A stretch of DNA of 64,000 bases from Clostridia bacterium (GTDB lineage Bacteria; Bacillota; Clostridia; UMGS1883; UMGS1540), in NCBI GenBank assembly GCA_045533905.1, contig JAZSIR010000013.1, positions 12,392-76,391 of the forward strand. Direction: 5' to 3'. Position numbers and translations under genes: made by a program. The notes under the pieces are model-generated. The model saw nothing but the letters and a program-made list of their open reading frames with translations, was not told the DNA's origin and searched no databases. Position 1 is the first letter of the stretch. Every line of letters begins with the position of its first letter. This document shows, piece by piece, positions 1-64,000 of the stretch.

Positions 1-494
1 ATCATAATGAGAACGTTATGCAAAAGACCTAAAATAGCGGCAAGACCGGACTTGAAGTCAAAACGGATGGTGATGTAGATGAGCATGCACAAAACAGAGA
101 GCATGATAGCCTTTAAGGCGTCAGTCAGAAGCTTTGTGCTGGCAGAAGCGGAAACGTTGGTAGCTTCCTGCAGTGCCGTTTCGTCGAGGCTGTATTTTTC
201 CTTGATAGCTTCTACAATCGCGTCACGCTTTTCGGTGGCGATTTCTTCTGTTTTGATGGAAACATCCGTCTCGCCTGCTTTTTGAATAACAGGGGTAACA
301 CCGGCTTTTTCCTGCACAATGGCTGCAATGTCATCGTTACTGAATTCCTGGCCGATGGCCATGCGGATTTCTGTACCGCCCAAAAAGTCAAGACCGAAGT
401 TCAGACCGCCAAAAGCGATGTATGCAATGATACCTGCTAAAATGACGATGGCGGAAACAATGAAGTAAATTTTCTTATGCTTTAAAATGTTCAT
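1..494 (-). CDS. secF: Protein translocase subunit SecF (3' part lies outside the window)
   Basis: ATG at 494-492 overlaps the secD stop (TAATG); translates MNILKHKKIYFIVSAIVILAGIIAYIAFGGLNFGLDFLGGTEI (SecD/F GLDF-GG motif); follows secD. Confidence 0.93.
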   Translation of the reverse strand, partial: MNILKHKKIYFIVSAIVILAGIIAYIAFGGLNFGLDFLGGTEIRMAIGQEFSNDDIAAIVQEKAGVTPVIQKAGETDVSIKTEEIATEKRDAIVEAIKEKYSLDETALQEATNVSASASTKLLTDALKAIMLSVLCMLIYITIRFDFKSGLAAILGLLHNVLIM

Positions 495-1819
495 TATTCC
501 TGCACCTCCTTTTCCACTTTTACGCCAAAGGCAGCGGGATTCTTAAGACCGAGATTGAGGAAAATCTTAAGGAGCATACGCGTAATAAATACAGCTGTAA
601 TCATGCTGACTACGATGCCGATACCGAGCGTCCAGGCAAAGCCCTTGATGGTACCGGTACCGAAAGCACCGAGAACAATCGCGGCAATAACCGTTGTGAT
701 GTTCGAGTCGATAATGGCGCTGAGGGCGCGGTGGAAACCGGAATCAACAGCCGCGCGAGCCGTTTTGCCGGCGCGAAGCTCTTCTTTAATTCTTTCGAAG
801 ATAACGATGTTTGCGTCAACGGCCATACCTACGCCGAGAACGATACCGGCGATACCGGGGAGGGTAAGTGTTCCGTTTACGCCGAGGAACGAGAAGTAAC
901 CGGCGATTGTGAGAACAACAAGACCGATGTAGCCAAGAAGGGCAATATCGGCAATGAGGCCCGGAATGCGGTAGATTAAAAGCATAAAGAGCATAACGAG
1001 CAAGATACCGATACCGGCGGCGAGAAGGCTTGTTTCAAGCGCTTTGTCACCGAGGGTAGGCCCAATACTGCGAAGCTCGGCTTCCTTCAATGCGAAGGGA
1101 AGCTGACCGCTCTGAATCTGGTTTGCAAGGGCCGAGGCGGAAGCTTCTGTGAAGTTGCCGTTGATAACACAGTTGCTGGTTGTGATAGTTTCGCTTACGG
1201 AAGGTCTCGAAACTTCGTCTTCGTCAAGATAAATGGAGATGTAGTTTGTGCCGTCCGTCTTTGTCGAAATCGAAGCCGTGGCAGAAGAAAACTTCTTTGT
1301 GCCCTCGGACGTAAATTCCAGCTCTACGTAATGCTCCATATTGCCGTTTTCACGGGTCTGGCCGTAGCGGTAGGTGGCGCGCTTTACATCGGTGCCGCCT
1401 TCCATAATTACATTGCCGGAAGCATCGCGGAATGTAAGCTTTGCAGTGGCTCCGAGCATCTGTACTGCGTCCTCAGGATTGGAAATGTTCGGAATTTCAA
1501 TTGAAATCGCCTTGTTGCCGCGCTGTGTGACAGTCGCGTCATAGTAGCCCTGGCTGTCAAGACGGTTTCTTACAACCGCAATTGCTGCATCCATATCCGT
1601 CTGTGAGGGGTTTTCTGCATCCGCCTCAAAGGATATGATGGAACCGCCTACGAGGTCAAGCCCGCGTTTTACGCCGTATTCTTCATCCAGCGCCTTCGGG
1701 AAGTAGTACTTGTCCCCTGTAAAAGGATTCACAACGGTTACGCCGCATACAGCAGTGAAAATCAGGGCTGCAATGACCAAAAGCGTCAACACAAGCCCAA
1801 TAATGCTTTTTGCTTTCAT
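494..1819 (-). CDS. secD: Protein translocase subunit SecD
   Basis: RGLDLVGG, GPTLG, LTLPGIAGIVLGVGMAVDANIVIFERIKEE motifs; start moved to the ATG at 1819 with AGGAGG SD. Confidence 0.97.
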   Translation of the reverse strand: MKAKSIIGLVLTLLVIAALIFTAVCGVTVVNPFTGDKYYFPKALDEEYGVKRGLDLVGGSIISFEADAENPSQTDMDAAIAVVRNRLDSQGYYDATVTQRGNKAISIEIPNISNPEDAVQMLGATAKLTFRDASGNVIMEGGTDVKRATYRYGQTRENGNMEHYVELEFTSEGTKKFSSATASISTKTDGTNYISIYLDEDEVSRPSVSETITTSNCVINGNFTEASASALANQIQSGQLPFALKEAELRSIGPTLGDKALETSLLAAGIGILLVMLFMLLIYRIPGLIADIALLGYIGLVVLTIAGYFSFLGVNGTLTLPGIAGIVLGVGMAVDANIVIFERIKEELRAGKTARAAVDSGFHRALSAIIDSNITTVIAAIVLGAFGTGTIKGFAWTLGIGIVVSMITAVFITRMLLKIFLNLGLKNPAAFGVKVEKEVQE

Positions 1820-1959
1820 TCTAGGTAACTCCTCCTTGCGTAAATAAGAGTGCTTTTTTGTATTTTGCGCGGGCGGAAGGCTTGTCCGCCCTTTGTCGCA
1901 CTGCGCCAAAAGGGGCAGTGCGCCGTAAACAAAATCGTGTGCCTTCCGGCAGATCCGTT

Positions 1960-2376
1960 TTATGCTTTTTTTCTTCTCCCGCCGCCGACATTGATGCCGA
2001 TGGTGCCACCGACGGAGCCCACCGCGATTTCCAGCCCCCAGAGCTTCCAGAAGGAAGGAGAAGGGGAGAAGGAGCTGAATGCGAGCGCCGAAACGAGATA
2101 GGCTACAAGACCATATAAAGCACCGGCTGCCGCACCGCGCAAAAAGCCGTGCCGCGCGCTGCCCTTTGCCGAAAGAAAGCCGGCGAGAAAAACGCAGATA
2201 GCCGTAGCCGCCGGGATCCCGGCATTTGCCGCAGGCATACTGACAAGCCCCGTGGCAATACAGATTGCCAGAAGGAAAAGTGCCAGAAATGTCAGCGCGA
2301 CAGAAAGAAGAATCGGTTTCAAAACGGAAGATAAAAAACCGGGTGCCGCGACCTGCGCGGCAGTGTGCCTTGTCAT
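1960..2376 (-). CDS. TIGR04086-like small multi-pass membrane protein
   Basis: Very hydrophobic ~138 aa ending GGTIGIN + basic tail; lies between yajC and secD as in many Clostridia. Confidence 0.75.
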   Translation of the reverse strand: MTRHTAAQVAAPGFLSSVLKPILLSVALTFLALFLLAICIATGLVSMPAANAGIPAATAICVFLAGFLSAKGSARHGFLRGAAAGALYGLVAYLVSALAFSSFSPSPSFWKLWGLEIAVGSVGGTIGINVGGGRRKKA

Positions 2377-2432
2377 ACGGAAAGTCCCCTTTTCATAGAA
2401 ATTACTGCATATCTATGCGGGGGACCGGAGAA

Positions 2433-2720
2433 TTATTCCTTGACCGTAAGGCAGCTTGCGATGGAGTTTCTGGAAAGGGTAATCTGCGACTTTTCTGTGC
2501 CGCTGCCTGTTTCCAGAACTACCGTATCATCTTTCATTTTTACGATTTTACCGTGGATACCGCCGATGGAAACAACCTTGTCGCCAACTGCGAGTGCATC
2601 GAGCATTGCTTTCATAGCTTTCTGCTGCTTCTTCTGCGGACGAATCAGCATAAAATAGAAAACAACGAACATGATAACAATCCAGATAAGACCGATGTAA
2701 GGACTGGATTCCGGGTTCAT
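2433..2720 (-). CDS. yajC: Preprotein translocase subunit YajC
   Basis: FYFMLIRPQKKQQK and GDKVVSIGGIHG motifs; AGGAGG SD. Confidence 0.96.
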   Translation of the reverse strand: MNPESSPYIGLIWIVIMFVVFYFMLIRPQKKQQKAMKAMLDALAVGDKVVSIGGIHGKIVKMKDDTVVLETGSGTEKSQITLSRNSIASCLTVKE

Positions 2721-2795
2721 AGTGTCTGACCTCCTTTAAGGTATATAATAATATGTCTATTATACTATTTTTTTTGCTGTTTAGCAAGGGATTTT

Positions 2796-3224
2796 TTAAA
2801 TTTTACCAAATTTCATAAGAAGCGCATCGTCTTTCGGGTTTTTGTAATACGCGGCGCGAAGCCCGATTACGGAAAAGCCGAGGGCTTCGTAAAAACGGAT
2901 GGCCCCTTTGTTTTTGGAACGGACCTCCAGAAATATATCCGCCACCCGCTCAAACTCCCGCACCGCATAAGAAAGGAGCGCACGGCCAATGCCGCGGCGC
3001 CGTGCGGCGGGGGCGGTGGCAATCGATAAAATTTCCGCTTCGTCCATACAAGACTGCAAAAGCAGGGCGCCTTTGATTTCGGCATCTTCCTCGAATACCC
3101 AAACCACCATCGAAGGGGAGGAAAGCGCATCTTCAATATCGGCGGCCTTCCAAGGGGAGGGCATGCTTTCATAAAAAAGGTCTGCAATTTTTAAAACATC
3201 TTCTTTTGTGGCGGCACGAATCAT
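2796..3224 (-). CDS. rimI: RimI-like GNAT N-acetyltransferase
   Basis: RRRGIG acetyl-CoA motif, FLEVRSKN, FYEALGF, YYKNPKDDALLM. Confidence 0.88.
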   Translation of the reverse strand: MIRAATKEDVLKIADLFYESMPSPWKAADIEDALSSPSMVVWVFEEDAEIKGALLLQSCMDEAEILSIATAPAARRRGIGRALLSYAVREFERVADIFLEVRSKNKGAIRFYEALGFSVIGLRAAYYKNPKDDALLMKFGKI

Positions 3225-3640
3225 AACGGCATCTCCTCAATATACGAATTTATCTCTCCCGCGGCGGCGCGGTAGGTGTCCATATCCCCGCCGAAGGGGT
3301 CAGCCACATCGCCCGTTTTTCCTGCATATTCTGAGAGAGTGTATGTCTTGTCAACTGCATCCGGAAAAAGCGCACAGAGCATTCTGCGGTGCGCATCCGT
3401 CATCGTCAGAATAAGGTCTGCCTTTTCACAGAGGAATGCCGTGCAAGGCTGCGCGCGGTGGCTTTGGATATCCATACCGTATTCTGCCATAGTCCGCACG
3501 GCGTTTTCGTGCGCCGGCGCGGGGTATGAGACGGAAAGGCCTGCGCTTTCCACCGTGTGTGCATCCGTTTTCTTTTTCAGAAGTGCCTCGGCCATCGGGC
3601 TTCGGCACGTGTTTCCCGTACAAACAAAAACAATGTGCAT
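3221..3640 (-). CDS. Low-molecular-weight protein (arginine/tyrosine) phosphatase, YwlE-like
   Basis: CTGNTCRS P-loop and DPFGG; start at MHIVFV with GGAG SD; follows sua5 as ywlE does in Bacillus. Confidence 0.9.
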   Translation of the reverse strand: MHIVFVCTGNTCRSPMAEALLKKKTDAHTVESAGLSVSYPAPAHENAVRTMAEYGMDIQSHRAQPCTAFLCEKADLILTMTDAHRRMLCALFPDAVDKTYTLSEYAGKTGDVADPFGGDMDTYRAAAGEINSYIEEMPL

Positions 3641-3650
3641 ATCTGTCTCC

Positions 3651-4634
3651 TTACACCGTCTTGCCGCCTGCCGATTTGAAAAGGCGGTTGCGGACGGCAT
3701 CGCCCATCCCGCCTTCAGATGGCGGCATCGCAAAAATCACATCTGCCCCCATTTCGTCAAACGTGCGAAGGGAGAAGAAAAGGCGGGCGGCGTATTCCGC
3801 AGGCGTACTTCCCGCCGAAAGGGAAATGGGAAGAGAAGGCTTCTCTATCCCGTAATAGAGAATACCGGGATGGGCATATTCGCGTGCAGCTTCTATAATA
3901 CGTTCTAAAGCACCGTCACCTTCCGCGATATATACAGGCGCGTCCGGCGCATAATGCGTGTATTTCATACCCGGGCTTTTCGGGGCGCCGACGCCCGTAC
4001 CGTAAATAACCTCGCCAATTTCTGCCGAAAGCTCTTCCTTTGTAACGGCGCCCGGCCGCAAAATGGCAGGGGGCGAGACGGTAAGGTCTAAAACCGTGGA
4101 TTCCACACCCCACAAACAGTCACCACCGGCGATAATTGCATCGGCTCTTCCTTCCATATCGGCGATAACATGCGCGGCCGAGGTCGGGCTCGGTTTTCCG
4201 GAAAGGTTCGCGCTTGGCGCCGCGATGGGGACGCCGGAGAGTCGAATCAAAGCGTTTGCAATCGGGTGTGAGGGCATACGAACGGCCACGGTGGAAAGAC
4301 CCGCCGTAACGCAATTTGGCACCTTATCCGTTTTCGGCAAAATTAAAGTGAGCGGACCGCCCCAGAACTTATCCATAAGTTTCTCAGCAAGCGGCGTCAC
4401 GTGGCAGATGTCCGAAAGCTGTTCACGTTCGGATACATGCACGATAAGGGGATTATCCTGCGGTCTTCCCTTAGCTTTGAAAATTTTTGCAACCGCCGCT
4501 TCATCAAAAGCATTTGCGCCGAGACCGTACACGGTTTCCGTGGGAAAAGCGCAAATGCCGCCGCTTTGCAAAATAGCGGCGGCAGGCATAAGCTGCGTAT
4601 CTGAAAATGAATGCGGATTTACCTCTATAAGCAT
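3651..4634 (-). CDS. sua5: L-threonylcarbamoyladenylate synthase (Sua5/TsaC)
   Basis: FPTETVYGLGA, KGRPQDNPLIVH, AAPSANLSG, SPGMKYTHYAP; C-terminal SUA5 domain. Confidence 0.95.
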   Translation of the reverse strand: MLIEVNPHSFSDTQLMPAAAILQSGGICAFPTETVYGLGANAFDEAAVAKIFKAKGRPQDNPLIVHVSEREQLSDICHVTPLAEKLMDKFWGGPLTLILPKTDKVPNCVTAGLSTVAVRMPSHPIANALIRLSGVPIAAPSANLSGKPSPTSAAHVIADMEGRADAIIAGGDCLWGVESTVLDLTVSPPAILRPGAVTKEELSAEIGEVIYGTGVGAPKSPGMKYTHYAPDAPVYIAEGDGALERIIEAAREYAHPGILYYGIEKPSLPISLSAGSTPAEYAARLFFSLRTFDEMGADVIFAMPPSEGGMGDAVRNRLFKSAGGKTV

Positions 4635-4638
4635 GGTG

Positions 4639-6573
4639 TTACCTCGCTTTGGAAGCAATTTCTTCTGTGACGAGTGCTACGAATTCGGAAAGCTTCATAG
4701 CACCCTTATCGCCCTCTTTGCGAGAACGAACGGAAACGGCACCGTCTGCCTTTTCGTTTTCACCCACAATGAGCATATACGGCACTTTTTCAAGCTGTGC
4801 AGAGCGAATTTTGTAGCCGATCTTTTCGTCGCGGCTGTCTATATCGGCGCGTACACCCTTTTCGCGAAGGGCGCGGCGGACTTCATCTGCATAGTCAAGA
4901 TATTTTTCACTAATCGGCAGAACGCGTACCTGTTCGGGCGACATCCAAGTCGGAAGTGCGCCTGCATATTTCTCAAGGAGAAGTGCAATGGTGCGTTCAT
5001 AACAGCCGATAGACGTTCTGTGAATAATGTAAGGACGTTTCTTTTCGCCGTCAGCCGCTGTGTATTCCATGCCGAATTTTTCAGCGAGCATCTGGTCTAC
5101 TTGAATGGTAATGAGCGTATCTTCCTTGCCGTGAACATTCTTAATCTGAATGTCAAGCTTTGGACCGTAGAAAGCGGCTTCGCCAACGCCGATGGCATAC
5201 GGGATTTCGAGATGGTTCAAAATTCTTTCCATAATGCCCTGCGCTTCATCCCACTGCTCGGGGGTACCGATATACTTTTCACGGTCATTCGGGTCCCACT
5301 GCGAGAAGCGGTAGCTTACGTCTTCGTAAAGACCAATCGTTTTAAGCATGTAGTTTGCAAGCTCAAGGCAGGACTTGAATTCGTCCTCGAGTTGTTCGGG
5401 TGTACACATGAGATGGCCTTCCGAAATCGTGAACTGACGTACACGGATAAGACCGTGCATTTCGCCCGAAGCTTCGTTTCTGAAAAGGGTGGATGTTTCG
5501 CCGAGACGCATCGGCAGGTCACGGTACGATCTGCCGCGGTTTAAGTATGCCTGATACTGGAACGGACAGGTCATAGGACGAAGTGCAAACACTTCCTCGT
5601 CACTTTCAGGATCGCCGAGCACAAACATACCATCGCGGTAATGATCCCAATGCCCGGATACTTTGTAAAGGTCACTCTTTGCCATAAGCGGCGTTTTGGT
5701 GCGCTGCCAGCCCCAAGCTTCTTCCGTATCTTCTACGAAGCGCTGGAGCGTCTGCATAAGCTGTGCTCCTTTCGGGAGCATGATGGGAAGCCCCTGCCCG
5801 ATAAGTTCGGAGGTTGTAAAATATTCAAGATCGCGGCCGATTTTATTATGGTCGCGCTTTTTCGCTTCTTCGAGGGCTTCGAGGTACGCCGTAAGGTCAG
5901 CGTTCTTCGGGAATGCCGTACCGTAAATACGCTGGAGCATTTTGTTCTTCTCGTTGCCGCGCCAGTAGGCACCGGTTACGCTGAGAAGGCGGAATGCCTT
6001 AAGCTTCCCTGTGGTGGGAACGTGGGGGCCGGCACAAAGGTCGGTAAACTCGCCCTGTTCATAGAACGAAAGTTCCGCATCCTCCGGAAGATCCATGATG
6101 AGTTCAACCTTGTAAGGCTCGTCCTTCTTCTCCATAAGCGAGAGTGCTTCCGTGCGGGGGAGCACAAAGCGGCGAATCGGCAAATCTTCCTTAATAATTT
6201 TCTTCATTTCAGCCGAAATCGCATCTAAATCTTCCATGGAAAGATTTGTTTCCATATCAATATCATAATAGAAGCCATTCTCAATGGCGGGACCGATGGC
6301 AAGCTTTGCCGCGGGGTAGAGACGCTTTATGGCCTGTGCCAGAACGTGCGATGCCGTATGGCGGTACACAAGCTTTCCTTCCTCGCTGTCAAAGGTGAGA
6401 ATTTCTACGGTGGCGTCTTCCACGATAGGCGTGTCGAGAGACACCACTTCGCCGTTTACTTTCACAGCGAGCGCCGCGCGGAAAAGACCGTCGCTGATGC
6501 TTTTTGCAATGTCGCCGCCGGTTGTGCCGCTTTCAAAAGAATGTACTTCATCACGCAGAGTAATTTTCAACAT
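4639..6573 (-). CDS. thrS: Threonine--tRNA ligase
   Basis: TGS domain, HTASH, DLCAGPH, GAYWRG, RPMTCP, GEAAFYGPKLD, IIHR. Confidence 0.98.
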   Translation of the reverse strand: MLKITLRDEVHSFESGTTGGDIAKSISDGLFRAALAVKVNGEVVSLDTPIVEDATVEILTFDSEEGKLVYRHTASHVLAQAIKRLYPAAKLAIGPAIENGFYYDIDMETNLSMEDLDAISAEMKKIIKEDLPIRRFVLPRTEALSLMEKKDEPYKVELIMDLPEDAELSFYEQGEFTDLCAGPHVPTTGKLKAFRLLSVTGAYWRGNEKNKMLQRIYGTAFPKNADLTAYLEALEEAKKRDHNKIGRDLEYFTTSELIGQGLPIMLPKGAQLMQTLQRFVEDTEEAWGWQRTKTPLMAKSDLYKVSGHWDHYRDGMFVLGDPESDEEVFALRPMTCPFQYQAYLNRGRSYRDLPMRLGETSTLFRNEASGEMHGLIRVRQFTISEGHLMCTPEQLEDEFKSCLELANYMLKTIGLYEDVSYRFSQWDPNDREKYIGTPEQWDEAQGIMERILNHLEIPYAIGVGEAAFYGPKLDIQIKNVHGKEDTLITIQVDQMLAEKFGMEYTAADGEKKRPYIIHRTSIGCYERTIALLLEKYAGALPTWMSPEQVRVLPISEKYLDYADEVRRALREKGVRADIDSRDEKIGYKIRSAQLEKVPYMLIVGENEKADGAVSVRSRKEGDKGAMKLSEFVALVTEEIASKAR

Positions 6574-6609
6574 AGTATCACCGATTCTTTCCAAAAAATA
6601 TATAGAAAT

Positions 6610-6638
6610 ATTATACGCTTTTTCTCTGTTTTTGTCAA
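6610..6638 (-). promoter_or_regulatory. sigma-A promoter of thrS operon
   Basis: TTGACA-N17-TATAAT on the minus strand. Confidence 0.8.
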
Positions 6639-6696
6639 TGCAAATTCCGTAAAAATCTATTTTTCGCCGCCATACCGAAAAAAAATAAAGTTTTTC

Positions 6697-6725
6697 TTGA
6701 CATATAATTCCGTGTGCGGTATAAT
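6697..6725 (+). promoter_or_regulatory. sigma-A promoter of rpsU
   Basis: TTGACA (6697-6702)-N17-TATAAT (6720-6725). Confidence 0.8.
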
Positions 6726-6852
6726 AAATTTGTTTATGGTAGCGAAAAGGCGCTTGTCCGTTTTTAGATACGGGATGCTTCCGGGCAGGTCGGATGTATG
6801 CTTCTATAGAAAATATTCCCGAATTTGTACGACTCGGAGGGAGGGATTTTAG

Positions 6853-7029
6853 ATGTCGGAAATCAGAATTAAAGATAATGAGTCTTTAGATAGCGCGTTG
6901 CGCAGATTCAAACGTCAATGTGCAAAATCTGGTGTTTTGTCTGAGATTAGAAAAAGAGAACATTACGAAAAGCCGAGCGTAAAACGCAAGAAGAAGTCGG
7001 AAGCGGCAAGAAAGCGTAAGTTTAAGTAA
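6853..7029 (+). CDS. rpsU: 30S ribosomal protein S21 (58 aa, absent from ORF track)
   Basis: Manual translation [58 protein letters not shown]; GGAGG SD. Confidence 0.98.
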
Positions 7030-7040
7030 GACAAAAAACG

Positions 7041-7071
7041 AAAAGGCCCTTTTCTAAAAGGTGCCTTTTTT
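7041..7071 (+). terminator. Intrinsic terminator after rpsU
   Basis: AAAAGGC-CCTTTT...AAAAGG-TGCCTTTTT imperfect hairpin followed by a T-run. Confidence 0.7.
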
Positions 7072-7175
7072 GTTTTCCGATATTTTTTACCCTTCGAAAA
7101 ATAAAAACAAAAAAAGTTAAAAAATGTATTGACAAACCTTTTCCTTTGTGGTATTATAATCAAGTCGCAAGACAC

Positions 7176-7251
7176 GCGCCATTAGCTCAGTTGGTAGAGC
7201 AACTGACTCTTAATCAGTGGGTCCTGGGTTCGAGTCCCCGATGGCGCACCA
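7176..7251 (+). tRNA. tRNA-Lys (anticodon CTT)
   Basis: 76 nt cloverleaf: GCGCCAT/ATGGCGC acceptor stem, ACTGA-CTCTTAA-TCAGT anticodon arm, GGTTCGAGTCC T-arm, encoded CCA; own TTGACA-N17-TATTAT promoter at 7129-7157. Confidence 0.97.
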
Positions 7252-7285
7252 ACAAAAAAGACATCTTCGGATGTCTTTTTTTGTT
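7251..7285 (+). terminator. Intrinsic terminator after tRNA-Lys
   Basis: AAAAAAGACATC-TTCG-GATGTCTTTTTT perfect stem with UUCG loop. Confidence 0.9.
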
Positions 7286-7397
7286 GTCTGAATCAAAATC
7301 GGGGGACTCGAACCCTCAAAATCGGTGACAGAACACGAGCTGGTTTTGTATTTTTTCAGCATTTCCCGAATAGAATGAAGAAAAGAACGAAAAAATC

Positions 7398-7426
7398 TTG
7401 ACAAATCCTCGGGAAGTCACTATAAT
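7398..7426 (+). promoter_or_regulatory. sigma-A promoter of CPA2/ClC genes
   Basis: TTGACA-N17-TATAAT. Confidence 0.75.
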
Positions 7427-7476
7427 AAAAAGGTCGATTTTTGGCATAATGTTATTGTATTAAGGAAGCGAGAAAA

Positions 7477-8775
7477 ATGAGTACATTATTATCTGTTTCA
7501 GTTGCCCTCCTTGCCGGTCTTTTGATGACGCGCGTATTTAAGCCGCTGAAGCTGCCGGCAGTAACGGCATACCTTATCGCCGGTGTTTTAATCGGGCCGT
7601 ACTGCATCGGTGCCCTTGGAATTGAAGGCCTCGGCTTTAAAACATCAGAAGCGGTAGGCGCCCTTTCCCTTATTTCTGATGTGGCACTCGGCTTTATTGC
7701 TTTTTCCATCGGTAGTGAATTTAGATTGGAAGAACTCAAAAAAACCGGTAAGCAGGCAACCGTAATCGGTATTTCCCAGGCACTCGTGGCAACGCTCCTT
7801 GTAGACCTTGCCCTTTTAGGCGTACATCTCATGATTCCCGATAAGCTCACAGTTCCGCAGCTTTTGACACTGGGCGCCATCGCCACGGCTACGGCACCTG
7901 CGGCAACGCTCATGGTTGTACGGCAGTATAAAGCAAAAGGACCTTTGACTGACCTTCTTTTGCCGATTGTTGCACTCGATGATGCAGTAGGTCTTATTGT
8001 GTTCGCCGTATCCTTCGGGATTGCGCGTTCCCTTATGGAGGGCGCGGTGGATATGGTTTCCATCCTTGTAAACCCGATTGTGGAAATTGTCTGCTCGTTA
8101 GGTCTTGGCGCTATCATGGGCTGGATACTCACGCAGCTTGAAAAGATGTTCAACTCCAATACAAACCGCCTCAATATGTCAACCGCGTTTGTATTTTTAA
8201 CGGTAGCCCTTTCCATGATTGACTTCCATATCGGCGCAGTACATATCAGCTTCTCGTCGCTCCTTGTTTGCATGATGCTCGGCACGATTTTCTGCAATAT
8301 CTGTCCGCTTTCTGAAGACCTTATGGAGAGAACAGATAAATGGACCTCGCCGCTTTTTGCACTTTTCTTTGTGATCAGTGGTGCAGAACTGGAACTGAAT
8401 GTTTTCGCGGAAATATCTATCGTCCTTATTGGTCTTGTATATATTTTATTCCGTTCTCTCGGCAAGTATTTTGGTACTATGATGAGTGCGAAAATGACAG
8501 CTTGCTCACCGGCTATCTGCAAATACCTCGGTATTACGCTTCTGCCGCAGGCAGGTGTTGCGCTCGGCATGTGCGCAATTGCCGCGGAACAGCTTCCGGG
8601 ACAGGGCAATCTCATCCGAAACATTACGCTGTTTGCCGTTTTGGTTTACGAAATTTTCGGTCCTGTATTCACACGTTGGGCGCTCACAAAAGCAGGCGAC
8701 ATTCAGCCGATGAGCGAAGAAGTGAAAAACCGCCGCAAAACAAAACTCGCTGCGGCACAAAAGGCAGAAAAATAA
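7477..8775 (+). CDS. Cation:proton antiporter (CPA2/Kef-like)
   Basis: Multi-TM; LPAVTAYLIAGVLIGP, ATATAPAAT, VALDD, LLPQAGVALG motifs. Confidence 0.9.
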   Translation: MSTLLSVSVALLAGLLMTRVFKPLKLPAVTAYLIAGVLIGPYCIGALGIEGLGFKTSEAVGALSLISDVALGFIAFSIGSEFRLEELKKTGKQATVIGISQALVATLLVDLALLGVHLMIPDKLTVPQLLTLGAIATATAPAATLMVVRQYKAKGPLTDLLLPIVALDDAVGLIVFAVSFGIARSLMEGAVDMVSILVNPIVEIVCSLGLGAIMGWILTQLEKMFNSNTNRLNMSTAFVFLTVALSMIDFHIGAVHISFSSLLVCMMLGTIFCNICPLSEDLMERTDKWTSPLFALFFVISGAELELNVFAEISIVLIGLVYILFRSLGKYFGTMMSAKMTACSPAICKYLGITLLPQAGVALGMCAIAAEQLPGQGNLIRNITLFAVLVYEIFGPVFTRWALTKAGDIQPMSEEVKNRRKTKLAAAQKAEK

Positions 8776-8831
8776 AACAAAAATCCGGATGCCTTGTGCA
8801 TTCGGATTTTACGTATGGGAGATGATTTTGC

Positions 8832-10079
8832 ATGCAGGCGCAAGGCAAAAACGCACTTGTATACGCCAAAAGTTTTTTAAAATGGATTCTTCTTGCCACG
8901 GTGGTCGGTCTGTTCGGCGGCTTTGTGGGAAGCCTTTTCCATCTCTGTGTGGATTTTGTAACCGAGCTTCGTGTGGAGACGGGATGGCTCATTTACCTAT
9001 TGCCGATTGGCGGCGTTTTCATCGCCGCGCTTTATGCTCTTTCTAAAAATAAAGGGAATATCGACACAAACCGCGTTTTGGAAGCGGTGCGCACCGACAG
9101 AAGTGTTCCGTTTATAATGGCACCCCTCATTTTTATCAGTACTGTCATCACGCATCTTCTCGGCGGCTCTGCCGGGAGAGAAGGGGCGGCGCTGCAGCTT
9201 GGTGGCAGTATCGGCTATCGCGTGGGCAAAACCTTCCGTCTCGGGGAGGGAGATATGCACATTCTCGTTATGAGTGGTATGAGTGCCGTGTTCTCCGCAC
9301 TTTTTGGAACGCCTATTACCGCCGCTGTCTTTGCACTTGAGGTTGTGCGCGTAGGTACATTCCGGTATGCGGCGCTGGTGCCGAGTACGCTTTCGGCGCT
9401 TGTAGCCGTCAGCGTGGCCGAGCGATTCGGGATTGCTCCGGTACACTTTGCAGGCATTGCCTTCCCGTCACTTTCTGTTTTGGGACTTTTACAGGCGGCA
9501 GGACTCGCGCTTTGTTGCGCCCTTGTGGGCATCTTATTTTGCAAAGCCATTCATACGGCAGAGCATTTTTCGGAGAAGTTTCTTCCTAATAAATATATAC
9601 GCGGATTTTTAGGCGGGGCCCTCCTTGTTTTACTTACGCTTTTGGTGGGTACGCGCGACTATAACGGTGCCGGTATGGATGTCATCTCGCGTGCCATCGG
9701 CGGCGAGGCCGCGCCGGAAGCCTTCCTATTAAAAATAGTATTCACCGCTATCACTATTGCGGCGGGTTTTCGCGGCGGCGAAATTGTGCCTACGTTTTTC
9801 ATCGGTTCCACCTTCGGTTGCGCCGCCGGTGCGCTTTTAGGGATGGATCCGGCGCTCGGCGCCGCTATCGGGTTTGTGGCGCTCTTCTGCAGCGTTGTAA
9901 ACTGTCCTATTGCTTCTACGTTTTTGGCGGTGGAAGTTTTCGGCGCCGAAGGGCTTCCCGTGTTTGCGCTCGTATGCGCGGTCAGCTATATGATGTCAGG
10001 GCTTGGGGGGCTCTATAAGACCCAGCAGATTCTCTACTCTAAGACCGATGAGAGTGAACTCGAAATTCTTCAAAAATAG
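8832..10079 (+). CDS. ClC-family chloride channel/H+:Cl- antiporter
   Basis: GGSAGREGAALQLG, FGTPITAAVFALE, GFRGGEIVP motifs. Confidence 0.92.
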   Translation: MQAQGKNALVYAKSFLKWILLATVVGLFGGFVGSLFHLCVDFVTELRVETGWLIYLLPIGGVFIAALYALSKNKGNIDTNRVLEAVRTDRSVPFIMAPLIFISTVITHLLGGSAGREGAALQLGGSIGYRVGKTFRLGEGDMHILVMSGMSAVFSALFGTPITAAVFALEVVRVGTFRYAALVPSTLSALVAVSVAERFGIAPVHFAGIAFPSLSVLGLLQAAGLALCCALVGILFCKAIHTAEHFSEKFLPNKYIRGFLGGALLVLLTLLVGTRDYNGAGMDVISRAIGGEAAPEAFLLKIVFTAITIAAGFRGGEIVPTFFIGSTFGCAAGALLGMDPALGAAIGFVALFCSVVNCPIASTFLAVEVFGAEGLPVFALVCAVSYMMSGLGGLYKTQQILYSKTDESELEILQK

Positions 10080-10094
10080 AAAGAAAAATGACAT

Positions 10095-10132
10095 AAAAAA
10101 GTGCCTTTTTACGCGAAAAAAGGCACTTTTTT
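10095..10132. terminator. Intrinsic terminator (A- and T-flanked) after ClC gene
   Basis: AAAAAAGTGCCTTTTT...AAAAAGGCACTTTTTT inverted repeat. Confidence 0.8.
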
Positions 10133-10348
10133 CGTATTTGTTAAAAATTTTTTCAAAAAAACGCAACATTTTTTTAAAAAACGTTACACATTTAAAAACG
10201 CCGTATTTTCTGGCTTTTCGGCGTTTTTTACATTTTTTGCCTTTTTCCAATTATATACAGTAAATGTAATAAATTTGAAACTATTACATAAAATGGTTTG
10301 ACAAGGGGTAGCATTTATAGTAAAATGAGGTGCGAAGGAGTGATTCTC

Positions 10349-11605
10349 ATGTTTAAAACAGGAGAATTGTCAAAGCAGAAAATAAGGCGCTTTGTATTGC
10401 CTTTAATCGCTTTGATAGTTCTTGCAGCCATCACGGCTATCGTATGCGCGGCTGTTTTAGGCAAAGTCGTTTACATTCACGACGGTGAAACTGTAACAAC
10501 TTTTAAAACAGCAAAGCTTACTGTCGGAGAGGCGCTGGAGGAAGCGGAAATCATCCCCGGAGAATTTGATATTGTAGACCCGGCACCAGATGCCAAGATA
10601 GAAGAGGGCATGGAAATTCATATTACACGTGCCGTACCGCTTACCCTTATAGTAGATGGTGTGCGAGAGGAATTGCACACTCTCTCCAAAACAGTAGAGG
10701 CGCTTCTTGCGGAGCGCGAAATTCAGCTTGTCGGTTTTGATGCAGTTCTGCCGCCGGCAGAAACAGAAATTACCCCCGGTATGGAAGTTGTCGTAAATCA
10801 TTCGAAAAACATCACCTATACAGGAGATGGAAAAACGGAGATTGTGAGCACACTCACAAACACCGTCGGCGAAATGATTGCGGCAATGGGCCTTACCCTT
10901 TCGGAAGAGGATTTCACGAAGCCGGCAATGGACACCCCGCTTTCGGACGGGCTGGAGGTACGCCTCGTGCGCGTTACCTATAAGACCGTAACGGATACAG
11001 AAAGCGTAGGGTATCAGATTGAGGAAAAAACAACTTCTTCCCTTACAAAGGGAAAGACCCGCATTGCGCAGGTAGGGAAGAACGGCATCCGGAAGAATAC
11101 GTATTCCGTTCTGATGCACGATAAGGAAGAGGTTAAAAGAGAACTGGTTTCTTCTGAAATCACAAGGAAGCCTGTCAACAAGATTATCGAAAAAGGCACA
11201 GCAGCAGCTGCGGCGCCAAAACCTGCAAGCGTTCCTTCCTCGGGCGCAGGCAGCGTGATGACGGCAAAGGGTGAAAATTTTTCCTATAAAAAGAAAATCA
11301 CCTGCACGGCGTATGCATATGACCTCACATATGAAAGCTGCGGCAAGTATCCGGGAGATCCGGATTACGGTATTACGGCAAGCGGTATGAAGGCCGGCCC
11401 CGGCGTTATTGCGGTAGACCCGTCTGTGATTCCGCTCGGCACAAGGCTGTACGTGGAAGCAGTTGACGGCTCGTGGACCTATGGCTACTGTGTGGCAGGG
11501 GATACAGGCAGCGGCATTTACGGCAACCGTATTGACCTTTTCTTTAATACGCCCACAGAAGTTCGAAACTTCGGCGTCCGCAAGGCTACCGTATACATTT
11601 TGTAA
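10349..11605 (+). CDS. YabE/RpfB-like cell-wall protein: DUF348 (ubiquitin-like) repeats, G5 domain, C-terminal 3D domain
   Basis: N-terminal TM, three TV(G)E(A)L-type repeats, G5-like QVGKNG..RKPVNKIIEKGT, 3D motifs TASG/IAVDP/DTG/RIDLF; promoter TTGACA-N17-TAAAAT at 10298-10326. Confidence 0.9.
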   Translation: MFKTGELSKQKIRRFVLPLIALIVLAAITAIVCAAVLGKVVYIHDGETVTTFKTAKLTVGEALEEAEIIPGEFDIVDPAPDAKIEEGMEIHITRAVPLTLIVDGVREELHTLSKTVEALLAEREIQLVGFDAVLPPAETEITPGMEVVVNHSKNITYTGDGKTEIVSTLTNTVGEMIAAMGLTLSEEDFTKPAMDTPLSDGLEVRLVRVTYKTVTDTESVGYQIEEKTTSSLTKGKTRIAQVGKNGIRKNTYSVLMHDKEEVKRELVSSEITRKPVNKIIEKGTAAAAAPKPASVPSSGAGSVMTAKGENFSYKKKITCTAYAYDLTYESCGKYPGDPDYGITASGMKAGPGVIAVDPSVIPLGTRLYVEAVDGSWTYGYCVAGDTGSGIYGNRIDLFFNTPTEVRNFGVRKATVYIL

Positions 11606-11611
11606 TGCAAG

Positions 11612-11639
11612 AAACGCCCTGCTTTTGCAGGGCGTTTTT
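11612..11639 (+). terminator. Intrinsic terminator
   Basis: AAACGCCCTGC-TTTT-GCAGGGCGTTTTT. Confidence 0.88.
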
Positions 11640-11688
11640 GTGCCTGAAAGAAAAGGGAAGAAAAAATTAAAAAATTTTCAAAAAAAGC

Positions 11689-12005
11689 TTGCAATTGACA
11701 AAAAAGTGTGATATAGTATCATGTGCTGTGACATGGCATACGATGAAGCGGGAGGTTGCCGGGTGTGCCCGGGTTTTTCCGTGGAGAATGTCCGATTCTT
11801 GAAATTGGGCGACAGTCACTGTACACTAAGTATAAGAAAGAACTCGAAAGAAAGTCTTTTTGTGCTTATCTGTGCCCGGATACAAGTATGTCCGGGTTTA
11901 TGTTTGCAAAAGCATGACACACACGGCAGAGTGTACGGTTCTTCTCGTCGGCATGGACAAAGTGGAAAAAAGCCACAACAGCGAAAAAAATTAGGAGGCG
12001 AGATT
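11689..12005 (+). promoter_or_regulatory. S10 operon promoter(s) and long structured rpsJ leader
   Basis: Overlapping TTGCAA-N17-TATAGT and TTGACA-N16-TATCAT; leader has GATGAAGCGGGAGGTTGCC...CCGTGGAGAA, recalled as resembling Firmicute rpsJ leaders, plus hairpins such as CCCGGATACAAGTATGTCCGGG. Confidence 0.6.
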
Positions 12006-12335
12006 ATGGCAGCAAAACAGAAAATCAGGATTCGTCTGAAAGCGTATGAGCACGCGCTCATCGATCAGGCAGCGGAGAAGATCGTGGAAACCGCAAAGCG
12101 TACAGGTTCCACAGTATCCGGTCCGGTACCGCTCCCCACGGAGAAGGAAATCATCACCATTCTTCGAGCGGTACACAAGTACAAGGACTCCCGCGAACAG
12201 TTTGAAATGCGCACGCATAAGAGACTGATCGACATTCTGCATCCCACAAACAAAACTGTGGAAGCTCTGGGACGTCTGGAAGTGCCCGCCGGCGTAAGCA
12301 TTGAAATCAAGCTTGTCGGCAAGGACGCGCGGTAA
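12006..12335 (+). CDS. rpsJ: 30S ribosomal protein S10
   Basis: [39 protein letters not shown]; true start at 12006 after AGGAGG. Confidence 0.98.
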
Positions 12336-12379
12336 ATGTTGGCGACACCGTCAACCAATAACCAAAAGGAGGAAAAACA

Positions 12380-13009
12380 ATGAACAAGGCAATTATTGGT
12401 AAGAAAATTGGCATGACACAGATTTTCACCCCTGAAGGCCGCCTCGTTCCGGTAACGGTAATTGAAGCAGGCCCGTGCACAGTTGTACAGAAGAAAACAG
12501 TTGAAACCGATGGTTACGTAGCTGTACAGCTTGGCTTTGGTGAAAAGAAGGACAAGAAAGTAACAAAGCCGGAAAAGGGACACTTTGAAAAAGCAGGTGT
12601 TTCGGCAAAGCGTGTACTTCGTGAGTTCCGTCTCGCAGGCGCCGCTGACATGAACCCGGGCGATGTAGTGAACGTCGAAATCTTCGCAGAAGGCGACAAG
12701 GTCGATGTAACGGGCATCTCCAAGGGTAAAGGTTATGCAGGTACCGTAAAGCGCTTCGGCACACACCGTGGTCCTATGGCACACGGTTCCAAGTATCATC
12801 GCGGCCCCGGTTCCATGGGCGCTTGCTCCACACCGTCCAAGGTTATGAAGGGTAAGAAGCTCCCGGGTCATATGGGTGTTGACCGTGTAACGGTTCAGAA
12901 CCTCGACGTAGTTAAGGTAGATTCCGAAAGAAATCTCCTTCTCGTAAAAGGTGCAGTTCCGGGCGCACGCGGCAGCATCGTAACGGTTAAAGATACAGTT
13001 AAAAAATAA
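12380..13009 (+). CDS. rplC: 50S ribosomal protein L3
   Basis: [24 protein letters not shown]; synteny. Confidence 0.98.
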
Positions 13010-13036
13010 TGAATTACCAGGGAAGGAGGATTTGAC

Positions 13037-13660
13037 ATGCCTAAAACAGATGTATATAAGATGGATGGCAGCAAAGCGGGCGAGATTACATTGTCCGATG
13101 CTGTATTCGGTCAGGAAGTAAATAAGACAGTCTTGCACAGTGTTATCGTGAACTATCTCGCAAACCAGAGACAGGGCACACAGAGTGCAAAGACTCGTTC
13201 TGAAGTTGCCGGCGGCGGCGCAAAGCCTTTCAGACAGAAGGGTACCGGTCGTGCAAGACAGGGTAGCACCAGAGCGGCACAGTGGATTAAGGGTGGCATC
13301 ATTTTCGCCCCGAAGCCCAGAGAATACAGATTCTCTATCAATAAGAAGGTTAAGGACGTTGCAATGCGTTCGGCTCTCAGCTCCAAGGTACAGGAAAATG
13401 AAATCCTGGTTATGGAATCTCTCGAGCTTGAAGCAATCAAGACCAAGCAGGTTACAAACATGCTGAGCGCTCTCGGCGTAGAAGGCAAGGCACTTTTCGT
13501 TACATGCGACAAGAACGACAACCTCTATCTGTCCGCAAGAAACATTTACGGGGTAGACGTTTCGTATGTAGGTATGCTGAATGTGTATGACATTCTCAAT
13601 CATGGCAAGCTTATTATTGCGAAAAACGCCGTAGAAAAACTGGAGGAGGTTTACGCATAA
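13037..13660 (+). CDS. rplD: 50S ribosomal protein L4
   Basis: [21 protein letters not shown]. Confidence 0.98.
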
Positions 13661-13661
13661 T

Positions 13662-13958
13662 ATGAAAAACGTACATGATATTATCATTCGTCCGATTATT
13701 ACGGAAAACAGTATGGATCAGCTGCAGGATAAGAAGTACACCTTTGAAGTTGCACGCAGCGCAAACAAGGTAGAAATCAAGCAGGCGATCGAAGAAATTT
13801 TCCCGGGTGTTAAGGTTGATAAAGTTACAACCCAGAACGTTCTCGGCAAAATTAAGCGTATGGGCAGAAGCGAAGGCAGAAGAGCCAACTGGAAGAAAGC
13901 CATCGTAAAGCTCACAGAAAGCAGTAAGACCATTGAGTTCTTTGAAGGTCTTGTATAA
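13662..13958 (+). CDS. rplW: 50S ribosomal protein L23
   Basis: [23 protein letters not shown]. Confidence 0.97.
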
Positions 13959-13975
13959 GCTTAGGAGGGATTGAA

Positions 13976-14809
13976 ATGGCAGTAAAGAAATTTAAACCTA
14001 CTTCTCCCGCACGCAGATTTATGACGGTATCCGCCTTCGAAGAGATCACCAAGAAAGAACCGGAACGTTCTTTGCTTGAACCTTTGAAGAAGCATGCCGG
14101 CAGAAATGCATACGGCAGAATCACCGTTCGTCATCGTGGCGGCGGCAACAGACAGAAATACAGAGTTATCGACTTTAAGCGCAATAAGATGGATATGCCG
14201 GCAACGGTTATCGGTATCGAATACGATCCGAACAGAAGCGCAAACATCGCTCTTCTTCAGTACGAAGATGGCGAAAAGCGCTACATCATTGCTCCCTTAG
14301 GTCTTACCGACGGCGATGTAGTTATCTCCAGTGCCACAGCCGACATCAAACCCGGCAACGCACTCCCGATCAGCTCCATTCCGGTAGGTACTCTCATTCA
14401 CAACATCGAACTTTCTCCCGGCAAGGGCGGTCAGCTCGTAAGAAGCGCCGGTAACAGCGCACAGCTGATGGCTAAGGAAGGCAAGTACGCACAGGTACGT
14501 CTCCCCTCGGGCGAAGTTAGAATGGTTCGTATCAACTGCATGGCTACTATCGGCCAGGTTGGTAACATCGACCATGAAAACATCTCTATCGGTAAAGCGG
14601 GCCGCAAGCGCCACATGGGTATCAGACCGACCGTCCGCGGTGTTGTTATGAACCCGAATGACCACCCCCACGGCGGTGGTGAAGGTAAGTCTCCTATCGG
14701 TATGCCGAGCCCGGTAACACCGTGGGGCAAGCCGGCGCTGGGTCTTAAGACCAGAAAGAAGAACAAAGAATCTAACAAGTTTATTGTAAAACGCCGGAAT
14801 CAGAAGTAA
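13976..14809 (+). CDS. rplB: 50S ribosomal protein L2
   Basis: [25 protein letters not shown]. Confidence 0.98.
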
Positions 14810-14833
14810 TCTGATTGAGAGGAGGATTAACAC

Positions 14834-15109
14834 ATGGGTAGATCAGTTAAGAAAGGACCCTTTGTCCAGGAACGCCTTTTAAAGCGCGTTATCGAAATGA
14901 ACGAAAGTGGCGACAAAAAGGTTCTTAAGACCTGGTCGAGAAGTTCGACAATATTCCCTGAAATGGTAGGCCATACAATTGCTGTACACGACGGTCGCAA
15001 GCATGTACCCGTTTATGTAACAGAAGATATGGTAGGTCATAAGCTCGGCGAATTCGCGCCGACAAGAACGTATAAGGGTCATGCAGGTTCGAAAACAACC
15101 GGCAAATAA
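14834..15109 (+). CDS. rpsS: 30S ribosomal protein S19
   Basis: [22 protein letters not shown]. Confidence 0.98.
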
Positions 15110-15132
15110 AGAAGCGAAAGGAAAGGGTATCT

Positions 15133-15480
15133 ATGGATGCAAGAACATCTGCAAGCGCCACACTGCGCCATGCGAGAATCTCGCCGCGCAAGGTAAAGCT
15201 TGTTATTGATCTTATTAGAAATAAGCCTGTCGGTACGGCGATAGGAATCCTGAACAATACACCCAAAGCGGCCAGCGAACTTTTGATTAAGCTGCTGAAT
15301 TCCGCTATAGCCAATGCCGAAAACAATTTTGGTCTCAGTGCCGACAAGCTGTACGTAACTGAAGGGTATGCCAACGAAGGTCCTACCTTAAAGCGTATCC
15401 AGCCGAGAGCACAAGGCAGGGCGTTCAGAATCAGAAAGAGAACGAGCCACATCACCTTAGTGGTTTCGGAGAAAGAGTAA
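15133..15480 (+). CDS. rplV: 50S ribosomal protein L22
   Basis: [28 protein letters not shown]. Confidence 0.98.
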
Positions 15481-15492
15481 GGAGGAGAGCGC

Positions 15493-16173
15493 ATGGGTCA
15501 GAAGGTAAATCCCCATGGTCTTAGAGTTGGCGTTATCAAGGATTGGGATTCGCGCTGGTTCGCGGATAACAGCTCCTTTGCCGATTATCTGATTGAAGAC
15601 CAGAAGATCAGAAATTTCATTAAGAAAAAGCTGTTTGCAGCAGGCATCGCACGCGTAGAAATCGAAAAGGATGCCAGCAAAATCAGAGTATTTATCCATG
15701 CTGCAAAGCCGGGTATCGTTATCGGTAAGAACGGCGCAGACATTGATAAGCTGAAGGGCCAGCTTGAAGCCCTTACCGCAAAGTCGGTAAACATCAACAT
15801 CGTAGAAGTTAAGAATGCAGATGCCAATGCACAGCTCGTTGCAGAAAACATCGCAGCACAGCTCGAAAAGAGAACTTCTTTCAGAAGAGCTATGAAGTCC
15901 TGCATGCAGCGCGCAATGCGTCTTGGCGTAAAGGGTATCAAAACTTCTTGTTCCGGTCGTCTCGGCGGCGCAGAAATTGCTCGTACAGAGCAGTATCATG
16001 AAGGCACAATTCCGCTGCAGACACTGCGCGCGGACATTGACTATGGCTTCTATGAAGCAGACACGACCTACGGCAAAATTGGTGTAAAGGTATGGATTTA
16101 CAAAGGTGAAGTCCTGTCCCAGACCAAGAAGGCACCCAAAGCGGAGGGAGGCAAGAAACATGTTAATGCCTAA
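15493..16173 (+). CDS. rpsC: 30S ribosomal protein S3
   Basis: [22 protein letters not shown]. Confidence 0.98.
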
Positions 16174-16600
16174 AAGAGTAAAATACAGAAGAGTTATGCG
16201 CGGCAGACTGAAAGGTGCTGCAATGCGCGGTAACAAGATTGCATACGGCGATTTTGCCCTGCAGGCACTGGAACCGGCATGGATCACTTCTAACCAGATC
16301 GAAGCTGCTCGTATCGCTATGACGCGTTACATCAAGCGTGGCGGTCAGGTTTGGATTAAGATTTTCCCGGATAAGCCGGTAACAGAAAAACCTGCTGAAA
16401 CTCGTATGGGTAGCGGTAAAGGTTCGCCTGAATACTGGGTAGCCGTTGTAAAGCCCGGTAGAGTTTTGTTTGAAATTGGCGGCGTAAGTGAAGAAACTGC
16501 CCGCGAAGCTATGCGTCTTGCTATGCACAAGCTTCCGGTAAAGTGCAAGTTCCTTACCCGCGAGTCCCAGGAAACGGAGGGTGATTCGAGTGAAAGTTAA
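16160..16600 (+). CDS. rplP: 50S ribosomal protein L16
   Basis: [19 protein letters not shown]; start corrected to 16160. Confidence 0.98.
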
Positions 16601-16793
16601 TGAAATCCGTGATTTAAAGATAGAAGAACTGCAGGAAAAGCTGCAGGACCTCAAGAAGGAGCTTTTTAACTTACGTTTTCAGCACGCTACCAACCAGCTG
16701 GAGAATCCGATGCGAATCGCAGAAGTAAAGAAGACGATTGCACGGATTAAGACGGTCATCAAAGAGCAAGAGCTTAAGAGCGAAACCGTTTAA
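16590..16793 (+). CDS. rpmC: 50S ribosomal protein L29
   Basis: [19 protein letters not shown]; GTG start after GGAGG. Confidence 0.96.
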
Positions 16794-16810
16794 TGAAAGG
16801 AGGAAGCGAA

Positions 16811-17068
16811 ATGGCTGAAAGAAATGCACGTAAGGTCAGAATTGGTACGGTTGTCAGCGACAAGATGGATAAGACAATTGTTGTGGCAATTGAAGACCAT
16901 GTAAAGCATCCGCTTTATGGAAAAATTGTTAAGAGAACATACAAACTCAAGGCACATGATGCAGAGAATGTATGTGGCGTAGGGGATAAGGTAAAGGTTA
17001 TGGAAACCAGACCCTTAAGCCGTGATAAACGTTGGAGATTAGTTGAGATTGTAGAAAAGGCGAGATAA
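16811..17068 (+). CDS. rpsQ: 30S ribosomal protein S17
   Basis: [21 protein letters not shown]. Confidence 0.97.
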
Positions 17069-17091
17069 TCGCACGGAAGGAGTGAGCGCAA

Positions 17092-17460
17092 ATGATTCAA
17101 CAGCAAACGCTGCTCAAGGTAGCCGACAACACGGGTGCAAAGGAACTCATGTGCATTCGTTGTCTTGGCGGTTCATTGAAAAGATATGCAAACGTCGGCG
17201 ACGTTATCGTAGCTTCTGTTAAGAAAGCAACGCCCGGCGGTGTTGTAAAGAAGGGTGATGTTGTTAAGGCCGTTGTTGTTCGTTCGGTAAAAGGCCTGCG
17301 CAGACCCGATGGTAGTTATATCCGGTTTGACGAAAATGCGGCTGTTATCATTAAGGATGACAAGAACCCCAGAGGTACCCGTATTTTTGGCCCGGTTGCC
17401 CGTGAGCTCCGTGACAAGGATTATATGAAGATTATTTCCTTGGCACCGGAAGTACTGTAA
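17092..17460 (+). CDS. rplN: 50S ribosomal protein L14
   Basis: [20 protein letters not shown]. Confidence 0.98.
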
Positions 17461-17474
17461 GGAGGTGGCACAGA

Positions 17475-17789
17475 ATGCATATTAAGAAAGACGATATGGT
17501 TAAGGTCATTGCCGGCGTGGATAAGAATAAGACCGGTAAGGTTTTAGAAGTGCTTCCTTCGGAAGGTAAGGTTATTGTAGAGGGCGTAGGTATGGTAACA
17601 AAGCATACAAAGCCCCGCAAGCAGGGTGAAGTTGGCGGCCTTATTAAGAAAGAAGCTGCAATTTACGCTTCCAAGGTTATGCACATCTGCCCGAAGTGCA
17701 ATAAACCGACCAGAATCGGAAGAAAAGTATTGGAAGACGGCAAAAAGGTAAGAATTTGCAAGCATTGCAATGAAACCTTTAACGACTAG
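17475..17789 (+). CDS. rplX: 50S ribosomal protein L24
   Basis: KOW motif IKKDD.VKVIAG.DK; synteny. Confidence 0.97.
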   Translation: MHIKKDDMVKVIAGVDKNKTGKVLEVLPSEGKVIVEGVGMVTKHTKPRKQGEVGGLIKKEAAIYASKVMHICPKCNKPTRIGRKVLEDGKKVRICKHCNETFND

Positions 17790-17801
17790 TGAAAGGAGGG
17801 A

Positions 17802-18350
17802 ATGCAAATGTCCAGAATGAAAGTTAAGTACAATGAAGAAGTGGCACCGGCTTTGATGACTAAGTTCGGTTACAAGAGCCCGATGCAAATCCCGCGCCTT
17901 GAGAAAGTCGTTATCAATATAGGTCTTGGTGAGGCAAAGGAAAATCCGAAGGCAATCGAAGCTGCCTGCGGCGATCTTGCAAAGATCACCGGTCAGAAGC
18001 CTGTTGTTACAAAGGCAAAGAAGTCTGTTGCTAACTTCAAGCTCCGTCAGGGCATGAACATTGGTTGCAAAGTAACGCTTCGAAGCGAAAAGATGTATGA
18101 GTTTGTCGACAGACTCTTCAACGTAGCGCTTCCCCGCGTTCGCGATTTCAGAGGCATTAATCCCAATTCCTTTGACGGCCGCGGTAATTACACCATGGGT
18201 GTTAAGGAACAGTTGATTTTCCCGGAAATCGAATATGATAAGATAGATAAGGTAAGAGGCATGGATATCATTTTTGTTACGACTGCCAAAACCGACGAAG
18301 AAGCACGTGAGTTTTTAACACTTATGGGCGCTCCGTTTGCCAAAAACTGA
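17802..18350 (+). CDS. rplE: 50S ribosomal protein L5
   Basis: [22 protein letters not shown]; start may be 17808. Confidence 0.98.
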
Positions 18351-18367
18351 GGGGAGGGAACTAAAAA

Positions 18368-18553
18368 ATGGCAAAGAAATCCATGATTTTAAAGCAGCAG
18401 CGTACACCGAAGTACAGCACAAGAGCGTACACCCGGTGCAAGATTTGCGGCAGACCCCACGCATACCTGAGAAAGTTCGGCATTTGCCGTATTTGCTTCA
18501 GGGAATTGGCATACAAAGGGCAGATTCCCGGTGTAAAGAAGGCAAGTTGGTAA
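18368..18553 (+). CDS. rpsN: 30S ribosomal protein S14 (type Z, zinc-binding)
   Basis: [22 protein letters not shown]; 61 aa. Confidence 0.97.
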
Positions 18554-18582
18554 TTTAAAGCTACGGAAAAGGAGGTAGTACC

Positions 18583-18981
18583 ATGCAGTTGACAGATCCC
18601 ATTGCTGATATGCTGACACGTATCAGAAATGCAAATTCCGCACGGCATGAAACTGTCGATATCCCCGCTTCCAATATGAAGAAAGCAATCGCTGAGATTC
18701 TGAATGAAGAAGGGTATATCAAAGGATATCAGATTATAGATGATGACAAACAGGGCGTTATCCGTATTGCACTGAAGTACGGTGCAAACAAAGAACGGGT
18801 ACTGTCCGGACTTATCAGAATTTCCAAGCCCGGTCTGCGTGTATACGCAGGTCACAACGAGATCCCGCGCGTACTGAAGGGTCTCGGTATTGCAATCGTG
18901 TCCACTTCGAAAGGCATTATGACCGATAAGAAGGCACGCGCAATGCACGTTGGCGGCGAAGTTTTGGCATTTATTTGGTAA
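18583..18981 (+). CDS. rpsH: 30S ribosomal protein S8
   Basis: [21 protein letters not shown]. Confidence 0.98.
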
Positions 18982-19006
18982 TTTTAAGAAATGGTGGTGA
19001 GACGCA

Positions 19007-19555
19007 ATGTCAAGAATAGGTAGAATGCCTATTGCTGTACCGGCAGGTGTTGACGTAAAGGTTGGCGCAAACAATGACGTTACAGTAAAAGGCCCCAAGG
19101 GGACGCTCAGCCAGCAGCTTCATCCGGACATGAAGATCGAGATGAAGGACGGCGAGATCAATATCATTCGTCCCTCTGAGCAAAAGAAACATAAAGCACT
19201 GCACGGCCTCACACGTTCGCTTCTTGCAAACATGGTTACCGGCGTTACCGAAGGTTTCCAGAAAGAACTGGAAATCAACGGCGTTGGTTACAGAGCGCAG
19301 ATGCAGGGTAAAAAGCTCGTTTTAAACCTCGGGTATTCTCATCCGGTGGAAATGGACGAAATTAAAGGCATTGAAATCGAAGTACCCGCCCCGAACAAGA
19401 TCATTGTTAAGGGTGCTGACAAGCAGCTGGTAGGTCACGTAGCGGCAAACATCCGCGAAAAGAGACTGCCGGAACCCTACAAGGGCAAGGGTATCAAGTA
19501 TGTAACCGAACATATCCGCCGCAAGGAGGGTAAGGCCGGTAAAGCCAAGGGTTAA
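19007..19555 (+). CDS. rplF: 50S ribosomal protein L6
   Basis: [20 protein letters not shown]. Confidence 0.98.
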
Positions 19556-19572
19556 GAGAGGAGCAGTAAGAG

Positions 19573-19932
19573 ATGATTAATAAGGCATCCAGCAATAAGG
19601 CTAGAATCAAACGCCACGGCCGCATCCGCCGCAACATCGTCGGCACAGCAGAGCGTCCGCGTCTGAACGTATTCCGCAGCCTGAATCATATTTACGCTCA
19701 GATCATCGACGATGAGAAGGGTGTAACACTGGCCGCAGCTTCTTCCTTGGACAAGGGTTTTGAAGCCTACGGCGGTAACGCCGATGCAGCTCGCGCAGTT
19801 GGTAAGCGCGTTGCAGAAGTTGCTCTTGAAAAGGGCATCAAGGCGGTTGTATTTGACCGCGGCGGTTACATTTACCATGGACGTATCGCAGCACTTGCTG
19901 AAGGCGCTCGCGAAGGCGGTCTGGAATTTTAA
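19573..19932 (+). CDS. rplR: 50S ribosomal protein L18
   Basis: [21 protein letters not shown]. Confidence 0.98.
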
Positions 19933-19946
19933 GAAGGAGGGTCATT

Positions 19947-20447
19947 ATGGCAGACAGAATCGATCCCACAACGTTAGATATCAAAGAAAAAGTAGTTTGC
20001 CTCAACCGTGTTACGAAGGTTGTTAAGGGTGGTAAAAACTCTCGCTTCACAGCCCTGGTTGTTGTCGGTGACGAAAACGGCCACGTAGGCAGCGGTCTTG
20101 GCAAAGCAGTTGAAATCCCGGACGCAATCCGCAAAGCGATTGAAGCTGCAAAGAAGAACATGGTTACTGTTCCGCTGGTTGACGGTGGTACAGTTCCGCA
20201 CGAAATTATCGGTGAATGCGGCGCAGGTCGCGTACTGATTAAGCCGGCTGTAGAAGGTACCGGTGTTATCGCCGGCGGCGGCGTTCGTGCAGTTATGGAA
20301 CTTGCAGGCGTTAAGAACGTACGTACAAAGTCCCTTCGCAGCAACAATGCAAAGAACGTTGTAGACGCAACAATTGCAGGTCTCAAGAACCTCAAATTCG
20401 CCGCAGAAGTGGCACGTCTTCGTGGCAAGACAGTAGAAGAACTGTAA
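19947..20447 (+). CDS. rpsE: 30S ribosomal protein S5
   Basis: [17 protein letters not shown]. Confidence 0.98.
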
Positions 20448-20464
20448 GTAAAGGAGGGTTTGCA

Positions 20465-20644
20465 TTGGCTAAACTCAAGGTTACCCTGAAAAAGAGCGTA
20501 ATCGGCTGCAAGAAGGATCAGATTGCAACAGTAGAAGCGCTCGGTTTGAAAAAAATTCGCGATGTGAAAGAACATGCGGATACGCCTCAGATTCGAGGAA
20601 TGATCAATAAAGTATCTCATTTATTGATGGTTGAAGAAGCATAA
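20465..20644 (+). CDS. rpmD: 50S ribosomal protein L30 (59 aa, absent from ORF track)
   Basis: TTG start after AGGAGG; [31 protein letters not shown]...[17 protein letters not shown]. Confidence 0.96.
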
Positions 20645-20663
20645 AGAAGGAGGTGTAGGTATT

Positions 20664-21104
20664 ATGAAGCTGTACGAACTTAGTCCCGCACCGGGCAGCA
20701 AGACAGAAGGCAAGCGCAAGGGCCGTGGTGCTGGTACAGGTAACGGCAAAACAGCAGGCAGAGGTCATAAGGGCCAGAACGCAAGAAGCGGTGGCGGTGT
20801 ACGTCCCGGTTTTGAAGGCGGCCAGATGCCTTTGTACAGACGTTTGCCGAAGAGAGGCTTTACAAACATATTTGCAAAGCAGTATGTTTCGATAAATGTT
20901 AGTGAGCTGAATAAATTCGAAGACGGCGCTGAGGTAACAGCCGCAGCACTGTGCGAGAAGAAAATCATCAGCAAAGCAAAGGATGGCGTTGTCATCTTAG
21001 GTCGTGGTGAACTCACCAAGAAGCTGACCGTAAAAGCAGCACGTTTCACAAAGACAGCTGCTGAAAAAATCGAAGCCGCAGGCGGAAAGGCCGAGGTGAT
21101 ATAA
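20664..21104 (+). CDS. rplO: 50S ribosomal protein L15
   Basis: [30 protein letters not shown]. Confidence 0.98.
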
Positions 21105-22391
21105 GTGTTTAAGATTCTGAAGAACGCTTGGGGGATTCCCGAGCTCCGCAAGAAAATGCTTTACACGTTATTGCTTCTCGTTGTTTTTCGTTTCGGTTCC
21201 GTAATTCCCGTGCCGTGGCTTGATAGCGCTGCACTCGCTTCCTGGGTGCAGGAAGGCGGAAACACTATCTTCAATATTATGGATATGTTCTCCGGTGGTG
21301 CTTTCAGCCAGGCAACCATTTTCGCAATGGGTATTTCTCCCTACATTAACTCTTCCATTATCATTCAGCTTTTGAGCGTTGCCATTCCGGCACTCGAACG
21401 TCTGAGCAAGGAAGGCGAAGAGGGCAGAAAGAAAATTAGCAAAATCACGAGATACCTCACAGTTGCACTTGCCTTTGTACAGGGCGCCGGTCTTTACATC
21501 GGTCTTAACAACGCTGGTGCAGTTTCGAACCCGGGCGTATTTACGTTCTTCGTAATCGTTCTGAGCTTTACCGCAGGCACGGCTTTCCTTATGTGGCTCG
21601 GTGAAGAAATCACAGAAAAGGGCATCGGCAACGGTATCTCCCTGATTATTTTTGCAGGTATCGTTTCCAGAATCCCGCATATGGCAATGGCTGTATGGCA
21701 GACCTTTGCGGGCGGCGAATCCAAGAACTACCTTGCAGTCCTGTTAATCCTCGTATTTGCAGTACTCATTATCGGTTTTGTTGTTCTCTTTAACAACGGC
21801 GAACGCAGAATTCCGGTACAGTACGCAAAGCGCGTTGTGGGCAGAAAGATGTACGGCGGTCAGAGCACCCATATTCCGATTAAGGTTACTATGGCCGGTG
21901 TTATTCCGATCATCTTCGCAATGAGCCTTCTGGCTTTCCCGAGCACCATTGTGTCGCTCGTAAGCCCCAATGCCACAGAGGGTTTTGCAGGCTGGGTGCT
22001 GCGCTTCTTTAACCAGAGCAACATCTGGTATGCGCTCATCTATTTTGTACTGATTGTTGCTTTCACTTACTTCTACACGGCGATTACTTTCAGCCCCATT
22101 GAAGTTGCGAACAACATGAAGAAAAACGGCGGCTTTATTCCCGGCATCCGCCCGGGCAAGCCGACCAGCGATTTCATTTCCAAGGTATTGTCCCGCATCA
22201 CACTCGTAGGTGCATTCTTCCTGGGCTTTATCGCAATTCTGCCCATCGTGCTTGCACTTATTGATTCCCGTCTTTCCACTATCAGCATCGGCGGTACGTC
22301 CCTCCTGATTTTGGTTGGTGTTGCACTGGAAACAGTAAAACAGATGGAATCTCAGATGCTTATGAGACATTACAAAGGCTTTTTAGAGTAA
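21105..22391 (+). CDS. secY: Preprotein translocase subunit SecY
   Basis: GISPYINSSII, GIGNGISL, FIPGIRPG, GGTSLLI. Confidence 0.98.
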   Translation: MFKILKNAWGIPELRKKMLYTLLLLVVFRFGSVIPVPWLDSAALASWVQEGGNTIFNIMDMFSGGAFSQATIFAMGISPYINSSIIIQLLSVAIPALERLSKEGEEGRKKISKITRYLTVALAFVQGAGLYIGLNNAGAVSNPGVFTFFVIVLSFTAGTAFLMWLGEEITEKGIGNGISLIIFAGIVSRIPHMAMAVWQTFAGGESKNYLAVLLILVFAVLIIGFVVLFNNGERRIPVQYAKRVVGRKMYGGQSTHIPIKVTMAGVIPIIFAMSLLAFPSTIVSLVSPNATEGFAGWVLRFFNQSNIWYALIYFVLIVAFTYFYTAITFSPIEVANNMKKNGGFIPGIRPGKPTSDFISKVLSRITLVGAFFLGFIAILPIVLALIDSRLSTISIGGTSLLILVGVALETVKQMESQMLMRHYKGFLE

Positions 22392-22409
22392 GTTTAGGAA
22401 GTGAAGACA

Positions 22410-23042
22410 ATGAAAATCATCTTATTAGGCCCGCCGGGAGCCGGTAAAGGCACACAGGCGGAGATATTGGCAGAAAAGTACGCCATCCCCACAATTTCCA
22501 CGGGCAACATGATTCGTGCAGAAGTTCGGGAAGGCACACCGCTCGGCCAGACTACAAAACAGTATATTGACGAAGGCAGACTCGTACCGGACGAAATCAT
22601 TATGGCCATCGTAGAAAGCAGACTGGCAAAGCCGGACTGCGAGAACGGGTTCATTTTAGACGGTATTCCGCGCACGATTCCGCAGGCCGAAGCTCTCGAC
22701 AAGATGGGCCTCGGGGAATATGTTGTTTTGAACATTTCGGTAGAGGACGAAGCGATTTTAAATCGTCTTGGCGGCAGAAGAGTTTGCGGAAAATGCGGTG
22801 CGACCTATCACATCACATTCAACCCGCCGAAGGAAGATGGCAAGTGCAACGCCTGCGGCGATGCGCTGATCATCCGCCCGGATGACGCCAGAGAAACGAT
22901 TGAGAAGCGCCTTGAAGTCTACCACGAACAGACAGAGCCGCTTATCGCTTACTACGAAAAGACCGGAAAGCTCATCACAGTTGAGAGCGTCGGCAGCGTA
23001 GAAGACACAACGAAAGCGATTCTCACAGCATTAGAGGTGTAA
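22410..23042 (+). CDS. adk: Adenylate kinase
   Basis: GPPGAGKGTQ P-loop, LDGIPR, zinc LID CxxC...CxxC. Confidence 0.97.
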   Translation: MKIILLGPPGAGKGTQAEILAEKYAIPTISTGNMIRAEVREGTPLGQTTKQYIDEGRLVPDEIIMAIVESRLAKPDCENGFILDGIPRTIPQAEALDKMGLGEYVVLNISVEDEAILNRLGGRRVCGKCGATYHITFNPPKEDGKCNACGDALIIRPDDARETIEKRLEVYHEQTEPLIAYYEKTGKLITVESVGSVEDTTKAILTALEV

Positions 23043-23045
23043 CAG

Positions 23046-23810
23046 ATGATTTGGGTGAAGGATAGCCACGAAATAGAAGCGATGCGCCAGAGCGGCCGCT
23101 TGACAGATGCGCTCCTTACGTATCTGGAAAAGCAGATCGAGCCGGGCATCACCACACTGGAACTGGATGAGATGGCATCGCTCTATATCCACAAAAACGG
23201 TGGAACGGCTGCCTTTAAGAATTACAGAGGATTTCCCAAATCTATTTGTACTTCTGTAAACTCTGTCGTTGTACATGGCATACCCGGGGAACGGGTGCTC
23301 TATGAAGGGGATATAATCAGTATCGATGTAGGCATTCGTCTTGACGGATACTACAGCGATGCTGCCCGTACCTTCCCGGTAGGGAAAATCAGTGCGGAAG
23401 CCCAAAAACTGATTGATACCGCAAAAGATTGTTTTTATGCAGGTCTTGCCGCAGCCTTAGACGGAAATCGCGTTGGCGACATTTCCGCCGCCGTTCAGAG
23501 CGTGGCAGAAGCAGAAAACTACGGTATAGTACGGGAGCTTGTCGGTCACGGTGTCGGCCGCGCGTTGCATGAGGATCCGGACGTTCCGAATTTTGGTCCG
23601 GCCGGTCGCGGCGTCCGATTGCGGAAAGGTATGACACTGGCGATTGAACCTATGATATGTGCAGGTTCCCACAGGGTAGAGGTCATGGATGACGGATGGA
23701 CAATCAAAACGTGTGACGGCAGTCTTGCCGCACATTATGAAAACACTGTGGCCATAACCGATAACGAGGCTGAGATTCTTACGGTCAGCCCGAGAAAATT
23801 GCAGAGGTGA
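23046..23810 (+). CDS. map: Methionine aminopeptidase type I
   Basis: CTSVN..VVHGIP, GHGVG..HEDP, IEPM, HYENT. Confidence 0.97.
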   Translation: MIWVKDSHEIEAMRQSGRLTDALLTYLEKQIEPGITTLELDEMASLYIHKNGGTAAFKNYRGFPKSICTSVNSVVVHGIPGERVLYEGDIISIDVGIRLDGYYSDAARTFPVGKISAEAQKLIDTAKDCFYAGLAAALDGNRVGDISAAVQSVAEAENYGIVRELVGHGVGRALHEDPDVPNFGPAGRGVRLRKGMTLAIEPMICAGSHRVEVMDDGWTIKTCDGSLAAHYENTVAITDNEAEILTVSPRKLQR

Positions 23811-23816
23811 TTTATT

Positions 23817-24098
23817 TTGGATATTGACGCGGGCAGTTTAGTCTATTCAATTGCCGGCCGAGATAAAGGCGGAGTGTTTGTGGTTTTAAGTCTTTCGGAC
23901 ATGTACTGCTATCTTGCAGACGGAAAGATCCGAAAAACGGACAATCCGAAGAAAAAGAAGCAGAAACATCTCAAAGCGACAGGCCACACGGCGGACGCTT
24001 TGAAGGAAAAGATTACTTCGGGCGAGCGCCCTACGAATTCCGAAGTTCGGAGAGCGATAGCGGCGTATCTGGACGAAGCAGATCAAAAGGAGGCATAA
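23817..24098 (+). CDS. KOW-domain RNA-binding protein (L14e-like)
   Basis: S.AGRDKG..ADG..R....PKKK..KHL; conserved map-infA position. Confidence 0.85.
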   Translation: MDIDAGSLVYSIAGRDKGGVFVVLSLSDMYCYLADGKIRKTDNPKKKKQKHLKATGHTADALKEKITSGERPTNSEVRRAIAAYLDEADQKEA

Positions 24099-24101
24099 AA
24101 C

Positions 24102-24450
<349 letters not shown>

Positions 24451-24468
24451 GAAATAGGAGGTGTAAGT

Positions 24469-24837
24469 ATGGCCAGAATTGCCGGCGTTGACTTGCCGAG
24501 AGAAAAGAGAGTCGAAGTTGGACTCACCTACATTTTCGGCATTGGCAAAACAAGTGCAGCAAAAATCCTGGAGGAAACAGGCATCAATCCTGATACACGT
24601 GTCAAAGACCTGACCGAAGATGAGGTAAGTAAGCTCAGAGACATTATAGACAAAGACTATAAGGTTGAGGGTGACCTCCGTCGTAGCGTGGCGCTTGACA
24701 TTAAGCGTTTGGTAGAAATCGGATGCTATCGGGGAACAAGACATAGAAAAGGTCTGCCCGTTCGCGGACAGAGAACAAAGACAAACGCGCGCACACGCAA
24801 AGGACCGAAGCGCACAATCGCAAATAAGAAGAAGTAG
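24469..24837 (+). CDS. rpsM: 30S ribosomal protein S13
   Basis: [25 protein letters not shown]. Confidence 0.98.
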
Positions 24838-24850
24838 GAGGTAAGGTCAA

Positions 24851-25249
24851 ATGGCGAAAACAGCTGTAAAGAGAACGACCAGAAAAAAGCGTGAACGCAA
24901 AAATATTGAACGCGGCGCTGCACATATTCGTTCCACTTTTAACAATACGATTGTAACCATTACGGATACTGCTGGTAATGCATTATCCTGGGCAAGCGCC
25001 GGCGGTCTTGGTTTCCGCGGCTCGAGAAAGAGCACTCCGTTTGCTGCACAGACAGCAGCAGAAACAGCAGCAAAGGCTGCTATGGAGCACGGACTTAAGA
25101 CCGTTGAAGTCTACGTAAAGGGCCCCGGTGCGGGCCGCGAAGCTGCCATTCGTGCACTGCAGGCTGCAGGTCTCGAAGTCAGCATGATTAAGGACGTAAC
25201 ACCGATTCCGCATAACGGTTGCCGTCCGCCGAAGCGTAGAAGAGTTTGA
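24851..25249 (+). CDS. rpsK: 30S ribosomal protein S11
   Basis: [20 protein letters not shown]. Confidence 0.98.
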
Positions 25250-25267
25250 TTTGGAGGTGAACTAATT

Positions 25268-25894
25268 ATGGCCAGATATACAGGTTCTGTTTGCAGAATG
25301 TGCCGCAGAGAAGGCGTAAAGCTTTTTTTGAAGGGCGATCGCTGCTACACAGATAAGTGTGCAGTTGGAAGAAGAAGCTATGCACCGGGCCAGCACGGTC
25401 AGGGTCGCAAGAAGCAGTCTGAATACGGCTTGCAGCTTCGTGAAAAACAGAAAGCAAAGAGATACTACGGCGTTTTGGAAAGCCAGTTCGCAAAGTACTA
25501 CGAAATGGCTAGCAAAAAGCGCGGCGTAACAGGCGAAAACCTGTTGCAGATTTTGGAAAGCCGTCTGGACAATGTTGCATACCGTCTCGGTTTTGCACTT
25601 TCCCGTCCGGAAGCGCGTCAGCTCGTAACACATGGTCATTTTACCGTAAACGGCCGCCGTGTGAACATTCCTTCTTTCCTTGTTAAGGAAGGTGATGTGA
25701 TCGCAGTTTGCGACAAGAGCAAGAGCTCGGCAAAAATGAAGGCAGTTTTGGAAAACACCGCAACGAAGGTTGTACCGAAGTGGCTGGAACTCGACCGCGA
25801 GAACCACGTTGCTAAGGTTGTGTCGCTCGCTGCCCGTGAAGATATTGATCTTCCGATTCAGGAAACGCTTATCGTCGAGTTGTACTCGAAATAA
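25268..25894 (+). CDS. rpsD: 30S ribosomal protein S4
   Basis: MARYTG, QLREKQK, LESRLDN, IVELYSK. Confidence 0.98.
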
Positions 25895-25941
25895 GCCTGA
25901 CCCTCGCAGTTTACAACAAATTCAAAAGGGGGTAATTTATC

Positions 25942-26892
25942 ATGATAGAAATCGAAAAGCCGAGAGTGGAATGTATCGGATCTGCGGAAGACAAGTGCTA
26001 CGGCAAGTTTGTCCTCGAGCCGCTTGAAAGAGGTTACGGCATGACCCTCGGAAACTCTCTGCGCAGAATTATGTTGTCCTCTCTGCCCGGTGCTGCTGTT
26101 ACTTCTATTAAAATCGACGGCGTGCTGCACGAATTTTCCAGCATCCCCGGCGTTACAGAAGATGTAACAGAGATTGTGCTGAACATCAAGCAGATGATTG
26201 TAAAGCTTCATTCTGACGGTCCTGCAACAGTATACATTGATGCAAAGGGCCCCTGCGAAATCACCGCAGGCGATATCAAGGCGGATGCAAATGTAGAAAT
26301 TTTCAATCCCGACCTTCATATTGCAACGCTGAATGAAGATGCAAAGCTGTACATGGAAATCACAATCAACAAGGGAAGAGGCTATGTATCCGCAGAGCGC
26401 AATAAGCAAATCAGCCAGCCGGTGATCGGACTCATCCCGGTAGACTCGATTTACACACCTGTACCGAAGGTGAACTTTACTGTAGAGAACACCCGTGTAG
26501 GACAGGTAACAGACTATGATAAGCTTACACTGGAAATTTGGACAAACGGAACGCTGACACCGAACGAAGCCGTAAGCCTTGGCGCAAAGATTTTCAATGA
26601 GCACTTAAATCTCTTCATCGACCTTGCAGAAGGCACGAAGGATGTTTCTATTATGGTGGAAAAAGAAGAAACCAAGAAGGAAAAGGTGCTTGAAATGACA
26701 ATTGAAGAACTGGATTTATCCGTTCGTTCTTACAATTGCTTAAAGCGCGCAGGTATCAATACGGTAGAAGACCTTATCCAGAAGACAGAAGAGGATATGA
26801 TGAACGTCAGAAACCTCGGCAGAAAGTCTTTGGAAGAGGTTATCAACAAGCTTTTGAGCCTTGGTCTTTCCATGGCTCCGGCAGAGGACTAA
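25942..26892 (+). CDS. rpoA: RNA polymerase subunit alpha
   Basis: [37 protein letters not shown]. Confidence 0.98.
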
Positions 26893-26939
26893 TCTGCCGC
26901 GGAAGCAGCGTATAAGTTTTGCGAAAGGAGAGTTTCAGT

Positions 26940-27272
26940 ATGAGAAAGTTAGGAAGACCGACCGATCAGCGTAGAGCTATGCTGAGAGGCATGGTTACAT
27001 CTTTCCTCGAAAACGGCAAGATGATGACCACGGAAACCCGTGCTAAGGAAATCCGTCCCATCGTAGAAAAAATGATCACGCTTGGCAAGCAGGACACTCT
27101 GCATGCAAGACGTCAGGTTATGAGCTACGTTACAAAGAAGGACGTATCTTATAAAGTGTTTGCGGAAATCGCACCGAAATATGCAGAAAGAAACGGCGGC
27201 TACACCAGAATTATTAAGGCTGGTGTCAGACGCGGCGATGCTGCACCGATGGCGATTATCGAACTCGTATAA
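26940..27272 (+). CDS. rplQ: 50S ribosomal protein L17
   Basis: [28 protein letters not shown]. Confidence 0.98.
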
Positions 27273-27284
27273 GAAAAGCACAAT

Positions 27285-27325
27285 AAAAAGAGCTGTCATA
27301 AGAGATGTACTCTTAAGGATAGTAA
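27285..27325 (+). repeat. Left terminal inverted repeat
   Basis: AAAAAGAGCTGTCATAAGAGATGTACTCTTAAGGATAGTAA matches the reverse complement of 30630-30670 at 35/41 positions (outer 16 perfect). Confidence 0.88.
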
Positions 27326-27328
27326 TTT

Positions 27329-27362
27329 AAAAGGCTGAACGATCGATTTCGTTCAGCCTTTT
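27329..27362. terminator. Intrinsic terminator just inside the left end; would terminate the alpha operon
   Basis: AAAAGGCTGAACGA...TCGTTCAGCCTTTT. Confidence 0.85.
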
Positions 27363-27365
27363 ATC

Positions 27366-27450
27366 GTAGGTGGGCGATGCTTACATCGTCCCGTTTATAA
27401 GGTTTTAGGATTATCCTAAATTATCGGAAGATGCGATACATCTTCCCTGC
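27366..27450. repeat. Pair of oppositely oriented GTAG-type REP-like palindromes
   Basis: GTAGGTGGGCGATGCTTACATCGTCCCG (27366-27393) and, on the minus strand, GCAGGGAAGATGTATCGCATCTTCCG (27425-27450), with a TTTAGGAT/ATCCTAAA palindrome between. Confidence 0.5.
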
Positions 27451-27477
27451 TCGTTAAAGTAGCGGACAAGAATTTTA

Positions 27478-27532
27478 TTGACAATTTCATACATTTATGA
27501 TATCATAATACTATAATATTATGATATCATTA
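27478..27532 (+). promoter_or_regulatory. sigma-A promoter overlapped by two palindromic operators
   Basis: TTGACA-N17-TATCAT (TG extension); TTATGATATCATAA at 27495-27508 and TTATGATATCATTA at 27519-27532. Confidence 0.75.
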
Positions 27533-27545
27533 TGGAGGCGAAAAA

Positions 27546-27725
27546 ATGAATAATTCAAAAACTCCAACATCAGAAAAAATAGGTATTCCTTTACGATTAG
27601 AACTGAAATTGTATGAAAAAATGATAAATAGAGTTCAAAAAGAAAAAAAGAAACAACGGGGATACAGCATAAATCAACTTTTGACAGAACTTCTTGAAAA
27701 GGAACTAAAGGAGAATGAACTATGA
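27546..27725 (+). CDS. Arc-like ribbon-helix-helix DNA-binding protein (59 aa; putative R-M controller; absent from ORF track)
   Basis: GGAGG SD at 27534-27538; MNNSKTPTSEKIGIPLRLELKLYEKMINRVQKEKKKQRGYSINQLLTELLEKELKENEL (beta-strand xLRL, helix, G-x-S-I-N helix); ATGA overlap with the next gene. Confidence 0.78.
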   Translation: MNNSKTPTSEKIGIPLRLELKLYEKMINRVQKEKKKQRGYSINQLLTELLEKELKENEL

Positions 27726-29539
27726 TAAGAGCAGATATAATTTCTACAATAGGAAGACAGTATTTAACAAGTAATATTGAAAATGATGAATATAGTTATC
27801 CTAAAGCTTTTTCAGCGGCAGCGTTGACATTTGTACCTATTACAAATGCAAATGGAAGAAAATTTGAAAAACTTGATATTCGTTTTGTGAAGGATGGAGT
27901 TACTGTTCTTGTGGAGACTAAACAGAATTTTGTAAAAACAGATGAAGAACAATTATCAGCCTATGTTGAGTATGAAAAAGCTCTCACTGGAAATAAAACC
28001 ATTGCTATTTTAGCAAATACCACAAATGATAAAGTAAAGGTTTGGCGTGGAGTTGTTTCTGACGGCGATTTTATGTCAACGGAAACAGCATTTCGTACTA
28101 TGGATGAATATGTTGATTTCTATACGTCAAAAATTAACGACAAAGAAAAGGTGATGCAGAATACATACAAGCTTAATGAAATGTTACATCGTCACAGCAT
28201 CCCCGAAAAACTTCGTAGTCAGTTTGTAGGCACGTGCTTATTAGCCTTGAAAAACGGTCTTGATTATTCCACTTCTTCGTTGTCTGCAGCACAAATTCGT
28301 ACAAGAATAAAAGAGGTTTTGGAAGAACTGTTGAATTCTGATATTAATAAAGCCGAGAAACTCGCGCTGCTCAATCGTAATGTTTTGGGTGATCAGTATG
28401 TTCGTCAACTTGGTATTGTAGCATTTAGAGAAATTTTAAAATTCATTGAAGAAAACATTCTTCCATTTATCAACGACAAAAGTACTTCCGGTCAGGATCT
28501 ATTGAATTTATTCTTCGTTACATTTAATAAGTATGTAGGTAAATCTGACAAAAATCAAGCATTTACACCAGATCACATTACTGATTTCATGTCGAAAATT
28601 ACAGGAATTAACAAGCACTCCGTTGTTCTTGACCCCTGCTGTGGTAGTGGTTCGTTCCTTGTTCGTGCAATGAACCAAGCGCTTGATGACTGTGCTACCG
28701 CTTCTGAACAGGAAAACATTAAAAAACATCAAATCTTCGGTATAGAATTTGACGAAAATGTGTATGGTTTAGCTACAACCAATATGCTTATTCACTCGGA
28801 TGGGAACTCTAATATTCGTCAGGGAAGTTGTTTTACATTAGCAGATTGGATTAAAGATGCAAAACCAAATGTGATTTTGATGAATCCTCCATACAACGGT
28901 CAGCGTATTCATTTACCGCAATCTTATGTTTCAACTTGGCCTAAAGACAAGAAAGAAGATCCTTCAAAAGGAATGTATTTTGTTAAATTCATCGCTGATA
29001 CATTAAACTCAATCAACCATCAAGCAAAATTAGCTGTCTTATTACCTGTTGCATGTGCAATTGGAACAAGTGGTGAAATTTCGAAAATAAAGAAGGAAAT
29101 TCTTGAAGAAAACACCCTTGATGCTGTATTTACGCTTCCCAACGAAATTTTTTATCCTGGTGCAAGTGCTTCCGCTTGCTGTATGGTATTTAAGATTGGC
29201 ACAAAGCATAACGATGTTTCAAACCCCGACACTTTCTTTGGATATTACAAAGATGATGGATTCAAGAAAAAGAAAAACCTCGGTCGTGTTGAACAGATTG
29301 ATATTACTACCGGAAAGAGTAAGTGGGTTGAAATTGAGCATGAATGGATAGAATTATATCGCAACAGACGTGCTATTGATGGTTTATCTGCTACTTATAA
29401 AGTTACAGGAGAAAACGAATGGCTTTGCGAAGCATATATGAAAACCGACTATTCAAAATTAACAGAACAAGATTTTCAACAAACGATAAATGATTATCTT
29501 GCTTACCTCGTAAAGGAGGGACATATTTATGAACCTTAA
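27722..29539 (+). CDS. Fused restriction endonuclease/N6-adenine methyltransferase (BcgI A-like, Type IIB/IIG)
   Basis: N-terminal D...VLVETK (PD-(D/E)xK-like), FTPDHI, DPCCGSGSFL (motif I), NPPY (motif IV), gamma-class order; 605 aa. Confidence 0.88.
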   Translation: MIRADIISTIGRQYLTSNIENDEYSYPKAFSAAALTFVPITNANGRKFEKLDIRFVKDGVTVLVETKQNFVKTDEEQLSAYVEYEKALTGNKTIAILANTTNDKVKVWRGVVSDGDFMSTETAFRTMDEYVDFYTSKINDKEKVMQNTYKLNEMLHRHSIPEKLRSQFVGTCLLALKNGLDYSTSSLSAAQIRTRIKEVLEELLNSDINKAEKLALLNRNVLGDQYVRQLGIVAFREILKFIEENILPFINDKSTSGQDLLNLFFVTFNKYVGKSDKNQAFTPDHITDFMSKITGINKHSVVLDPCCGSGSFLVRAMNQALDDCATASEQENIKKHQIFGIEFDENVYGLATTNMLIHSDGNSNIRQGSCFTLADWIKDAKPNVILMNPPYNGQRIHLPQSYVSTWPKDKKEDPSKGMYFVKFIADTLNSINHQAKLAVLLPVACAIGTSGEISKIKKEILEENTLDAVFTLPNEIFYPGASASACCMVFKIGTKHNDVSNPDTFFGYYKDDGFKKKKNLGRVEQIDITTGKSKWVEIEHEWIELYRNRRAIDGLSATYKVTGENEWLCEAYMKTDYSKLTEQDFQQTINDYLAYLVKEGHIYEP

Positions 29540-30596
29540 TGTTGATTCTTGGAAAGAATTTCAACTAACAGATGTTTTTATTGTAAAAGGTGGATTCTAT
29601 AATAAAAAGCCCGAACATTCAATTGATGGTCGTGTTCCTTTTCTTGCTTCAACTGAATCAAATAATGGTGTTACGGAATACTACTCTTTAGATGATATTA
29701 AATCTTGGAATAAAGTAGGAAATGCAGACAACACGCTTGACAAAAAAATATACAAAGGTAATTGTATTGTTGTTACAGTTGACGGATCTGTTTGTAATGC
29801 TTTTTATCAAAAAGATGATTTTACTTGTAGTCATAGTGTTACTGCATTATATCCTATAGGTCACGAACTAACACCAACTCAAGCATTATTTGTTTGCACT
29901 GTAATTATGAAAGAAAAGTATCGTTGGAGTTATGGTCGAAAGCCACATGATGTTAAGAAATTTGGTAAATCCATTATAAAACTACCAATCACTAAAGATA
30001 GAAATGTTGATTGGGATTTTATGGACAAATACATAAAATCGTTAAATCACAAACCATTGACAACGACTAATCAAGGCAACACAACCTCTACACTTGATGT
30101 TGATTTGTGGAAACCTTTTAAAGTGAAAGATATCTTTAATTTGTACAACGGAATAGGAATTACAAAAGAAGAAATTGAATGCAATCAAGGCGATTTTCCT
30201 GCTGTTCAAAGCGGCGAAGAAAATAATGGTTGCATAGGTAAAATCGATAAAGAATATTGCAAAAAAATGAGATATACATACACAGATGATCCATGTTTAA
30301 CTGTAGCAAGGACGGGATCTGCAGGTTATGTTTCATACCAACCCACAGGCTGTGTTGTTGGTGATTCTGCAAAAATACTCACATTAAAAGACGCTCAACA
30401 TAACAACCCTCATATCTTTCTTTTTCTTAGAACCATACTTATGGCTAACCAATATAAATATACATATGGTCGCAAAGTTACAGAAGATAAATATTTATCT
30501 GAAATAGTTATGCTACCTGCAACAGAAGATAACAAACCTGATTTTAATTTTATGAAAAATTATATTAAATCTTTGCCATACGGAGATAAGATTTAA
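29529..30596 (+). CDS. Specificity subunit (HsdS/BcgI B-like) with two TRD repeats
   Basis: Internal duplication: LNVDSWKEFQLTDVF...YSYGRK-like...LPITKDRNVDWDFMDKYIKSL versus LDVDLWKPFKVKDIF...YTYGRK...LPATEDNKPDFNFMKNYIKSL; overlaps the MTase gene. Confidence 0.88.
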   Translation: MNLNVDSWKEFQLTDVFIVKGGFYNKKPEHSIDGRVPFLASTESNNGVTEYYSLDDIKSWNKVGNADNTLDKKIYKGNCIVVTVDGSVCNAFYQKDDFTCSHSVTALYPIGHELTPTQALFVCTVIMKEKYRWSYGRKPHDVKKFGKSIIKLPITKDRNVDWDFMDKYIKSLNHKPLTTTNQGNTTSTLDVDLWKPFKVKDIFNLYNGIGITKEEIECNQGDFPAVQSGEENNGCIGKIDKEYCKKMRYTYTDDPCLTVARTGSAGYVSYQPTGCVVGDSAKILTLKDAQHNNPHIFLFLRTILMANQYKYTYGRKVTEDKYLSEIVMLPATEDNKPDFNFMKNYIKSLPYGDKI

Positions 30597-30597
30597 A

Positions 30598-30631
30598 AAA
30601 GCAACCTCTCGATTTTTCGAGAGGTTGCTTT
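30598..30631 (+). terminator. Intrinsic terminator of R-M operon
   Basis: AAAGCAACCTCTCGA-TTTT-TCGAGAGGTTGCTTT. Confidence 0.88.
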
Positions 30632-30670
30632 ACTGTCCTTTAGAGTACACTCCATATGACAGCTCTTTTT
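30630..30670 (-). repeat. Right terminal inverted repeat
   Basis: TTACTGTCCTTTAGAGTACACTCCATATGACAGCTCTTTTT, inverse of 27285-27325. Confidence 0.88.
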
Positions 30671-30759
30671 TAGACTATCGAAAACCCCTTCTACCGCAAG
30701 AATTCTTTCATAACCACTTCGATTATCCATTTTCTACCCGCAAAGAAGTATAAAAATTT

Positions 30760-30792
30760 AATGGCGGAGATTCATCGAGAATCTTCGCCATT
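30760..30792. terminator. Hairpin, probable terminator for the minus-strand nfo-to-DUF5662 genes
   Basis: AATGGCGGAGATT...AATCTTCGCCATT. Confidence 0.55.
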
Positions 30793-30839
30793 TCTTGCTT
30801 TTTACGAAATCGTTTTGCGATGTCTATTTGTATTTCTGA

Positions 30840-31367
30840 TTAATACGATTTACAGTTTCGTATAGCTCGGAATGCCGCATCCTCGCCTTCTTCAGCTAAG
30901 ATGACGAGCCAGCTTTCGAGGAGTGCCGAGGTTTCGGGATGGATAGCGCGGTTTGCGATGCCGCGGCGGAAATAGGAGAGGGGATGCTCATTTGTGTACG
31001 CTGCCCCTTGGTAAATTTTGCTTGCCGCCACGCGGTCACAAAACATTTCTTTTACAAAGATAAGCGGCATTTTCACCGGCGTCATCACGCGCGTGATGCG
31101 GTCGTAATCCGTCCAGTATTCAAAGTGATGCCGGTTTCTGCCCTTGTGGTGAATCCAGGCCCTCGAGTACCCGTATTCCTCGCGTTCACCTTCATTCGGG
31201 CTTTTGGTGCCCTTGAAGTATTTTACACCGGCACAAAATTCCGCCGGATTGTATTTCGATAAATCGTGCAAAAGACCGCGCCATAAAATGCCCGCACGCG
31301 CGCAGTGGCGGATTACGGCGTGGCGATGCCGCGTGATAGTCGAATAATGTCCCCAGAAGTTACCCAT
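30840..31367 (-). CDS. DUF5662-family HD-like protein
   Basis: LLHDLSKY, AWIHHKGRNRHHFEYW, EMFCDRVAASK motifs. Confidence 0.85.
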   Translation of the reverse strand: MGNFWGHYSTITRHRHAVIRHCARAGILWRGLLHDLSKYNPAEFCAGVKYFKGTKSPNEGEREEYGYSRAWIHHKGRNRHHFEYWTDYDRITRVMTPVKMPLIFVKEMFCDRVAASKIYQGAAYTNEHPLSYFRRGIANRAIHPETSALLESWLVILAEEGEDAAFRAIRNCKSY

Positions 31368-31421
31368 AGAATACTCCTCATAAGAACACGCTTTTACGAA
31401 CTCCTCGCAAAAGCGCGAAAA

Positions 31422-31721
31422 TTATTTCTGTTTTTCCAGCATATCGCGGTAGCCGCCGCTGCCGTATACAAGGCTGCGGTTGACACGGGAGATGGTCGCA
31501 GAAGAAGCGCCCACTTCCGTCATAATCTCGTTAAAGGTTTTTCCTTCATGCAAAAGTTTTGCCACGCTCCAACGCTGCGCCAGAGAGTGCAGCTCGGGTT
31601 TTGTGCATAAATCCTCTAAAAATTTTTCGCACTCTTCTTCGGTTTTCAAAGAAATCAGTACGCGGTATAAAGCGTCAAGCGTCTCGGGTTGTTTCAGCAT
31701 TTTATCTTTCTGCCTTTCCAA
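31422..31721 (-). CDS. YerC/YecD family TrpR-related protein
   Basis: FLEDLCT..EL..LAQR..VA, GASSATISRVNRSL.YG..GY; start may be ATG 31700. Confidence 0.9.
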   Translation of the reverse strand: MERQKDKMLKQPETLDALYRVLISLKTEEECEKFLEDLCTKPELHSLAQRWSVAKLLHEGKTFNEIMTEVGASSATISRVNRSLVYGSGGYRDMLEKQK

Positions 31722-31733
31722 ATATAGTTCGGT

Positions 31734-32354
31734 CTATTCCACACGCCCTTTTACAAAGATCACCTTTCCTAAAACGGAAAGAGTGTGGCCTTCCTCTTTG
31801 GGGTACACCATATCAGCGTACGCTTCGTTTTCGGCCCGCAGGACGAGTTTTTCGGGGTAGTCATACACACGCTTTACCGTAGCCTCTCCATCCACAAGCA
31901 CGACGGCAATTTCGCCGTTTTCGACTTCGGGCGTGCGGCGGACATACACAAGGTCGCCATTATAAATGCGCGCACCCGTCATACTGTCGCCGCGGATGCG
32001 AAGGGCAAAATCCACATGCTCGTCATCATCCACCACGATGTGCCCGTCATAGTTTTGCTCGGCCCAGATGGGAATGCCGGCCGCCACCTCGCCTAAAACC
32101 GGGATACTGCGCCCGGAAACAGAAGACGAAGGGGTTTTCGGCACATCTTCGCCCATAAGCCAGTTGGGGCTTATATGATAAAGACGGCAAATCATTTCCA
32201 GTGTAGGCGCTTTCGGCACATACTGGCCGTTGTTATAGCGCGAAACGGTGCTCGGCCGAAGGCCCAGATGCCCGGCAAGGGAATAGATGGTATCCCCGTT
32301 TTCCTTCATGACTGTGCGAAGCCGTTCACCAAAAGCAACCTTATCGAATGCCAT
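31734..32354 (-). CDS. XRE-HTH / S24 peptidase repressor (LexA/CI-like)
   Basis: N-terminal XRE HTH; IPVLGEVAAG (Ala-Gly cleavage site), GDSM catalytic Ser, ATVKR catalytic Lys. Confidence 0.88.
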   Translation of the reverse strand: MAFDKVAFGERLRTVMKENGDTIYSLAGHLGLRPSTVSRYNNGQYVPKAPTLEMICRLYHISPNWLMGEDVPKTPSSSVSGRSIPVLGEVAAGIPIWAEQNYDGHIVVDDDEHVDFALRIRGDSMTGARIYNGDLVYVRRTPEVENGEIAVVLVDGEATVKRVYDYPEKLVLRAENEAYADMVYPKEEGHTLSVLGKVIFVKGRVE

Positions 32355-32425
32355 ACCGATCATCCTTTCTTCTATCAGTATACACGATTTTGTTGCAAAA
32401 TGCAAGAAAAATATCTGTGGCCTTC

Positions 32426-33259
32426 TTACGCGTGCCGCGCACGGCGCAGCGCCGCAATTTCGCGCCCATAGCCTTCTATCTCATTCGGCGTTTCGAGATA
32501 GAAGGGGAGATTGCAAAGGGCGGGGTGGTTAATAATACGCGTGATGGCGTCAAACCCGAGTGCACCTTCGCCGATTTTATGGTGCCGGTCTTTGTGGCTT
32601 GCAAAGGGGTTCATACTGTCATTTAGATGAATGGCGCGAAGCCGCGAAAGCCCGATTACGCGGTCAAATTCCGAAAGCACGCCGTCTAAATCATTCACAA
32701 TATCGTAGCCGGCATCATGCACATGGCAGGTATCGAGACAAACGCCGATTTTGTCGGAAAGTGTAACGCCGTCAATAATCGCACGGATTTCCTCAAAACG
32801 GCCGCCTACTTCCGAACCCTTTCCTGCCATCGTTTCGAGAAGGACCGTGGTGGTCTGCTCTTTCGTAAGTACACGGTTTAACGTATCCGTAATCTGCTCG
32901 ATGCCGACTTCCATGCCTTGCCCTACGTGACTCCCCGGATGGAAATTGTAAAGATTCCCCGGAAGATACTCCATGCGCTCGAGGTCATCGCAGAATGTGC
33001 GGTACGCAAAGTCGCGGATTTTTTCGTCTTTGGAGCAGGCGTTTAGCGTGTAGGGCGCATGGGCGAGAAGCGGTCCGAAGTTATGTTCCTTCGAGAGGGC
33101 TACGAGCGCCGCCGCATCGGAAGGATCCATGGGCTTTGCCGCACCGCCGCGCGGGTTTCTTGTGAAAAACTGAAATACGTTTGCATCTATGGAAAGGGCG
33201 GCTTTTCCCATGGCGAGAAAACCATTCGAAGCCGACAGGTGACAACCGATATGAAACAT
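32426..33259 (-). CDS. nfo: Endonuclease IV
   Basis: [41 protein letters not shown]; start at MFHIG with AGGAGG. Confidence 0.96.
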
Positions 33260-33382
33260 TTTCAAAAACCTCCTTTTTGGTATATGTACAGTATACTGGA
33301 TTTCGCGGAAAAAAGAAAGAGGTTTCCTGAAAAATTTTGGAGTTTTTTCGAAGCGTACTCCTTTCAAAACCTTCGGAAAAGG

Positions 33383-33411
33383 TTGACAAGCCTGCGAAAA
33401 AAAGGTATAAT
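33383..33411 (+). promoter_or_regulatory. sigma-A promoter of the COG2426-metK operon
   Basis: TTGACA-N17-TATAAT. Confidence 0.8.
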
Positions 33412-33438
33412 AAAAAGAAGAAAAAAATGAGGTGAAGT

Positions 33439-33918
33439 ATGGAAGCATTATTACAGGTTTTCCCGGCAGAATTACAGGTTATTTTAATGTCCATGATTCC
33501 CATTGTGGAACTCCGTGGGGCTATTCCCTACGGCGCGTTACTTGGGCTTGATCCGGTTCGCACATTCTTGTGCGCTGTGCTGGGCAACTGTATTCCCGTG
33601 CCGCTCATTATTTTCTTAGCCCGTCCCATCATCCGCTACCTGAAAAAAACGAGAATTCTCGGCTGGTTTGCACATTGGATGGAACGGAAAACCGAGAAAA
33701 ACCGCGATAAAATCATGAAAAGAAGTGCACTTGGGCTTTTTCTGTTCGTAGCTATTCCGCTTCCCGGCACAGGCGCGTGGACCGGGGCGCTTTGCGCGGC
33801 ACTTCTCGATCTGCGCTATCGCTTTGCACTTCCCAGCATCATAGCAGGCGTATTTGGCGCAGGTTGCATTATGACATTTGGCACAGAAATTATAAAATGG
33901 ATTATACAACTGTTTTAA
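33439..33918 (+). CDS. COG2426 / putative small multidrug export membrane protein
   Basis: [13 protein letters not shown] and [14 protein letters not shown] motifs. Confidence 0.88.
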
Positions 33919-33946
33919 CACAGTTTGCGAAAGAGAGGAATTTACT

Positions 33947-35113
33947 ATGAGACATTATTTTACATCGGAATCGGTAACAGAAGGGCATCCGGATAAACTG
34001 TGCGACCGTATTTCGGATAGCATTTTAGATGAAATCGTGAAAAACGACCCCGCCGCGCGCGTTGCCTGCGAAGTTACGGCAACAACGGGCCTTGTGATGG
34101 TCATGGGCGAAATCACCACAAACTGCTATGTGGATATCGCCGATATTGCAAGAAAAACGATTCGCGAGATTGGGTATGACAAAACGGAATACGGATTCGA
34201 TTCGGAAACCTGTGCCGTTTTAAACTGCATTCGTGAACAGTCGCCCGATATTGCTATGGGTGTAGACCGCTCGTATGAAGCCAAAGCCGAAGGGCGCGAA
34301 GAGCACGGCGCCGGCGACCAGGGCCTTATGTTCGGCTATGCCTGCAACGAAACGGAAGAATTTATGCCGCTTCCCATTTCCCTTGCCCATGCACTCGCGA
34401 GAAAGCTTACGGATGTGCGCAAGGAAGGTATACTTTCTTACCTTCGTCCCGATGGCAAGAGCCAGGTTACGGTAGAATACGACGGAGATAAGCCCGTGCG
34501 CGTGGAGGCTGTTGTCATTTCTTCGCAGCACGATCCGGATGTTCCGATTGAAACCCTTCGCAAAGAAATTTTAGAAGAGGTTGTACTTCCGATTATCCCG
34601 AAGGAACTTATGGATGAAAATACAAAGGTATTTATAAACCCGACAGGACGTTTTGTAATCGGCGGCCCGCACGGGGATACAGGCCTTACCGGCAGAAAAA
34701 TCATTGTCGATACGTATGGCGGCTATGCCCGCCACGGCGGCGGTGCGCTCTCCGGCAAGGACGCTACGAAGGTAGATAGAACTGCGGCCTATATGATGCG
34801 CTACATCGCGAAAAACATCGTAGCAGCAGGCCTTGCCGATAAGTGCGAGCTGCAGGCAGCCTATGCCATTGGTGTGGCACGCCCTGTTTCCCTTCGCGTA
34901 GACACCTTCGGCACGGGCAAAATTTCGGAAGAAAGACTTGCCGCGATTGTGGACGAACTCTTTGACCTCCGTCCTGACGGTATGATTGAAACGCTCGGGC
35001 TTCTGCGCCCGATTTATGCGGCAACGGCCGCATACGGCCACTTCGGCAATGCGGAATATCCGTGGGAGAAGCTCGATATGGTGGAAGCACTCACGAAGGC
35101 CGCACGCGACTAA
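33947..35113 (+). CDS. metK: S-adenosylmethionine synthetase
   Basis: [33 protein letters not shown]. Confidence 0.98.
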
Positions 35114-35162
35114 ACACAAAAGAAGGCGCATCTGCATACTATAAAACCGGGAGGCGAGAGGT

Positions 35163-35435
35163 ATGCTGATGCAGTATATAATTCCGCTCATCATTTCGCT
35201 TTGCATAGCGGCTGTGGTGTACATTCTTCTGTACGCCGCAGGTAGACCCGCCGAGGGCGATGTGGAAATTATCATAGGCGGAGAAGAACAGACAGAAAGC
35301 GTGGAGAACACCGTGGCAATGGCGCGGTGGCTTTCCGAACGTTATTTTAAGGATGCCCGGATTTACATACGGGGCGGAGAAGAACGATATGTTTCGACTC
35401 TGTGCAGAAGGTACGGGGTGCGGAGAAAGGAATAG
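35163..35435 (+). CDS. Small hypothetical protein with N-terminal TM helix
   Basis: GGAGG SD; fills the metK-recD2 gap on the coding strand. Confidence 0.65.
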   Translation: MLMQYIIPLIISLCIAAVVYILLYAAGRPAEGDVEIIIGGEEQTESVENTVAMARWLSERYFKDARIYIRGGEERYVSTLCRRYGVRRKE

Positions 35436-35444
35436 GCAAGGTTT

Positions 35445-37652
35445 ATGGCCGAGCTTCTCGTCATAGAAGGCGTTGTACAAGAGATTATTTATCAGAATAT
35501 CGCAAACGGTTATACCGTTTGCGATATTGACGTGGAAGGGGTTTTTTCTACGGCTGTCGGCATTATGCCGGGTATCGCGCCGGGGGAAGGGGTGCGCCTT
35601 ACGGGCACGTGGACAACCCATCACGAGTACGGCGAGCAGTTCCGTGTGGAAATATGCGAAAAAATTCTGCCGCACGGAAGGCTCCAGATTCTCCAGTATC
35701 TTTCCTCGGGCATCATCAAGGGGATAGGCCCCGCTACGGCGCAGAAAATCGTCGAAAAATTCGGGGAAGATGCGCTCGATGTTATGCGGGATCATCCTGA
35801 GAAACTTGCCAAAATCCGCGGCATCAGCCTAAGAAAAGCGGAGGAAATGCGGGCGTCGCTCCTCGAAAAGCAGGCGGTGCAGAGCATTGTAATGTTCCTG
35901 CAGCCGTTTGGCGTAACGGCGAATTTCGCCGTGCGCGTATTTCGGAAATTTGGTGCCGAGGCACAAAATAAAATCGAAAAGAATCCGTACATTCTATGCG
36001 AGGTGGACGGCATCGGCTTCAAAACGGCCGATAAAATTGCAATGCAGATGGGTGTGGCGCACGATAACGCGGCACGTCTTGAAAACGGCGTTTTATACGT
36101 ACTTTCGGAGTATGCTGCAAACGGGCATACGTTTTTGCCGGAGGCGATGATTCTGACCCGCGCGGCGGAAATTCTGGAAGTTGCGGCGGCACAGATTCAA
36201 AGCACCGTGACGGGGATGCTTCTTTCAGGCAAACTGATGCGCGAAGGGGGCGATGCGCCGCGGATATACCTGCCTCTGTATTTCCACGCGGAAATGGGCG
36301 TTGCACGAAGGCTGTATGCGGTAATGCGAAGCGGCAAAACGGGGACTGGCATCCCGATGGAGACTGCTGTATCGCAGGCAGAGCGAAGAGCCGGCATCAC
36401 GCTTTCGGAAAGACAGCGTGAGGCGTGTTATATGGCTATGCAAAACGGTGTTTCCGTCATAACCGGTGGTCCTGGCACGGGGAAAACAACGGTTATAAAC
36501 GCTATTATTGAAATGATGACCGAGGTGGGGGCCGCGGTTGCGCTTTGTGCGCCGACAGGACGCGCCGCAAAGCGTATGGCAGAAACCTCCGGTATGGAAG
36601 CCAAAACGATTCACCGCCTTCTGGAGCTAAATTACGGCGGAGAAGAGGAAAGGCAGGTTTTCGGCCGGAATGAGGAGTGCCCTTTGGAGGAAGATGTCGT
36701 AATTGTGGACGAAATGAGTATGGTGGATATTCTCCTAATGCACGCCCTCCTCAAAGCGCTGAAACCGGGCGCACGTCTTGTGCTTGTGGGGGATGCTGAC
36801 CAGCTCACTTCCGTGGGCGCAGGCGATGTACTTCGCGATATTCTGAAAAGCGATGCAATTCCGTCGGTACGGCTTACGGAGATTTACAGGCAGGCGGCAG
36901 AGAGTATGATCGTAGTCGGTGCCCATAAAATAAATGCGGGGGAAATTCCCGAAGTAAACCAAAAAGAAAAAGACTTTTTCTTTGTACACCGCGAAGATGC
37001 CGAAGGTATTCTGGAAACGGTGTGCGAGCTTGTGTCTGCGCGCCTTCCAAGGGCGTACGGCGTTTCTCCGATGGGGCAAATACAGGTCATTTGTCCTTCG
37101 CGGAAATCACAGCTCGGCGTAAATGTCGTAAACCGCGCCCTGCAAGCGCGGCTCAACCCGCCCGATGCCAAAAAGGAAGAGAAAATTATGGGCGAAACTG
37201 TTTTCCGTGAGGGCGATAAGGTTATGCAAATCCGCAATAATTACGATATCGTCTGGCGGTCGCTTGACAGGGACGAAGAGGGCTGCGGTGTTTTTAACGG
37301 CGACGTGGGCGTCATTCATTCCATTTACACAAAAGGACAGTATATGGAGGTTCTTTTTGACGAGGAACGGCTTGTCCGCTATGATTTCAGCCAGCTGGAG
37401 GAGCTCGAAATGGCGTATGCCGTCACGGTGCATAAATCCCAAGGGAGCGAGTTTGACGTTGTGGTCATCCCGCAGTTCCCGTGCGCACCGCTTCTGATGA
37501 GCCGAAATTTATTGTACACAGCTGTTACCCGCGCCAAAAAGCTTGTGGTTTTGGTAGGGCGCGAGAGCGTGATGGAAACGATGATCGCCAATAACCGGCA
37601 GGTAGAAAGATTTTCCGGTCTTTCCGAAAAAATCCGGGGGATATTCGTATGA
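35445..37652 (+). CDS. recD2: ATP-dependent RecD2-like helicase
   Basis: HhH GIGPATA, GGPGTGKTT, DEMSM, VGDADQL, YAVTVHKSQGSEF, LLYTAVTRAK. Confidence 0.95.
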   Translation: MAELLVIEGVVQEIIYQNIANGYTVCDIDVEGVFSTAVGIMPGIAPGEGVRLTGTWTTHHEYGEQFRVEICEKILPHGRLQILQYLSSGIIKGIGPATAQKIVEKFGEDALDVMRDHPEKLAKIRGISLRKAEEMRASLLEKQAVQSIVMFLQPFGVTANFAVRVFRKFGAEAQNKIEKNPYILCEVDGIGFKTADKIAMQMGVAHDNAARLENGVLYVLSEYAANGHTFLPEAMILTRAAEILEVAAAQIQSTVTGMLLSGKLMREGGDAPRIYLPLYFHAEMGVARRLYAVMRSGKTGTGIPMETAVSQAERRAGITLSERQREACYMAMQNGVSVITGGPGTGKTTVINAIIEMMTEVGAAVALCAPTGRAAKRMAETSGMEAKTIHRLLELNYGGEEERQVFGRNEECPLEEDVVIVDEMSMVDILLMHALLKALKPGARLVLVGDADQLTSVGAGDVLRDILKSDAIPSVRLTEIYRQAAESMIVVGAHKINAGEIPEVNQKEKDFFFVHREDAEGILETVCELVSARLPRAYGVSPMGQIQVICPSRKSQLGVNVVNRALQARLNPPDAKKEEKIMGETVFREGDKVMQIRNNYDIVWRSLDRDEEGCGVFNGDVGVIHSIYTKGQYMEVLFDEERLVRYDFSQLEELEMAYAVTVHKSQGSEFDVVVIPQFPCAPLLMSRNLLYTAVTRAKKLVVLVGRESVMETMIANNRQVERFSGLSEKIRGIFV

Positions 37653-38359
37653 AGCGCTTTCTTTTGCGGCTTTTATATCCGCCGAAATGTATATTCTGTG
37701 AAGAGGTTCTGGAAAATGAGAACTTTGCGGTTTGCAGGGACTGCCTTGCCGAAATCTCGTACAATAAGCGTGCCTGCCGCGTGTGCGGCACACCGCTTGA
37801 CACGGTGTACGGAGAGAAGCTCTGTCCTGCCTGTCGCAAAAAGAAACGGGCATTTCAAAAGGCCTATGTGCCTTTTATCTATAAGGATGCGGTGCGCGCA
37901 TCCATTCTCGGCTTCAAATTCCGCGGCAAGCGTGCGCGGGCAAAGACTTATGCGGCCTTTCTCCTTATGAAACTCAAAGAAGAGGGCGCAGAGAGGCCGG
38001 ATGTAATTACCTTTGTGCCGATGCATTTTATCAGGCGCGGAAAGCGCGGCTATAATCAGGCGGAGCTTCTTGCTAAGGAGCTCGGTATGCTCTGGTCCGT
38101 GCCTGTGGAGGGGACGCTCCGGAAGACGAAGCACACCCGACCGCAGTCCCGCTACCGCAGGAAGGACAGGCTGACAGCACCTTTCAAGGTGTATGCAGAG
38201 AAGAACGGCGTCGATATACGCGGTAAGAAAGTTCTTCTCGTGGACGATATTATCACAACAGGCACTACGATGCAGGCCTGCGCCCGCCTTCTTCGCAAAA
38301 TGGGCGCAAAAGAAATCGAGATTGCCGCAATAGCGGCAACAGCGAAAAATCACGGATAG
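37649..38359 (+). CDS. comF: ComF-family protein (zinc ribbons + PRTase-like domain)
   Basis: CxxC pairs, RGYNQAE, LLVDDIITTGTT. Confidence 0.9.
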   Translation: MKRFLLRLLYPPKCIFCEEVLENENFAVCRDCLAEISYNKRACRVCGTPLDTVYGEKLCPACRKKKRAFQKAYVPFIYKDAVRASILGFKFRGKRARAKTYAAFLLMKLKEEGAERPDVITFVPMHFIRRGKRGYNQAELLAKELGMLWSVPVEGTLRKTKHTRPQSRYRRKDRLTAPFKVYAEKNGVDIRGKKVLLVDDIITTGTTMQACARLLRKMGAKEIEIAAIAATAKNHG

Positions 38360-38371
38360 GGAGGTGAACGT

Positions 38372-39298
38372 ATGATTCCGCTTTTGGTTATTGCAGGGCC
38401 TACGGCCTCGGGCAAAACGGCACTGGCCATAGAAATTGCAAAGCGCATCGGCGGCGAGGTTGTCTCGGCCGACTCGATGCAGGTATACCAAGATATGAAT
38501 ATCGGCACCGCCAAGCCGGACGAAGCGGAAAAAGACGGCGTTCCCCATCATCTTCTGGATGTTGTTCCGGCAGATACCGATTTTTCGCTCGAACAGTTTG
38601 TAAGGCTTGCGCATGCAGCTATTTCAGATATACACGCACGCGGGCATATTCCTATTCTGGCAGGCGGCACGGGGCTGTATATTGACACGGTGGCGGAAAA
38701 CCGCCCGCTTTCCGAAAATTCCTTTGATCCCGGGGTGCGCGAGCGCATGGAGAACGAATGGGAAGAAAAGGGCGGCGAGGCGATGTTTTCGCTTCTCGAA
38801 AGCATTGACCCTGCGGCGTCTGCGAAGCTGCATCCCAACGAAAAACGGCGGATTTTGCGTGCCCTTGAAATCTATTACACCACGGGCGAAACAAAAACAG
38901 AACATCTCAGAAAAAAACCGGAAAAAATTTACGATTATTTTGTATTTGCTCTTGAACTCCCACGAGAAATTTTGTATAATAGAATAAATAGGCGTGTTGA
39001 CAAAATGCTCGAGGCGGGGCTCCTTCCGGAAGTGGAAAAAATCTACCGGATGCTCCGCGGGAAAAAGCATACTTCTCTCCAGGGGGTGGGGTATAAAGAA
39101 CTCATCTGGTTTTTGGAGGGGAAAGCCACGATGGCGGAGGCTGTCGAGCTTATCAAACGGAACACGCGCCGCCTTGCCAAACGGCAGATGACGTGGTTTC
39201 GGCAGAACCCTTCCATCGTCTGGCTGGATGCACAAAAAGATGTAGAGAGCCTTGCGGCGGAATGTATAGAGAAGTTTTCTGCACGGGCAGACGGATAG
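38372..39298 (+). CDS. miaA: tRNA dimethylallyltransferase
   Basis: GPTASGKT, SADSMQVY, IGTAKP, GGTGLY, AKRQMTWF. Confidence 0.97.
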   Translation: MIPLLVIAGPTASGKTALAIEIAKRIGGEVVSADSMQVYQDMNIGTAKPDEAEKDGVPHHLLDVVPADTDFSLEQFVRLAHAAISDIHARGHIPILAGGTGLYIDTVAENRPLSENSFDPGVRERMENEWEEKGGEAMFSLLESIDPAASAKLHPNEKRRILRALEIYYTTGETKTEHLRKKPEKIYDYFVFALELPREILYNRINRRVDKMLEAGLLPEVEKIYRMLRGKKHTSLQGVGYKELIWFLEGKATMAEAVELIKRNTRRLAKRQMTWFRQNPSIVWLDAQKDVESLAAECIEKFSARADG

Positions 39299-39309
39299 GG
39301 AGAAACAGT

Positions 39310-40449
39310 ATGCGAAAGAATGTAAAAATTCTGCTCATAGCCATATTACTTCTGTTTGCTTTATGGAATATCGTGTCGCTCTTTTTAGGGCGGAACAACT
39401 CTTTCATTGCGCAGTATGGCGCGATGGAGGATACCTTCGGCACCACCTTGTATCTGTTTAAGGACGAGACGGTGATTGAAGGCGCGGGTGACGGCGTTTT
39501 GCGCCCCACCGTGCCGGACGGGGAGCGCGTGCATCGCGGCGCCCGCATCGGCGCCCTTCTGACAGGGGATACGGACGAGGGTGCACTGCACGAATTTCTG
39601 CGGATTCAGGATCGCCTCACAAGGCTTAAAAACCGGAGCGCAGACGAAAACTACACGGAAACCGTGCGGACCGACGAGGAAATTTCCACCGTTTCCGCAC
39701 TTATATCCGCGGCGGCCAGCCGGGGCGATATGAAAAAAGTCAGCGCCTTAAAGGATGAGCTTCTCATTGCCAAGGATGAGAAAAGCGCGGCGGACGGGCA
39801 AAGGGACAAGCTGATTGCGCTTTTGGAGGAACGGCAAAAGAGTCTTTCGGCAGGCTTTGGCAACAGCATCAAAGAAATTTACAGTCCCCGCGCAGGCACG
39901 TTGCTTCTCGGTACGGACGGGTTGGAAGACGATATGACCACAAAAGCAGCCGAAGGGCTTACGGTAGAAGCATTCCGGGAGCTTACAGCGCGCGAGACGG
40001 AGAAAAAAAGTGGCTGCAAGGTTTTATATAATGCAGAATGGCGCGCCGCTGCAGAGGTGGATGCGGCCGTTTGTGAAAGACTTTCTCCGGGACAGACGGT
40101 GTCCCTCAGACTTTATGAATGTGGCGGGGCTACGGAAAAAGCGAAGATTTTAGAAATCTCGGAGGAGACAGACGGAAAGTGCATTGTTGTATTTTCGTCC
40201 AACCGCACACCGGAAGGCCTTGTACAGTGCCGGCGAATCACGGCGGATGTCATCATTGCGCGGTATGAAGGCCTGCGCATTCCGAAAAAGGCCATCGAAG
40301 AAAAAGACGGCGAGACCGGTGTGTATGTAAAAACTGTGACGGAAGAGGTCTTTAAGAAGACTGACGTTTCCTACACAGGTGAGGAATATGCCATCATCCG
40401 CAAAGGCGAAGCCACAGAGCTTGGGCTTTACGATACGGTGGTATACTGA
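39310..40449 (+). CDS. HlyD/membrane-fusion-like adaptor protein (Clostridial yggS-upstream gene)
   Basis: N-terminal TM, VPDGERV lipoyl-like half, coiled coil, IYSPRAG, GLRIPKKAI. Confidence 0.72.
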   Translation: MRKNVKILLIAILLLFALWNIVSLFLGRNNSFIAQYGAMEDTFGTTLYLFKDETVIEGAGDGVLRPTVPDGERVHRGARIGALLTGDTDEGALHEFLRIQDRLTRLKNRSADENYTETVRTDEEISTVSALISAAASRGDMKKVSALKDELLIAKDEKSAADGQRDKLIALLEERQKSLSAGFGNSIKEIYSPRAGTLLLGTDGLEDDMTTKAAEGLTVEAFRELTARETEKKSGCKVLYNAEWRAAAEVDAAVCERLSPGQTVSLRLYECGGATEKAKILEISEETDGKCIVVFSSNRTPEGLVQCRRITADVIIARYEGLRIPKKAIEEKDGETGVYVKTVTEEVFKKTDVSYTGEEYAIIRKGEATELGLYDTVVY

Positions 40450-40461
40450 TGGGAGGAAAAA

Positions 40462-41160
40462 ATGCCCATACAGGAAAATCTGGAAAAAATAAGAAGTGAA
40501 ATCGCAGCGGCAGCCCAAAGAGCCGGCAGACGGCCTGAGGAGATCATTCTTCTCGGCGCTACCAAAACGGTGGAGCCGGCAAGAATGCAGACGGCGGTAG
40601 ACTTTGGTCTTTCCCATATCGGCGAAAACCGCGTGCAGGAGCTTGTAGAAAAATATGATAAAATACAAGGCGCCACCTGGCATTTTATCGGGCACCTGCA
40701 AACCAATAAAGTAAAATATATTATCGATAAAGCGGCACTGATTCACGCCGCAGACTCTGCAAGGCTTCTGGATGAAATTGAGCGGCAGGCTCAAAAGCAC
40801 GGCATCCGCGCACATGTGCTTCTTGAAATCAACGCCTCGGGAGAAGAAAGTAAATTCGGAATGCCTTTCTCGGCGGCAAGGCCGATCATCGAAGAAAACG
40901 AAAAACGGAAGAATGTGCAGATTGACGGGCTTATGACAATCGGGCCGAACACGAAGGAAGAGGGCGCGGTGCGTGCGGCTTTCGAAAAAATGCGTACGCT
41001 TTTTGAAACGCTCCGGACGGAAAAATTTGAAAACTGCCGTATGGAATATCTTTCCATGGGTATGAGCGGCGACTATACGGCCGCAATTGAAGAGGGTGCA
41101 AATATTGTAAGAATCGGAAGTGCAATATTTGGATATAGAGAATATGGAGGTAAGCAGTAA
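40462..41160 (+). CDS. yggS: YggS-family PLP-binding protein
   Basis: ATKT, GENRVQE, WHFIGHLQTNK, LSMGMSGD, VRIGSAIFG. Confidence 0.96.
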   Translation: MPIQENLEKIRSEIAAAAQRAGRRPEEIILLGATKTVEPARMQTAVDFGLSHIGENRVQELVEKYDKIQGATWHFIGHLQTNKVKYIIDKAALIHAADSARLLDEIERQAQKHGIRAHVLLEINASGEESKFGMPFSAARPIIEENEKRKNVQIDGLMTIGPNTKEEGAVRAAFEKMRTLFETLRTEKFENCRMEYLSMGMSGDYTAAIEEGANIVRIGSAIFGYREYGGKQ

Positions 41161-41161
41161 A

Positions 41162-41629
41162 ATGGCAAAGATTTTTGGAAAACTCGGCGAAATGATTTTT
41201 GGCAGCGAAGAGGACGATTTTGAAGAATTCGACTTTGAAGACGAACCGGAAAGATTGAAACCGGACGTAAAACCGATTGGTATGATGCGTGCGAAGGCGC
41301 CGGCAGCACCGGCCGCAAGTAGGGTTGTTAGTATGACGGCTACCACGCAGCTCGAGGTTGCCGTTTTGCAGCCGGCAACATACGAAGATGCCAGTGAGAT
41401 TGCAGACCGCCTCAAGGCAAAGAAGGCAGTGGTTGTAAATCTCGAAGACCTTACAAAGGAAGATGCCATTAAGGTTTTAGACTTTGTAAGCGGCGTTGTA
41501 TATGCACTGGAAGGCAATATCCAGAAGGTTTCCAGCGGTATTTTCCTCATTGCGCCGTATAATGTGAGCATCGCAGGCGATGTTCGTGATGAGCTCAAGA
41601 ATAAGGGCTTTTTCCCGTGGACACTCTAA
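41162..41629 (+). CDS. sepF: Cell division protein SepF
   Basis: VVVNLE, LDFVSGVVYALEG, IFLIAP. Confidence 0.95.
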   Translation: MAKIFGKLGEMIFGSEEDDFEEFDFEDEPERLKPDVKPIGMMRAKAPAAPAASRVVSMTATTQLEVAVLQPATYEDASEIADRLKAKKAVVVNLEDLTKEDAIKVLDFVSGVVYALEGNIQKVSSGIFLIAPYNVSIAGDVRDELKNKGFFPWTL

Positions 41630-41672
41630 GTAAAAAAGAATAAATTTACAAAAGAAGGATGTGGCACACGCT

Positions 41673-42236
41673 ATGTATACACCGCTTGAACTCGAAAAAA
41701 TAGAATTCGGTAACGCTTTTATGGGTGGCTATAAGCGCGAGGACGTTGAGGAAGTTTTCAACGAGCTGACCGCAGATTACGAAACACTCTACAAAGAAAA
41801 CATTGCCCTTAAAGATAAGCTTTCTATGCTGCAGGGCCTTGTGGACAAATATAAGACGATGGAGGATGCCCTCCAGAATGCCCTTCTTCTGGCACAGACC
41901 AGTAGCGATGCGGCCATTCGTGCCGCGCAGGATAAGGCACAGAATATTATCAAAGAGGCAGAAGCCCGTGCCGCTTATCTTGTGAAGGAAGCAGAAGAAA
42001 GCGTAAAGCTCCAAAGCCAGAAGGAGCTTGATATGAAGCGGAATATCAGTGTGTTTGCCGCACGGAACATTTCGCAGCTGCGTACCCAGATTGAAATATT
42101 AAACGGTATGGTTGCACAGGAAAATGAGCAGGCCGTGCCGTATGTACCGGAGATTGTGGTGCCGGAAGTGGCCGCACCCTCCCCGATGGAAGCCACACAG
42201 ATAGCCTCTCCGCTTATCAAGGAGACAGAGAACTAA
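41673..42236 (+). CDS. divIVA: DivIVA-domain protein
   Basis: TPLEL..EF...GGYKREDVEE N-domain + coiled coil; start could be GTG 41661. Confidence 0.9.
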   Translation: MYTPLELEKIEFGNAFMGGYKREDVEEVFNELTADYETLYKENIALKDKLSMLQGLVDKYKTMEDALQNALLLAQTSSDAAIRAAQDKAQNIIKEAEARAAYLVKEAEESVKLQSQKELDMKRNISVFAARNISQLRTQIEILNGMVAQENEQAVPYVPEIVVPEVAAPSPMEATQIASPLIKETEN

Positions 42237-42255
42237 ACCGAAAGGATTGAACACT

Positions 42256-45030
42256 ATGGATTATGGCAAAACACTGAATTTGCCCGAAACCGAGTTCCCG
42301 ATGCGCGGTAATTTGCCGACAAGAGAGCCGGAAACACAGAAAAAATGGGAAGAAAACGATTTGTACGGCGGCCTTATGGAAAAGAATGCCGATAAGCCGC
42401 TGTTTATCCTGCATGACGGTCCTCCGTATGCAAACGGCGATATGCATATGGGCCATGCGCTGAATAAAACGCTGAAAGATATCATCGTTCGCTATAAGAA
42501 TATGAGCGGCTTCCGCGCACCTTACATTCACGGCTGGGATACACACGGTCTCCCGATTGAGCGCCAGGCCATCAAAAAGCTTGGCATCAACCGCAGCGAG
42601 GTTTCTGTTTCTGCCTTCCGTGAAGAATGTAAGAAATTTGCACTTGGATACGTGGAAAATCAGAAAAGCCAGATCCGTCGCCTCGGTTCCCTTGGCGATT
42701 ATGATAATTCGTACCTCACACTCGCACCGGAATTCGAAGCCAAACAGATTGAAATTTTCGGTGAAATGGCAAAGAAGGGCTACATCTACAAGGGCCTCAA
42801 GCCTATTTATTGGTGCCCGGACTGCGAAACGGCGCTTGCCGAAGCTGAAATCGAGTACGAAGAAGATAAGACGAATTCCATCTACGTAAAATTCCGCGTA
42901 GCAGACGATAAAGGCCTTTTCGCGGATGTAAAAGAACCCGTATACTTCGTAATCTGGACGACTACGACCTGGACGCTTCCCGGTAACGTGGCCATCGCCG
43001 TAAATCCCGATTTTACGTATAGCCTCGTTCGCGCAGGCGGCGAAGTGTATGTGATTGCAGACGAACTCGTAGAAAACGTTATGCGCGTTGGCAAAATCAC
43101 GGAATACGAAAAGATTGGTGAATATCGGGGCAGTGACCTTGAATATATTACCTGTAACCATCCGTTTATGGATAGAACCTCTCTCGTTATCGTAGGTGAC
43201 CATGTTACACTCGATGCCGGTACCGGCTGTGTACACACGGCCCCCGGTCACGGCGGTGAGGACTATTTGGCCTGCCGTCCCTACAAGGAAATCCCGATTC
43301 TAGTTCCTGTAGACAGCAAGGGCTACTTAAACGAACTTGCAGGCGAATTCTCGGGCCTTCACTACTCCAAGGCAAACCCGGCCATCGAAGAAAAGCTGAC
43401 TTCTCTCGGCGCACTTTACGCCATCGAAGAAATCATCCACCAGTACCCGCATTGCTGGCGTTGCCATGAGCCGATTGTATTCCGTGCCACCGAGCAGTGG
43501 TTTGCATCGGTAGACAGCATCAAGGATGCGGCGGTAGACGCAATTCACAAGGTACAGTGGATTCCGAAGTGGGGCGAAGAACGCATCTCCAGCATGGTGG
43601 TCGACAGAACAGACTGGTGTATCTCCCGTCAGAGAACCTGGGGCGTGCCGATTCCGATTTTCTACTGCAAGGATTGCGGTGAAGCGCTTATCAATGACGA
43701 TACTATCCGTGCTGTTGCGGCTCTCTTTAAGGAAAAGGGAAGCGGCGCCTGGTACGAAGTGGACGCTTCCGAAATTCTGCCGAAGGGCACAGCCTGCAAA
43801 TGCGGCTGCACCGAATTTACAAAAGAAAAAGACATTATGGACGTATGGTTTGACTCGGGTTCGAGCCACGCCGGCGTTTTAGATGTAAAAGAAGGTCTCC
43901 GTTTCCCGGCAGACTTGTATCTTGAAGGCAATGACCAGTACAGAGGCTGGTTCCAGTCCTCGCTTCTCACCTCGATTGCAGCCCGTGGCGTGGCACCGTA
44001 TAAATCGGTTATCACACATGGTATGATCGTGGATGCAGACGGACAGAAAATGTCGAAATCCAAAGGTAACGGCGTAAGTCCGCAGGATATTATCAAGGAC
44101 TTCGGTGCCGATATTCTGCGCCTTTGGGTTGTATCGGCCGACTTTAAGACGGATATGCGCATCTCCAAGGAAATCCTCAAGCAGATGTCCGAAGTATACC
44201 GCAAAATCCGCAACACCGCACGCTACATTCTCGGTAATATTCACGATTTCAATCCGAAAACGGACAGCGTTGCCCTCTCTGAAATGAACGAACTTGACAG
44301 ATGGGCTATGATGCGCCTTGACGAGATGACCGAGAAGGTACTGTCTGCATACGAAAACTACGAATTCCATCTTATCTACCACGCCATCCATAACTTCTGC
44401 GTTGTAGATATGAGTAACTTCTATCTGGATATCATCAAGGACCGCTTGTATGTAGAAAAAGCGTCGAGCACTGCCCGCCGCGCCGCACAGACGGTTATGC
44501 ACGCTGTTCTCGATACGATTGTAAGACTTCTCGCACCCGTCCTTGTGTACACCACAGAGGAAATCTGGCAGTTTATGCCGCATAACGAGGGTGACGACGA
44601 GAGAAGCGTACTCTATAACGATATGCCCAAAACACGTGGCGCGGCCTCTGCCGAGCTTTCCGAAAAGTGGGATCGTTTCATTAAGGTACGCGCCGATGTA
44701 TCGAAGGCACTTGAAAATGCACGCGCCGAAAAGAAAATTGGTAACTCTGTCGGTGCAGGTGTTGTCCTTTATGTATCTTCTGAAATGAAGGCATTCCTCG
44801 AAACCTTCGGCGACACACTTCCGACGCTCTTCATCGTATCTTCCGTAACCCTTTCGGAAGGTGCGGCACCCGAGGGCGCATATGCAGGCGAAACAGAAGG
44901 CCTCGCTGTCGAAATTACAACGCCCGAAGGCGAAAAGTGCGAAAGATGCTGGCTTTACAGCAAGACGGTTGGGGCAGACGCGGCGCATCCCACCCTTTGC
45001 AGCCGCTGCACCGAAATCATTAAAGAGTAG
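42256..45030 (+). CDS. ileS: Isoleucine--tRNA ligase (type 1)
   Basis: HDGPPYANG, HMGH, WTTTTWT, WCISRQR, KMSKS, C-terminal CERC..CSRC zinc site. Confidence 0.98.
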   Translation: MDYGKTLNLPETEFPMRGNLPTREPETQKKWEENDLYGGLMEKNADKPLFILHDGPPYANGDMHMGHALNKTLKDIIVRYKNMSGFRAPYIHGWDTHGLPIERQAIKKLGINRSEVSVSAFREECKKFALGYVENQKSQIRRLGSLGDYDNSYLTLAPEFEAKQIEIFGEMAKKGYIYKGLKPIYWCPDCETALAEAEIEYEEDKTNSIYVKFRVADDKGLFADVKEPVYFVIWTTTTWTLPGNVAIAVNPDFTYSLVRAGGEVYVIADELVENVMRVGKITEYEKIGEYRGSDLEYITCNHPFMDRTSLVIVGDHVTLDAGTGCVHTAPGHGGEDYLACRPYKEIPILVPVDSKGYLNELAGEFSGLHYSKANPAIEEKLTSLGALYAIEEIIHQYPHCWRCHEPIVFRATEQWFASVDSIKDAAVDAIHKVQWIPKWGEERISSMVVDRTDWCISRQRTWGVPIPIFYCKDCGEALINDDTIRAVAALFKEKGSGAWYEVDASEILPKGTACKCGCTEFTKEKDIMDVWFDSGSSHAGVLDVKEGLRFPADLYLEGNDQYRGWFQSSLLTSIAARGVAPYKSVITHGMIVDADGQKMSKSKGNGVSPQDIIKDFGADILRLWVVSADFKTDMRISKEILKQMSEVYRKIRNTARYILGNIHDFNPKTDSVALSEMNELDRWAMMRLDEMTEKVLSAYENYEFHLIYHAIHNFCVVDMSNFYLDIIKDRLYVEKASSTARRAAQTVMHAVLDTIVRLLAPVLVYTTEEIWQFMPHNEGDDERSVLYNDMPKTRGAASAELSEKWDRFIKVRADVSKALENARAEKKIGNSVGAGVVLYVSSEMKAFLETFGDTLPTLFIVSSVTLSEGAAPEGAYAGETEGLAVEITTPEGEKCERCWLYSKTVGADAAHPTLCSRCTEIIKE

Positions 45031-45045
45031 GAGAAATACAAAATA

Positions 45046-45498
45046 ATGCCGTATCTTCCTGTCTGTATGGGAATTATTACATTTGTGGCGGATCGCCTTA
45101 CAAAGGCATACATTGCCGCAAATATGAAGCTTGGAGAAAGCATACCGGTCATAGAGGATGTTTTCCATATTACCTATAAAACGAATACCGGCGCGGCTTT
45201 CAGCATTTTAAGCGGAAAGGTTCCGTTCCTGATAGTGGCAACGCTTCTTATCATCGTAGCGTTAGTCGCGCTGATTCTCGTGAAAAAGCCGAAGAGTAAA
45301 ATCTTTCAGGCATCGGTGGCACTGATTCTTTCCGGCGCAATCGGAAATCTTGTGGATAGAGTTCTTCTCGGCCACGTTGTGGACTTTCTGGATGCGCGGT
45401 TTATAAACTTTCCCATCTTCAACGTCGCAGATATCTGCGTCGTGTGCGGGGCGGCACTCTTTTGTCTCTATGTTTTCAAGAGTACGGATTTTGAGTAA
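45046..45498 (+). CDS. lspA: Signal peptidase II
   Basis: NTGAAFS, GAIGNLVDR, VVDF, FNVAD. Confidence 0.96.
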   Translation: MPYLPVCMGIITFVADRLTKAYIAANMKLGESIPVIEDVFHITYKTNTGAAFSILSGKVPFLIVATLLIIVALVALILVKKPKSKIFQASVALILSGAIGNLVDRVLLGHVVDFLDARFINFPIFNVADICVVCGAALFCLYVFKSTDFE

Positions 45499-46406
45499 TG
45501 GAATACGAAGCGTTTTTGGGAGAAAGACTCGATAAGGCCATCGCGGCGGTGCACACGGAGCTTAGCCGCTCGTATGTGCAGGAACTGATTGCAAACGGAA
45601 ATATAAAAGTTTCCGGAAAAACGGTACGTCCGGGATATAAACTCCGCGCGGGCGATACGGTTGAGGTGCAGATTCCGGACCCCGTGAAAATCGAAACGGT
45701 GGCGCAGGAAATACCCCTTGATATTGTGTATGAGGACGAGAGCGTTTTAGTTATCAATAAACCGGCCGGTATGGTGGTACACCCTGCCGCAGGGAATTAT
45801 GAGGATACGCTTGTAAACGCCCTTCTCCATCATTGCGGCGATTCTCTTTCTGCAATCGGGGGCGTAATGCGCCCCGGCATTGTGCACCGCATTGATAAAG
45901 ATACTACCGGTCTTTTGGTGGTGGCAAAGGGCGATAAGGCGCACCGTCATCTTTCCGACCAGCTCAAAACGCGAACACTTTCGAGAAAATATGCCGCGCT
46001 TGTGCACGGCAATGTGAAAGAAGATTCCGGCACCATATCGGCCGATATCGGGCGCGACAGCCGCGACCGCAAAAAGATGGCGGTTGTGAAAACGGGCGGC
46101 AGAGAAGCCGTAACGCATTTTACGGTTGCCGAGCGCTTTGGGCAGTACACGCTCCTTTCTTGTAAACTCGAAACAGGGCGCACGCACCAGATTCGCGTCC
46201 ATATGCGCCATCGCGGCCACCCTATCGTGGGGGATAAAACGTATGGCGTTAAAAAAGAAAGCTTCGGGCTTTCGGGGCAGCTACTGCACGCCGGCGAAAT
46301 CGGCTTTATCCATCCCGAAACGGGGGAAGAGATGCATTTTACCGCACCGCTTCCGGAGCCGTTTTTGCGCGTACTTCAAATTTTAAGAGAAAAACAAAAT
46401 GGATAA
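45498..46406 (+). CDS. rluD: RluA/RluD-family pseudouridine synthase
   Basis: S4 domain, NKPAGMVVHP, VHRIDKDTTG, TGRTHQIRVH. Confidence 0.93.
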   Translation: MEYEAFLGERLDKAIAAVHTELSRSYVQELIANGNIKVSGKTVRPGYKLRAGDTVEVQIPDPVKIETVAQEIPLDIVYEDESVLVINKPAGMVVHPAAGNYEDTLVNALLHHCGDSLSAIGGVMRPGIVHRIDKDTTGLLVVAKGDKAHRHLSDQLKTRTLSRKYAALVHGNVKEDSGTISADIGRDSRDRKKMAVVKTGGREAVTHFTVAERFGQYTLLSCKLETGRTHQIRVHMRHRGHPIVGDKTYGVKKESFGLSGQLLHAGEIGFIHPETGEEMHFTAPLPEPFLRVLQILREKQNG

Positions 46407-46454
46407 AGGCAGGGCATATGGGCTCCTGCCTTTTTCAGAATCGGAGGGAAGTTT

Positions 46455-48215
46455 ATGACAAAGGTATATATCGTGCGCCACGGCGAGGCCAGAGGGAATG
46501 TCGATAGAAATTTCCACGGCTGGTATGATTCTGACCTTACAGAAAACGGCCGCGCACAAATCGCACGCCTTCCCGGCTATTTCAAGGATATACATATTGA
46601 CGCTGTTTTTTCGAGCGATATGAAAAGAACGAGGGAGACGGCGCACGCCGTAGCTGATTCCAAGGGGCTTCCGGTTCTTGAAGATGCCGCCCTTCGCGAA
46701 ATTCACGGCGGAGAATGGGAGGACGTTCCGTGGGACGATTTGCCCGTGCGTTTTCCCGAAAGCTATGGGCACTGGCTTGAAAGCCCCCATCTTCTCGAAA
46801 TGCCCGGCGGTGAGCGGATGACCGATTTTGCGGACCGCATATACGGAGCTGTTATGAAAATCGCAAAAGAGTATGCGGGGAAAAACGTGGTGATTACGAC
46901 ACACGGCACCTCCGTGAAAGTGCTTCTTTGCAAGGTACGTGGTATTCCGCTTTCCCAAATGCCCGGCGAGGCCTGGTGCGATAATGCTTCCGTCACAGTG
47001 CTCGAAGTGGAAGGGGAGAAGGCAAGCGTTTTGGTGGACGGCGATAACAGCCATCTTCTCGATATCAGTACCCTTGCAAAGCAGGTATGGTGGCGTAAAA
47101 AAGAAGGGGAGCGCACGCTCGCCCTTACAAACCGCGTCTATCTCTCCAAACTTTCAAGCTATAACCGCGAAAAGGCAGAAGCTGTGCTTATTCCCATGCT
47201 CGAAGCAATCCTTAAGGATAACGAATTTTCAAACGCGTGGGAAGGGAAGAAGGTCGTCATAAAGCCAAACCTTCTTGCAAAACGTCCGCCTTCGGCGGCC
47301 GTTACGGCAAACCCCACACTTGTATCGATTGCCGCTTCCTACTTTGTAAAACGTGGCGCATCGGTTGTGATTGCCGATAGCCCCGGCGGTCTCTACAGCG
47401 CAAAGCTCCTTGAAAAGCTCTACGTTGTTACGGGTATGCAAAAAGCCGCAGAAGAGTCGGGTGCCACTTTGAATCTTGACACTTCCTCCGTCCGAAAGGG
47501 AGACTTTCCCATTATTACGCCGCTTGCAGAGGCTGACCTTATCGTCAGCATCGGCCGTATGAAAACACATATGCTTTGCAATATGACGGCGGCGGTAAAA
47601 AACTTATTCGGCTCCATTCCCGGTGCAAAAAAGGCAGAATATCACGCGAGATACCCCAAAAAGGATGATTTTTGCGGTATGCTTGTAGACCTTTGCCTTG
47701 AAAATGCGCCGTGTGTCAATATTATCGACTGTGTGGTGGCAATGGAGGGGAATGGCCCTGCGGGCGGCACGCTGCGGCGCGTCGGCGCGCTTTTGGGAAG
47801 CGCCAATCCTTTCGCTGCGGATCTTCTTTGCACCGAAATGATGGGCTTTGCGCCCGATGAAGTGGATACCGTTCGCATAAGCCGCGAGCGCGGCCTTTGC
47901 CCGCAAACTACCAAGGAGCTTTCCGTCATCGGCGAAGACCCCGCAAAATATACCCATCGATTCAAGCGGCCGAAGGCAAGCCGCGATGCAGGTCTCTTAA
48001 AGCTTTTGCCGCGTACATTTGCAGCGCGCCTTCGTAAAGAACGCCGCCCCGTAATTTTAGAGAAGAAGTGCATCGGGTGCGGCGAGTGCGCGAGAGCGTG
48101 CCCTGCGGAAACGATCACAATTGTCGATAAGAAGGCCAAAATTCATCCCGAAGCGTGCATTAAATGCTACTGCTGTCAGGAATTATGCCCGAAGAAGGCA
48201 GTCGCGGTAAAATAG
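46455..48215 (+). CDS. Histidine phosphatase fused to DUF362 domain and 2x[4Fe-4S] ferredoxin
   Basis: RHGE, SSD..R, REIHGGEWE, THG in aa 1-205; KVVIKPNLL, DSPGG, KTH, KNLFG, MEGNGP (DUF362); CIGCGECARACP and CIKCYCCQELCP. Confidence 0.85.
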   Translation: MTKVYIVRHGEARGNVDRNFHGWYDSDLTENGRAQIARLPGYFKDIHIDAVFSSDMKRTRETAHAVADSKGLPVLEDAALREIHGGEWEDVPWDDLPVRFPESYGHWLESPHLLEMPGGERMTDFADRIYGAVMKIAKEYAGKNVVITTHGTSVKVLLCKVRGIPLSQMPGEAWCDNASVTVLEVEGEKASVLVDGDNSHLLDISTLAKQVWWRKKEGERTLALTNRVYLSKLSSYNREKAEAVLIPMLEAILKDNEFSNAWEGKKVVIKPNLLAKRPPSAAVTANPTLVSIAASYFVKRGASVVIADSPGGLYSAKLLEKLYVVTGMQKAAEESGATLNLDTSSVRKGDFPIITPLAEADLIVSIGRMKTHMLCNMTAAVKNLFGSIPGAKKAEYHARYPKKDDFCGMLVDLCLENAPCVNIIDCVVAMEGNGPAGGTLRRVGALLGSANPFAADLLCTEMMGFAPDEVDTVRISRERGLCPQTTKELSVIGEDPAKYTHRFKRPKASRDAGLLKLLPRTFAARLRKERRPVILEKKCIGCGECARACPAETITIVDKKAKIHPEACIKCYCCQELCPKKAVAVK

Positions 48216-48247
48216 ACGGGATGCAAAAAAGCGCAGAGAAAAGATAT

Positions 48248-48281
48248 AAAAAGAGCCTCTCCATTTTGGAGAGGCTCTTTT
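48248..48281. terminator. Bidirectional terminator between convergent operons
   Basis: AAAAAGAGCCTCTCCA-TTT-TGGAGAGGCTCTTTT. Confidence 0.9.
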
Positions 48282-48290
48282 ACGTATGTT

Positions 48291-49280
48291 TTAAAACGAG
48301 GCTTCTGCCTTTTTGTCACGCGTCATCAATTCGAGTACCGCATCGCGGGGCGAGGCGTTTTCAAAAAGAACTGCGTATGCCGCTGATACAATCGGCATTT
48401 CCACGTCGTACTTTTGGGCGAGCTTATAGGCCATTTCTGCGGCATATACGCCCTCTACAACCATGTGTACCTCTGCCATCGCTTCCTCCGCGGTTTTGCC
48501 CTGCCCGATTAAAATACCGGCGCGGCGGTTTCGGCTGTGTATACTTGTGCACGTTACAATTAAATCTCCAATACCGGAAAGACCGGAGAAGGTAGCCGCA
48601 TCCGCGCCCATGGCAACGCCGAGACGCGTCATTTCTGCAAGGCCGCGTGTGATGAGTGCCGCCTTTGTATTGTCCCCAAAGCCAAGACCGTCCATAACGC
48701 CGGCACAAAGTGCAATTACGTTTTTAAGCGCCGCGCCAAGCTCTACGCCGATAGAGTCTTTGGAGGTGTACACGCGAAAACGGTCGTTCATAAATACGTC
48801 CTGCACCATTCTTGCCGCTGCCGCATCTTCACAGGCGGCTACAATCGTGGTGGGAATTTCACGCCCAACTTCCTCGGCATGCGTCGGCCCGCAAAGGGTA
48901 ACGACGGGGTGACCGGGGCAAAGCCGCTTTATCACTTCGCTGAAACGCTCGAGAGAGTCCGAAATGCCCTTTGTAAGGTTTACAATGGGAACGGCCGGCG
49001 CGAGATAGGGGGCGAGGTTTTCTACCGTTTTGGGAAGCGCTTTTGAAGGCGTTGCGATGACCACAAGCTCTGCATCTTTCGCCGTGGCGAGGTCATATGT
49101 ATACCGGATTCCTTCGGGCAGAAGAATACCCGGCAGAAATTCGCGGTTTTCCTTATATTTTGCCAGATTTTCGCTTTCTTCCTTTTGCCAGGACCAAAGC
49201 GAAACTTCGTGTCCGTTTCGTCTTAAAAGGGCGCTGATGGCAGTTCCCCAACCGCCGGAGCCGATTACCGAAATTTTCAT
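48291..49280 (-). CDS. gpsA: NAD(P)H-dependent glycerol-3-phosphate dehydrogenase
   Basis: GSGGWGT, GPTHAEEV, ALKNVIA, GIGDLIVTC..SRN. Confidence 0.97.
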   Translation of the reverse strand: MKISVIGSGGWGTAISALLRRNGHEVSLWSWQKEESENLAKYKENREFLPGILLPEGIRYTYDLATAKDAELVVIATPSKALPKTVENLAPYLAPAVPIVNLTKGISDSLERFSEVIKRLCPGHPVVTLCGPTHAEEVGREIPTTIVAACEDAAAARMVQDVFMNDRFRVYTSKDSIGVELGAALKNVIALCAGVMDGLGFGDNTKAALITRGLAEMTRLGVAMGADAATFSGLSGIGDLIVTCTSIHSRNRRAGILIGQGKTAEEAMAEVHMVVEGVYAAEMAYKLAQKYDVEMPIVSAAYAVLFENASPRDAVLELMTRDKKAEASF

Positions 49281-49855
49281 TTTCCCAATTTCCTTTCTGT
49301 CCCGTTTATAAGGCGTTTGATATTTCCGGCGTGCCGTGCGATGGCGAGAAGAGAAGTGGCAACCGCAAAGATGGAAAACCAGATGTCTTCACTTCTAAAA
49401 AGTGCCAATACGCCAAAGAAAAATGCACCTAAAATAGAGCCGAGCGAAACGTATTTCGTAACGGCCATTACTACAATTGCGATTACAAACGCCGGAAGGG
49501 CGGCACCGGGTGCCACCGTGAGCATTACGGCAAGCGAGGTGGTAATGCCTTTACCGCCGCGAAAACCGAAATATATGGGAAAATTATGCCCGATGATGGA
49601 CATAAAGCCGCCAAGATAGCCACCATATTCGCCTGCGAGACAGCGCCCCAGGATAACGGCCACAACACCTTTTAAAATATCGAGGAGAAACACAAGTGCC
49701 GCCGCGCCTTTTCCGAAATTTCGCAAAATGTTCGTGGCGCCTGCATTGCCGCTTCCGAGCGTGCGGACATCGGTGCCGCGTGCGCGGGAGATGAGTACGG
49801 CGTTACTGATACTGCCGAGAAGATAGCCTAAAACTGCACTTATCACTAAAAACAT
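49277..49855 (-). CDS. plsY: Glycerol-3-phosphate acyltransferase PlsY
   Basis: YLLGS, GSGNAGATN, DILKG, FRGGKG, RHAGNI. Confidence 0.96.
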   Translation of the reverse strand: MFLVISAVLGYLLGSISNAVLISRARGTDVRTLGSGNAGATNILRNFGKGAAALVFLLDILKGVVAVILGRCLAGEYGGYLGGFMSIIGHNFPIYFGFRGGKGITTSLAVMLTVAPGAALPAFVIAIVVMAVTKYVSLGSILGAFFFGVLALFRSEDIWFSIFAVATSLLAIARHAGNIKRLINGTERKLGK

Positions 49856-49870
49856 AGCCTTCCGTCCTTT

Positions 49871-51199
49871 CTACTCCTTGTTTTCCTGCCGCTCGCGGAT
49901 AATAAAGCGAAGCGGCGTGCCTGTAAGACCGAATGTTTCGCGAATGCGGTTTTCGAGATAGCGAATATACGAAAAATGCGCAAGCTCACGGTCATTTACA
50001 AAGAGAATAAAGGTGGGGGGATTAGTGCTCGCCTGCGTAATGTAGTAAATTTTAAGACGCTTGCCCTTGTCAGAGGGCGGCTGCACCTTTTCGGTGGCAT
50101 CTGTTAAAATATCGTTTAAGACGCCGGTCGAAATTCGCATAGAATTTTGCTGGTAAACACTCGTGATAAGCGGAAACAGCTTGTCTACGCGCTGCCCCGT
50201 TTTTGCCGAAATGAAAAGGTTCGGGGCATATGTCATAAAGCTCAAAATGTTATATACACCCGTTTCGAAAACCTTCATGGTTTTCGTTTCTTTTTCGATT
50301 AAATCCCATTTGTTTACGAGAATGATGGAAGCTTTGCCGGCTTCGTGTACATAGCCTGCAATTTTCGCATCCTGTTCGGAAATACCGGCCGCAGCATCAA
50401 TTACAATGACCGCCACATCGCATCTTTCCACAGCCGCAATCGCGCGCATTACGCTGTAGCGTTCCACCGCATCGTCCACGCGGCTGTGGCGGCGCATACC
50501 GGCCGTATCAATCAGCGTAAACTTCTGCCCGTCTTTTTCGAAAAAGCTATCAATCGCATCGCGCGTGGTGCCGGCAATGTCGCTGACAATCATGCGGTTT
50601 TCGCCGAGAATGTGGTTTACAAGCGAGCTTTTACCTGCATTCGGCTTGCCCACAATGGCAACCTTAATCGTATCGTCTTCCTCGTCATCTTCCGCAAGAG
50701 GCGGGAAAAATTCCATCGCCTTTTCAATCACATCGCCCACACCCATGCCGTGGAGAGACGAAACGGGGTACGGGTCGCCAATGCCGAGTGAATAGAATTC
50801 ATATACGCCAACGGGCGTATCCCCCGGCGCATCGCATTTGTTTACTACCAAAATTGTCGGTTTCCCCGATTTTTGGAGCATGGCGGCAATTTCCATGTCG
50901 TTTGCCGTAACCCCTTCGTGGAGATTGGTAATGAAGAGGATTACGTCCGCCGTATCCATAGCCAGCTGTACTTGCAGGCGCATCTCCTGCAAAATCACAT
51001 CTTTTCCGGCAGGCTCAATACCGCCCGTGTCTACAACGGAAAAAGAGCGGCCGAACCACTCCGCGTCCGCATAAATGCGGTCGCGTGTGATGCCGGGCGT
51101 GTCCTCCACAATGGAGAGACGCTTGCCGATAAGTTTGTTAAATAACGTGGATTTTCCCACATTCGGGCGGCCGATAACCGCTATAATCGGTTTTGACAT
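49871..51199 (-). CDS. der: Ribosome biogenesis GTPase Der (EngA)
   Basis: Two G domains GRPNVGKST and GKPNAGKSS plus KH-like C-terminus; start MSKPII. Confidence 0.97.
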   Translation of the reverse strand: MSKPIIAVIGRPNVGKSTLFNKLIGKRLSIVEDTPGITRDRIYADAEWFGRSFSVVDTGGIEPAGKDVILQEMRLQVQLAMDTADVILFITNLHEGVTANDMEIAAMLQKSGKPTILVVNKCDAPGDTPVGVYEFYSLGIGDPYPVSSLHGMGVGDVIEKAMEFFPPLAEDDEEDDTIKVAIVGKPNAGKSSLVNHILGENRMIVSDIAGTTRDAIDSFFEKDGQKFTLIDTAGMRRHSRVDDAVERYSVMRAIAAVERCDVAVIVIDAAAGISEQDAKIAGYVHEAGKASIILVNKWDLIEKETKTMKVFETGVYNILSFMTYAPNLFISAKTGQRVDKLFPLITSVYQQNSMRISTGVLNDILTDATEKVQPPSDKGKRLKIYYITQASTNPPTFILFVNDRELAHFSYIRYLENRIRETFGLTGTPLRFIIRERQENKE

Positions 51200-52506
51200 C
51201 CGTTTTCGTCCTTTCTGAGTGCATTCCATAAATCTCTGCCGCCGCATTCTACCGAAAAGATGGGCGTGCCAAGCTTTTCGGAAAGCGCGGGAACAGTCAT
51301 ATCATCTAAAAATACATCCGTGCCGCTTCGAAGCATAGAGGAGGGAATATAGGCGGCAGCGCCAAGATTTTTTCCTTCGAGCTGCGCTACGATATCCTGC
51401 CCTGTGATAAGACCTGCCACCGTAATTTTCTCCCCGAAAAATCGGTTTTCTATTTGGTGCACGTCAATGGTAAGCGCAGGGCTTTTTTCCATAGCCGCGT
51501 CTGCGAGCTTTAAAAGAAGCGGATAGGCGGCAACGCCCGTGATAATAGAAACATGCCGCGCGTCTGCCACCGGATTTTCGGAAAGCGCTTCCATAAATTC
51601 ATCTTCAAGGCTTCGAAGAAGACCTACGCCGTTTTCAATCTGCGCGTAGCCTTCGTATTCTGCATCCGGCGGCACGTTTCTACCGGCGAGAAGATAAAAT
51701 TCGTCCGCCGCATAGATAAAACGTGTGCCGATTTCCGAAAGAAGCTTTTCCTGCCAGGCGGAAACCTTTTCCAAAACGGCCGTGGCACTTTCTTTTGTAA
51801 AAGGTGTAAGCTGTGGAAGGTGGTCGCGAAATTTCGTAATTCCGACGGGCACTACGGAAACACTTGTCATATAGGGCGAGAGCGCCGCGAGATCCGAAAT
51901 CGTTTTGTCAAGCGCCGCGCCGTCATTGACGCCCGGCACGAGCACAATCTGCCCGTTCATATGAATTCGTCCTTCGTACAATGTTTTAAGATGCCGAAGC
52001 GCACGCCCTGCATGGCGGTTCTTTAGCATTTTGCAGCGAAGGTCCGGGTCTGTGGTATGTACGGAAATATTGATAGGCTCAAGCCGCATACGAATAACTT
52101 TCTCAATATCGGCATCGCGCACATTCGTAAGCGTTATATAGTTCCCTGTCAAAAAGGAAAGGCGTGCATCGTCATCTTTAAAATAGAGCGTGTCACGAAG
52201 TCCTTTCGGCAGCTGGTCAATAAAACAGAAAATACATTTATTCGAGCATCTTTTGGCATTGCCAAAAAGCGCACTTTCGAAGGAGATGCCCATATCCGCG
52301 GCTTCCGGCTCTTCAATCGTGATGATTTCGCGGCTGCCGTCCGCCTTTAAAACGGAGAGCGTTACTTCATCCGAGAGCGCATAGAAGCGAAAATCAAGTT
52401 CATCCTCCGGCACATGCCCGTTTACTTTTTCAATATAGTCCCCCGGCATAATGCCCGCGGCTTCCGCATCGGAGCCGGGCAAAACCGAAAATACTTTCGC
52501 CTTCAT
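51181..52506 (-). CDS. PDZ + radical-SAM-like DUF512 protein (TIGR03279-like)
   Basis: N-terminal PDZ-like, [25 protein letters not shown]. Confidence 0.9.
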
Positions 52507-52955
52507 CGTGCCTGCTCCTTTATCGCTCTGTCCATATTCCGCGTCGCGTCGCGTATGGCTGCGGATTCGCGTTTGTCGTAGAGTTTTTTACCCTTGCAAA
52601 GACCAAGCGTCATCTTCACGTTCGAGCCGCTCCAATGCAGGTCGAGCGGAATGAGCGAATAGCCTTCGCGCATAACCTCGCTGTGGAGGCGGCGAATTTC
52701 GCCGCGGTGGAGAAGAAGCTTGCGGTCACGAAGAGGGTCTTTGTTAAAAATATTGCCCTGCTCATAAGGGCTTATGTGCATACCGAGCACAAATACCTCA
52801 CCGTCGCGCACGGTGGCATAGGAGTCCTTTAAGGAAACACCGCCGCCGCGAATGGATTTCACTTCCGTTCCGGACAGGGAGATGCCGGCTTCGTATGTTT
52901 CTTCTACGAAATAATCATGCCTTGCTTTTTTGTTTTGTGCGATGATTTTCTCCAT
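52503..52955 (-). CDS. smpB: SsrA-binding protein
   Basis: [31 protein letters not shown]. Confidence 0.98.
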
Positions 52956-54627
52956 CTTCCGTGTCCTCCTTCAGTATAAAATCAATGCGGGAAAGGGCAC
53001 TGTCTACCCGTGCAAGCTGCACAGTGACCGCCTCGCCCAGGCGGTACGATATCCCGCTTCGTTTCCCCGTAAGAGAAAGCGTTTTTTCATCATACATATA
53101 ATAATCATCCTGAAGATCCCGTACATGCACAAGACCTTCCGCAAGGTTTGGAAGCGTTACGAAAAAGCCGAAATCGAGAACCGAAGAAATTACGGCTTCA
53201 AAGGTTTCGCCCACAAAATTTTCCATATGGCGGCAGATAAGATACCGCACAGCCTCGCGTTCCGCTTCCACAGCTGCTTCCTCACGCTCCGAGGAAAAGG
53301 CGGCGACGCGCTGTGCTTTCGCCAAAAGCGATGCGGGGTTTTTGCCCTCTAAAATCATTTTGACCACACGGTGGCAGAAAAGATCGGGATACCGTCTTAT
53401 GGGAGACGTAAAGTGACAGTAGTGTGAAAGGGCAAGCCCGAAATGCCCTGTATTCTCATGGCTGTAGCGCGCTTTCATCATAGCGCGGAGAAGAAGCATT
53501 TTGACGACGTATTCGCGGTCGTTTCCCGCTTCATTTTCTAAAAGTGCCGCGGCCTTCTGCCCTGAAAACTTTCCCGGAAGGGAAAGGGATAGCGAGGCGA
53601 GCGCCACAGTAAGATTTTCAAGTTTTTCTTCGTCCGGTGCTTCGTGCACGCGGTATATAAAAGGTGCGCCGAGGTGGAAAACATATTCCGCAATCACGCG
53701 GTTGCAAAGAACCATCGCATTTTCAATCATTTTGGCGGCGCGGCCTTCCTCACGTTTGGTAAGTCCCGTAACCCTGCCGTGCGCATCAAGCATTACCTCG
53801 ACCTCGGGAAGGTCAAAATCAATGGCCCCCTTCTCGTGCCTTTTGGCGGAGAGAGAAGCGGAAAGCGCATCTAAAAGCTCGAGCGCAGGAAAAACTTCGG
53901 CAAATTCTCGGGGCGCGTGGCCTTCGTCGAGCCAAGCGGATACATTTTCATAGATAAGTCTATAGTCTGAGCGAATGACGGCTTCATACACTTCAAAGGA
54001 TAAAAGTTTCCCCGTTTTATCAAGGCACATCTCCGTTGTAAGCGTCAGTCTGTCTACCCCGGGGTTTAAGCTGCAAATGCCGTTTGAAAGCGTTTTCGGG
54101 AGCATCGGCACCACGCGCGCGGGCAGATAACAGCTTGTGCCGCGGGCGTACGCTTCGCGGTCGATGGCAGAGCCGCGCTTTACATAGTGCGCTACATCTG
54201 CAATGTGTACAAAAAGGCGATATCCTGCGTCTTGTTCCAAAATGGAAATAGCGTCATCAAAATCGCGGGCATCGGCGCCGTCAATCGTAAAGGTTAAAAG
54301 GGAACGTAAATCCCGCCGCCCTTCAATGCTTGTGACGGCGATGGGCACTCTGTCCGCCGCGGCCGCAGCCTCGGGCGGGAACGAGGCAGGAAACCCGTGG
54401 GCAAGAAGGATGGCAGAGAGAACTGCCTCGGTGGAGGCGGGCTTTTTCGCAGCGTATCTGCCGCGGTGGCAGGTAATCTCGCCCGTCAGTGTCAGTTCTT
54501 CCAGAATCAGCCGAAGTTCTGCCTCATCACGCTTTGGTACGGAGAGGAGCATAGCGATCTCCGGCGCGGAAAGCGGCACCGCGGCCTGTTCCTTCAAAAA
54601 TGCAAAAACCTTTTCCTTCCTGTTCAA
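52915..54627 (-). CDS. rnr: RNase R-family exoribonuclease (short form, ~570 aa)
   Basis: TTG start after AGGAGG; [36 protein letters not shown]; C-terminal S1; secG-rnr-smpB synteny. Confidence 0.9.
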
Positions 54628-54728
54628 AGGGAACCTCCTGAAATTACAGAGGCTGCCGCAAAGGCTACAGAATGCATAACACTCTGCATAAAATGCGACA
54701 GCCCGAGTCTTCTTTGTTTGCGAAGCAC

Positions 54729-54965
54729 TTATTTGAATGCGACTGCAAGCACAACAGAGAGAATGATGAACAATACAGCCAGAATTGCGGTCCATTTTTC
54801 CAGGATACCGTTCAGCGTTCTGCCCTGGTTCTTACCGAAGAAGCTGTCGGAATTTCCGCCGGCGATTGTGCCGGAAAGGCCTGCGTCTTTACCGTTTTGC
54901 AGAAGAACTACCACAGTAAGACATACCGCAACGACTATATGTATAATCGTAAATGCCATTTTCAT
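54729..54965 (-). CDS. secG: Preprotein translocase subunit SecG
   Basis: Two TMs, VLLQ..K.AGLSGTIAGG; upstream of rnr; GGAGG SD. Confidence 0.93.
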   Translation of the reverse strand: MKMAFTIIHIVVAVCLTVVVLLQNGKDAGLSGTIAGGNSDSFFGKNQGRTLNGILEKWTAILAVLFIILSVVLAVAFK

Positions 54966-55181
54966 AGCGTGCACCTCCCTAAATATTTCATATACAGTAG
55001 TCTACCACATTTTTGCGGATTTTACAAGTTTTTTTCTAAAATTTATGATAATTTTCTAAAAAAGAAGAAGGGTGCAGGTAAAAAACGAAAAACTATTGAA
55101 ACGAAAGCAGCTTTCCTATATAATAAGAAAAGAATAAAATGCGCGTTTTAGAATAGGCGCGCTGAAACTGTGGGGTACGGA

Positions 55182-57722
55182 ATGAAACGGTTGGTAGTCG
55201 GAATTTTAGCGCACGTGGATGCGGGGAAAACCACGCTTTCGGAAGGGCTTTTGTATACGGTGGGCGCCATCCGCAGTCTCGGGCGTGTGGATCACAAAAA
55301 CGCCTTTTTAGATACGGACAGCCTGGAACGCGCCCGCGGCATTACTATTTTTTCAAAGCAGGCGGTGTTATCGACGGATGCGGAGGAAATTACACTTCTC
55401 GATACGCCCGGCCATGTCGATTTTTCCGCGGAGATGGAGCGAAGCCTCCGCGTTTTAGACTATGCCATTTTGGTGATAAGCGGGGCGGAGGGTGTGCAGA
55501 GCCACACGGAAACGCTATGGAAAATGCTGGGGCACTACAATGTACCTACCTTTGTTTTTGTAAATAAAATGGACATTGCCTCTTCCTCCGAAGAAGCCGT
55601 TATGGCGGAAATCAACGAAAGGCTTTCGCCCGCCGCTGTCCCATTTGGCAAGGAAAACGAAGCTTTTTTTGAAAATGTGGCGATGCAGTCAGCCCCTCTT
55701 TTGGAGACGTTTCTGGAAAACGGCAGTATTCCCGATACGGCTATTGCCGCCGCGGTAGCTGCGCGCGAGGTTTTCCCTGTCTGGTTCGGGTCGGCGCTTA
55801 AAAATGAAGGCGTCCGCGAATTTTTCGAGGGCGTATGCAGCTTTACCGAGGAGAAAGTATATCCTGCCGAATTTGGTGCCAAGGTGTTCAAAATTGCGGA
55901 GGATGAAAAAGGCGGTCGCCTCACCTATATGAAAATCACGGGCGGCAGTCTCCCGGTCAGAACTGTTTTGGAAGGGGAAAACTGGAAGAGCAAGGTCAGC
56001 GAACTCCGCATATACTCGGGCGCAAAGTTTTTGCGGGTGCAGGAAGCCGCCGCAGGAAGCATCTGTGCCATTCCCGGCCTTCCCGGCACATTCCCGGGCG
56101 AGGGCCTCGGTACAGAGGAATCGGATCCTGCGCTTTTATCCGAACCCGTCCTAACCTATGCCGTAGAGCTTCGGGAAGGAACCGATGTCCTTTCCGCACT
56201 CGCCATTTTCCGAAAGCTCGCCGAAGAAGAGACGAGGATGTATGTCCTATGGAATCCGCTCCTTCAAAAAATTGACATACAGGTTATGGGCGAGGTGCAG
56301 CTCGAGGTATTAAAATCGATTTTGGAAATGCGGTTTGGCCTTTTGGTGGAATTTACAAACGGCAGCATTATATATAAAGAAACTATCAAAAATACAGTGG
56401 AGGGTGTCGGGCATTTTGAACCGCTTCGGCACTATGCCGAGGTGCACCTTCTGCTCGAGGCGGGAAAACGCGGTTCGGGCCTTACCTTTGCATCCGATTG
56501 CAGCGAGGATTTTCTCGCCAAAAACTGGCAGAGGCTCATTTTAACGCATCTTGCGGAAAAAACACACGTCGGCGTTCTGACAGGCTCGCCCATAACAGAT
56601 ATGAAAATTACTCTCGTTTCGGGCCGTGCGCATAATAAGCACACCGAGGGCGGCGATTTCCGCGAAGCCACCTACCGTGCCGTGCGGCAGGGGCTTATGC
56701 AGGCAGAAAGCGAGCTTTTGGAACCGTGGTATGCATTTGTGCTCGAAGTGCCGCGGGATGCACTCGGCCGCGCGCTGACGGAGCTTGAGATGATGGGCGC
56801 AGAGCTTCGGGCGCCTGAGGTGGGCGAGGAGAAAAGCGTGGTCCGTGGCCGCGCTCCTGTTTCCAAAATGCGCGAATATCACGCGAAGGTGCTCGAATAT
56901 ACGCGCGGTCGTGGACGCCTTTCCTGCACATTCGCAGGGTATGACACATGCCCGGAAGCACCCCGGGTTATAGAAGAAATCGGCTACCGGGCAGATGCGG
57001 ATACGGCAAACAGCGCGGATTCCGTCTTTTGCTCGCACGGCGCAGGGTACCTTGTGCCGTGGAACGAGGTGTTTTCGCATATGCATATTGAAAGCATTGC
57101 AAAGCAGAAAGAGGAAGAGGCAAAGGCGGCAGCCCCCGTCCGCCGACCGCGCGCCGCGGCGGATGATGAAACACTTCTCGCTATTTATGAGCGCACCTAC
57201 GGCAAGGTGCAAAGAAGAATGCCCGATGTCCTTCGCACGCCCAAAAAACCGGAAGCGACCTATAAAGGGAAAGAGAGGCCTATGGGACCCGAATATCTTC
57301 TGGTGGATGGCTACAATATTATTTTCGCGTGGGAGTCGCTTTCTGAAATTGCAAAAGAGAACCTTGAGATCGCGCGGGCACATATAATCGAGCGCCTTTG
57401 TAACTATCAGGCAATGCGGAAAAATAATGTCATCGTGGTGTTTGATGCGTATCGCGTGCGCGGCGCGGTGCGCGAAGTTGAGAAGGTGCACGGCATCAGC
57501 GTTGTATATACAAAGGAAGCGGAAACGGCGGATGCCTATATCGAAAAAACCACACGTGAGCTTGTGAAGCACTACCGCGTGCGCGTGGCCACTTCCGACA
57601 GACTTGAGCAGATTATTGTGTTTGGGCAGGGCACGGAAAGAGTGAGTGCATCCGAGTTTTTGGATGAGGTTTTACGGGCTGAAGAAGAGATGCGCGCATT
57701 CATTAATGCATATAATGCATAA
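55182..57722 (+). CDS. TetM/EF-G-like translational GTPase fused to C-terminal YacP/Rae1-type NYN ribonuclease
   Basis: AHVDAGKTT, ERARGITI, DTPGH, NKMD, EF-G-like domains II-V; LLVDGYNII, VVFDA, ETADAYIE, VATSD NYN motifs. Confidence 0.88.
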   Translation: MKRLVVGILAHVDAGKTTLSEGLLYTVGAIRSLGRVDHKNAFLDTDSLERARGITIFSKQAVLSTDAEEITLLDTPGHVDFSAEMERSLRVLDYAILVISGAEGVQSHTETLWKMLGHYNVPTFVFVNKMDIASSSEEAVMAEINERLSPAAVPFGKENEAFFENVAMQSAPLLETFLENGSIPDTAIAAAVAAREVFPVWFGSALKNEGVREFFEGVCSFTEEKVYPAEFGAKVFKIAEDEKGGRLTYMKITGGSLPVRTVLEGENWKSKVSELRIYSGAKFLRVQEAAAGSICAIPGLPGTFPGEGLGTEESDPALLSEPVLTYAVELREGTDVLSALAIFRKLAEEETRMYVLWNPLLQKIDIQVMGEVQLEVLKSILEMRFGLLVEFTNGSIIYKETIKNTVEGVGHFEPLRHYAEVHLLLEAGKRGSGLTFASDCSEDFLAKNWQRLILTHLAEKTHVGVLTGSPITDMKITLVSGRAHNKHTEGGDFREATYRAVRQGLMQAESELLEPWYAFVLEVPRDALGRALTELEMMGAELRAPEVGEEKSVVRGRAPVSKMREYHAKVLEYTRGRGRLSCTFAGYDTCPEAPRVIEEIGYRADADTANSADSVFCSHGAGYLVPWNEVFSHMHIESIAKQKEEEAKAAAPVRRPRAAADDETLLAIYERTYGKVQRRMPDVLRTPKKPEATYKGKERPMGPEYLLVDGYNIIFAWESLSEIAKENLEIARAHIIERLCNYQAMRKNNVIVVFDAYRVRGAVREVEKVHGISVVYTKEAETADAYIEKTTRELVKHYRVRVATSDRLEQIIVFGQGTERVSASEFLDEVLRAEEEMRAFINAYNA

Positions 57723-57816
57723 AAATTTATAAAAAATGAATAAATATTCTCAAAAAACGCTTGACAATCGCGAAAAAAACGTTTATAATATGCAAGTGGC
57801 TTGAAAATTATGCATT
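57714..57816 (+). promoter_or_regulatory. arg operon promoter with ARG boxes (ArgR/AhrC operators)
   Basis: Tandem 18-mers AATGCATAAAAATTTATA (57714-57731) and AATGAATAAATATTCTCA (57735-57752), 3 bp apart; TTGACA-N17-TATAAT 57761-57789; third box at 57799-57816. Confidence 0.78.
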
Positions 57817-57831
57817 GAAAGGACCTTTTGC

Positions 57832-58764
57832 ATGGCAAAAATATTTATTGACGGCAGCGCCGGAACAACGGGCCTGCGTATTTATGAAAGACTGGAAAAA
57901 AGAGAGGACATCACGCTTTTGCGCCTTCCGGAGGAACTCCGTAAAGATACAGAGGCACGCCGCGAGGCAGTAAACAGCGCCGATATCGTATTTTTATGCC
58001 TTCCGGATGCGGCGGCGATAGAGTCCGTATCGCTTCTTGAAAACCCCGAAACCGTGGTGATTGATACATCCACGGCCCACCGCACAAATGTGAATTGGGC
58101 ATATGGATTTCCGGAGCTTTCGGGAAAAAGAGAAAAAATAAAAAATGCAAAGCGCATTGCAAACCCCGGTTGCCATGCCAGCGGCTTTATCGCACTCGTC
58201 GAGCCGCTTGTCCGCGCAAAGGTGATAAAGCCGGATACATTTTTATCCTGCTTTTCGCTTACGGGATATTCCGGCGGCGGCAAGAAAATGATTGCCGAAT
58301 ATGAAGACGCGAATCGTTCGCCCCTCCTTTCCGCACCCAGACAGTACGGGCTTACCCAGTCGCATAAGCACCTTCCCGAAATGGCGGCGGTATGCGGGCT
58401 TTTGGAAGTGCCCACCTTCTGCCCGATTGTAGGGGATTTTTACAGCGGCATGGAAGTTACAGTGCCGCTTCACAAAAAAGATTTCTGCGGCACACTTTCC
58501 GATATCCACGCCGTGTATAAAGAAGCCTACCGCGAAGGTCTGGTACATTTCAAAGAAGAAACGGAAGAAGGCGGCTTCTTATCCGCTGCGGCATATTCGG
58601 GGCGTGACGATATGGAAATCACGGCACTCGGCAACGAAGAAAGAATAGTGCTTACAGCAAGATTTGATAATCTCGGCAAAGGCGCTTCGGGCGCGGCCAT
58701 TCAGAATATGAACATCGTGCTCGGCGTGGCTGAGGACACGGGTCTTACGGGAAAAGGAGAATGA
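57832..58764 (+). CDS. argC: N-acetyl-gamma-glutamyl-phosphate reductase (short, type 2 form)
   Basis: IFIDGSAGTTGL, IANPGC, GYSGGGK, DNLGKGASGAA. Confidence 0.95.
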   Translation: MAKIFIDGSAGTTGLRIYERLEKREDITLLRLPEELRKDTEARREAVNSADIVFLCLPDAAAIESVSLLENPETVVIDTSTAHRTNVNWAYGFPELSGKREKIKNAKRIANPGCHASGFIALVEPLVRAKVIKPDTFLSCFSLTGYSGGGKKMIAEYEDANRSPLLSAPRQYGLTQSHKHLPEMAAVCGLLEVPTFCPIVGDFYSGMEVTVPLHKKDFCGTLSDIHAVYKEAYREGLVHFKEETEEGGFLSAAAYSGRDDMEITALGNEERIVLTARFDNLGKGASGAAIQNMNIVLGVAEDTGLTGKGE

Positions 58765-59981
58765 ATATGCACATCATAGAAGGCGGCGTTTGTGCCGCAA
58801 AAGGATTTTTAGCGAACGGGCTTCATTGCGGCATCCGCAAAAACAGAACAAAGAGAGATTTGGCACTTATCTACAGTAAGGTACCCTGCACGGCCGCGGC
58901 GGTGTATACGCAAAACCTCGTGAAAGGTGCTCCTCTCATTGTCACTAAAAATCATATCGCCGACGGGGTTGCTCAGGCTGTGATTTGCAACAGCGGTAAC
59001 GCCAACACCTGTAATGCCGATGGTATCGAAATTGCAGAAAAGATGAGCGAAGCTGTAGCTTCCGCCCTTTCCATTCCTCGAGATAGCGTTGTGGTAGCCT
59101 CCACGGGCGTTATCGGCCAGCCGCTGCCGCTCCAGCCGATTGTATCGGCCATTCCCGCGCTTTCCGAAGGGCTTTCGGAAGAGGGCAGCGTTTTCGCAAG
59201 CGAAGCGATTATGACGACAGATACAATTTTAAAAGAAATCGCCGTGGAATTTGAAATCGGCGGCAAGGTATGCAGGATGGGCGGCATCGCAAAGGGTAGC
59301 GGTATGATTCATCCGAATATGGCTACGATGCTTGTCTTTATCACCACAGACGCTGCTATTTCGAAGGAAATGCTCCAGAAAGCACTTTCTTCGGATATTC
59401 AGGAAACGTTCAATATGCTGAGTATTGACGGCGATACCTCTACAAACGATATGGTAACGGTTCTCGCAAACGGCCTTGCAGAAAATCCGGAAATCACGGA
59501 AGAGGGCGAAGACTTTAAGGCCTTTATGAAAGCACTCAACACCGTAACCGTGCACCTTTGCCGTATGATGGCGGGGGACGGCGAGGGTGCAACGAAGCTT
59601 CTCGAATGTAAAACAAGCGGCGCGCGCGACATTGCCACCGCGAAAACCGTTGCAAAGAGCGTTATCTGCTCAAGCCTTCTGAAGGCAGCAATGTTTGGCG
59701 CCGATGCCAACTGGGGGCGTGTACTTTGTGCCATCGGTTATAGCGGCGCAGATGTAGATGTTTCCCGTGTGGATGTATCCTTCCGCTCGAAAAAGGGTGA
59801 GGTTGCCGTTTGCAAGAATGGCGCCGGCATCGAATTTTCCGAAGAGCTTGCAAAGGAAATCCTCCTCCAGAAAGAAATCGAAATTTTAGTCTCCCTCGGC
59901 GATGGCGAATTTAGTGCCACTGCGTGGGGCTGTGACCTTACATATGACTACGTGAAAATCAACGGCGATTACAGAACCTGA
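58761..59981 (+). CDS. argJ: Bifunctional ornithine acetyltransferase / N-acetylglutamate synthase
   Basis: NSGNAN, ASTGVIG, KGSGMIHPNMATML, DGDTSTND, DGEGATK. Confidence 0.97.
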   Translation: MNMHIIEGGVCAAKGFLANGLHCGIRKNRTKRDLALIYSKVPCTAAAVYTQNLVKGAPLIVTKNHIADGVAQAVICNSGNANTCNADGIEIAEKMSEAVASALSIPRDSVVVASTGVIGQPLPLQPIVSAIPALSEGLSEEGSVFASEAIMTTDTILKEIAVEFEIGGKVCRMGGIAKGSGMIHPNMATMLVFITTDAAISKEMLQKALSSDIQETFNMLSIDGDTSTNDMVTVLANGLAENPEITEEGEDFKAFMKALNTVTVHLCRMMAGDGEGATKLLECKTSGARDIATAKTVAKSVICSSLLKAAMFGADANWGRVLCAIGYSGADVDVSRVDVSFRSKKGEVAVCKNGAGIEFSEELAKEILLQKEIEILVSLGDGEFSATAWGCDLTYDYVKINGDYRT

Positions 59982-59995
59982 TAAGGAGATAGAAA

Positions 59996-60862
59996 ATGGA
60001 ACACGAGTTTTCAAACGCGCAACGCGCAGAGGTGCTTACGCAGGCACTTCCTTACATACAGCAGTATAACGGCAAAGTTGTCGTTATCAAATACGGCGGC
60101 AATGCTATGATTAACGAGCATTTAAAAGAGCAGGTTATGGAAGACATTGTGCTTCTCTCGCTCATCGGCGTAAAAACCGTGCTCGTACACGGCGGCGGTC
60201 CTGAAATCAGCGAAACGATGGAAAAACTCGGCAAGAAAGCCGTGTTTGTGGACGGTCTCCGCGTTACCGATAAAGAAACAATTGATGTCGTGCAGATGGT
60301 GCTCGCAGGCAAAGTCAATAAGAGCCTTGTAAACCTTCTCGAAATGAAGGGCGGCAATGCGATGGGCCTTTCCGGCATTGACGGACGCCTTATTGAGGCA
60401 AAAGTGAAAAACGAAAAGCTCGGCTTTGTAGGTGCAATTACGGGCGTCAATATCGCACCGGTAACGGACCTTTTGGAAAAAGGGTACATTCCCGTAATCT
60501 CCACCGTCGGGTGCGATACGGAGGGCAATACCTATAATATCAACGGCGATACCGCCGCGGCCTTCATCGCTGGGGCACTCGGCGCGGAGCGTCTTATTAT
60601 GATGACCGATATCGCCGGCATTTTGCGCGATAAGGATGACCCCGCCACGCTCATTCCCGAGCTTACCGTAGGGGAAGCCGAAAAACTCAAAGGCGAAGGG
60701 ATTATCTCGGGCGGCATGATTCCGAAGGTAGACTGCTGCATTGAAGCGATTGACAAGGGCGTAAAGAACGTCATTATCATGGACGGCCGCGTTCCGCATT
60801 CCATCCTGATGGAAATTTTGACGGACGAAGGTGCCGGCACTATGGTACGGGGAGGAAAGTAA
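59996..60862 (+). CDS. argB: Acetylglutamate kinase
   Basis: VIKYGGNAM, VHGGGP, DGLRVT, NINGD, GGMIPK. Confidence 0.97.
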   Translation: MEHEFSNAQRAEVLTQALPYIQQYNGKVVVIKYGGNAMINEHLKEQVMEDIVLLSLIGVKTVLVHGGGPEISETMEKLGKKAVFVDGLRVTDKETIDVVQMVLAGKVNKSLVNLLEMKGGNAMGLSGIDGRLIEAKVKNEKLGFVGAITGVNIAPVTDLLEKGYIPVISTVGCDTEGNTYNINGDTAAAFIAGALGAERLIMMTDIAGILRDKDDPATLIPELTVGEAEKLKGEGIISGGMIPKVDCCIEAIDKGVKNVIIMDGRVPHSILMEILTDEGAGTMVRGGK

Positions 60863-60863
60863 G

Positions 60864-62042
60864 ATGGCAAACATTCGCGAACTGGATACACAATTTGTAG
60901 CGGGCACATATGCCCGCTTTCCTGTCACACTGAAAGAGGGCAAAGGCTCCCTGCTTTGGGACGAGGATGGGAAAGAATATATTGATATGGGCACAGGCAT
61001 TGCCGTAAACTGCTTCGGCGCGTGCGACGAAGAATGGGTGGCGGCCACAAGCGCCCAGCTTTCGAAATTACAGCATACGTCAAACCTTTATTATACGGAG
61101 CCGTGCGCTCGCCTTGCGGCGATACTTGCGGAGAAAACGGGCTGCAAAAAAGTGTTCTTCGGAAACTCGGGCGCCGAGGCAAACGAATGTGCCATCAAAG
61201 TGGCAAGAAAGTATGCGGCGGAGAAAAAGGGCGAAGAATATTATACGATTGTAACGCTCGAAAATAGCTTCCACGGCAGAACCTTAACCACGCTTGCCGC
61301 AACAGGGCAGGCGCATTATCACGAGCTTTTCCAGCCGCTCACACCGGGCTTTATTCATACGCCGGCAAATGATATCGAAAGTATGAAAAAGGTGCTTTCG
61401 GAAAATCCCGTGGCGGCCGTAATGCTCGAATGTGTGCAGGGCGAAGGCGGCGTTTTGCCGCTTACCGCAGAATTCGTAAAAGAAACCGCGGCGCTTTGCC
61501 GCGAGAAGGATATTCTTCTCATTATCGATGAGGTACAAACCGGCAACGGCAGAACAGGGAAGCTCTATGCCTATATGCACTATGGCATAACGCCCGATAT
61601 TGTTTCTACCGCAAAAGGTCTCGGCGGCGGTCTCCCGATTGGCGCGGCACTTCTGTTTGAAAAGGTGGCCGACGTTTTAAAACCGGGTGATCACGGTTCC
61701 ACGTTTGGCGGCAACCCCGTAGCCGCGGCAGGCGGCGTGAGCATTCTCTCGCGAATTGACGATGCGCTTCTTTCTGAAGTGGAAGAAAAAAGCCGCTATA
61801 TTTTCGAAACGCTTCGCGGCAAAGAAGGCGTTATCGATGTCAGCGGTATGGGATTTATGATTGGTATTAAAACCGAAAAGCCGGCAGGGGATGTGGTACG
61901 CGCTGCACGCGAGGCAGGTGTCCTTTGCCTTACGGCAAAAGATAAAGTGCGGCTTTTGCCGGCACTCAATATCCCGATGCCGCTTCTTGAAAAGGCCATC
62001 GGTATCATTTTGGAAGCGATAAAAGGAGGAGAAACCGAATGA
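60864..62042 (+). CDS. argD: Acetylornithine aminotransferase
   Basis: [31 protein letters not shown]. Confidence 0.95.
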
Positions 62043-63031
62043 ATATGCAGGATTTTAAAGGCAGAAGCTTTTTGACATTACTCGATTATTCACCCGAGGA
62101 AATTTCGTTTTTACTTGACCTTTCCGCAAAGCTGAAGGACGAGAAGAAGAAGGGCATCCCGCACCGCCTCTTTGAAGGAAAGAATATAGCCCTCGTATTT
62201 GAAAAAACAAGCACGCGTACGCGCTGTGCTTTTGAAGTTGCCGCGGCGGACCTTGGTATGCACCCTGTGTATCTCGATCCCTCCGGCTCGCAAATCGGCA
62301 AAAAGGAAAGTATTGCCGATACCGCGCGCGTACTCGGCAGAATGTTTGACGGTATCGAGTACCGTGGCTTCGGGCAGGAAATTGTGGAAGACCTTGCAAA
62401 ATACGCAGGCGTTCCTGTATGGAACGGTCTTACAAACGAATATCATCCAACCCAGATCCTGGCCGACATTTTAACGATTCAGGAACATCTCGGTGACCTT
62501 CGCGACAAAAAGCTCGTGTATATGGGCGACGCGCGATACAATATGGGCAATTCCCTGATGATCGGCTGTGCCAAAATGGGGATGCATTTTGTAGCGTGCG
62601 CACCGAAAGCCTATTTCCCGAGTGCCGACCTTGTAGAAAAGTGTCAGGCTATCGCGGGAGAAACGGGTGCTACGCTCACTTTTGAGGAAGACCCGATGGC
62701 AGCGACACAGGGCGCCGATGTGATCTACACAGACGTATGGGTATCGATGGGCGAGCCGGAATCTGTCTGGAAAGAGAGAATCGAAGCACTTTCGCCCTAT
62801 AGCGTTACCGAGGGAATTATGAAAAATGCAGGCGAAGGTTGCCGCTTTATGCATTGCCTCCCGGCGTTTCACGATCTGAAAACGAAAATCGGCAAAGAAA
62901 TTTATGAAAAATTCGGCATTGACCATATGGAGGTCTCGGACGCTGTGTTCGAAGGACCGCAGTCCATCGTGTTCGATGAAGCGGAAAACCGTATGCACAC
63001 CATCAAAGCCGTTATGGCGGCTACGTTGTGA
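62039..63031 (+). CDS. argF: Ornithine carbamoyltransferase
   Basis: STRTR, HPTQ, DVWVSMG, HCLP, AENR. Confidence 0.97.
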
Positions 63032-63048
63032 TTGAGAAGAAAAGAGAA

Positions 63049-63139
63049 TGCAGGGGGAAACTTTTTCGCGAGAAAAACATCGCAACGTTCCGTTGCTACG
63101 GAAATATTTCGCAAGCGAAATATTACGTTTCCCCCTGCA
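63049..63139. repeat. Nested inverted-repeat element (four-way junction)
   Basis: TGCAGGGGGAAAC/GTTTCCCCCTGCA outer stem enclosing three internal hairpins. Confidence 0.75.
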
Positions 63140-63212
63140 CCCCCTTCAAAAACCTTCGCAAAAAATGGTTAAAACAGAATCGTGCGTTTACGGACGGACG
63201 GCAGTGTTGTTT

Positions 63213-63237
63213 GAGCTCTCTCGCAGGGCTCTTTTTT
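63213..63237 (+). terminator. Probable intrinsic terminator
   Basis: GAGCTCT...AGGGCTC-TTTTTT. Confidence 0.6.
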
Positions 63238-63312
63238 GCCCTCTTGCAAAACTTTCCTTTGTGTGTTATAATAAAAATATACCATTATTAATTTTACAAA
63301 AGGAGGATATCT

Positions 63313-64000
63313 ATGAAAAAAGTTGTTGCATTGATGCTCGCGACTCTGTTTTTGTTCACACTCTCCTCTTGTTTTTTGTTCGGTGATATGACCACTCATC
63401 CCGATATGGTGGAATACACCGAGGACGAGGTTTTGGAGGTCGCCAAAAACAAATACGGCATTGCCGAGTGGGTATTTACCGGCACGGAGATTCGCGGCAA
63501 AGCGTTGTATGATGCCGAAGGAGCTTTCAAGCTTGAATTTTATGACGACGGTCAGTTTAGCACCGAATTTGTGGGCGGCGACAACATTGAGGCAGCTATG
63601 AAAGCCTTTGCAGGCAAGAACGGAAATCACGATGTACAAGGCATGTACTCTGCTTTTCTTTGCTACGTTGCGCTTGGCAAATGCGCCGACGGTTCTTTGA
63701 AATTCGTCTATTACAACACCAACATACACAAGGATGCAAAGATTGACGAAACGATTGGCGCGTCCGACTACACCTTTGAGGTGTTACCCACCGAGATTAC
63801 AAATGAGCTTTTTTCGGTTGATCCAAAATGGACGAGTATGCAGCTGTTCTTGAATGACTATAAGGACGGTCATCCCCGTGGCTTCTATTATTCGGGCAGG
63901 CGATTGACAATACGGCGTAACCAAACGACATATAGCTTTGTTGAATTTCAGTATTATAAGGAAAAAGGCGAGGTCGTTTACGATATTTACTACACGAAGG
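63313..64000 (+). CDS. Hypothetical lipoprotein (runs off the window end)
   Basis: AGGAGG SD; MKKVVALMLATLFLFTLSSC signal peptide with lipobox; frame open to the window end; TTGCAA-N17-TATAAT upstream. Confidence 0.8.
   Translation, partial: MKKVVALMLATLFLFTLSSCFLFGDMTTHPDMVEYTEDEVLEVAKNKYGIAEWVFTGTEIRGKALYDAEGAFKLEFYDDGQFSTEFVGGDNIEAAMKAFAGKNGNHDVQGMYSAFLCYVALGKCADGSLKFVYYNTNIHKDAKIDETIGASDYTFEVLPTEITNELFSVDPKWTSMQLFLNDYKDGHPRGFYYSGRRLTIRRNQTTYSFVEFQYYKEKGEVVYDIYYTK

Follow-up and report, generated by a model that had tools for sequence, protein, structure and literature searches.

The closest described systems are Tn4451/Tn4453 with the recombinase TnpX, TndX-like elements and the multi-targeting DUF4368 clade of large serine recombinases (LSRs), whose domain set, as given in the accessible parts of PMC10083194, recurs in the helper recombinase described below. 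According to the same parts, this clade has a loose target that is A-rich on the left and T-rich on the right, as here; the supplement lists for Cp36 a natural attB composed of an A-run, a hairpin and a T-run, and the Cp36 core is non-conserved in the available portion of PMC13137831. The word "terminator" does not occur in the main text of PMC10083194, nor are the end motifs reported here found in the eight text supplements available. Unlike Tn4451/TndX-type elements, the cassette described here encodes neither recombinase nor relaxase, and whereas Tn4451 uses MobV, the helper elements pair a PF03432 relaxase with MobC.

Other element classes share some of these properties. CIMEs, in the accessible sections of PMC5704250, retain attL and attR and lack integration and transfer genes, as the cassette does; their described state is one of decay, with mobilisation in cis by a neighbouring element, whereas the cassette has no such neighbour, bears an oriT-like motif and is one of a compact family spread over many unrelated terminators. 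Mobilisable genomic islands and relaxase-less mobile elements, as far as the available text of PMC5704250 and PMC12084326 describes them, likewise have an oriT without a relaxase but encode their own integrase. MITEs, too, are non-autonomous, lie close to gene ends and have inverted ends that are short and imperfect; the cassette differs from them in having a variable 2-bp core and ends that track a serine recombinase, and family members carry one to five cargo genes. No description of such elements was found in the literature searched, mostly open-access papers other than the original TnpX work. Because ICE and IME detection tools depend on genes for integrases or relaxases (ICEscreen methods, in the accessible text of PMC12084326), elements like this cassette are invisible to them.

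In the window (the whole 64,000-nt stretch analysed, from source genome G000), a 3.4-kb restriction-modification (R-M) cassette without mobility genes occupies the exact loop of the terminator behind a gene that we take to be rplQ, at the end of the ribosomal cluster, following the first-pass annotation (Table 1). The inserted cassette (27301-30654), with its putative LSR attachment ends and oriT-like motif, probably moves by borrowing a recombinase, a relaxase and a transfer pore. Inverted arms of 41 bp (27285-27325 and 30630-30670) are identical at 35 of 41 positions, the outer 16 perfectly, as first annotated; in 20 block shuffles of a 4-kb region, the best inverted 41-mer match reached just 26-30 of 41. 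The GC content is 0.34 within 27301-30654 and 0.48 in the flanks. In silico excision of the element plus one TA regenerates, as had been claimed, a perfect 30-bp palindrome after rplQ, and that exact palindrome lies intact 3ʹ of rplQ in G004, the sole same-genus genome showing the empty site (locus L021); the others have different terminators after rplQ. The cassette was thus inserted at the central TA of the host palindrome, with the same 2-bp core at both junctions. The outer 14 bp of each arm are host terminator, and the element proper lies between the two TAs. Since these 14 bp are present in the empty host site, an earlier proposal that the whole 41-mers are IS-type ends is refuted.

Table 1. 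Features of the cassette and its surroundings (window coordinates)
Feature	Position	Strand	Basis
rplQ, last gene of ribosomal cluster (presumed name), host	26940..27272	+	ORF; region 98% match in G004
Left arm of host terminator palindrome, target half, attB-like, outside element	27285..27298	.	In G004 empty site
2-bp core TA, left junction	27299..27300	.	Palindrome rebuild and empty site
Left element end, putative attL inner arm	27301..27325	+	Motif in at least 122 GTDB stretches, behind DUF4368 recombinase genes
Element-borne terminator-like hairpin, left	27328..27363	.	15-bp perfect arms; predicted substitute for split rplQ terminator
GTAG-tagged short hairpin, REP-like passenger	27366..27393	+	Alignment; several sister cassettes lack it
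oriT-like segment, two inverted repeats then putative G^C nic 27449/27450	27399..27468	+	Profile from cassette copies
Sigma-70-like promoter (27478-27506), overlapped by palindromic operator (27497-27530)	27478..27530	+	11/12 consensus match; palindrome
59-aa small protein, likely ribbon-helix-helix autorepressor	27546..27725	+	Atlas look-alikes
Fused endonuclease-methyltransferase, 605 aa	27722..29539	+	Pfam N6_Mtase; PADLOC REase_MTase_IIG, E 1e-52
Specificity subunit, 355 aa, two target-recognition stretches	29529..30596	+	Pfam Methylase_S (2 stretches); PADLOC Specificity_II
Element-borne terminator-like hairpin, right end	30598..30631	.	15-bp perfect arms
Right element end, putative attR inner arm	30630..30654	-	17-bp motif identical to one behind recombinase gene G000:C8:36565
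2-bp core TA, right junction	30655..30656	.	Palindrome rebuild and empty site
Right arm of host terminator palindrome, target half	30657..30670	.	In G004 empty site
Separate ~156-bp repeat, short imperfect inverted ends, outside cassette	30671..30826	.	Copies in G000, absent in G004
DUF5662 gene, host, convergent with rplQ	30840..31367	-	Pfam PF18907

ORF, domain and hairpin analysis bore out the initial description of an AT-rich block holding an R-M operon, its regulator and terminators at both ends; none of the three ORFs is a transposase or integrase. From its domains, the cargo appears to be an intact BcgI-type (Type IIB-like) R-M pair with a small regulator, in which a fused nuclease-methylase accompanies a separate specificity subunit. 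PD-(D/E)xK-like residues (D52/E65/K67) are followed in the 605-aa protein by motif I at position 304 and by NPPY at 388. A PDB search returned distant Type I methylases only. BcgI, in the partial accounts available, likewise joins nuclease and methylase motifs in one polypeptide and keeps the specificity subunit separate; the likeness here is one of gene layout, cleavage on both sides of the site being a trait of Type IIB enzymes. Such cargo is commonplace: at least 119 further clusters are 90-93% identical. No second copy of the window's R-M cassette was found at another site, and six homologue loci (one at 90% identity) are without the ends. The 59-aa protein is likely a ribbon-helix-helix autorepressor; it has no Pfam or NCBIfam match, and among its Atlas look-alikes an RHH_1 cluster (12% of members) stands at rank 16, a lead only. 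Terminator-like hairpins inside the ends are found in most family members, and an Rfam search of 27200-27600 gave nothing near a gathering score. The GTAG hairpin follows the GTAG-REP definition in the accessible part of PMC3733652, which also describes TIR-flanked tyrosine transposase genes.

The inner ends point to a different class of enzyme from that first suspected. A search of G000 for the exact inner 25-mers (≤4 mismatches) found no other occurrence, and only a relaxed 17-bp end motif located a helper element, on contig C8. There the same end lies ~48 bp behind a 574-aa Resolvase/Recombinase/Zn-ribbon/DUF4368 gene whose product is 37.5% identical to annotated TndX; TnpV is at the opposite end, and the TnpW match is weak. 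The two ends of the C8 element flank one palindromic target whose flanks are adjacent in G004 and G002. The same end also lies directly behind the DUF4368 recombinase gene in the closest relatives of the source genome. Autonomous partners, as had been sought, were found, and they encode an LSR, not an IS transposase. Among full-length recombinases 67-70% identical and with enough downstream DNA, five of six carry the motif 54-68 bp downstream, whereas none of 63 at ≤62% identity does, a related but different end standing there instead. The end sequence thus tracks the enzyme. As in Tn4451/TndX-type elements, att-type ends and a shared 2-bp core go with a matching cognate recombinase element. 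Rather than IS ends, they probably represent places of attachment for a DUF4368 LSR.

Within the left end lies a 70-bp motif that the first-pass annotation did not mention; scored with a cassette-derived profile, it also occurs just upstream of mobC/relaxase at 20 of 21 related loci and in none of 37 control windows. In both sequence and position it is related to the helpers' oriT, and its layout agrees with the MOBP7 putative oriT in the Fig S7 text of PMC12084326 (an inverted repeat, then a G'C nic, upstream of mobC). Segment 27399-27468 is therefore likely a conjugative oriT; the window copy is one base off consensus, just after the putative nic. The order oriT-mobC-relaxase-ParB-like-recombinase is seen in L058, L180 and L190, three recombinase elements that bear the same end. 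The motif is not family-wide, being present in 16 of 18 TA-core pairs and none of 12 other pairs; some TA pairs were fetched for having it, and the unbiased subset is six of eight distinct TA pairs. The segment had no useful match among plasmids. Viral contigs gave 13 matches to the oriT pattern, of which one (L349) scores well and lies upstream of mobC/relaxase; the remainder are probably chance. The end pattern had no matches in viral contigs.

Scanning with the end motif returned at least 122 GTDB stretches. An A-run is present at 109 of the 122 ends listed, and the cores among these are TA (47), AA (32), TT (29), AT (12), GA (1) and CA (1). Other cargo was indeed found between the same ends, in 30 paired elements with one to five cargo genes. 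The same 2-bp core (variously TA, AA/TT or AT) stands at both ends in 29 of these 30, a set that includes one duplicate record and L172, the sole mismatch. When the empty sites are rebuilt, 17 of 22 elements give a fold of ≤ -12 kcal/mol (L172 being omitted because its halves did not match), compared with 14 of 462 mismatched halves; three of the 22 (L029, L034 and L177) have no hairpin. Most family elements split terminator hairpins, so the idea that terminators are the targets, drawn originally from this locus, holds for the rebuilt family sites as well as the empty site.

One alternative is that the cassette is a stranded remnant, a CIME whose once-autonomous recombinase/relaxase ancestor shed its mobility genes following insertion, leaving it immobile or moved only in cis. 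Deletion would leave the same att-type ends and oriT, and CIMEs are defined in the available part of PMC5704250 by just such retained att ends and lost mobility genes. This exact cassette has no second site, no PF02534 coupling protein match was obtained in G000, and the one relaxase there shares just 33% identity with the cognate type, its oriT match being weak (9 bits); the helper interior is unassembled. However, none of the 30 paired elements contains a recombinase, relaxase, MobC or TnpV gene or a fragment of one, and neither decay traces nor a tandem mobilising element was seen at the window locus, where the flanks are rplQ, DUF5662 and the 156-bp repeat. In ten cassettes, oriT has a fixed place ~60-170 bp from an end, unlike its internal position in the helper. 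Related recombinase-less cassettes also occupy different targets: L050 and L051 are 85% identical over 714 bp, and the ends of L152 and L234 are 99% identical over 323 bp. Furthermore, the promoter-operator-regulator layout of the window cassette recurs in L034 and L175, the proteins of these three R-M cassettes being just 29-30% identical. A stranded remnant is thus unlikely.

The original annotation had proposed a MITE-like carrier with TIRs; mobilization of such a carrier by a TA-duplicating DDE transposase of the IS630/Tc1 type is very improbable. The TA on both sides and the ~25-bp imperfect inverted ends fit that reading, as does the fact that no TA-core element carrying a recombinase was found, all 14 recombinase-adjacent ends among the 122 listed having a TT core. 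IS630/Tc1 elements are TA-specific, however, and 75 of the 122 ends listed are non-TA, with the same ends bearing AA/TT and AT cores; G000 lacks a DDE_3 family match, and an LSR gene is what the known autonomous partners carry. What stands of that proposal is insertion at the central TA by an element with inner ends of ~25 bp and a terminator that would replace the split one. Its TIR/IS/MITE mechanism is unsupported, because the dinucleotide shared by the two ends can differ from TA and the ends lie behind LSR genes. Mobilization as a TIRtron-like unit by a Y1/HUH (RAYT-like) transposase, suggested by the GTAG hairpin in the window and by the Y1 genes that three of the 30 paired elements contain (each with a TA core), is likewise highly doubtful. 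Y1 is near just 2 of the 122 ends listed (39 of which had 2 kb of interior), DUF559 being the more frequent passenger; the Y1 query had no match in G000, and no Y1 gene lies between the window's repeats. As an insert, the GTAG hairpin can be dispensed with, and the repetition of a 2-bp core at the two junctions agrees with the chemistry of serine recombinases but not with that of HUH enzymes.

Movement with borrowed enzymes would proceed as follows. A TnpX/TndX-like recombinase acting in trans, for which the intact C8 gene of the source genome is a candidate, would excise the cassette as a circle and re-insert it. Target choice would follow a loose pattern, with an A-run 13-17 bp left of the junction and a T-run on the right, which bidirectional intrinsic terminators would satisfy; termination on either side would then be re-established by hairpins of the cassette itself. 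MobC and a PF03432 relaxase of a helper element would nick oriT, and an ICE or plasmid would supply the pore. Counting against this scheme are the TT core of every recombinase-bearing end seen, the missing coupling protein match in G000 and the distant resident relaxase. The BcgI-type pair, autoregulated by the small protein, is predicted to protect against phage and may stabilise the cassette. Because the ends and the oriT-like motif match elements encoding recombinases and relaxases, the cassette likely spreads its predicted anti-phage defence in this way.

More broadly, the evidence tips slightly towards a large, actively spreading satellite family in gut Clostridia that combines two serine-recombinase att ends, built-in terminators and oriT. 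Its members would parasitise mobilisable elements that are themselves ICE parasites, and would land in terminator loops, leaving transcription undisturbed. With swappable cargo such as a complete R-M system, the family would be a dispersed, array-free analogue of integron cassettes, missed by integrase- and relaxase-based surveys. If moved in trans, these elements carry defence and metabolic genes among gut Firmicutes by a route that has gone uncounted. Terminator targeting would also provide a biological reading of the A-rich/T-rich motif at DUF4368 recombinase targets, and the ~25-bp ends would be a natural minimal donor for a tool enzyme class.

Immediately after the terminator, the separate ~156-bp repeat abuts the right end of the cassette; absent from G004, it has four further copies in the source genome.

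Immediately downstream of rplQ, a restriction-modification (R-M) cassette lies in the loop of the rplQ terminator. Its interior has a GC content of 34%, against 48% in the flanks, contains no mobility genes and is bounded by strong hairpins immediately inside both ends. The 41-bp inverted repeats described in the first-pass annotation are real, with 35 of 41 positions identical, whereas the best match in 20 local shuffles reaches only 26 to 30. That annotation also called for an empty site among relatives, and one is present in G004, one of eight other same-genus genomes compared: there the exact 30-bp palindrome comes straight after a near-identical rplQ, with the DUF5662 gene beyond it. The site has one TA before insertion and two after (G004 versus the window), and the proposed insertion at the central TA of the ancestral terminator is thus upheld. 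Because G004 keeps the palindrome intact, each repeat's outer 14 bp belong to the host terminator, which rules out the alternative proposal of whole 41-mers as IS-type ends. In the remaining seven genomes the sequence 3ʹ of rplQ differs (five intervals were read, the rest judged from matches). Across the genus the rplQ–DUF5662 interval ranges from 53 bp to 7.9 kb, with unrelated genes inside (L023 in G007, L024 in G008, L025 in G006 and L026 in G003). The 156-bp repeat adjoining the cassette's right end is separate and absent from this interval in G004. Its family, also found in G003, G004, G006 and G008, has short imperfect inverted ends, most copies begin directly after terminator-like hairpins, and it looks like a MITE.

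Locations of the cassette, its parts and related features (bare numbers, window positions; G000, source genome; C, contig; L, comparison locus)
Feature	Location	Remarks
R-M cassette	27301-30654	
Inverted repeats	27285-27325; 30630-30670	
oriT-like segment	27399-27468	70 bp
~145-160-bp repeat family	window 30671-30826; G000 C17:59342-59477, C9:40821-40965, C9:30071-30211, C7:6202-6341	
DUF4368 recombinase element, two ends	G000:C8:36559-38741; G000:C4:1-2416	TT core; TnpV, DUF6809, weak TnpW match
Apparent DUF559 (Vsr-like nuclease) passengers	L169, L179, L184, L187, L197	AA/TT/AT-core cassettes
Gene-less miniature versions	L200:95-186; L242:140-323	92 bp; 184 bp
Cassette-family ends, themselves palindromic	L202 near 4743; L050:2383; L051:9160	
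Decayed left end	G000:C11:78330-78500 (L042)	same cassette family; terminator and oriT-like segment kept
Decayed left end	G000 C12:7116-7173	same cassette family; end fragment and terminator only
R-M enzyme homologue	L336 (G335:C7:55435-60246)	90% identical

The cassette belongs to a larger family. Scanning GTDB genomes for the end pattern yielded at least 122 cassette ends, and nearly all of those with a named record come from gut Clostridia. Among the 122 listed, the 2-bp junction core is TA in 47, AA in 32, TT in 29, AT in 12, and GA and CA in one each; 109 have at least four A residues within the five positions 13–17 bases outside. Pairing ends regardless of core yields 30 elements of 92–5937 bp (one a duplicate record), 29 of which have the same core at both junctions. 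A variable 2-bp core duplicated at both junctions is the footprint of serine recombinase exchange, whereas IS630/Tc1 elements insert at TA only. With TA at only 47 of the 122 listed ends and no DDE_3 match in G000, an IS- or MITE-type mechanism, as first envisaged, is not supported. Similarity to a recombinase, relaxase, MobC or TnpV is present in none of the 30 pairs; a Y1 transposase (3/30) and DUF559 (5/30) look like passengers.

Empty sites were rebuilt for the first 22 elements, leaving out L172, and 17 fold at -12 kcal/mol or lower, compared with 14 of 462 mismatched combinations. Three of the 22 do not fold yet retain the A-run and T-run, which suggests that the target is recognized by sequence rather than by hairpin. 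Inside at least one end, and in most cases inside both, each of the 21 elements longer than 200 bp has a hairpin of about -11 or stronger; among 105 interior control windows, 9 reach -12.

Two further sites in G000 match a relaxed 17-bp version of the end motif. The first lies just 3ʹ of an intact gene whose 574-aa product combines Resolvase, Recombinase, Zn-ribbon and DUF4368 domains; the second, next to a TnpV gene, lies where the window's contig starts, some 37 kb from the cassette. Each borders one half of a single palindrome with a TT core, and the genes on either side adjoin each other in G004 and G002; the two sites are therefore ends of one element whose interior is unassembled. Between these flanks G004 carries roughly 1.1 kb of different DNA, which looks like a single gene. 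Relatives of the recombinase were surveyed at 80 metagenome loci, 69 of which had a full match plus 150 bp or more of downstream sequence. The end motif lies 54–68 bp behind the match in five of six recombinases at 67–70% identity and in none of 63 at 62% or less, most of which have an end that is related yet distinct, with varied targets beyond it. According to PMC10083194, DUF4368 marks a clade of multi-targeting enzymes, TndX-like ones among them. In human gut loci L070-L135 (58% recombinase clade), one recombinase element sits at dozens of distinct targets, which end in T-runs; bases at or beside the junction differ among copies, a hint that core mismatch may be tolerated.

The oriT-like segment is conserved among cassettes. 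Two recombinase elements contain a match as well, and in both it immediately precedes the genes for a NikA-like MobC and a PF03432 relaxase. A profile made solely from cassette copies was applied to 39 relaxase loci. Among the 21 loci with at least 48% identity, 20 have a match 334–504 bp upstream of the relaxase; in the remaining one, L057, an extra ORF displaces the match. Weak matches occur at 6 of the 16 distant loci that could be scored, and none in 37 control windows within relaxase genes. The layout, an inverted repeat and then G^C, is that of the putative MOBP7 oriT listed for Fig S7 of PMC12084326, and the bases around the cut agree. Judged by these comparisons, the segment is likely an oriT. 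In three helpers (L058, L180 and L190) this oriT module occurs together with the end motif of the cassette. Among paired elements the segment occurs in 16 of 18 with TA cores, several selected for having it, versus none of 12 others; the unbiased scan set has it in six of eight distinct TA pairs. The AA/TT/AT-core cassettes, in which DUF559 genes recur, lack it and share a conserved left-end motif of another kind.

The observation of the cassette is real; its movement is predicted from sequence. The main rival, that it is the stranded remnant of a mobile element, is retained because of several points against mobility. Each of the 14 recombinase-type ends in the listed set of 122 has a TT core, and a helper that acts on TA cores is thus inferred; the Cp36 core is reported as non-conserved (PMC13137831). 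Neither a circle nor transfer of the cassette is among the observations, and the exact cassette was found at one site only. G000 yielded no coupling protein and only a distant relaxase, and there the cassette may thus be excisable but not transferable.

As a predicted mobile unit, the cassette works like Tn4451/TndX-type mobilizable elements but is not one of them, since it encodes neither recombinase nor relaxase. It has the gene content that defines a CIME but does not match the description of one as a decayed, tandem element moved in cis, and it resembles relaxase-less MGIs without their integrase. In the text of the open-access papers searched, no description was found of integrase-less, relaxase-less att-plus-oriT cassettes aimed at terminators.

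The cassette encodes proteins of 59, 605 and 355 aa. In the 605-aa nuclease-methylase, nuclease-type residues lie near D52/E65/K67, motif I and NPPY are present, and the best PADLOC match is to Type IIG models; the 355-aa protein matches Type II specificity models. Judged from its genes, the pair has the layout described for BcgI-type Type IIB systems, a fused enzyme with a separate specificity subunit. A palindrome overlaps the operon's near-consensus promoter, making autorepression by the 59-aa protein likely; a ribbon-helix-helix-type fold for this protein is only hinted at. Two other cassettes keep the promoter-operator-regulator layout with R-M enzymes just 29–30% identical. Because the enzyme is widespread and six homologue loci lack cassette ends, it was captured by the cassette. 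At L336, a homologue without cassette ends sits amid other ORFs in what looks by eye like a defense island.
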